DNA from: a virus
Taxonomy: Duplodnaviria; Heunggongvirae; Uroviricota; Caudoviricetes
IMG/VR virus record: IMGVR_UViG_3300028586_000764
Reading direction: 5' to 3' (one strand)
Length of the DNA: 17,640 bases
Shown here: positions 1 to 17,640 of the stretch, piece after piece
How the letters are laid out: each line of letters starts with the position of its first letter
Position numbering within the stretch: position 1 is the stretch's first letter
Notes under the pieces: model-generated
Databases searched by the model: none
Seen by the model: the letters and a program-made list of their open reading frames with translations, nothing else
Told to the model about the DNA's origin: nothing
Translations under genes and position numbers: made by a program

Positions 1-541
1 GCTGCGCTTCGAGTTGAGAAAGCACCGCGCGGGTGCGACGTTGTCGTTCTAGGCGCAGTGTATGCGCGGAAAGCCATCGGGCGACTTCAGCCACGCAGTG
101 CACACTGAGCGCACTTGCCAATACAGCAGCCGGAGGCAAGCGAAGAACACCGGTTGAGGGCATTAGTGCCGACCACGCTTGCGCTACCGTCCGAATACCT
201 GCGGCCGCGTGCGGCATCTCGGCAACCAGGGGCATGTTTCCCCACTGCAGAATGCTGAGAGCGGACAGGCCGTATAGGCCCATGGCTGTCAGTAAAAGGA
301 CTACCGCTATTAAACCTGCGAGAAACCAGCTCACACCGCTTTCACGGAATCGCTGTCTTAATCCGTCCTTGAGCTCAAACCAGGTATGTCCCATACAGAC
401 CCCTACGGGAATGAACCAGAGCAAGGCGTACATCAGCACCAGGGACTCTACCGGATTCAAGCCGGGCAACACCAGGGAACCAATGGCGTCCTGAACGGCA
501 CTGCCGAAAATAGATGGTGATAGCCCAGTAGAAAGTGGCAT
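1..541 (-). CDS. Putative membrane protein, partial (open reading frame runs off the left edge)
   Basis: Hand translation from ATG at 541 gives 180 codons with no stop to the window edge: MPLSTGLSPSIFGSAVQDAIGSLVLPGLNPVESLVLMYALLWFIPVGVCMG...SWFLAGLIAVVLLLTAMGLYGLSALSILQW... It has at least two hydrophobic segments. Absent from the ORF track because no stop lies in the window. No clear SD. Confidence 0.55.
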   Translation of the reverse strand, partial: MPLSTGLSPSIFGSAVQDAIGSLVLPGLNPVESLVLMYALLWFIPVGVCMGHTWFELKDGLRQRFRESGVSWFLAGLIAVVLLLTAMGLYGLSALSILQWGNMPLVAEMPHAAAGIRTVAQAWSALMPSTGVLRLPPAAVLASALSVHCVAEVARWLSAHTLRLERQRRTRAVLSQLEAQ

Positions 542-664
542 AAGAGTTGTCGAAAATCGTGAACAGCAACGCTCATTTTAGGGAGCGGTATTTAGCCGGA
601 GAAAACCTTTTCAATACCCGCCTGCCTACACGCAAGCATCACCTTCTACTAATTGTGCTATCTC

Positions 665-1078
665 ATGAACGCACCACTTCATCGCTCTATTGAAACACCT
701 TCGCTCTCGTTCGCAGAGGCGACTGACATTCTGGACCAAACCGAGGTGCGCCGGGCGTACCTCATTGATGCCGTGACTGTTGGGCTCCACATGGTCAACG
801 AGACCGAGAAACGGGGCTATCCAACCATGCTTCGTCCGCTGTTCACAACAGTCCACGACAACAGGGTTTACTTCGGGCTGTTCGAGGGCGAACGTCGCCT
901 GGCTTTGATGCTCTATTCCTATTCGCCTGAGCTTGAAGGCATCCCGATGCTTGAGGAGACAGATGAAGGCCGCTACCGTCTAGGCGCGTCTGCCCTTACC
1001 CGCCGGCTGCAGCCCGTCTTCGACCATGTGCTGGGGAAGCTGGAGCAGCAAGTTTGGGCGAAGGTTCAGTTCCCCTAA
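665..1078 (+). CDS. Hypothetical protein (137 aa; TTG at 653 is an alternative start)
   Basis: Open frame 653..1078 with first ATG at 665, globular-looking composition, followed by a strong hairpin. No family recognised. Confidence 0.7.
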   Translation: MNAPLHRSIETPSLSFAEATDILDQTEVRRAYLIDAVTVGLHMVNETEKRGYPTMLRPLFTTVHDNRVYFGLFEGERRLALMLYSYSPELEGIPMLEETDEGRYRLGASALTRRLQPVFDHVLGKLEQQVWAKVQFP

Positions 1079-1102
1079 TCACGCCCGCGTGCTGCAAATG
1101 AA

Positions 1103-1150
1103 AACGCCCTGCTTAACCGACCATCGAAGTAGTCGGTTAGGCAGGGCGTT
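1103..1150. terminator. Long hairpin between convergent genes, probable (bidirectional) terminator
   Basis: AACGCCCTGCTTAACCGAC (1103-1121) pairs with GTCGGTTAGGCAGGGCGTT (1132-1150): 19 positions with a single mismatch. An A-run on the left gives a U-tract on the minus strand. Confidence 0.7.
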
Positions 1151-1175
1151 CTACTACCTACGAAAGCCGCTATCT

Positions 1176-1361
1176 TCAGGCGCGAAATGCCTGAGAGTAC
1201 AGCTCTCGTGCAGTTGTCGAGTACAGCGGTGCGAGTAGCATCACGCCGCAAGCTACCGCGCTAGCCTGTTCCATCGATAAGCCAAGACCATGCAGCACCA
1301 CCTGCATTGCGGCCTGTCCGACGAACAGCTTGAGTCCAGCAAAAAAAGATGTTTTGTTCAT
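1176..1361 (-). CDS. Small hydrophobic hypothetical protein (61 aa)
   Basis: ATG-started ORF MNKTSFFAGLKLFVGQAAMQVVLHGLGLSMEQASAVACGVMLLAPLY..., which ends 25 nt before the 1103-1150 hairpin. Weak SD. Confidence 0.45.
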   Translation of the reverse strand: MNKTSFFAGLKLFVGQAAMQVVLHGLGLSMEQASAVACGVMLLAPLYSTTARELYSQAFRA

Positions 1362-1448
1362 GGCGGTTTAGTTGAAACGGCGGTGTCCTCGCCGATGCAA
1401 TCCTCAAAAATGGAGCAGCCAACAGGCTGAAACGCAGGGAAAAGACCC

Positions 1449-1535
1449 TGTGAAAATATTTTAACACATTTCAAATCTAAAAAGAACCACTTTTTAGATG
1501 ATTGTCACAAATACTGCAAAATCACCTGTGACAAT
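1449..1535. promoter_or_regulatory. AT-rich cluster of three adjacent inverted repeats (candidate operators)
   Basis: TGTGAAAATATTTTAACA (1449-1466, near-perfect palindrome); ATCTAAAAAG-N5-CTTTTTAGAT (1475-1499, perfect 10-bp arms); ATTGTCACA-N17-TGTGACAAT (1501-1535, perfect 9-bp arms). Confidence 0.5.
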
Positions 1536-1550
1536 TTGCCCAAATGGCTA

Positions 1551-1787
1551 TCACCGTGGCTGCCGACAGGCCGCTACGGCCTTCTCCGTAACCAGGAATC
1601 GGCTCCCACCGGCGGAGCGCAGCAGCCCTCGCGAGGCGAGGATTTTGGCTGCCAGAAGTTCCTCACCTCTTAGGGGCGTAGTCGGATTCATTCGTACCAG
1701 GTTGATGAGCTCGACGTCCGCTCGGGAGAGCCGGTCGCCGGAGGACGATGCGCGCGAAAAGAAAGAAGTCAGGCGATGGAGCCACAT
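1551..1787 (-). CDS. Hypothetical protein (78 aa)
   Basis: ATG-started ORF. The segment GEELLAAKILASRGLLRSAGGSRFLVTEKAVAAC loosely resembles a winged-helix recognition helix plus wing. No SD seen. Confidence 0.45.
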   Translation of the reverse strand: MWLHRLTSFFSRASSSGDRLSRADVELINLVRMNPTTPLRGEELLAAKILASRGLLRSAGGSRFLVTEKAVAACRQPR

Positions 1788-2050
1788 GGTCAGGTATTTA
1801 GGAAGATGAACACTTCTCCTGTAGGCAGTGAGTTTAAAGCCTCACATAGCGTACGACATCTAGCACATTAAAAGGCTAAAACCCGGTTCTAAACTGTTCA
1901 CTGACTGCTTGGCGCCGCACCTCGGTGCCTACAGTTATAGACAGGGCTTTACCTGCTCGCCGGATACGGCCAGAACTGGCACCCGAGGGCGTAGTGCACT
2001 GACAACTATCGCAACAAACATCAACCTGCTACCAACATAGAGAGTCAAAC

Positions 2051-2407
2051 ATGTCCGTGAACAAAGTCATCCTCCTCGGCAACCTCGGTGCTGACCCAGA
2101 AGTCAACTTCCTGCCGAGCGGCGACACCGTCATGAACTTCCGCATGGCCACCAGCATGCGCTGGAACGACAAGAATTCTGGCGAGAAGAAAGAAGAGACC
2201 GAATGGCACCGTGTCACGGTCTTCGGTAAGACCGCCGAAGCGCTGAGCCAGTACCTGAAGAAAGGCAAGCAAGTCTTCGTCGAAGGCCGTCTGCGCACCC
2301 GCAAATACAACGACAAGGACGGCATCGAGCGCTACGCCACCGAAATCGTCGCCAGCTCCATCCAGCTCGTTGGCGCCCGCGGTGAAAGCGAAGGCCAGGA
2401 AGGCTAA
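2051..2407 (+). CDS. ssb: Single-stranded DNA-binding protein (OB fold only, no C-terminal tail)
   Basis: Canonical SSB motifs: [75 protein letters not shown]. Strongly biased codon usage. Confidence 0.97.
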
Positions 2408-2435
2408 TCCCTTCCACGGCATCCACGCCTAGAAG

Positions 2436-2459
2436 AGGCGCCCTGCGGGGCGCCTTTTT
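2436..2459 (+). terminator. Rho-independent terminator after ssb
   Basis: AGGCGCCC-tgcg-GGGCGCCT followed by TTTT; lies between convergent genes. Confidence 0.85.
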
Positions 2460-2502
2460 CAATGGGCGAAAGAAAACCCCTGCAATGCAGGGGTCTAAAG
2501 AA

Positions 2503-3168
2503 TTACTTCTGAGCGGGATAGGCCAGCTCTTTGTATTGCTCCGTCAGTTCCGGGTCTTTGCGCAGTTCAAGCTTCTTGCGCAGCTTTTCGCGGTACGCGT
2601 CAACCATGTTGACCGAATTCACGAGTTCATCGACGACTTCGCGGGGCACCTCTTTGGTTCCATCCAGCACGCCCTTGTTGAACTCGAAGCCCTCGGCCCA
2701 GCTAGGGTTGTTCGATACTTCGCGACCCAGCTGTCGAATCCGCTCGAATGCTTCGAGATGGATGCTCAGCAGCGTGACCACCGCTTCCACGTCGTCGTTC
2801 GACGGCCTGTAAGGGGATTCGCGTGGCGTCGCGTCCTTAACGCCACAAGCGACCAGGACCTCGGCCACCTGCTGCACCGTCGGGTCCGTGCCGTCGAGCT
2901 TCTTCAGCTCTTGAATGACATCCGTGAATCCGGCCAGCGCCGACCAGCTGTCGTCGTACGCTTTCAGGTACGGAACGTTTCGGTTGGCCAGCTCACGCCA
3001 CTTGATGCTGAACTCGCCAGAAGTGCCGCCATCTGGGCAATAATAGCCCAACATGATTTCGTCGTCCCCTGGTTTGCTGTCTTTCGACCGGTTGGCGTCG
3101 CCATACCAGGCTTGCGAAGAAATGATGAATCGGCGTTCGTCGCCTTCGTGCTTGTTTTTTTGCGTCAT
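2503..3168 (-). CDS. Hypothetical protein (221 aa), phage/plasmid type
   Basis: ATG start with AAGGA SD. The N-terminal block GGTSGEFSIKW...LKAYDDSWSAL...LDGTDPTVQQVAEVLVACGVKDATPRE resembles uncharacterised phage/plasmid proteins (recognition only). C-terminal half is helical and charged. Confidence 0.85.
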   Translation of the reverse strand: MTQKNKHEGDERRFIISSQAWYGDANRSKDSKPGDDEIMLGYYCPDGGTSGEFSIKWRELANRNVPYLKAYDDSWSALAGFTDVIQELKKLDGTDPTVQQVAEVLVACGVKDATPRESPYRPSNDDVEAVVTLLSIHLEAFERIRQLGREVSNNPSWAEGFEFNKGVLDGTKEVPREVVDELVNSVNMVDAYREKLRKKLELRKDPELTEQYKELAYPAQK

Positions 3169-3317
3169 CGCTTGTCCTTGTTGAAGTGAAATGCCCTTTC
3201 CAATATAGCGATGTTACCAATTCATGGGCCTGGTAGGAAAAAGGAACGCACTGGTTTGATTTAGAGGTGCTTCGCTACACTGACACATTAGGACATTTTT
3301 TCAGAAGGAGAACTCGC

Positions 3318-4052
3318 ATGTCGAGAAAAGAGCATCTGTGGCACGAACGTATGGGCCCTGCCCTGAACAGCCGCTACCTGGTGGCGAGCTGCCTGTACAA
3401 CCAGGAACACCCTGTCGACCCCGACGCTGACCCTGACGATTATGAGCAAGTGCAGCGCAGGGAAGAAGCAGACGCAGAAATCCGCGACACTACGCTGAAC
3501 CTCGACGGCCCTGGCCCGTCCATGACCCTCGGACGCGCTATGGACCTGCATGCCGCTCTGAAAGAGCGCGTCGTTGCCGCAGGTAAGGCTTCGCTCGACA
3601 TCATCGACGCGGTCGCACTCGAATACCTGGGTAATGTGCTCGGCGTCTCGGCTACCGCTGAACGACGTCTGGTCATTGCTGGCAAATTCGAGTCGGGAAC
3701 TATCACCTATCAGGGCAACTTCGAGAGGCTGAGAAGCCGACTGAAGCTGGGCATTAGCATGGTGAACGGCTGGGGCGAACAATGGCCCACACAAAACCGC
3801 ATCACGATTCACGATGTGAAGGTGTCGAACCTCAAGTTCAATGGCACGCCGGCCGGTGACATGGACCTGCAAACCACCCGGGTCTCGGGTGACATCGAAT
3901 TCATGTTCATCGTCATGGAAGACGACGAAGTGACCAACCCAAATGCTCTTATCGAGCAGGTTCGCGTGGCCATCGACCCGGCACAAGCGCCGGCTCCTGT
4001 GCAGCGCGTGGGCCTCAAGGACCCTGTCATCGTCAGCGAAGAACTCAGCTGA
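3318..4052 (+). CDS. Hypothetical protein (244 aa)
   Basis: ATG at 3318 preceded by AAGGAG, in frame with track ORF 3267..4052. GC3-biased codons; followed by a terminator. Confidence 0.85.
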   Translation: MSRKEHLWHERMGPALNSRYLVASCLYNQEHPVDPDADPDDYEQVQRREEADAEIRDTTLNLDGPGPSMTLGRAMDLHAALKERVVAAGKASLDIIDAVALEYLGNVLGVSATAERRLVIAGKFESGTITYQGNFERLRSRLKLGISMVNGWGEQWPTQNRITIHDVKVSNLKFNGTPAGDMDLQTTRVSGDIEFMFIVMEDDEVTNPNALIEQVRVAIDPAQAPAPVQRVGLKDPVIVSEELS

Positions 4053-4067
4053 TACTGCATCATTTCC

Positions 4068-4095
4068 AAGCGCCCTCCCCGGGCGCTTTTTCTTT
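4068..4095 (+). terminator. Rho-independent terminator
   Basis: AAGCGCCC-tcccc-GGGCGCTT followed by TTTCTTT. Confidence 0.85.
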
Positions 4096-4136
4096 GTCCT
4101 TTAGAAAATGCGTTTTTAGGTGCATTTTAGTTTTAG

Positions 4137-4165
4137 TTGCGAAAAGGTATAAATCCAGTTATACT
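4137..4165 (+). promoter_or_regulatory. Sigma70-like promoter
   Basis: TTGCGA (4137-4142), 17-nt spacer, TATACT (4160-4165). An inverted repeat AAAATGC-N10-GCATTTT at 4105-4128 lies just upstream. Confidence 0.65.
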
Positions 4166-4174
4166 TCATGCACC

Positions 4175-4576
4175 ATGAGAAAACACGCAGCTGGGCATAG
4201 TGCCCCTTTTATGGAGGAGTTTGGCCGCCACGTAATGGTCCGTGATGATGGTCGAATTGCCTTTACCGCTCGAGGCCGCAAAGAACTGGGCGTGCTGTTT
4301 GCACGCTACGGTATCAGCCTTGACCGGTTAACGACGCTGGATGAATTCCAGCGACAGATGCGCGCGGTGAACGAGTTGGAAGCCCAGCGCACTGAACGAG
4401 AACTCGCACAAAGCTTGCGCGACCCTGACGTGAGCGAAGAAGACAAAGCGTTCATTCGCAGTATGCTTGGCTTGCCCGAACCGGTGAAAGTCGTCCGACC
4501 AACGGCCCAGATTGTCGACATGGCGGCCTGGCGCGAGCGCCGCGCGGCAACACAAGCCAGCAGCGAAGCGCTCTAA
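4175..4576 (+). CDS. Hypothetical protein (133 aa; start uncertain)
   Basis: In-frame ATGs at 4175, 4211 and 4236 within track ORF 4094..4576. Helical, charged C-terminal half ending ...IVDMAAWRERRAATQASSEAL. Bracketed by a promoter and a terminator. Confidence 0.75.
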   Translation: MRKHAAGHSAPFMEEFGRHVMVRDDGRIAFTARGRKELGVLFARYGISLDRLTTLDEFQRQMRAVNELEAQRTERELAQSLRDPDVSEEDKAFIRSMLGLPEPVKVVRPTAQIVDMAAWRERRAATQASSEAL

Positions 4577-4595
4577 GGCGTCACATCCGCAACAC

Positions 4596-4627
4596 AACGA
4601 CGGCACCCACGAGGTGCCGTTTTCGTT
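4596..4627 (+). terminator. Probable terminator hairpin
   Basis: ACGGCACC-cacga-GGTGCCGT followed by TTTCGTT. Confidence 0.7.
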
Positions 4628-4673
4628 GGGGTTTCCCTCTGAGCCGTGAGCCAAATCTGAACGGATAAATGCA

Positions 4674-5300
4674 GTGGCTTCATCGGAGGTGTTCTCCGAT
4701 ACCGTCACCGCTACCGCTCTGCTCAAGCCCTTCGGCACGCCATCTCGCTCCTCTGAGCTGGGTGCGCTGTTGAAGGAGGGGGTATTTCAGCTCAATACGA
4801 GGCGATTTGGCGCGTTGACTGAACTGTTCATCAAGCGCCTGAAGTCCTTCGACCGCAGCCAGAATATCTTCTATGACCTATATGACGCGGTCAAAGGCCA
4901 GCGCGTTGAGGTGAAGTTTTCGACGGTGCTGAGCAAATGGAGCACTCCGCTACGCGAAGACAATCTCGAAGCCGTGCTGCGTGAAGCTGTCAGCGGCGAC
5001 CGGGCAGTGGTTTTCCCTAACTGGCCCAACAGCTCGTTTGACTGCAATATTCAGCAAGTGAAGCCGGCAGAGTTTGAGAGCCTGTTTTACGGGCTCTTCT
5101 TCGACGACCGTATCCTGGTCTTCAAGTGCACGACCGAAGATATCGGTCAGATGCCCGCGTGGTCGGCTAAGCAGCACAAGGGAAATGTGGGCGAAGGGCA
5201 GTTCCACATCACCAATCGGAACCTTCAGTACCACATCGACCACCACCTCATCCAGCATCTGTCGTACACGCAGTTCGCAGACATTCTTTTTGACCAGTGA
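4674..5300 (+). CDS. Putative PD-(D/E)XK restriction-endonuclease-like nuclease
   Basis: Motif arrangement E (LTELFIKR) ... D (FYDLYD) ... E-x-K (RVEVKF) followed by a QQVK strand, typical of the restriction-endonuclease fold. GTG start is uncertain. Confidence 0.68.
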   Translation: MASSEVFSDTVTATALLKPFGTPSRSSELGALLKEGVFQLNTRRFGALTELFIKRLKSFDRSQNIFYDLYDAVKGQRVEVKFSTVLSKWSTPLREDNLEAVLREAVSGDRAVVFPNWPNSSFDCNIQQVKPAEFESLFYGLFFDDRILVFKCTTEDIGQMPAWSAKQHKGNVGEGQFHITNRNLQYHIDHHLIQHLSYTQFADILFDQ

Positions 5301-5470
5301 GTGGGTAAGCTGGTGGCTGCGCAAACCTGCGCGATAAAGGCATGCGCTACAGATTACATCTGACACGTTCGGGCAGCCTGCCGACAACGACACCAAATGT
5401 TTGTACTCGCCATTCACGCACTCACGAACGACGACTTCTAGGTTTTTCACTCACCTAGAAGGAGTCATGT

Positions 5471-5989
5471 ATGCATGTCATACCCCCTGCCCCGCGAATC
5501 ACACTTGCGCGCGGCTCTGTTTGCATCGGCGTGTTCGCCACTTTGCAAGATGTTGGCCGTTACGTCGGCATGGCCACGGTTCGAGACCTGGTGTATCGCC
5601 AACGGGATGAATCGTTTGCGACACCCTGGTACGCCGTGGACCTACCGGCGCCACCGGGACTGGTAGTTCGAGACGGTGACGACATCACCGTCTCGTGGTA
5701 CGAAGTGCTTCGTGCCTGCCGCGAGCTCGAGCGTCGTCGCAAAAAGCGAGACCGCTTCGAGACCTGGAACGGTAACGGCCCTGTGCCTGGAACTGGACGT
5801 CGCAAGAACTATCGCTTCATGCGCCGGCCACGCACTACACAGGAACTGCGCCTTGCCGCAGGTGTCGTGTTCGAGGACGATGAGCCGGAATGGCGCGGCC
5901 GCCGGCGCAATGTCCCGACGGCTTACGACGATATCATCCTGCACCGCGACCACAGCTGGAAGCGTCATCGCCGTACGCAATGGAAGTAA
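5471..5989 (+). CDS. Hypothetical protein with Arg/Trp-rich basic C-terminus (172 aa)
   Basis: AAGGAG SD 6 nt upstream of the ATG. C-terminus GPVPGTGRRK...RRPRTTQELR...RGRRRNVPTAYDD...HSWKRHRRTQWK resembles an uncharacterised phage-associated family (recognition only). Confidence 0.8.
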   Translation: MHVIPPAPRITLARGSVCIGVFATLQDVGRYVGMATVRDLVYRQRDESFATPWYAVDLPAPPGLVVRDGDDITVSWYEVLRACRELERRRKKRDRFETWNGNGPVPGTGRRKNYRFMRRPRTTQELRLAAGVVFEDDEPEWRGRRRNVPTAYDDIILHRDHSWKRHRRTQWK

Positions 5990-5991
5990 TG

Positions 5992-6016
5992 AAAGGCCCG
6001 CTCCGGCGGGCCTTTT
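5992..6016 (+). terminator. Rho-independent terminator
   Basis: AAAGGCCCGC-tccg-GCGGGCCTTT-T directly after the stop codon. Confidence 0.85.
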
Positions 6017-6076
6017 ACATAAAGCATCTAAACTAGGTGCCTACATGTTGCCATTCCCTAATTTTTGGGCTGGCAC

Positions 6077-7438
6077 ATGCTGTTTCCAACCATCGGATTC
6101 ACCGTATTTTTCTTCGTCGTGCTGGCGTTCTGGCCGCTCATGCGAACCACTGCCGCACGCACGCTGTTCCTCGCAGTAGCCAGCGGTACTTTCTGTGCGG
6201 TGGCCAGCCCTGCGCTGCTCCTCTATGTGGCGGCTTGGGCAGGTCTCTTGACCTTTGCGGGCAAGCGCCGTGAGCATGGCGCCCGGGTAGCGGTCTTGTC
6301 CTTAGCGCTTCTGCAGCTAGTGTTCTGGAAAGCGTTTGAGACCCTACCTCGAGGCATGCTTCCGGAAGCCGTCGCGCACTGGGTCATCCCGCTGGGGGTG
6401 TCGTTCTTTACCTTCCAGGGCCTGACCTACCTTTTCGCCCGAATGAAGGGCACCATCGACACGCCCTGGGACTTCACGCGGGTGTTCGCCTTCTGCTCCT
6501 TCTTCCCAACCATCTTCTCTGGGCCAATTCTGCGCGCGAAGACCTGGTCGGAGCACCTGGAGCAACCTGTCCCGCTCTATACCAAGTCGGTGGTGAGCCG
6601 CGCACTTGGCTGGGTGGTGCTGGGTCTTGCCTACAAGCTGGTGCTGGCCACGCTGTTGGGTGAGATTGTCGACGCCGCTTGGAGCGACCCGGGTGAGCAG
6701 CCGGCGGCAGCACTCTGGCTTGCGGCTTACGCCTACGCGTTCCAGCTATACGCGGACTTCGCTGGTTATTCGCTCCTTGCGCAAGCCGTTGCGTTGCTGC
6801 TCGGCTTCGCCATTCCCGCTAACTTCGACCAGCCGTACCTGGCCACAAGCGTGCAGGCGTTCTGGCGCCGTTGGCACATGAGCTTTTCAACCTGGCTGCG
6901 TGACCACCTTTACATCGACCTACTGGGTGGCAACAAGCACGGCCGGTCTCGTCAGATTATCAATGTGCTGGTGACGTTCTTCCTGTGCGGCGCGTGGCAC
7001 GGTCTTGCGCTCCACTACCTCATCTGGGGCGCCTGGCAGGCCGTAGCGGTCGCTTACTCGACGGTCAGCCGCATGGTGCTGGGTGAGCGTGCGCCGCCTG
7101 GGCGCGCCAAGCTGGTGCTGCACTGGCTCGTGGCTTTCCATGCCGCCGTTTTCGGCTGGGTATGGTTCCGCGCGCCGTCAGCAGAGGCAGCCGTAGACTA
7201 CTTCTCGGCCATGGCGACGACCGACTGGTCCTGGCGCCCAGAGTATCTGACCGGAATCGTCCTGGTTCTGGTCGCACTGGCTGTACACGTCGTAGAAAAA
7301 CGTGTTCTTAACGGGATGACCTGCTTTGCTGACAAGGCAGGTGCTATCAATCGCGCTGTTTTCTGGGCTCTGGCCATCGTGTTTGTGCTGATGCTGAGCC
7401 CTGCCGGCCTTCCTCCATTCATTTATTTCCGCTACTGA
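6077..7438 (+). CDS. patA: MBOAT family O-acyltransferase (PatA/AlgI-like)
   Basis: Start MLFPTIGF. Motifs PLGVSFFTFQGLTYL, FFPTIFSGPILR, YADFAGYS, NFDQPY, FWRRWHMSFSTWLRDHLY and GAWHG (catalytic His). C-terminal PPFIYFRY. Many TM segments. The symbol reflects family plus the adjacent PatB-like gene; the substrate is not proven. Confidence 0.92.
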   Translation: MLFPTIGFTVFFFVVLAFWPLMRTTAARTLFLAVASGTFCAVASPALLLYVAAWAGLLTFAGKRREHGARVAVLSLALLQLVFWKAFETLPRGMLPEAVAHWVIPLGVSFFTFQGLTYLFARMKGTIDTPWDFTRVFAFCSFFPTIFSGPILRAKTWSEHLEQPVPLYTKSVVSRALGWVVLGLAYKLVLATLLGEIVDAAWSDPGEQPAAALWLAAYAYAFQLYADFAGYSLLAQAVALLLGFAIPANFDQPYLATSVQAFWRRWHMSFSTWLRDHLYIDLLGGNKHGRSRQIINVLVTFFLCGAWHGLALHYLIWGAWQAVAVAYSTVSRMVLGERAPPGRAKLVLHWLVAFHAAVFGWVWFRAPSAEAAVDYFSAMATTDWSWRPEYLTGIVLVLVALAVHVVEKRVLNGMTCFADKAGAINRAVFWALAIVFVLMLSPAGLPPFIYFRY

Positions 7439-7440
7439 CC

Positions 7441-8577
7441 ATGTCGACTTTTCGCCCATTTGTCCACCTGACCCTCATTGGCGCGCTGGTCGCCTGGTAT
7501 CAGCTGCCTGTCATGGCTGAGCGCAGTCATGCGCTGACCATGCCTGGGCACGAGGCCCTGACCGATACTTTGGATACTGCCACAGCTACCATTGGCCAGC
7601 CTATGGTGGCGCTGCGGGCCTGGTCCGAACAGTCCAAGCTTAATCTGCAGGCGGGACTACTCGAGGCAGCTACGCCAATGCCCGGGGCCCTGGCCGCAGC
7701 CCCCGCAGCCGCGCCGGCGGTGGTCCGTGCGCCTGTTACGGCTCCTGTGAAGGCAACCGTGGACATGTCGGCACCTGTGCTTGCTGCAGCTGCTGGTTCG
7801 GCGGCCGCCGCCGCTAAGCTGACAGAAGCAGGTACTCCGCCGGCCAATACTGCCCCGGTAGGCGGGGCCGGCACTTCCAAGAGCGATAACGCCACCCCAG
7901 GGCCATCCGAAAAAGGAGTTGTAGCCGTCTTGGCCGGCGACTCTGTCATGGGCGAGATTGCGTTTGGCATGCAGCGGTGGGCGGCAAAGGCCCACTCCTG
8001 GACTATCGTTGACGCGCACAAGGTGTCGTCGGGACTGTCGAACACCGGCTACTACAACTGGCCGGTCACGTTCCATAACCTGCTCGAGGCTCACCATCCG
8101 AAGGTCGTGCTGATGATGGTAGGCGCGAATGACGCGCAAGACATCGTCGAAGGTAAGCGTCGCCAGCCTTTTGGGACCCCGGGTTGGCAGGCGACTTACA
8201 GTGACCGCGTCCATACGATACTCAAGGATGCGTCTGCCCACTGTACGACGGTCTACTGGACACTGATGCCGATTGTCCGCGAACCGGGCTTCGAGAAGAA
8301 AATGGCACTCGTACGCCAGGTTATCCGGGACGCAGCCAAGGAACATGGCGATACCGTACGAATCATTGACCCCAATGAGCGGTTCGTGGACAGTGCAGGC
8401 CGCTATATGGAATCGGCACGCATTAACGGTAAATCGAAAGCACTGCGCACGGACGACGGCATTCACCTGACCTGGGCCGGCGCGCAAGTGTTCGTCGACT
8501 CAGTGCTTGAAGATGCTGCTCGCCGTCCTGTAACTGCCAACGGCTGCCGGGTCGACGGGCCCGCGGCGCGCGAATAA
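7441..8577 (+). CDS. patB: SGNH-fold O-acetyltransferase (PatB/DUF459-like) with N-terminal anchor and Ala/Pro-rich linker
   Basis: Block I AGDSVMG, block II SSGLS, block III VGANDAQD, block V DDGIHLT. Starts 2 nt after the MBOAT stop. Spacing of the blocks matches Neisseria/Campylobacter-type PatB as I recall it. Confidence 0.86.
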   Translation: MSTFRPFVHLTLIGALVAWYQLPVMAERSHALTMPGHEALTDTLDTATATIGQPMVALRAWSEQSKLNLQAGLLEAATPMPGALAAAPAAAPAVVRAPVTAPVKATVDMSAPVLAAAAGSAAAAAKLTEAGTPPANTAPVGGAGTSKSDNATPGPSEKGVVAVLAGDSVMGEIAFGMQRWAAKAHSWTIVDAHKVSSGLSNTGYYNWPVTFHNLLEAHHPKVVLMMVGANDAQDIVEGKRRQPFGTPGWQATYSDRVHTILKDASAHCTTVYWTLMPIVREPGFEKKMALVRQVIRDAAKEHGDTVRIIDPNERFVDSAGRYMESARINGKSKALRTDDGIHLTWAGAQVFVDSVLEDAARRPVTANGCRVDGPAARE

Positions 8578-8622
8578 CCCCATTTTTTTTTACTTACCTG
8601 CCCGGTACGCCGGGCAAACAAT

Positions 8623-9054
8623 ATGACGACTACAACTGCAGCTGAACAAGTCTCCGATGCATCTTCCAAGATGCGCTTCCATACCAGGAAATGGGTGAAG
8701 CCGGAGGACCTCAATCCCAATGGAACGCTGTTTGGTGGGCGCCTCCTTTCCTGGATTGATGAAGAAGCGGCGATTTACGCAATTTGCCAGCTCGGGCACA
8801 CCCGCGTCGTGACGAAATACATGTCCGAAATCAACTTCATCAGTTCCGCACGCACTGGGGACGTGATTGAGCTCGGGATTGTCGCGACGGCCTTCGGCCG
8901 GACCTCGCTGACACTGCGGTGCGAAGTTCGTAACAAGATGACGCGAACAAGCATCCTGACGATTGACCGCATGGTCTTTGTCGGCCTGGATGAGGACGGT
9001 AACCCGCAGCCGCATGGCAAGACAGCAGTTTCGCCAGCAGGTGAAACTGCATGA
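8623..9054 (+). CDS. Hotdog-fold acyl-CoA thioesterase (YciA-like); alternative start ATG 8671
   Basis: MRFHTRKWVKPEDLNPNGTLFGGRLLSWIDEEAA ... INFISSARTGDVIE ... FGRTSLTLRCEV matches the acyl-CoA hydrolase signature. Confidence 0.92.
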   Translation: MTTTTAAEQVSDASSKMRFHTRKWVKPEDLNPNGTLFGGRLLSWIDEEAAIYAICQLGHTRVVTKYMSEINFISSARTGDVIELGIVATAFGRTSLTLRCEVRNKMTRTSILTIDRMVFVGLDEDGNPQPHGKTAVSPAGETA

Positions 9055-9126
9055 AAGGGGGTTCGTTCGCACCGACCATCGGAACGTAAAGTCTAAAAGC
9101 TTGCCGCGGTTGTTGCTGAGTAGAAC

Positions 9127-9861
9127 TTAGAACCCGTGGGTGCTGAGTGAAAGAAAATACCGCCGATTAAGTGCCACCACTTCGTGGGCCAGTTCTAGCA
9201 GTTCGGCGTCTGTCACCGTATTTTGCTTTTCGAATAACGTAACTGTAACAGGGACCTGCTTGACTAAGGAAGTGACGGAACGAACACGAACCAAGTATGG
9301 CTCTGCATTCTCTTCGGAGAACGATACGTCGGCACCGATTAGCCCTTGGTCATACTTAGCGGAGTACTGGATTGTTATATCCGCTAAGTCAGATATCGTG
9401 AAACCTAGGCCAGCTTTCGTAGCCAGTTTGTTGGCATTATTCATGTTCTCCCGAAATAGCCCGCTAGGGGGACGTGGCTGCCCTCGGAACATCGATGCCA
9501 CAGACTGAGTGACCGTTTTCGGCTTTTCATCAGCGGTTACCAGCACTTCCACCGAGCCCCACGCAGGGGCTCGAGCTATTGCGCCGTCTCGCAATGCGGC
9601 CAAGTCTGAACAGTGGTAAAACGACGCGATGGTGCGATTAGGCGTATGGCTAGTCGAAACTGCCTTGGCGGTGCTTATGCGAGCATTTACCGCCTTGTCG
9701 AAGTCATGTGTGTAACCTCGGAGGCAGTACCCCTCGGGAAGCAGGAGCTCTGGAATGTTCCCTGAAGCGGCTGCGGACAACGGCAGCGACATTCCGCCAG
9801 CTACTACAAGCCGAGCAGCTGCTGAAAGAATACGAGAGCAAAGTTTTTTAGACAGATGCAT
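9127..9861 (-). CDS. Putative exported hypothetical protein (244 aa)
   Basis: ATG at 9861 gives MHLSKKLCSRILSAAARLVVAGGMSLPLSAAA-SG, signal-peptide-like with an AxA cleavage site. In frame with track ORF 9127..9933. Lower GC. Confidence 0.7.
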   Translation of the reverse strand: MHLSKKLCSRILSAAARLVVAGGMSLPLSAAASGNIPELLLPEGYCLRGYTHDFDKAVNARISTAKAVSTSHTPNRTIASFYHCSDLAALRDGAIARAPAWGSVEVLVTADEKPKTVTQSVASMFRGQPRPPSGLFRENMNNANKLATKAGLGFTISDLADITIQYSAKYDQGLIGADVSFSEENAEPYLVRVRSVTSLVKQVPVTVTLFEKQNTVTDAELLELAHEVVALNRRYFLSLSTHGF

Positions 9862-10060
9862 AGTTGAAGGTTTTCGAGTGGGTGGAGTGCTCTCGCGCAA
9901 TGCTGGGACGCTATCTGCGTAACAACGCCCCAAAAAAGGGTGGTTCCAAGCGCAGACGCCAGGATAGCTACGTCAAAGTAAGAGCTTAGGACAAATCGAG
10001 CAGCAAATGGCGGCAGCCGCGTAGCCATCTCATATTTGAATTGTCGCCATAGGGTACTCC

Positions 10061-10531
10061 TCACGATTTGTTAGCTCCAACAAATGACAAGTAGTCAGAG
10101 AGCCCCTCGTCAAGACCCTCGCCAAAAGCGTCTGAGCCCTTGTCAATGAGCACGCCGGCAAGCATCCAAAAATTTAGATGCGGCCCAAACAGCGTCGCCA
10201 ATACAGCCTTCGATTTTTGCATCCGCTCAAGAGGCGGAAGCGTATGCCATAGGAGAGTGGCCCAGGTAAACGCATAACCCAGTTGTTTGTGAGCATTAGG
10301 GTTGGTACGCCAGTACTCCTCTGACTCACTATCCGAGGCTGCCAACTTTGCGCGTAGGTATCGTGTGGCAGCTCGGACTTTCTTGGACTCATCGGAATCA
10401 AGAACGTCAAAGAATCCTTTGAGGTCCCCGTCAAGCGCGGCCTTACCGGCTCGTAGCACTTTTCCGAACAGTTTTAGAATGACAAAAAGGAGGAAGAGTG
10501 CGAGAAAAATAAGTGAACCGACACCACGCAT
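10061..10531 (-). CDS. Hypothetical protein with N-terminal TM anchor
   Basis: ATG at 10531 (MRGVGSLIFLALFLLFVILKLFGK), in frame with track ORF 10061..10561. Confidence 0.7.
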   Translation of the reverse strand: MRGVGSLIFLALFLLFVILKLFGKVLRAGKAALDGDLKGFFDVLDSDESKKVRAATRYLRAKLAASDSESEEYWRTNPNAHKQLGYAFTWATLLWHTLPPLERMQKSKAVLATLFGPHLNFWMLAGVLIDKGSDAFGEGLDEGLSDYLSFVGANKS

Positions 10532-10584
10532 GTTGAACTTTCTAGCTAGACATAGTCCCACTTATAGCTAACTTTGGAAATTTC

Positions 10585-11358
10585 ATGCGACAACTCATCC
10601 TGTCATGTGTAACTGTGTTGCTGCTTAGTACCTCAGCAGGGACAGCGGCACAGGGTATCCCGGACGACCAGTACCAACAGCTTAAGCAAGCCTATCCCTC
10701 TTTCGCCAAGGCAGAAGCTCGACTCAACGAAGCCTACCGACTCGTGAGGGCTGAAGCAGACCCACTTGAGGCTGAGGGCCTACGTAGACAGCAGCGCGCT
10801 TGGATTAACGAGCGAGGGGCTGTGTATGAGTCAATCGGGGCCAACGACGAACTTGATGAATCGCAGAAAGTTGATGTTCTTACTACGATGGCTGCCGAGC
10901 GCGAGCATCAGATAAAGGTGCTCGAAGAAAAGTTCAACCGTGTCCCAGTAGAAGACGAACCAGAAGGTCTCGAAATCGACGATGCTCCCCTAGAAGCGGT
11001 AGCTGATTCGGTTGTACCCGATACATCCCCGCAAGCAGCCCCCCAGCCATCCCTAGAAGCTAACCACCAGCGCGAAGCAATCAATGAGATGCTAATGTGG
11101 TACTATGCAGGAGCTGTATTTCTTGTTGCCGTTTTATTGCTAGTTAAAGTTAGCAGAGCCATTCAAGCGGCAAAGCAGCGACGAATGCGGCAGGAACAGC
11201 TAACTGCGATTGCAGACGACATGGCGAATCAAATATGCGCCCACGCAGCTGGAGCGCTAACACGGTTGCGCGTAGAGCAAGAAGTGCTTGCTCGGCGCGA
11301 AGAACTTCAGGCCGCCGAGAGAGACTTAAAAATCGCATTAACTGAACGAAAGGGGTAA
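10585..11358 (+). CDS. Signal peptide + LprI (DUF1311)-like lysozyme-inhibitor domain + acidic/Pro linker + TM helix + coiled coil
   Basis: Signal MRQLILSCVTVLLLSTSAGTAA. The segment AEARLNEAYRLV...LRRQQRAWINER matches the LprI/DUF1311 pattern. TM MLMWYYAGAVFLVAVLLLVKV; C-terminal heptad-like helix. Confidence 0.72.
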   Translation: MRQLILSCVTVLLLSTSAGTAAQGIPDDQYQQLKQAYPSFAKAEARLNEAYRLVRAEADPLEAEGLRRQQRAWINERGAVYESIGANDELDESQKVDVLTTMAAEREHQIKVLEEKFNRVPVEDEPEGLEIDDAPLEAVADSVVPDTSPQAAPQPSLEANHQREAINEMLMWYYAGAVFLVAVLLLVKVSRAIQAAKQRRMRQEQLTAIADDMANQICAHAAGALTRLRVEQEVLARREELQAAERDLKIALTERKG

Positions 11359-11445
11359 CAACCTCTGTGAGACCATTATATCTAGATGACAACTACCTGA
11401 AGTAATGGTAAAATGTTCTCATATTGACGTGTCGAATTTAACGCC

Positions 11446-11474
11446 TTGCTGAAAATGTTCAGAAGGTATAAAGT
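11446..11474 (+). promoter_or_regulatory. Candidate sigma70 promoter for the leader-thrS transcript
   Basis: TTGCTG (11446-11451), 17 nt, TAAAGT (11469-11474). Only a partial match to consensus. Confidence 0.35.
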
Positions 11475-11513
11475 CGATACCCATACCTGACAGAATTCAC
11501 GCAACTGGACCCA

Positions 11514-11606
11514 ATGAACGCTTTCCGCACAACGACTACGACCACCACCACTGGCCCGACCGGGCTGGCGGTGGTGAGTTTGGTCGTCGTGTCGACAAGT
11601 CGATAG
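11514..11606 (+). CDS. Threonine-rich leader peptide (30 aa) MNAFRTTTTTTTTGPTGLAVVSLVVVSTSR
   Basis: ATG at 11514; eight consecutive Thr codons ACA ACG ACT ACG ACC ACC ACC ACT at 11529-11552; TAG at 11604-11606; lies 114 nt upstream of a ThrRS gene. Below the ORF-track size cutoff. Confidence 0.9.
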   Translation: MNAFRTTTTTTTTGPTGLAVVSLVVVSTSR

Positions 11607-11680
11607 CGCAGCCCAGTAGCTCACCACACCTCTCGCCGCCCGGTCCAGGTCTCGTACCTGCACCGGGCGGTTTGCATTTC
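11529..11680 (+). promoter_or_regulatory. Ribosome-mediated transcription attenuator (1:2, 2:3, 3:4 helices)
   Basis: 1:2 = ACGACCA (11538-44)/TGGTCGT (11581-87) and CACCAC (11546-51)/GTGGTG (11571-76). 2:3 = GTGGTGAG (11571-78)/CTCACCAC (11620-27), GGCG (11567-70)/CGCC (11634-37) and GGGC (11562-65)/GCCC (11638-41). 3:4 = terminator 11636-11670. Confidence 0.8.
11636..11679 (+). terminator. Attenuator terminator hairpin
   Basis: CCGCCCGGT-c-CAGGT-ctcgt-ACCTG-c-ACCGGGCGG (14 bp with one C-C mismatch) followed by TTTGCATTT, an interrupted U-tract. Confidence 0.72.
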
Positions 11681-11720
11681 AAATCCTGAATTACCACAAC
11701 ACACTATCTGGAGCCTTACC

Positions 11721-12908
11721 ATGAACGAAGAACGTTACCTCGATGTCGCCGCCCGCATGCAGCTTATCCACCTGGGCCAGTCCGCCGGTGTAGTCTACTG
11801 GCAGCCTGCCGGCCTGAACTTGTACGAGCGACTGCGCAGCTATATCCGTCGCATTCACCGCCAGCATGGCTACCTCGAGGTCAAGAGCCCAAGCCTCGTC
11901 GGGCTGGAAGTGTTCGAGCGCTCGGGCCACCTCGGCAAATACCGGGAAAACATGTTCTTGGCCAATCAGGTCAACGACCCTGCGCGCCATCCGGACGTTC
12001 AGGCTTACGGCCTGCGCCCGATGAGCTGCCCAAACCATATTGAGCTGTACGGCTGCGCCCGCCGCAGCTATCGCGAACTGCCAATGCAGCTCTTCGAGTT
12101 TGGCGACGTTTTCCGCAATGAGCCGTCTGGCTCCCTCCAGGTGCTGTTCCGCCAGCGCCAATTCACCCAGGATGACAGCCACGTCTTCGCCGGCGAAAGC
12201 CAGGTGGCGGAAGTGGCCGCACGTTACCTGTCCATGGCGCAGCAGGTATTCCACGACCTCGGCTTCGAGTCCGTTGAGTATGCGCTCTCGCTGCGCCCGG
12301 CCGAGCGATTTGGCGAAGATGTTCTGTGGGACCGTGCTGAAGAGTCGCTGCGCTCGGCGTTTCGCGGCGCCGGCCTGGCCTGGAAAGAGCAGCCCGGTGA
12401 AGGGGCGTTCTATGGCCCCAAAATTGAACTGGGTGTGCGCGACAAGCTGGGCCGTCTCTGGCAGATGGGCACCCTGCAGCTGGACTACGTGCTGCCAGAG
12501 CGATTCGACCTGTCGTACCAGGCGGCTAGCGGCGCCTACGAGCGCCCAGTCATCCTGCACCACGCAGTGCTGGGCTCGCTCGAGCGCATGATTGGCATTT
12601 TGCTGGAAGTGCATGGCGAAGCGCTGCCGGCGTTCCTGCACCCCTATCCGGCAGTTGTGCTCGCCGTGTCCGAAAAGAGCGCAGAATACGCCAAGCGCGT
12701 GCATTCCGAGCTACTTAAGGCAGAGCCGGACGCCCTGCTGGATGACTCGAACGACACCCTCGGTGCCAAGTTGCGCCTGTGGCGTTCGCGCGGGGTGGCC
12801 GCTATCTATGTCATCGGCGAGAAAGAGGCTGAGCGCTTTGCCCAGGAAGGCCAGGTGTGGGCGATGCTCTCGGAAGGGCGTAGCCAAAAGCCAGTGCAAG
12901 TTGCCTAA
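11721..12908 (+). CDS. thrS: Threonyl-tRNA synthetase, catalytic + anticodon-binding domains only (395 aa)
   Basis: SGHLGKYRENMF, RPMSCPNH (Zn Cys), FRNEPSGSL..LFRQRQFTQDDSHVF (motif 2, Zn His), GEGAFYGPKIE, WQMGTLQLD, ILHHAVLGSLERMIGIL (Zn His, motif 3). C-terminal anticodon domain ...SNDTLGAKLR...VIGEKE. GGAG SD 7 nt upstream. Confidence 0.96.
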   Translation: MNEERYLDVAARMQLIHLGQSAGVVYWQPAGLNLYERLRSYIRRIHRQHGYLEVKSPSLVGLEVFERSGHLGKYRENMFLANQVNDPARHPDVQAYGLRPMSCPNHIELYGCARRSYRELPMQLFEFGDVFRNEPSGSLQVLFRQRQFTQDDSHVFAGESQVAEVAARYLSMAQQVFHDLGFESVEYALSLRPAERFGEDVLWDRAEESLRSAFRGAGLAWKEQPGEGAFYGPKIELGVRDKLGRLWQMGTLQLDYVLPERFDLSYQAASGAYERPVILHHAVLGSLERMIGILLEVHGEALPAFLHPYPAVVLAVSEKSAEYAKRVHSELLKAEPDALLDDSNDTLGAKLRLWRSRGVAAIYVIGEKEAERFAQEGQVWAMLSEGRSQKPVQVA

Positions 12909-12969
12909 CGGCGCTGGCGGGTAAACGTGATTGGCTAGACAAGACAACCCTATAACCGGAGTGTCTTCC

Positions 12970-13560
12970 ATGCGCTACATTTTGCCCGCCCTCTTTTGTG
13001 CTGCTGCCCTGAGCCTGGCCACAGCTGCATCAGCGGCGGATAACCCGTCGACCGGCACAGAACAAGTCAAGCCCGTCGTGAGCCCGACCGCCGCCCTGAT
13101 GGCGGATTTGGCCGAGGAGGTTGTCGAGTCTCTTGGAGACGTTCAAGGCAGTGGCGTGGCCGTGGCCGCTGTTACGACTGACACGCGCCTGGAGCGCGCT
13201 TTGCAAGAAGCCGTTGTGACCGCATTGTTCGAGAAGGGCATTCCGGTGCTGGAGGCGCCTACTGCGGGAGCGCCTACCATTCACCTTGTGGCATTTGCAA
13301 CTCCTGTGGCGGCCAGCAGCGAAGACCATTCCAATATTCTGTCCAAAGGCTTCTCAGTAGTGCGCAATGTCCTGGTCGCCGACCCCCGTGTAAGCTTGGT
13401 CACCAAGCCATTTGTGCGAGATGGAAAGAAAGCGGCTGACGCCGCACTCATCGTGACAGTAAGCGTGGCCAAGCAAGGCCGATTCGTCGCCCGCAAAACC
13501 AATGCGTACACGCTGCCGGGTTCGGAGCCGTTCGCGCAGCTGGCACTGACTTCACCGTAA
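12970..13560 (+). CDS. Putative exported protein (196 aa)
   Basis: ATG at 12970 with GGAG SD. Signal peptide MRYILPALFCAAALSLATAASA-AD. The alpha/beta core (VAVAAV...LERALQEAVVTALFEKGIPVL) is only loosely reminiscent of FlgO/CsgG-type domains. Confidence 0.8.
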   Translation: MRYILPALFCAAALSLATAASAADNPSTGTEQVKPVVSPTAALMADLAEEVVESLGDVQGSGVAVAAVTTDTRLERALQEAVVTALFEKGIPVLEAPTAGAPTIHLVAFATPVAASSEDHSNILSKGFSVVRNVLVADPRVSLVTKPFVRDGKKAADAALIVTVSVAKQGRFVARKTNAYTLPGSEPFAQLALTSP

Positions 13561-13579
13561 CCTAAGCACAACCGGAAAG

Positions 13580-13605
13580 AAGCCGCGGCGGTCCGCGGCT
13601 TTTTT
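13580..13605 (+). terminator. Rho-independent terminator
   Basis: AAGCCGCGG-cggt-CCGCGGCTT followed by TTTT. Confidence 0.88.
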
Positions 13606-13681
13606 GTTGCCAAAGAAGGTTATGATTGGCGCGTGTTGGGTTGCTATACGCTGCAGACCATTACTTTATTAGGAGTTTATT

Positions 13682-14110
13682 ATGAGCGACAAATTCAAGA
13701 AGCCTGCTATGCCGTTGTCCAAGCATTTGATGACCCTCGGCGTGATGCTGATAATCATCGACCTCGTCATCGCGCCTACGGCCGAGTTCGAGTTCATGGA
13801 CTACGACTGGCCTGTAGTGTGGGTAATCAAGATGATTGCCTTCGGCATGATTGTGTTTGGTTTCGTGTTCGGTGCGGTCGCTGCAATCAGCGCACGCAAA
13901 GCTCACATCGCAAAAATGAACGCTGACGCCGCTGCTGACGCTGCCGCTAACGCTGCTGCTGTCTCGGAATCCCAATCCGAGCCAAGCATCGCTCAGCCGG
14001 CTGCACAAGCTGAAAGTTCTGCACTCTTCGCTGTCCCCGAACCCCGGGTGATGGTGGTTAATGAAGTTGCCAAGCCTACCGTCGAGTTTCCCACCTCGGC
14101 CAAAGCTTAA
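13682..14110 (+). CDS. Two-TM membrane protein with Ala/Pro-rich cytoplasmic tail (142 aa)
   Basis: AGGAG SD. TMs LMTLGVMLIIIDLVIA and VIKMIAFGMIVFGFVFGAVAAI; low-complexity tail. Confidence 0.85.
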   Translation: MSDKFKKPAMPLSKHLMTLGVMLIIIDLVIAPTAEFEFMDYDWPVVWVIKMIAFGMIVFGFVFGAVAAISARKAHIAKMNADAAADAAANAAAVSESQSEPSIAQPAAQAESSALFAVPEPRVMVVNEVAKPTVEFPTSAKA

Positions 14111-14167
14111 GCAGTTTCAAGCAGCATTCCTCTCAGGAATCAAGTTTAGTTTTTCTTCCTGATTCTG

Positions 14168-14195
14168 ACGCACCTCTTTGAGGTGCGTTTTTCTT
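14168..14195 (+). terminator. Rho-independent terminator between convergent genes
   Basis: ACGCACCTC-ttt-GAGGTGCGT followed by TTTTCTTT. Confidence 0.85.
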
Positions 14196-14324
14196 TGGTG
14201 CTTCGCTGTGAGATGGCCCTGCGCTACCGGCCACATCGCTCAAAGCCAAAGAAAAACCGCAGGCGGCGTCGGGAGACGCGCGTCTGCGGTGAATGATGCA
14301 TGAACCTTCTGCAGTGAACCGTGG

Positions 14325-15665
14325 TTACGGCAGTTCCAGCTCGATGTAGTCGCCGAAAGGTGGCTTGATGCCGCGGCGGGTGCCTTCGGGTACCGCCCAG
14401 AGAACTGGGTAGTCCGGGGCGACTGTCGGGAAAGTGCCTTCCAGGTCGGTCAGGTAGATGAAGCAAGTGCAGTCGATGCCCTCGTCTTCCACCCACTTGA
14501 ACGGTGGTCGGAAATCCGTACCGCCGCCGCCCTTCGCTTTTGCCTCGAACTCTTCTTCGTCACCGGAGAAGATGGTTTGCACGCGTTGAATCGTGGCGTC
14601 CACGTCCAGCACATACACTGCTTCTGGCTTGATGGTCTCGATGATGTCGAGCAGCTCGCCGTTCATTAGTTGCAAGTACTTGCCCCCAATGGAACCGCTA
14701 GTGTCGCGCACGATGACGATAGCTGGAACAGTGCTGCCGACCATGCCGGGGAAGAAAAATCCCGTGTGCATGTAGCGCATATTTGGCCGCGACCAGGTGT
14801 AGTCAGGCGAAGCCAGCGAGGTCTCGAAGAAGTGCCGAAGCTCCTCTTTCCAGTTCGTTGGCGACTTCAGGGTTTCACCTACCAGACGCTGCATATCCCC
14901 TGCAAGATTTCCTTGCATTCGGACCGCAGTGTCCATGGCCATTTTCCAGTCGGCTTCGTGATTCTCGTCTTCTGGCGCTGGTCGAACTTCACCAGGGATG
15001 GGCGCCGGTTTTGATTCTGGCTTGGAGCCAGGACCACCTTTACCGTCTCCGTCCGCATCGCCATCGCCTTCGCCACCACCCGGACTTTCACCCGGAGCGG
15101 GAGTTGAAGGACCAGGCGAGTCGCCGTCGTCTTTCGAGTCATCGCTACCACTGCCATCCTCGTCCCCGTCGCCTGGAGCAGGCGATGGCGTATCCTTGCT
15201 GCCACCTTTAGAGGGCGCAGGCTTGCTTCCCGAAGGAGGCGCAGCCTGCAGCTTCTCGTAGATGGCTTCTGCGGACAGACCCTCGTACTGCTGGTCATGC
15301 GGAACACCTGCTGGCAACCGCATACCAGAATTGACCAGCAGCGGGTAAATGGCAAAGGTACAAGCTTTCTGCCACTCACCAGACTCACGGGAGTCCTGCC
15401 GCCACGGGTGACCCGCAGCGATGTGCGTGACCGACTTGCCGATGATACCTCGCAGCTCTACGTCTGCCAGACTGTCGACATAGCCCGGGTTGAACCCGAA
15501 CGACACCGAATCAGTCCACACCGTCGAGCAGGAAGGGTCTTCCACGAGTTTCAGCCGCAAGGCCAACATCCCGTAGAAAGGCTCATCCATCACGAGGTTG
15601 GCTCGGGCACGGACCATACGCTCGAGGCGCTGGGCCGCAGCCGCGGCGACCTTATCAGGCTGCAC
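14325..15665 (-). CDS. DUF2201-type metallopeptidase-like domain + Gly/Pro/Asp linker + VWA domain protein
   Basis: N-terminal FYGMLAL...TVWTD...FNPGYV...HIAAGH..R...W.KAC pattern of DUF2201 proteins. VWA MIDAS RDTSGS, GGGGTDF, YLTDLEG. The GTG start overlaps the upstream stop by 11 nt. Confidence 0.88.
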   Translation of the reverse strand: MQPDKVAAAAAQRLERMVRARANLVMDEPFYGMLALRLKLVEDPSCSTVWTDSVSFGFNPGYVDSLADVELRGIIGKSVTHIAAGHPWRQDSRESGEWQKACTFAIYPLLVNSGMRLPAGVPHDQQYEGLSAEAIYEKLQAAPPSGSKPAPSKGGSKDTPSPAPGDGDEDGSGSDDSKDDGDSPGPSTPAPGESPGGGEGDGDADGDGKGGPGSKPESKPAPIPGEVRPAPEDENHEADWKMAMDTAVRMQGNLAGDMQRLVGETLKSPTNWKEELRHFFETSLASPDYTWSRPNMRYMHTGFFFPGMVGSTVPAIVIVRDTSGSIGGKYLQLMNGELLDIIETIKPEAVYVLDVDATIQRVQTIFSGDEEEFEAKAKGGGGTDFRPPFKWVEDEGIDCTCFIYLTDLEGTFPTVAPDYPVLWAVPEGTRRGIKPPFGDYIELELP

Positions 15666-16557
15666 GCTTGAACTCCGCAGCAGCCGGGTTCATGCCGGCG
15701 CCAGCCGGATTCATGAACGCCTGCATCACATTGAAGACAGTCTGGGCTTCTGCGGCCACGCGTTGACGCGTATCCGGGTTGAGCTTGACTGCTTCAGCCG
15801 AGATGCCGGCCAGGCTCTTCTGCAGACGCTCGGACAGCATGTCCAGGCGCTCGTCGTTCATGATGTTCATGCGCGGCAGCAGAGCTGCCAGGTCACGCAC
15901 ACCTGCGATGGTTTCTTCCTTGACGTAGGCCTTCTCGTCACCCAGCTTGCTGGTCAGCTTCGCCAGACGCTCGTAGAGGTCTTCAAAGTTGCGGCGATTT
16001 GCGCGAGCATACGTCTCGTGCATGTCCGCCTCCAGCTTGCTGCGCATGGCATCGGCTTCGGCCGGGTCCAGTCCCAGTTCCAGCAGTCCGGTGGATGCCG
16101 GCATCGGCTGAGCCTTGATTTCGAACGCGTAGCGCGATTTCAGGGCGGCCTGGTTAGGATAGTCGGCAGGGTCGTACAGCTTACCCAGCACAGAGGCTGC
16201 TTCGCCTTTGATGGTGTCGTACTGGGCCAGGAAGTCCAGCACGCCGTTCTCGAAGTCCGACTTGTAGCGGCGCATCTGCGTCATGTACGCATCGAAGTTC
16301 GCGGTCAGCAGGATACGCGGGCCGTCGTGCATCCAGGCATGCGTGTTCTCGTAGTGGAACGTGCGCGCTGCGCGGATGACGCTGAACAGGCGGTCCATGA
16401 CATCGGTCTTGGGCAGTAGGCTCTTGCGCAGACGGCACAGACGTTTGTCTTTGACGTCGTTGGCATCGGCCACGTCCTGCGAAACACGCTTGTCCTGACG
16501 GTTTGCGTCCCAGTTGCTGATGTTCAGCGTGACGAGGATTGCGTTTTTGATTTCCAT
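15655..16557 (-). CDS. DUF3150-like protein (300 aa)
   Basis: AAGGA SD. Pattern LVTLNIS.W...K.LL.........R..HY..T..W...G.RIL...FL..Y......LG.LY...DYP....L...Y.F typical of the family that accompanies MoxR/VWA pairs in mobile elements (recognition only). Confidence 0.8.
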   Translation of the reverse strand: MEIKNAILVTLNISNWDANRQDKRVSQDVADANDVKDKRLCRLRKSLLPKTDVMDRLFSVIRAARTFHYENTHAWMHDGPRILLTANFDAYMTQMRRYKSDFENGVLDFLAQYDTIKGEAASVLGKLYDPADYPNQAALKSRYAFEIKAQPMPASTGLLELGLDPAEADAMRSKLEADMHETYARANRRNFEDLYERLAKLTSKLGDEKAYVKEETIAGVRDLAALLPRMNIMNDERLDMLSERLQKSLAGISAEAVKLNPDTRQRVAAEAQTVFNVMQAFMNPAGAGMNPAAAEFKRAA

Positions 16558-16614
16558 AGTAGTGTCCTTGATTTTTTTTTGTCGAAAAGTGATGCTCTTG
16601 CTGACCAGCGATGC

Positions 16615-17640
16615 TTAGCCGAACAGCGATGCCAGCTCGCCAGTCGTTGCCTGGATGTACGCAGATGTCTGCGTCAGCTCCGGCTTGCGTTTCTGGCAGT
16701 CGCGAATCAGACGCGCAGCCATTTCGCCGCTACCGTCCTTATTCAGGCGTTCTGCATAGCGCACAACTTGCCCGAAGTTTTCCGGGTTGGCGTAGTACGC
16801 CAGCGCACTTGTCAGCATGTACAGCACCGAAACGTCCTTGCTGAGCTTGGATTTTTCCGGGTTGAGCAGAATCGAGTCCGGCGAAGGCAGCGAGCGCCAG
16901 TTCTTCAGGAACTCGACCACTTGCGTAGCAGCACCCACACCGATTGCACCAGCCAGGCCGTCGCGTTCGATGTCCGTGCCGAGTTTCGCCAGGCCCGCGT
17001 TCATCAAACGGCCCGCGTTCGCCCAGGTACGAGGACTTGGGCTGTTCACGATTTCCGTGGTCGGAGCGTGCATCAGCAGCGAGGTCGGGTTCATGCGCAG
17101 GTAAGCAATCAACTCACCAGGCATGGCTGCCCCCAGCGCCCAGTCCACCCATGCGTCCAGCGAAGGCTCGACGTTGATGATGGTCACGAAGCGGCTTTTC
17201 ACAGGCTCCAGGATGCCGTTGACGCCGGCGCGGTCAGCCTTACGGTTGGTCGCAGCGACGAACGTTACGCAGTCCGGCAGCACGTGCTCACCGATACGGC
17301 GAGCCAGCAGCAACTGCATGTAAGCCGCCTGAACAGCCGGAGACGCTTGCCCCAGGTCGTCCAGGAACCACAGCAGTGGTCGAGTTGCCTTCAGCGCCCT
17401 GGCCAGGTGGCCATAAGGCAGGAACTTCGCGAATTCACCAGAGGCGTCCGCGTAAGGGAAACCTTTTGGGTCCGTTGGGTCTTCGACGACCGGATGCGAG
17501 ATTTGCAGGTCCATGCCCTCGAAAAGGGAGACTTGTTCAACCAGGTCCGATTTGCCGACACCCGGCGGACCCACCAGAATTACTGGCAGTTTGTTGCTGA
17601 CGCAAAGCCGGGTAAGCGCGATTGCTTGGATGATATCCAT
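16615..17640 (-). CDS. MoxR-type AAA+ ATPase (start may lie beyond the window edge)
   Basis: Walker A GPPGVGKS, Walker B LLWFLDD, sensor-1 VAATN, Arg finger PVKSRF, SPRTW motif. The ATG occupies the last three bases of the window. Confidence 0.93.
   Translation of the reverse strand: MDIIQAIALTRLCVSNKLPVILVGPPGVGKSDLVEQVSLFEGMDLQISHPVVEDPTDPKGFPYADASGEFAKFLPYGHLARALKATRPLLWFLDDLGQASPAVQAAYMQLLLARRIGEHVLPDCVTFVAATNRKADRAGVNGILEPVKSRFVTIINVEPSLDAWVDWALGAAMPGELIAYLRMNPTSLLMHAPTTEIVNSPSPRTWANAGRLMNAGLAKLGTDIERDGLAGAIGVGAATQVVEFLKNWRSLPSPDSILLNPEKSKLSKDVSVLYMLTSALAYYANPENFGQVVRYAERLNKDGSGEMAARLIRDCQKRKPELTQTSAYIQATTGELASLFG

Follow-up and report, generated by a model that had tools for sequence, protein, structure and literature searches.

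A Thr-codon leader and switchable hairpins that very probably control a shortened, proofreading-free threonyl-tRNA synthetase

Control of a synthetase gene by a leader-peptide attenuator is established for pheM-pheST of Escherichia coli, in which, as at the locus described here, a leader rich in cognate codons, alternative hairpins and an intrinsic terminator place a synthetase under the control of the charging of its own tRNA. The two differ in that pheST senses Phe and encodes the cell's only synthetase of its kind, full-size, essential and not depleted of its cognate residue, and there is no sequence relation between them. Another point of reference is the thrL-thrABC leader of E. coli, which is Thr-rich and also reads Ile codons. 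Like the present leader it senses Thr-tRNA through a four-segment logic, whereas the genes that it controls are those of biosynthesis; the corresponding Rfam model (RF00506, Thr_leader) gave no match, at the gathering score or at E values up to 10, in the window, that is, the whole stretch of 17,640 nucleotides of viral DNA analysed here. Outside E. coli, attenuators have been predicted before trpS and leuS in Streptomyces, with pheST cited as the precedent (PMC1262725), and before hisS paralogues in Bacillus (PMC2965389), and in Streptomyces lividans the thrL-thrS leader holds only two Thr codons, the authors having found no clear terminator (PMC8079986). These are likewise leader-peptide attenuators preceding synthetase genes, and they differ from the present case in that no shortened or cognate-free enzyme is involved.

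The full-length ThrZ of Bacillus subtilis offers a likeness of another kind, as a back-up threonyl-tRNA synthetase (ThrRS) switched on by low charging of tRNA-Thr, although its sensor is a tRNA-binding RNA and not a ribosome placed on Thr codons. Its gene, thrZ, is the normally silent second ThrRS gene that Putzer et al. in 1992 reportedly found to be induced through T-box antitermination when charged tRNA-Thr is low. As regards the enzyme, engineered N-terminally truncated forms of E. coli ThrRS comprising residues 242-642 (PDB 1EVK/1EVL, 4HWO and 6L2P) have the same domain content as the protein of the window and align with it from end to end; unlike them, the window protein is natural, and it is about 40% identical to them, nearly free of Thr and below the cut-off of the TIGR00418 model.

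In this study, we describe a locus at which a shortened, proofreading-free ThrRS is very probably turned on by a mini-gene and a set of switchable hairpins when charged tRNA-Thr is low. The attenuation mechanism itself is of the textbook leader-peptide type. In the openly readable part of the literature, no paper turned up that describes a Thr-run attenuator ahead of a proteobacterial or phage thrS gene, a threonine-free ThrRS or an attenuator for this family of short ThrRS.

Leader, hairpins and predicted switch

The features of the locus are collected in Table 1. Translation of the region ahead of the ThrRS gene gives a 30-codon ORF in which eight Thr codons follow one another in the order ACA ACG ACT ACG ACC ACC ACC ACT, so that all four ACN codons are present, just as the original prediction had claimed. 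When the six frames of the window were searched for Thr runs of at least five residues, this run (T8) was the sole instance and, taking Thr as about 5% of codons, its chance is about 1e-10 per position. Its codons have been kept as Thr codons: in the four alignable loci of alignment A2, the first and second codon positions of the run are invariant, while the third positions vary in seven of the eight codons. The additional claim that every tRNA-Thr isoacceptor is thereby sampled is only an interpretation, in agreement with the four ACN codons found here and failing as a general rule, the relatives using two to four kinds. The start of the leader has only a weak GGA 5' of its ATG.

Table 1. Features of the attenuator locus and its surroundings in the window
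Feature	Position	Strand	Basis
Second promoter-like site	11386-11414	+	Consensus scan, putative
TATAAA, -10-like; candidate promoter of the leader transcript	11467..11472	+	Kept in the three closest loci of alignment A2
Putative leader ORF, 30 codons and TAG	11514..11606	+	Translation; Thr-run leader counterparts in 14/14 related loci
Putative sensing site, eight successive Thr codons (codons 6-13)	11529..11552	+	Translation, codon alignment
Helix 1:2, predicted anti-antiterminator and possible pause hairpin; Thr run with Val-codon segment	11532..11588	+	Unconstrained MFE fold
Segment 2, predicted antiterminator 5' strand; encodes G-P-T-G-L-A-V-V	11553..11580	+	Stalled-ribosome folds
Segment 3, predicted antiterminator 3' strand, overlapping the terminator 5' arm	11618..11651	+	Stalled-ribosome folds
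Predicted terminator hairpin 3:4, 10+5 = 15 pairs, -28.4 kcal/mol	11635..11671	+	Fold; equivalent in all related loci
U-rich tail UUGCAUUUC, interrupted	11672..11680	+	Sequence directly 3' of the hairpin
Shine-Dalgarno TGGAG of the synthetase gene	11709..11713	+	Sequence; invariant in alignment A2
ThrRS, 395 aa, catalytic core and anticodon-binding domain, 3 Thr	11721..12908	+	Pfam PF00587, PF03129
Module of AAA ATPase (phrog_1297), 300-aa ORF and DUF2201/VWA protein, tightly packed	14325-17640	-	Family searches

Folded without constraints, the RNA of positions 11500-11700 reaches -85 kcal/mol (z = -5.3 against shuffles) and adopts helix 1:2 together with a separate hairpin at 11635-11671, the terminator, whose stem has 15 pairs instead of the 14 originally counted. 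In helix 1:2 the Thr run is paired with the GGUGGUGAG...GUCGUC segment, the very pairing with the Val-codon stretch that had been foreseen. In a leader that is not translated, both helix 1:2 and the terminator form.

The states with a ribosome on the leader were simulated by masking the region under and behind the ribosome and by ending the transcript before the 3' arm of the terminator. A ribosome placed halfway along the Thr run leaves 11553-11580 paired with 11618-11651; in this fold 13 of the terminator 5' arm's 16 nucleotides are sequestered, which bears out the alternative 2:3 pairing that had been proposed with 11620-11641. Placed at the stop codon, the ribosome has its footprint (about 11589-11619) in the gap that separates segments 2 and 3. 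Only 4 of the 16 nucleotides are then paired upstream, helix 1:2 is restored on the 5' side of the ribosome (-38.3 kcal/mol), and the terminator folds on its 3' side (-29.0 kcal/mol). The geometry first suggested was therefore right in that stalling at 11529-11552 frees segment 2, and has to be corrected in that the ribosome at the TAG does not cover this segment, the outcome, termination, being the same. Segment 2 contains ACCGGGC, which recurs unchanged within the terminator 3' arm and belongs to a block that is invariant in alignment A2. Once the full terminator has been transcribed, the terminator fold (-65.8 kcal/mol) is favoured over the antiterminator fold (-55.5 kcal/mol) by about 10 kcal/mol even when the ribosome is stalled, so read-through would rest on kinetic trapping, with the antiterminator forming first, as in classical attenuators. 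The modelled folds thus place a predicted terminator between leader and gene, an antiterminator predicted to exclude it, and helix 1:2 as the presumptive anti-antiterminator; in silico, the thrL/hisL-type logic of the original prediction holds.

We consider it highly likely that the locus is a ribosome-mediated leader-peptide transcription attenuator, through which the level of charged tRNA-Thr governs a self-contained rescue gene. From the folds we infer stalling and read-through in the following manner. The transcript would begin 5' of 11514 and a ribosome would read the leader. With Thr-tRNA(Thr) in good supply, translation would proceed to the TAG (11604-11606), where the ribosome would stand between segments 2 and 3; helix 1:2 would re-form behind it, the terminator hairpin would form, and RNA polymerase would stop at the U-rich tail. 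In a shortage of Thr-tRNA(Thr), the ribosome would instead stall in the Thr8 run, occupying segment 1 and leaving segment 2 free to pair with segment 3 before the terminator 3' arm exists, and the 2:3 pairing would let the polymerase read through into the synthetase gene. In a leader that is not translated, helices 1:2 and 3:4 should both form and transcription should stop.

Conservation of the layout and alternative readings

The layout was compared across 14 loci, namely the window, 12 distinct loci obtained by exact protein look-up, and one, L131, from IMG/VR, where a single-protein query returned one distant match and an alignment query found L131. All 14 loci, with enzymes 54-94% identical and a G+C content ranging from 24 to 62%, carry a T4-T8 leader ORF and a terminator, and in each of them the hairpin and its U-tail lie 18-31 nt past the leader stop and 10-59 nt before the synthetase start. 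The neighbouring genes are unrelated among these loci; leader, terminator and synthetase are the only unit kept. In every one of the 13 loci that were folded, a ribosome placed in the Thr run releases, 2-22 nt further on, a segment for pairing with the terminator 5' arm, and this antiterminator pairing is lost or much reduced when the ribosome stands at the stop codon. The segment that follows the Thr run repeats a motif of the terminator 3' arm (CCGGGC in the window, GCTGGG in L088 and L131, CTGGGC in L129), and the three-way complementarity is kept even where the sequences of the loci cannot be aligned. Compared with dinucleotide shuffles, the duplex energy of segment 2 with the terminator arm was clearly better in only 5 of the 13 loci (p < 0.02), and it reached no significance in the G+C-rich ones; this comparison is taken as partial support. 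Where alignment is feasible, in the four loci of A2, the segment-2 block, both terminator arms and the ribosome-binding site of the synthetase are invariant.

Among IMG/VR ThrRS genes, Thr-run mini-ORFs are associated with a low Thr content of the enzyme. Under a strict criterion (three or more Thr in a row, in an ORF not exceeding 45 codons), a Thr-run mini-ORF was found at three of the five IMG/VR ThrRS genes with less than 2% Thr, versus 1 of the 74 with normal content (Fisher p = 5e-4). All five of the former have upstream mini-ORFs that contain Thr. The more distant phage ThrRS genes of normal Thr content lack the combination of leader and terminator.

The principle of a leader-peptide attenuator before a synthetase gene is widespread. 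The original prediction had mentioned Thr leaders predicted before some betaproteobacterial thrS genes, and this fits what was found in Burkholderiales, where 5 of 29 full-length thrS loci have an M-S-F-R-T4-G leader and a strong terminator. In these five (L102, L104, L105, L112 and L097) the leader has 14 codons, M-S-F-R-T-T-T-T-G..., and the terminator an eight-U run; the start of the leader resembles those of the short-enzyme cassettes (M-x-x-F-R-T8). Thr-run mini-ORFs are also present in at least 14 of 80 mainly sphingomonad thrS loci, those of L070, L023, L030, L052, L053, L055, L073, L075 and L079, mostly Sphingomonadales, being T4-T8 mini-ORFs before full-length housekeeping thrS genes. 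Six such loci were folded and gave G+C-rich hairpins with no clear U-run; the output mechanism of Sphingomonadales thrS may differ from that of the cassette. Two large IMG/VR contigs carry further arrangements. On one of 289 kb (L140:1200-2830), a Thr-containing leader with its terminator stands before tRNA-Thr(GGT) (1411-1482), which itself lies immediately ahead of a short ThrRS with one Thr in its first 350 residues; tRNA-Asn and tRNA-Thr(TGT) come after the enzyme gene. Here the sensor, the tRNA and the synthetase look like parts of a single unit. On another of 455 kb (L137:1270-1480), a six-codon mini-ORF, M-T-R-T-T-S, and a hairpin precede a short ThrRS, again with one Thr in the first 350 residues.

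These comparisons bear on the readings that compete with transcription attenuation. The leader might sense Thr-tRNA and act through Rho access, mRNA stability or downstream translation, with a hairpin that is structural only. The U-tail of the window is indeed interrupted, a simple consensus terminator scan of the window did not call the hairpin and tail, and the full-length thrS genes of Sphingomonadales have Thr-run leaders followed by hairpins without a U-run. However, canonical U-runs, cleaner than that of the window, stand directly 3' of the hairpin in the relatives of the cassette, and the thrS ribosome-binding site lies 38 nt past the hairpin and is free in every fold, which makes an output of this type improbable. 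Still less probable is that the leader transcript or peptide has a role of its own, besides or instead of control in cis, as a small RNA acting in trans or as a small hydrophobic peptide. A precedent exists in rnTrpL, an attenuator-derived small RNA that acts in trans (PMC6614838). Against it, the peptide outside the Thr run is not conserved in sequence between subfamilies, whereas the RNA complementarity is.

The position of the hairpin, downstream of an LprI-like gene on the same strand (10585-11358), would also allow it to be the terminator of that gene, the Thr-run ORF being fortuitous or without regulatory function. This we regard as very remote, given that the hairpin lies 277 nt past the stop codon of the LprI-like gene, with promoter-like sites in between, that T8 is the only such run in the window, and that in other loci the upstream gene is a different one or lies on the opposite strand, and yet leader and hairpin stay with the synthetase. 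Hardly more credible is one of the other established modes of thrS regulation, whether a T-box riboswitch or, on the model of E. coli thrS, an operator resembling tRNA that is bound by ThrRS. The window has no Rfam match at gathering scores and only chance-level ones at E up to 10, the T-box among neither, and no hairpin resembling an anticodon arm is found beside the thrS ribosome-binding site.

The synthetase and its threonine depletion

The enzyme governed, on the attenuation reading, by this leader is reduced to its core. As the original prediction had it, the downstream thrS copy is editing-less: Pfam recognizes the class II core and anticodon-binding domains only, and the TGS and editing (tRNA_SAD) domains are absent, the ORF beginning at E. 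coli residue ~247 and the DNA upstream of it being the attenuator. A core such as that of the truncated E. coli constructs charges tRNA-Thr and cannot clear Ser-tRNA-Thr. The 395-aa protein aligns over its full length with residues ~247-603 of E. coli ThrRS, with motifs 2 and 3 and the Zn-binding residues preserved; its alignment to the solved structures 6VU9 and 6L2P retains the C of PMSCP, the H of DDSHVF, the H of LHHAVLGS, the AFYGPK block and GSLER. It is active-looking, and the conserved active site and the Thr-specific sensor suggest that it charges tRNA-Thr. Against TIGR00418 (NCBIfam thrS) it scores 363 bits, below the cut-off of 383.65, because of which the family is named only 'aminoacyl-tRNA ligase-related' at NCBI. 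The relatives retrieved by protein search are 380-400 aa long, 56-98% identical and nearly all metagenomic. A resistance-type active site was also considered and set aside. The tyrosine targeted by obafluorin is presumably that of the AFYGPK motif, whose Tyr-Gly is unchanged, with no sign of obafluorin-type resistance. That the compound targets a ThrRS tyrosine is reported in PMC9880928.

The near-absence of Thr in the regulated enzyme, which had gone unnoticed in the original prediction, is the strongest feature in support of the attenuator. Only 3 of its 395 residues are Thr (0.76%; positions 149, 251 and 346), of which Thr149 and Thr251 occupy canonical ThrRS motif positions. Among the closest 120 homologues, 33 have no Thr at all and 37 have one, and the mean over a 27-member family alignment is 0.26%, as compared with 3.2% (range 2.2-5.1%) in the equivalent region of 80 full-length housekeeping ThrRS. 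At 3.2% Thr, a protein of this size would have three or fewer Thr with a probability of ~1e-3, and none with a probability of ~3e-6. Elsewhere in the window, gene products contain 1.3-11.9% Thr; the lowest after the synthetase is ORF 2485-3189, which encodes 234 aa with 3 Thr (1.3%) and belongs to no family.

A related tendency has been described by Fasani and Savageau, who found biosynthetic enzymes biased to a low content of the cognate amino acid, a modest statistical effect (PMC4209129). The likeness is that proteins needed in an amino-acid shortage hold little of that amino acid; the difference is that their bias concerns biosynthetic pathways, and here a synthetase holds zero to three cognate residues. 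The Thr-sensing leader and the Thr-poor composition agree with each other, which suggests that production of the enzyme is intended for times of Thr-tRNA shortage, and with only three Thr residues its synthesis should be possible under the inducing shortage. With three Thr codons remaining, the ThrRS gene of the window is not fully independent of Thr-tRNA.

Occurrence and meaning of the cassette

The cassette occurs in DNA of several kinds. Among public sequencing runs, no RNA run is listed as containing the DNA of the window, and the best-matching DNA run is a leaf-litter metagenome, its probable source. L131 sits on a 437-kb viral record (G405) rated 98% complete, in which distant homologues of two proteins of the window, the AAA ATPase and the DUF2201/VWA protein, adjoin each other, a hint of a huge-phage-like element as the origin of the window. 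Close relatives are found also on contigs of 0.85 and 1.46 Mb. A Variovorax genome has a short ThrRS (65% identity) in addition to a full-length thrS, that is, the short copy is accessory there, and among 401 Burkholderiales genomes searched this starting genome was the only one with the short type. By tblastn, reference phages and plasmids gave no relative above 60% identity. A pattern scan of metagenomes for a Thr run together with GCCCGACCGGG returned 61 stretches, two of them real cassettes, both on already known contigs.

Most of the neighbouring ORFs in the window match no family. ORF 12931-13560, just 3' of the synthetase, has the look of a secreted protein; alignments with its homologues begin at an internal Met, codon 14. 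Its counterpart in L081 shares 65% identity, the ORF at the corresponding downstream place in L127 is not recognisably related, and no Pfam or PHROG family is matched. As a partner of the cassette it was rejected, being kept only in the closest relatives and containing 8.1% Thr.

What is new here is the scarcity of Thr in the regulated enzyme. What gives it weight is the coupling of a sensor of charged tRNA-Thr to a synthetase purged of Thr and stripped of proofreading, and the fact that sensor and Thr-poor enzyme travel as a unit between unrelated genomes, the near-complete 437-kb viral record among them. For a family that carries no specific name in the databases, this provides a functional annotation obtained from sequence alone. 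We tentatively propose, at somewhat below even confidence, that leader, terminator and Thr-free core ThrRS could constitute a mobile translation-rescue cassette of huge phages and accessory DNA, which would stay silent while the host charges tRNA-Thr, fire when charging collapses and restart Thr decoding from zero, at the cost of unedited Ser-tRNA-Thr. If this is so, the restart would be possible because the rescue enzyme needs little or no Thr-tRNA for its own synthesis, and the triggers might be, for instance, starvation, host shut-off, a ThrRS inhibitor or a ThrRS-directed toxin. The arrangement points to a principle by which emergency synthetases in general may be built, in which a sensor made of cognate codons is combined with a cognate-free enzyme, and it offers a testable case of phages and mobile elements insuring translation against the loss of one charged tRNA.

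Follow-up and report, generated by a model that had tools for sequence, protein, structure and literature searches.

The cassette analysed here most probably corresponds to a self-contained, self-regulating spare threonyl-tRNA synthetase (ThrRS) that tops up the charging of Thr-tRNA, a reading to which we assign a probability of about 0.7. It is carried by a giant-plasmid-like element and lies within the window, i.e. the whole stretch of 17,640 nucleotides that was analysed (IMG/VR record IMGVR_UViG_3300028586_000764). A first-pass annotation of this DNA had proposed an inducible backup ThrRS that senses charged tRNA-Thr and that would, in addition, act as a resistance or anti-defence module. 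The first part of this proposal, the inducible spare enzyme with its charge sensor, is well supported by the prediction of a leader in 14 of 14 family loci and of a terminator in all 10 loci that were folded, whereas no positive support was obtained for the second part. Table 1 presents the features of the cassette.

Table 1. Features predicted in and around the ThrRS cassette (positions in the window).
Feature	Positions	Strand	Description
Promoter-like block	11446..11472	+	TTGCTG, 15 nt, TATAAA; putative
Leader peptide ORF	11514..11606	+	30 codons plus stop; Thr codons 6-13
Segment 2	11565..11590	+	Predicted to pair with the Thr codons (1:2 helix) without ribosome, and with segment 3 if the ribosome is stalled on the Thr run
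Segment 3, proposed antiterminator	11619..11640	+	CTCACCAC...CGCCGCC complementary to segment 2; 3' end overlaps terminator 5' arm
Intrinsic terminator	11636..11680	+	35-nt hairpin 11636-11670, -26.6 kcal/mol, then tail TTTGCATTTC
RBS of the ThrRS gene	11710..11713	+	GGAG, 7 nt before ATG; kept in L083 and L081
Short threonyl-tRNA synthetase	11721..12908	+	395 aa; class II catalytic core and anticodon-binding domain; without TGS and editing domains

The leader ORF displays, in its predicted translation, tandem codons for the amino acid to be sensed. Eight consecutive threonines are encoded at nt 11529-11552, and the four codons ACA, ACG, ACT, and ACC are all used. An ORF with such a Thr run, of 4 to 8 consecutive residues in the leaders of the relatives, is located at most about 220 nt upstream of the short ThrRS gene in each of the 14 distinct family loci. 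By contrast, in 1.76 Mb of control DNA read on both strands, just three small ORFs with at least five consecutive Thr were found that are not directly upstream of a short ThrRS. Given the rarity of Thr-run ORFs in these controls, the arrangement of leader and short ThrRS in all 14 loci is not due to chance. The leader RNA is also far more conserved than the synonymous sites of the ThrRS gene: between the window and its relative L083, the leader and terminator are 88% identical at the nucleotide level, compared to 57.6% for the third codon positions of thrS and 26% for the far-upstream DNA.

The start codon of the leader is associated only with a weak Shine-Dalgarno-like GGA, which is not kept in L083 or L081. 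Further upstream, the TATAAA of the promoter-like block and the bases located 3' of it are kept in the two closest relatives, and alignment of the 11461-11513 block gives 68% identity with L083 and 53% with L081, against 26-30% further upstream. A consensus promoter scan instead picked ATGACA-17-TAAAAT at 11386-11414. The element-specific promoter motif TnGCTAYAC-N5-AGGNCAAC is absent before both the leader and the gene, and its two matches with three mismatches elsewhere do not exceed the number expected by chance.

Folding of the region 11500-11725 gave a minimum free energy structure of -86.9 kcal/mol (z = -4.5) that contains both the 1:2 helix and the terminator. An equivalent hairpin followed by a U-run, of different sequence, is predicted in 10 of the 10 family loci folded (the first 10 of the 14). 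The U-tail of the window is interrupted (TTTGCATTTC), and a simple terminator scan missed the 11636-11680 hairpin, probably because of this interruption or of an internal mismatch in the stem. The competing structure was examined in a snapshot fold that represents a ribosome placed on the Thr run before the 3' arm of the terminator has been made. Under these settings, segment 2 pairs with a region including the terminator 5' arm in 9 of 10 loci. In the window, the long 2:3 helix, whose 5' strand is predicted to sit within the leader ORF, captures only 3 nt of the 15-nt 5' arm of the terminator, and this helix captures 4-9 nt of the arm in 8 of the 9 other loci and none in L090. When constrained folds are computed at thermodynamic equilibrium, the terminator still forms in the window; read-through must therefore be kinetic. 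No Rfam family matched anywhere in the window at gathering thresholds, and a search of 11400-11730 at E <= 10 returned neither Thr_leader (RF00506) nor any other relevant family; the leader is thus not a member of Thr_leader.

The protein encoded downstream matches the Pfam families tRNA-synt_2b (PF00587; 1.1e-38) and HGTP_anticodon (PF03129; 3.4e-10, residues 311-372). The NCBIfam thrS model TIGR00418 is matched from position 189 to position 536 of 565, from which it follows that the N-terminal part comprising the TGS and editing domains is absent; because about a third of the model is thus missing, the score of 363 bits stays below the cut-off of 383.65. The start of the short ThrRS is equivalent to residue ~239 of the E. 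coli enzyme, residue 9 aligning with E. coli residue 247, and the editing domain is wholly absent in every family member. Residues R132, E134, and R289 align with E. coli R363, E365, and R520, i.e. the arginine and glutamate of motif 2 and the arginine of motif 3, and are invariant in the family. The Zn ligands C103, H154, and H281 are present and invariant in 20 family members, those of the E. coli active site being C334, H385, and H511. The same 20 members share D152, K234, and Q253, which are offset-mapped onto E. coli D383, K465, and Q484, taken here as core catalytic positions. Neither the Zn ligands nor the core catalytic residues covered by the alignment are altered, and the enzyme is presumably active in aminoacylation. 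An AlphaFold model (pLDDT 75.5, and about 90 for the alpha/beta anticodon-binding domain) superposes along its entire length, ~397 columns, on crystal constructs of E. coli deltaN-ThrRS with a TM score of 0.78-0.80. Its confidence is low at residues 112-149, in the motif-2 region, so no conclusion on the motif-2 loop is drawn from the model. With dN/dS values of 0.029 and 0.091 relative to its nearest relatives, the ThrRS gene is under strong purifying selection.

A mechanism can be proposed for termination and read-through on the basis of this anatomy. Transcription would begin upstream of the 30-codon leader. When Thr-tRNA(Thr) is plentiful, the ribosome would pass the eight Thr codons and proceed to the leader stop codon, thereby covering segment 2; the hairpin 11636-11670 would then form and transcription would stop ahead of the synthetase gene. 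When Thr-tRNA(Thr) is scarce, whether because threonine is short, host ThrRS is inhibited or insufficient, tRNA is damaged, or a very large replicon creates a high demand, the ribosome would stall on the Thr run. Segment 2, left free, would pair with segment 3 in competition with the terminator, and the polymerase would read into the ThrRS gene. The short ThrRS would then charge tRNA(Thr) and raise the charged pool, which would switch the system off again and close a negative feedback loop. Lacking an editing domain, the short ThrRS probably forms a certain amount of Ser-tRNA(Thr) as well. This presumed cost in fidelity would have to be tolerated, unless the error is cleared in trans by the full-length ThrRS of the host.

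The family comprises 14 distinct loci, the window and 13 others, which are 54-94% identical, range from 26 to 63% G+C, and harbor unrelated gene neighbourhoods. The cassettes sit in these unrelated contexts on very large replicons that look mobile. A separate full-length thrS, which the first-pass annotation had proposed to look for in the host, was found in the cultured strain of another family member: Variovorax sp. GT1P44 encodes a full-length thrS (714 bits) together with the short form (330 bits). In five Alphaproteobacteria, a separate clade of short ThrRS is likewise found beside full-length thrS, mostly with Thr leaders. This clade being independent, the pairing is recurrent. The association of a leader with a short ThrRS arose or was kept in at least three ThrRS lineages, namely the giant-element clade, the chromosomal alphaproteobacterial clade, and a Photobacterium copy.

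No near-identical DNA was found in phage and plasmid collections, the sole match being a 126-bp ssb. A leader and short ThrRS arranged in this way occur in at least 19 further genomes. None of the ThrRS genes carried by PLSDB plasmids exceeds 43% identity, and all of them belong to ordinary thrS, from which we conclude that the clade is absent from the sequenced plasmids gathered there. When 185,579 species representatives were scanned, only a single true member of the family was identified, and a metagenome scan, conducted with an overly generic peptide pattern, returned ordinary thrS and one already-known contig. Terminase_6N had no match in the 437-kb IMG/VR relative, so its 'virus' label is not confirmed by that marker.

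The first-pass annotation had also pointed to three deviating active-site loops. They are real and specific to the clade, as seen in a residue-by-residue alignment with solved enterobacterial ThrRS structures: RPMSCPNH (residues 99-106) aligns with KPMNCPGH, VFRNE (residues 130-134) with CHRNE, and LQVLFRQR (residues 139-146) with LHGLMRVR. These variants constitute a signature of the clade of the window and are not found in other short ThrRS clades. The clade-specific changes include the motif-2 loop, a K-to-R and a G-to-N change beside the Zn-binding cysteine, and QCGT replaced by QMGV. The stem branch of the clade is long, with 1.05 substitutions per site. Together with the strongly diverged motif-2 loop, this makes altered handling of tRNA or of a ligand possible.

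Beyond a spare enzyme, the cassette can be read in several ways, all of them improbable to different degrees. In one of them, which we consider unlikely, giant plasmids and phage-like elements would use the cassette as a transferable rescue module. The clade-specific remodelling of its active site, in the motif-2 loop and next to the Zn-binding cysteine, would provide either immunity to a natural ThrRS-directed inhibitor, toxin, or host defence, or tuning to the tRNA(Thr) of the element. If so, the element could keep translating when threonine decoding is shut down in the host, and the absence of editing would be a functional feature of the module and not a mere saving.

The immunity branch of this reading deserves separate attention, as it corresponds to the second part of the initial proposal. 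The short ThrRS would be insensitive to borrelidin, to obafluorin, or to an unknown toxin or defence effector, and the attenuator would induce it whenever the host enzyme is blocked, making the cassette a mobile and self-inducing resistance or anti-defence module. To judge from the anatomy, starvation and inhibition of host ThrRS would trigger the sensor in exactly the same way. The clade-specific changes around the active site, the long stem branch, and the presence of the cassettes among unrelated neighbours on very large replicons of mobile appearance all fit with such a role. Auxiliary resistant synthetases are moreover an established class (PMC9437257), and the indolmycin-resistant, attenuator-controlled trpRS1 of Streptomyces provides an analogy. 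However, the positions at which resistance has been defined are wild-type. The one experimentally defined determinant of ObaO for obafluorin is G463S in E. coli numbering (PMC11252418); this substitution is absent here, G232 being a glycine that adjoins Y231, and the Y231-G232 pair is conserved in all members. Mutation of H309 or L489 leads to a 300-1000-fold resistance to borrelidin (PMC4389257), and their equivalents, H70 and L258, are unchanged and invariant in the family. The other borrelidin contacts (PMC4389257), once offset-mapped, are conserved except at K73 and V257, two positions that already differ between the borrelidin-sensitive ThrRS of E. coli and human. Nor does a biosynthetic gene cluster adjoin any of the family loci: judging by the Pfam families of neighbouring genes, no PKS, NRPS, or oba-like gene is present in the window or in the other 13 loci. 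Finally, the independent alphaproteobacterial short clade combines a leader of the same logic with a motif-2 loop of the ordinary type, so the switch can do without divergence of the active site. The claim of an inhibitor-resistant or anti-defence module thus received no positive support, and a resistance role of the short ThrRS seems to us doubtful.

Less probable again is a specialisation of the enzyme for the tRNA(Thr) genes or the translational demand of the giant element itself, the motif-2 loop being adapted to the corresponding acceptor stems. [quoted passage not shown] Other translation genes, encoding ArgRS, a class IIb synthetase, PTH2, and Thg1, are found near family members, and the cultured relatives of the backbone, Variovorax megaplasmids of ~800 kb, carry full tRNA arrays (PMC7313664). 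However, the Variovorax megaplasmid pWDL1-1, which was searched whole, has a tRNA array without any homologue of the short ThrRS, and no tRNA gene is found within the window.

We hold it to be quite improbable that the cassette serves adaptive mistranslation, whereby the editing-less enzyme would charge tRNA(Thr) with serine and stalled ribosomes would proceed at the cost of Thr-to-Ser substitutions. The argument for it is that additional ThrRS cannot supply the missing amino acid to cells starved of threonine, that the switch would sense stalling at Thr codons irrespective of its cause, and that the editing domain is completely missing in every member; the inducible T2 enzyme of Anabaena, which makes Ser-tRNA(Thr), offers a precedent (PMC4787780). 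A small gene relying on trans-editing by the host is nevertheless a simpler account, and the mischarging of Anabaena is regarded as a liability, which T1 corrects (PMC4787780). Lastly, a paralogue resembling ThrRS that acts elsewhere than in translation, for instance in amino-acid activation for another pathway, could be suspected from the name given by NCBI to the Variovorax member ('aminoacyl--tRNA ligase-related protein') and from the sub-threshold TIGR00418 score, but it is very hard to reconcile with the retained anticodon-binding domain, with the intact Zn ligands and aligned core catalytic positions, and with a control by charged tRNA(Thr) that would be pointless unless the product contributed to the charged pool.

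The self-regulating spare ThrRS remains our preferred reading. Neither the leader RNA nor the ThrRS clade was found described in the searchable literature, and a 2022 review of duplicated synthetases lists no form of this type (PMC9437257). The cassette would represent a clear and comparatively well supported natural case of a synthetase placed under feedback by its own product via a leader peptide, the synthetase in question being naturally stripped of its proofreading domain. It could serve as a test system for how much threonine/serine proofreading a cell needs, for whether trans-editing by the host enzyme covers the synthetase of a mobile element, and for the means by which very large plasmids and phage-like elements keep their translation supplied.

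A number of known systems resemble the cassette in part. According to Putzer and co-workers, thrZ of Bacillus subtilis is reportedly a second ThrRS gene that is induced when ThrS or charged tRNA-Thr is limiting. As proposed here for the window, thrZ is a normally silent spare ThrRS gene that is switched on through antitermination of leader transcription when the charging of tRNA(Thr) is low. By contrast, thrZ relies on T-box riboswitches that bind uncharged tRNA and encodes a full-length enzyme with an editing domain, whereas the sensor of the window would be a translated leader of Thr codons and its ThrRS lacks the N-terminal part. Leader-peptide attenuators are well known from E. coli with thrL-thrABC and pheM-pheST, of which pheM also controls a synthetase. 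Like them, the window carries a short ORF in which regulatory codons follow one another in tandem, together with a predicted intrinsic terminator; the alternation of 1:2, 2:3, and 3:4 hairpins is, in its case, a proposed one. It differs from thrL, which combines Thr and Ile codons and targets biosynthetic genes, in that its regulatory codons are Thr only and its target is a ThrRS. The trpRS1 gene of Streptomyces coelicolor is likewise said to be under the control of a leader-peptide attenuator (Vecchione and Sello, 2010), and an attenuator of this type before an auxiliary synthetase is also what is predicted in the window. The product of trpRS1 is an auxiliary indolmycin-resistant TrpRS (PMC9437257). 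Whereas its resistance to the antibiotic is experimental, the known resistance positions of the window ThrRS are wild-type.

At the protein level, ObaO and BorO are also second copies of ThrRS (PMC11252418, PMC4389257), as is the short ThrRS of the family in Variovorax. However, ObaO is full length (construct residues 241-637, PMC11252418), and both belong to antibiotic producers, ObaO together with the oba cluster; their defined substitutions are absent from the short enzyme of the window. Enzymes limited to the catalytic core and the anticodon-binding domain are exemplified by yeast mitochondrial MST1 (PMC4267643; PDB 3UGQ) and crenarchaeal ThrRS-cat (PDB 3A31), to which the window ThrRS is 27-29% and 26% identical, respectively. 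Unlike what is proposed for it, these are housekeeping enzymes of their compartments or organisms and are not leader-controlled; they also belong to other lineages. The ThrRS T2 of Anabaena is full length with a degenerate editing domain and is induced by low zinc; subunits of the main enzyme act in trans to correct it (PMC4787780). It shares with the window the principle of a stress-induced second ThrRS with deficient proofreading, an induction that is proposed in our case; the inducer would here be stalling at Thr codons instead of low zinc, and the editing domain is absent rather than degenerate. Finally, the engineered E. coli deltaN-ThrRS (residues 242-642; PDB 1EVK, 1EVL, and others) has nearly the same boundaries, with identical Zn ligands and core catalytic positions. 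The window ThrRS, about 40% identical to it, is a natural counterpart of this construct, with an insertion of 8 residues before the strand carrying the Zn-binding cysteine, a motif-2 loop that has diverged, and a C-terminus that ends slightly earlier.

The leader and gene recur together. A search of 5.8 billion proteins recovered more than 120 relatives of the short ThrRS (56-98% identical, about 360-490 aa, mostly 380-405), with no full-length ThrRS among them. The first-pass annotation had suggested looking elsewhere for the same pairing, and it was found at all 14 distinct loci for which DNA was in hand (54-94% identity, 26-63% G+C): each carries a small ORF with 4-8 consecutive Thr codons at most about 220 nt upstream of the gene. 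An intrinsic terminator follows the leader in 10/10 family loci folded, with a sequence that differs from locus to locus. By comparison, 1.76 Mb of other sequence yielded only three small ORFs with at least five consecutive Thr that do not precede a short ThrRS. Against L083, a 94% identical relative, identity is 88% for the leader ORF and likewise 88% for the terminator, as against 57.6% for third codon positions of thrS (dS about 1.3) and 26% for far-upstream DNA. The short ThrRS gene is under strong purifying selection (dN/dS 0.029 and 0.091).

Features of the window and of other loci with a short ThrRS (L numbers)
Feature	Position	Strand	Remarks
Leader peptide ORF	11514-11606	+	30 codons; codons 6-13 all Thr
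Predicted intrinsic terminator hairpin	11636-11670	+	35 nt; -26.6 kcal/mol; followed by TTTGCATTTC
GGAG ahead of short ThrRS ORF	11710-11713	+	
Short ThrRS ORF	11721-12908	+	395 aa
DUF2201 metallopeptidase/VWA, 300-aa protein and MoxR-type AAA ATPase triad	14325-17640	-	order kept in pWDL1-1, 52-60% aa
Neighbouring translation/tRNA genes of family members	L086 11415-13094; L265 1-744; L090 10070-10528; L085 13037-13936		
Leaders with (R/C)-x-GGP-like motif	L015, L027, L031, L004, L013, L063, L019, L020		about 100-160 nt before short thrS

The mechanism proposed from the sequence is textbook leader-peptide attenuation, putatively acting on a spare ThrRS that naturally lacks editing, an unusual target. 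All of ACA, ACG, ACT and ACC are in use in the Thr run. The region 11500-11725 folds at -86.9 kcal/mol (z = -4.5 against shuffles), and a long predicted helix pairs the Thr codons with 11565-11590 (segment 2), still within the leader ORF. A stalled ribosome was mimicked by blocking the RNA up to 12 nt beyond the Thr run, the 3' arm of the hairpin being omitted as RNA yet to be transcribed. Under this constraint, segment 2 paired with 11619-11640, whose end is the start of the 5' arm of the terminator. The overlap between antiterminator and terminator arm is only 3 nt in the window, compared with 4-9 nt at other loci, and some overlap is present in 9/10. Equilibrium folding still favours the terminator, so any read-through would have to be kinetic, as in classical attenuators. 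The second requirement of the classical model would be provided by a ribosome at the leader stop covering segment 2. The leader has no match in Rfam, Thr_leader being absent even at E <= 10.

The description of a Thr-run leader ahead of a divergent short ThrRS holds, with the eight Thr codons, the loops and the domains all present. Pfam assigns a tRNA-synt_2b class II core (1.1e-38) and an anticodon-binding domain (3.4e-10), and the NCBIfam thrS model scores 363 bits, slightly below its cut-off of 383.65. Because that match is confined to model positions 189-536 of 565, the protein starts at the start of the catalytic domain. In alignment to solved structures, its residue 9 lies opposite E. 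coli residue 247, an N-terminal boundary shared with the laboratory deltaN-ThrRS construct (E. coli 242-642). The AlphaFold model has a mean pLDDT of 75.5, with low values at 112-149, and over about 397 columns it superposes on truncated deltaN-ThrRS crystal constructs (TM 0.78-0.80). The zinc ligands C103, H154 and H281 show no variation across 20 members and lie opposite the corresponding E. coli residues in the alignment; the same holds for R132 and E134 of motif 2 and for R289 of motif 3. Also invariant in the 20 are D152, K234 and Q253, which map by offset to E. coli D383, K465 and Q484. The alignment to solved structures bears out the three deviant active-site loops noted earlier, and these are confined to the window's clade; the HRNE and L(H/q)GLMR.R consensus persists in full-length enzymes, in a short clade of Alphaproteobacteria and in viral short forms. 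A tree recovers the window's clade as monophyletic (100% SH-aLRT), with a long stem branch (1.05 substitutions per site).

It had also been proposed that the cassette is an inducible spare ThrRS bypassing inhibition of the host enzyme, as resistance or anti-defence. Only one determinant of the obafluorin immunity of ObaO has been defined by experiment: Gly463-to-Ser, beside the covalently modified Tyr462, a change that reduces borrelidin sensitivity too (PMC11252418). Unlike ObaO, the window's short ThrRS keeps the Gly, and the pair is intact as Y231-G232 in all family members. H309 and L489 are sites at which changes confer 300-1000-fold borrelidin resistance (PMC4389257), and their equivalents, H70 and L258, are unchanged. 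When the borrelidin contacts named in that study were placed by numbering offset, only the equivalents of E. coli N312 (K73) and S488 (V257) differed, positions at which the E. coli and human enzymes, both borrelidin-sensitive, are already unlike each other. No biosynthetic cluster flanks any family locus. With the known resistance positions unchanged and no such cluster, there is no positive evidence for resistance, and the resistance or anti-defence reading is unsupported. Resistance is nevertheless possible, since the motif-2 remodelling is unexplained.

As to the carrier, an identical protein is present on an 810-kb contig. Among plasmids, the window's DUF2201/VWA protein is matched best by four tRNA-carrying Variovorax megaplasmids of about 800 kb (52-53%). 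Five genes of the window recur in one megaplasmid, pWDL1-1, at 43-65% identity (g0653, SSB and the syntenic triad of MoxR, hypothetical and VWA); no ThrRS homologue of the window's type was found in pWDL1-1. The triad has matches in the phage families phrog_1314 and phrog_1297 too. In Variovorax sp. GT1P44, the one carrier in culture, a full-length thrS (714 bits) is present alongside the short copy (330 bits). The 437-kb IMG/VR contig behind L095, which CheckV rates a 98% complete virus, has the short form only, and a Terminase_6N search of it gave no match.

The window is syntenic with L083 and L081, its closest relatives. Other members lie in unrelated surroundings, which indicates that leader and gene move as a unit. 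A stretch of about 2.8 kb (8590-11358) that separates the SGNH gene from the leader in the window is missing from both relatives; it contains three ORFs that match no family and encodes an LprI-like protein of 257 aa (PF07007, 6e-7). At 6065-8577, an MBOAT acyltransferase gene and, after a 2-nt gap, a DUF459/SGNH hydrolase gene form a PatA/PatB-like O-acetylation pair, kept in L083 (80%, 75%) and L081 (70%, 53%) and absent from other family loci. Family members, on contigs of 0.1-1.4 Mb, often have other translation or tRNA genes close by (ArgRS, a class IIb synthetase, PTH2-type peptidyl-tRNA hydrolase, Thg1-like).

The intended control loci contained a second short-ThrRS clade of about 23 chromosomal genes from Rhodospirillales and allies, 42-45% identical to the window's protein and mostly with Thr-run or Thr-rich leaders. 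This clade is nested in alphaproteobacterial ThrRS, apart from the window's clade, and a full-length thrS accompanies the short gene in 5/5 genomes tested. Its leader peptides have an (R/C)-x-GGP-like motif immediately after the Thr run, which might be constrained by RNA pairing or be a feature of the nascent peptide. A third, long-branched lineage outside both clades is represented by Photobacterium sp. MCCC 1A19761 (L028), whose leader has four Thr, Glu and two Thr. Many of the short ThrRS genes found on IMG/VR contigs (90-580 kb) lack a Thr leader. On eight 'viral' contigs of 370-580 kb encoding editing-less ThrRS of other lineages (L102, L103, L112, L140, L145, L155, L157 and L168), no Thr-rich leader was found within 400 nt upstream; truncation and leader control are therefore separable.

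No description of a truncated bacterial ThrRS preceded by a leader of Thr codons came up in the searchable literature, and the only ThrRS entries in a 2022 review of duplicated synthetases are Anabaena T2 and eukaryotic ThrRS-L (PMC9437257). A weak leader with two Thr has been described ahead of a Streptomyces thrS (PMC8079986).

Follow-up and report, generated by a model that had tools for sequence, protein, structure and literature searches.

A short, nearly threonine-free threonyl-tRNA synthetase gene behind a putative leader-peptide attenuator

The gene and its upstream region

The window, which is the whole stretch of 17,640 nucleotides analyzed here, carries a gene for a short threonyl-tRNA synthetase (ThrRS) preceded by its own Shine-Dalgarno motif and, further upstream, by a small open reading frame with a run of Thr codons and a terminator-like hairpin (Table 1). 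The gene is the maximal reading from the closest upstream stop, and its neighbours encode SSB, MBOAT/SGNH, LprI-like and DUF2201/AAA proteins and unknowns. Only two domains were found by Pfam in the 395-aa protein, tRNA-synt_2b (PF00587, residues 94-298, E 1e-38) and HGTP_anticodon (PF03129, residues 311-372, E 3e-10), with no match to the TGS or N2 editing domains. The NCBIfam thrS profile TIGR00418 is matched over positions 189-536 of 565, so that the N-terminal third of the profile (1-188) remains unmatched, and the score of 363 bits lies below the equivalog cut-off of 383.65. The protein aligns to residues 247-602 of E. coli ThrRS with 37% identity and is 245 residues shorter than bacterial ThrRS. 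A sequence-only reading of this DNA had described a 395-aa protein starting at the catalytic domain behind a good Shine-Dalgarno motif; the reading frame, the domain limits and the GGAG all agree with that description.

Table 1. Positions of the features at the short ThrRS locus, numbered from the first letter of the window.
Feature	Position	Strand	Basis and remarks
Promoter-like site, ATGACA, 17 nt, TG-TAAAAT	11386..11414	+	Consensus scan, 10/12; consensus match only; about 100 nt before the leader ORF
Leader peptide ORF, 30 codons, MNAFRTTTTTTTTGPTGLAVVSLVVVSTSR	11514..11606	+	Sequence
Eight consecutive Thr codons of the leader	11529-11552	+	ACA, ACG, ACT and ACC all used
Predicted antiterminator, segment 2 (CCGGGCUGGCGGUGGUGAG) paired with segment 3 (CUCACCAC...CGCCGCCCGG)	11560..11644	+	Fold of 11560-11662
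Intrinsic terminator, GC-rich hairpin followed by UUUGCAUUUC	11635..11681	+	Minimum-free-energy fold
Shine-Dalgarno GGAG	11710..11713	+	Seen in the sequence; ATG 7 nt downstream
Short ThrRS gene, 395 aa	11721..12908	+	Translation, Pfam, NCBIfam, alignment, AF2 model
Class II catalytic core, Pfam tRNA-synt_2b, residues 94-298	12000..12614	+	Pfam and alignment
Zn-ligand codons C103, H154, H280	12027-12029, 12180-12182, 12558-12560	+	Alignment
Anticodon-binding domain, residues about 305-395	12633..12905	+	Pfam, alignment, model

The region upstream of the gene was folded in two ways. The minimum-free-energy fold of 11514-11700 (-78.6 kcal/mol, z = -5.9) contains a 1:2 hairpin over the Thr codons together with the terminator hairpin, while the fold of 11560-11662 (-49.4 kcal/mol, z = -4.0) sequesters the 5' arm of the terminator. 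By its leader ORF, its terminator and a mutually exclusive antiterminator, the region is thus a predicted leader-peptide transcription attenuator; the antiterminator would pair when a stalled ribosome occupies the Thr-codon segment. The claim that this DNA is an attenuator and not a decayed coding region stands on the same elements and on a search by tblastn, in which 41 ThrRS N-terminal halves were compared with the window and no remnant emerged (best E 0.06, none near the gene). Leaders with a run of three to eight Thr residues also precede nine homologues (L001, L003, L086, L088, L090, L091, L098, L100 and L101), and the combination of Thr-run leader and terminator is present in 10 distinct loci whose gene GC ranges from 31 to 63%, AT-rich elements included. 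As regards two distant short lineages, no Thr-run leader lies within the 259 nt of upstream sequence available for L102, and the upstream sequence of L103 spans 89 nt only. No Rfam family is matched at gathering threshold, the only matches at E up to 10 being at chance level; membership of the Thr_leader family RF00506 is ruled out, there being no match to threshold.

The same kind of control, a short ORF rich in cognate codons coupled to a terminator and an antiterminator, governs the synthetase genes pheM-pheST of E. coli and TrpRS1 of Streptomyces coelicolor, the latter being an auxiliary copy induced when charging drops. The present case differs from both in its amino acid, threonine, in having a truncated enzyme nearly free of that cognate amino acid, and in being carried by a giant mobile element.

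A conserved short family with an intact active site

The short ThrRS belongs to a family of at least 120 clusters at 56-98% identity, nearly all of 360-425 aa and most of them beginning at about E. coli position 232-241; seven members reach 447-488 aa, and their N-terminal extensions are low-complexity stretches or miscalled starts, not TGS or N2. The family forms a single, all-short branch apart from housekeeping ThrRS (SH-aLRT 100) and is under purifying selection, dN/dS being 0.029 against L098, 0.094 against L001 and 0.029-0.21 across comparisons. A further short lineage without Thr, P0197, falls among full-length ThrRS in the FastTree and may have arisen independently. The short family is carried by contigs of 0.5-1.46 Mb packed with genes of unknown function, and one cultured carrier is known, Variovorax sp. 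GT1P44 (WP_435520429.1). In PLSDB and INPHARED the gene has no DNA match and all protein matches are below 45% identity, so the family seems to be absent from the Variovorax megaplasmids of PLSDB. A pattern scan of species genomes returned only housekeeping thrS at 40-45% identity. No member (E 1e-110 or better) was found in the 401 genomes sampled from the family to which G001 belongs, which is not proof of absence. The IMG/VR search gave one locus, which carries an ordinary long ThrRS, and no description of such a short ThrRS cassette was found in the literature searched.

A protein 245 residues short might be a decayed or assembly-truncated thrS remnant. The results refute this explanation, to which we assign practically no probability: no N-terminal remnant exists in the window, more than 120 homologous clusters are nearly all equally short while the seven longer reads have neither TGS nor N2, dN/dS goes down to 0.03, and the gene has its own Shine-Dalgarno motif, leader and terminator. 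These observations uphold the earlier proposal of a native, intact short form.

The catalytic site is complete. In the alignment, the Zn ligands C103, H154 and H280 stand at the positions of C334, H385 and H511 of E. coli, and R132, Y231, K234, Q253 and R289 are kept as well; the Thr-binding residues D383, Y462, K465 and Q484 of E. coli are D152, Y231, K234 and Q253 here. Counterparts of the Zn triad and of these four residues are present in 121/121 family members, with no variation in motif 1 (Y51, V54, P57), motif 2 (R132) or motif 3 (R289). In fact, every Thr-, ATP- and Zn-binding residue checked is invariant in the family and the first shell is identical to that of E. coli. The AF2 model (pLDDT 94.1) contains an anticodon-binding domain with a complete beta-alpha core and superimposes on E. 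coli deltaN-ThrRS (1EVK) with a TM score of 0.91 and an rmsd of about 2.2 A. Alignment and Pfam therefore support the three Zn ligands, motifs 2 and 3 and the anticodon domain listed in the sequence-only reading, with one refinement: the C-terminal helix formed by residues 621-642 of E. coli ThrRS is missing. Seven family-invariant substitutions separate the short enzymes from housekeeping ThrRS and three of them adjoin Zn ligands (N333S, I386V and R512H in E. coli numbering); judging from their position, the changes beside the ligands may make substrate selectivity, inhibitor behaviour or zinc behaviour different from those of the E. coli enzyme.

These data also bear on the idea that the protein is a synthetase-like enzyme with a non-translational role, as an amino acid:carrier-protein ligase or a regulatory protein. 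The thrS score below the equivalog cut-off, the fact that the only NCBI name of one homologue is 'aminoacyl--tRNA ligase-related protein', and the existence of truncated synthetase paralogues with new functions (PMC9437257) speak for it. We regard it as highly improbable, because all the binding residues checked are invariant, the anticodon-binding domain is kept and in the model folds completely, control by stalling at Thr codons fits tRNA charging, and no carrier-protein or biosynthetic genes lie nearby.

The most telling feature of the enzyme and of its family is the near-absence of threonine. Only three of the 395 residues are Thr (0.76%: T149, T251 and T346); the family median is 0.26%, and 33 of the 121 members have no Thr at all, against a median of 3.5% in 52 housekeeping ThrRS cores and 5.4% in the other proteins of the window. 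Thr307 of E. coli is replaced by Ser in 121/121 members and T380 by Cys in 114/121. When the 150 best representatives at 50% identity are considered, cores with 0.25% Thr or less number 8/32 among short and 0/94 among full-length enzymes.

Editing and comparison with known enzymes

The absence of an editing domain in cis raises the question of serine mischarging. The sequence-only reading offered three options, an error-prone enzyme, host editing in trans or tightened pre-transfer selectivity, and the data allow these to be weighted against one another. A scan of 30 ORFs of the window gave no match to editing families such as tRNA_SAD, YbaK, DTD or tRNA-Thr_ED, in keeping with the previous statement that no trans-editing factor is encoded there; a tRNA_SAD domain is also missing from all 636 kb of the related huge phage LR756504.1. 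The deltaN truncation of E. coli ThrRS reportedly mischarges serine, a result said to be that of Dock-Bregeon et al. in 2000. MST1, the minimalist ThrRS of yeast mitochondria, lacks post-transfer editing and is reported to mischarge Ser despite pre-transfer editing (PMC4267643), and an N-terminally deleted Anabaena T2 mischarges Ser as well (PMC4787780). Given these cases, the first shell identical to that of E. coli and the deltaN-like fold, an error-prone enzyme is the default expectation, and by analogy the short ThrRS is probably error-prone by itself; lacking an editing domain, it should release some Ser-tRNA(Thr) when alone. The single lead to altered selectivity, a weak one, is given by the family-invariant changes beside the three Zn ligands.

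As for correction, the editing defect of Anabaena T2 is made good in trans by T1 (PMC4787780), and a comparable service by the host full-length ThrRS is plausible. Since the element is plasmid-like and induction is predicted to be confined to a scarcity of Thr-tRNA, the host would have a ThrRS of its own that could trans-edit, with the short enzyme as an auxiliary copy.

Anabaena T2 resembles the short ThrRS in several respects: as a second ThrRS it comes into play upon failure of the housekeeping one, and it makes Ser-tRNA(Thr) that T1 edits in trans (PMC4787780). T2, however, is full length with a crippled N2, chromosomal and induced at low zinc through Zur, while a leader peptide precedes the gene described here. 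The engineered E. coli deltaN-ThrRS (242-642; PDB 1EVK, 1EVL, 1FYF, 1KOG) has the same domain boundaries, fold, Zn ligands and first shell; the short ThrRS is instead natural and conserved, 37% identical, purged of Thr and preceded by a putative Thr-leader attenuator, and it differs further by the absence of helix 621-642 and by the seven family-specific substitutions, three of them beside Zn ligands. MST1 (PDB 3UGQ, 4EO4, 4YYE) is 28-29% identical to the short ThrRS in structural alignment, and the identity to bacterial ThrRS is 34-37%; given the low figure for MST1 and the family's own all-short clade, a close relationship with fungal mitochondrial enzymes was rejected. MST1 is moreover the sole ThrRS of its organelle, whereas the short ThrRS would be an inducible extra copy. 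We know of no Thr purge or attenuator in MST1. The crenarchaeal pair ThrRS-cat and ThrRS-ed (Aeropyrum ThrRS-1, PDB 3A31) likewise has a catalytic protein without a cis-editing domain, but editing is supplied by the dedicated ThrRS-ed gene, of which there is none among the 30 ORFs of the window; the structural match to 3A31 is weaker (TM 0.80). The large conserved family, its Thr purge, the Thr-run leader conserved in 10 loci and the family-wide substitutions flanking all three Zn ligands go beyond the sequence-only reading.

A candidate emergency synthetase on giant elements

An intact ThrRS without its proofreading half, nearly free of Thr and placed behind a Thr-sensing switch looks like an emergency enzyme for a shortage of charged tRNA. 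We therefore favour, with reasonable though far from full confidence, the explanation that the gene is a native, functional auxiliary ThrRS of a giant plasmid-like element, induced through the attenuator. Transcription would normally be halted at the attenuator; when Thr-tRNA(Thr) is scarce, ribosomes would stall at the eight leader Thr codons, the antiterminator would form and the gene would be transcribed. Holding almost no Thr, the enzyme could be translated even during a Thr-tRNA shortage, and it would then recharge tRNA(Thr). The host full-length ThrRS would be the likely trans-editor, and the attenuator would restrict expression to emergencies. Against this explanation it must be said that an extra ThrRS is of no help where free threonine itself is missing; the thrS score under the equivalog cut-off and the seven family-specific substitutions may also count against it.

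An alternative is that the enzyme gives the giant element autonomy in translation, mainly serving element-encoded tRNA(Thr) or the element's bursts of expression; a role of this kind has been proposed for the sets of tRNAs and synthetases in huge phages. The size of the carriers and their many unknown genes agree with this, and huge phage LR756504.1 encodes a more distantly related short ThrRS, with a single Thr, between tRNA-Thr(GGU) and tRNA-Thr(UGU) in a tRNA array; at L086, the short ThrRS has an ArgRS gene 2 kb away. Nevertheless, tRNA genes are absent from the window and from six related loci of 10-21 kb, the attenuator would report general Thr-tRNA charging, its leader using all four Thr codons, and constitutive use would not require a Thr-free enzyme, so that we hold this alternative to be improbable. 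An Arg leader or an arginine purge at the L086 ArgRS is not convincing: no leader was seen in the 60 nt inspected, and its 1.07% Arg is slightly below that of AT-rich neighbours (1.25-3.0%), the L086 short ThrRS having 4.2%.

A different proposal is that the module confers rescue or resistance, letting translation resume once the host ThrRS has been blocked almost totally by natural inhibitors such as borrelidin or obafluorin or by a ThrRS-targeting toxin, an agent to which the short enzyme would be insensitive. A Thr-free protein is needed only if Thr-tRNA approaches zero, which is what a ThrRS block brings about, and an extra synthetase is then useful; the attenuator would read charging and not free threonine, and there are invariant second-shell changes beside all three Zn ligands. 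Auxiliary resistant synthetases are known, for instance ObaO (10.1101/704981) and TrpRS1 (PMC9437257). ObaO, the obafluorin self-immunity ThrRS, is a full-length protein of 637 aa encoded in the oba gene cluster (10.1101/704981; PMC11252418) and owes its resistance to a Ser at the position of E. coli G463 (PMC11252418). It resembles the short ThrRS in being an extra copy beside the housekeeping enzyme, and differs in being full length, whereas the short ThrRS has no editing domain and retains Gly at that position. This determinant, G463S, is missing here (G232) and in 120/121 members, which have Gly; L489 is retained, the other pocket positions checked (H309, Y313, P335, H337, Y462, Q484 and L489 in E. 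coli numbering) are unchanged in 120-121/121, and no biosynthetic cluster lies nearby. Thr307, a residue of the borrelidin pocket, is Ser in the whole short family. A self-resistance ThrRS of the ObaO type was accordingly rejected. E. coli overexpressing a sensitive ThrRS had no higher obafluorin MIC (10.1101/704981), so that a sensitive backup would not protect. On balance, rescue or resistance seems to us rather unlikely.

A more far-reaching and tentative possibility, less likely than not, is a 'cold-start' synthetase, selected to be translated with zero Thr-tRNA(Thr). It would achieve this by few or no Thr codons, by having dropped the 240-residue N-terminal half and by a sensor that responds to stalling at Thr codons. 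For giant plasmids and huge phages, it would be a means of restarting translation once the host ThrRS has failed completely or been blocked, whether through a toxin, a natural inhibitor, or metal or oxidative damage, and the residues beside the zinc would alter inhibitor, zinc or serine behaviour. If this were true, the loss of editing would belong to the design instead of being a flaw.

In free-living cells, the post-transfer editing activity of ThrRS is held to be nearly indispensable, and to our knowledge the natural exceptions are organellar or parasitic enzymes or work together with a separate protein for editing. The present family, large, strongly conserved and carried by giant mobile elements, has given up editing altogether, purged its own cognate amino acid and attached a putative sensor of Thr-tRNA charging. 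It offers a testable case of how translation may restart after one charged tRNA is exhausted, of when a cell or an element may tolerate Ser-for-Thr errors, and of whether a housekeeping synthetase may edit in trans for a foreign one; for enzymologists, it would also provide a natural deltaN-ThrRS with defined second-shell changes at the zinc site.

The short form of the synthetase

The thrS gene of the window encodes a threonyl-tRNA synthetase (ThrRS) of 395 aa; no upstream extension is possible, and GGAG stands 7 nt 5' of the ATG, in agreement with the good Shine-Dalgarno sequence noticed in the sequence-only reading. That reading had also proposed an enzyme devoid of the TGS and N2 editing domains that keeps the three zinc ligands, motif 2, motif 3 and an anticodon-binding domain, and both points are borne out. 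Pfam finds only a class II core (residues 94-298) and an HGTP anticodon-binding domain (311-372), and the match to the NCBIfam thrS model begins at profile position 189 and, at 363 bits, lies below the 383.65 cut-off; a score under this cut-off also explains the NCBI name of one homologue, 'aminoacyl--tRNA ligase-related protein'. The best matches among solved structures are ThrRS. Alignment with the E. coli enzyme (37% identity over about 247-602) places the zinc ligands C334, H385 and H511 at C103, H154 and H280, R363 of motif 2 at R132 and R520 of motif 3 at R289, and D383, Y462, G463, K465, Q479, Q484 and L489 are all kept. In an AlphaFold2 model built with 104 family sequences as input (mean pLDDT 94.1), the beta-alpha core of the anticodon-binding domain is predicted to be complete, the E. 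coli C-terminal helix 621-642 being the only part absent.

The short form is native, as it had appeared to be. When 5.8 billion proteins were searched, in a length range that included full-length ThrRS, the family came to at least 120 clusters with identities of 56-98%, nearly all of them 360-425 aa long, and full-length ThrRS scored far lower than this family. In the family alignment the first residue of most members falls at E. coli position 232-241, the start of the catalytic domain; seven read 447-488 aa, with extensions that are low-complexity or due to miscalled starts and are not TGS or N2. In a quick-mode tree built from 41 members of the family and 27 housekeeping cores, one branch divides the short proteins from the housekeeping ones (SH-aLRT 100). 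The dN/dS ratio is 0.029 against a 94%-identical homologue (L098) and 0.094 against that of a second locus, L001, and about 0.2 in pairs farther apart, in which dS has reached saturation. When 41 ThrRS N-terminal halves were compared with the window by tblastn, the best E was 0.06 and no match lay near thrS, so no decayed TGS or N2 region is present; the DNA upstream is an attenuator, as first read, with a threonine leader and a terminator. None of the 30 scanned ORFs of the window has an editing-type domain, consistent with the earlier statement that it encodes no trans-editing factor, and no tRNA gene was found in it.

The closest homologues are carried by metagenomic contigs 0.5 to 1.46 Mb long, whose genes are mostly of no known function and include SSB, RNase H, ligase-like, Ter and phage-like ones. 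PLSDB and INPHARED gave nothing above 45% identity, the ThrRS family was not found in a sample of 401 genomes from one Burkholderiales family, and the sole cultured carrier found is Variovorax sp. GT1P44. The order SSB ... MBOAT, SGNH/DUF459, leader, thrS, exported protein, DUF2201/AAA operon is shared with L098 and L001; thrS is therefore a stable part of the backbone. The lower-GC block between SGNH/DUF459 and the leader is missing in both loci and is probably an insertion. The MBOAT and DUF459/SGNH pair is kept beside thrS in the same two loci, with no polysaccharide synthase near, and the operon-like DUF2201/AAA_5 block is kept in L098. The exported protein, also kept in L098 and L001, begins 52 nt after the stop codon of thrS, and no terminator was detected in the gap; being Thr-rich (about 8%), it probably stands outside the emergency logic. 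In L086, an AT-rich giant element, an ArgRS (559 aa, 13415-15094) lies 2 kb 3' of the short ThrRS; at 1.07% Arg it falls only a little below its neighbours, and the 60 nt inspected before it contain no Arg-run leader.

Features of the window around thrS
Feature	Position	Strand	Remark
Thr-poor protein, function not known	2485-3189	+	234 aa
MBOAT membrane O-acyltransferase, then DUF459/SGNH esterase-like	6065-8577		457 aa and 378 aa; 2 nt gap
Lower-GC block	about 8590-11358		about 50-54% GC
Hotdog-fold 4HBT thioesterase	8623-9054	+	within lower-GC block
LprI-like exported protein	10585-11358	+	within lower-GC block
ORFs without known function	within 8590-11358	-	within lower-GC block
Leader ORF	11514-11606		30 codons
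Terminator	about 11635-11681
thrS	11721-12908	+	395 aa
Codons beside zinc ligand C103	12018-12029		N333S
Codons beside zinc ligand H154	12180-12185		I386V
Codons beside zinc ligand H280	12558-12563		R512H
Exported protein	12961-13560	+	about 197-199 aa; signal peptide
Operon-like block	14325-17640	-	DUF2201 metallopeptidase-like/VWA (446 aa), 300-aa protein without known function, MoxR-like AAA_5 ATPase

Threonine loss and signature substitutions

Of the 395 residues of the window ThrRS, 3 are Thr. Across the family the median content is 0.26%, and Thr is missing altogether from 33 of the 121 aligned members, against 5.4% in the window's other proteins and a median of 3.5% (range 2.0-4.75) in 52 housekeeping ThrRS cores. 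E. coli T307 is Ser in all 121 members, T380 is Cys in 114 and T482 is Val in 68, and the alignment also has Ser for T548 and Leu for T526. Of the 150 best representatives of a 1.84-billion-protein library, 8 of 32 short enzymes, none of 94 full-length enzymes and none of 19 intermediate ones have a core with at most 0.25% Thr. The FastTree built from this set, a quick tree that is not decisive for independent origins of the Thr-free short lineages, contains one all-short clade of 16 (10 Thr-free, 4 Thr-low; local support 97) and, outside it, two more Thr-free short lineages, one of which, P0197, falls among full-length enzymes. Besides thrS, the only markedly Thr-poor ORF of the window is that of the 234-aa protein (3 Thr, 1.3%).

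Comparison with 114 housekeeping ThrRS gave seven signature positions, near-invariant within each set and different between them: F265Y, W304F, K330R, N333S, I386V, R512H and F521M (E. coli numbering). The housekeeping sequences used for comparison in this analysis lean to Proteobacteria, with the long representatives of the 1.84-billion-protein library added. N333S, I386V and R512H each directly adjoin one zinc ligand and F521M adjoins R520 of motif 3; first-shell residues are unchanged in the family. These changes may be a sign of different zinc, serine or inhibitor behaviour.

The threonine attenuator and its possible trigger

Eight Thr codons follow one another in the leader ORF, and all four ACN codons are used. 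Folding of the whole leader gives a hairpin that covers the Thr codons, plus a terminator (-78.6 kcal/mol, z = -5.9). If the Thr segment is left out of the fold, the stretch that follows it base-pairs with the terminator's 5' arm (-49.4 kcal/mol, z = -4.0). These mutually exclusive folds are the classical attenuator arrangement; no Rfam model matches it. Runs of 3 to 8 Thr codons and then a terminator are found 5' of the homologues in L001, L003, L086, L088, L090 (Variovorax), L091, L098, L100 and L101, among them elements with gene GC as low as 31%, and the leaders of distant loci cannot be aligned, so that what is conserved is the function. The attenuator would hold thrS off until ribosomes stall on the Thr codons, the enzyme could be produced exactly during this stalling because thrS is nearly free of such codons, and termination at the leader would resume once charging recovers.

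The main rival explanation is a rescue or resistance role, in which thrS would answer a blocked host ThrRS. In its favour, such a block is relieved by more synthetase, which is not obviously so for simple threonine starvation, and it would also account for the need of a Thr-free enzyme. The window ThrRS, however, does not carry G463S of ObaO, the sole resistance determinant known for such ThrRS copies (PMC11252418). The other active-site positions checked, from a putative list of borrelidin and obafluorin pocket positions, show no change. ObaO-like substitutions occur singly in two individual family members, as Ser at E. coli G463 (P0076) and Met at L489 (P0040). Service to element-borne tRNAs is suggested by a huge phage, LR756504.1 (L097, 2411-3830), in which a tRNA array contains a more distant short ThrRS (at most 386 aa, with 1 Thr and 42% identity). 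It is flanked there by tRNA-Thr(GGU), whose end is 1 nt ahead of the first ATG of the ORF, and by tRNA-Thr(UGU); no tRNA_SAD editing domain is found in the whole 636 kb. Among the family loci examined, the window included, none has a tRNA gene close to the short ThrRS.

Expected activity and relation to known systems

In architecture the window ThrRS corresponds to E. coli deltaN-ThrRS, the construct behind most ThrRS crystal structures, and its model superposes on 1EVK and relatives with a TM of about 0.91 and on yeast MST1 with 0.89. The E. coli truncation, as Dock-Bregeon and colleagues are said to have found in 2000, charges tRNA(Thr) and also yields Ser-tRNA(Thr). In MST1, a natural editing-less ThrRS, serine mischarging persists despite pre-transfer editing (PMC4267643), and Anabaena T2 deleted of its N-terminus has no editing activity (PMC4787780). 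Because of the deltaN-like architecture and these precedents, the window ThrRS is expected to be a working synthetase, error-prone on its own. As thrS lies on an accessory element, the full-length ThrRS of the host should be present and could edit in trans.

Minimal ThrRS occur in yeast mitochondria and Crenarchaeota, and leader peptides control synthetase genes such as pheST and Streptomyces TrpRS1. Cyanobacteria have a stress-induced, editing-poor second ThrRS (PMC4787780), and a 2022 review of duplicated synthetases gives, for ThrRS, T2 and ThrRS-L only (PMC9437257). The threonine purge, the seven signature substitutions, the attenuator in nine further loci and the existence of a large family of short enzymes all go beyond the sequence-only reading. 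The literature searched holds no account that joins a bacterial-type N-truncated ThrRS family, giant mobile elements, near or total freedom from Thr and a Thr attenuator.
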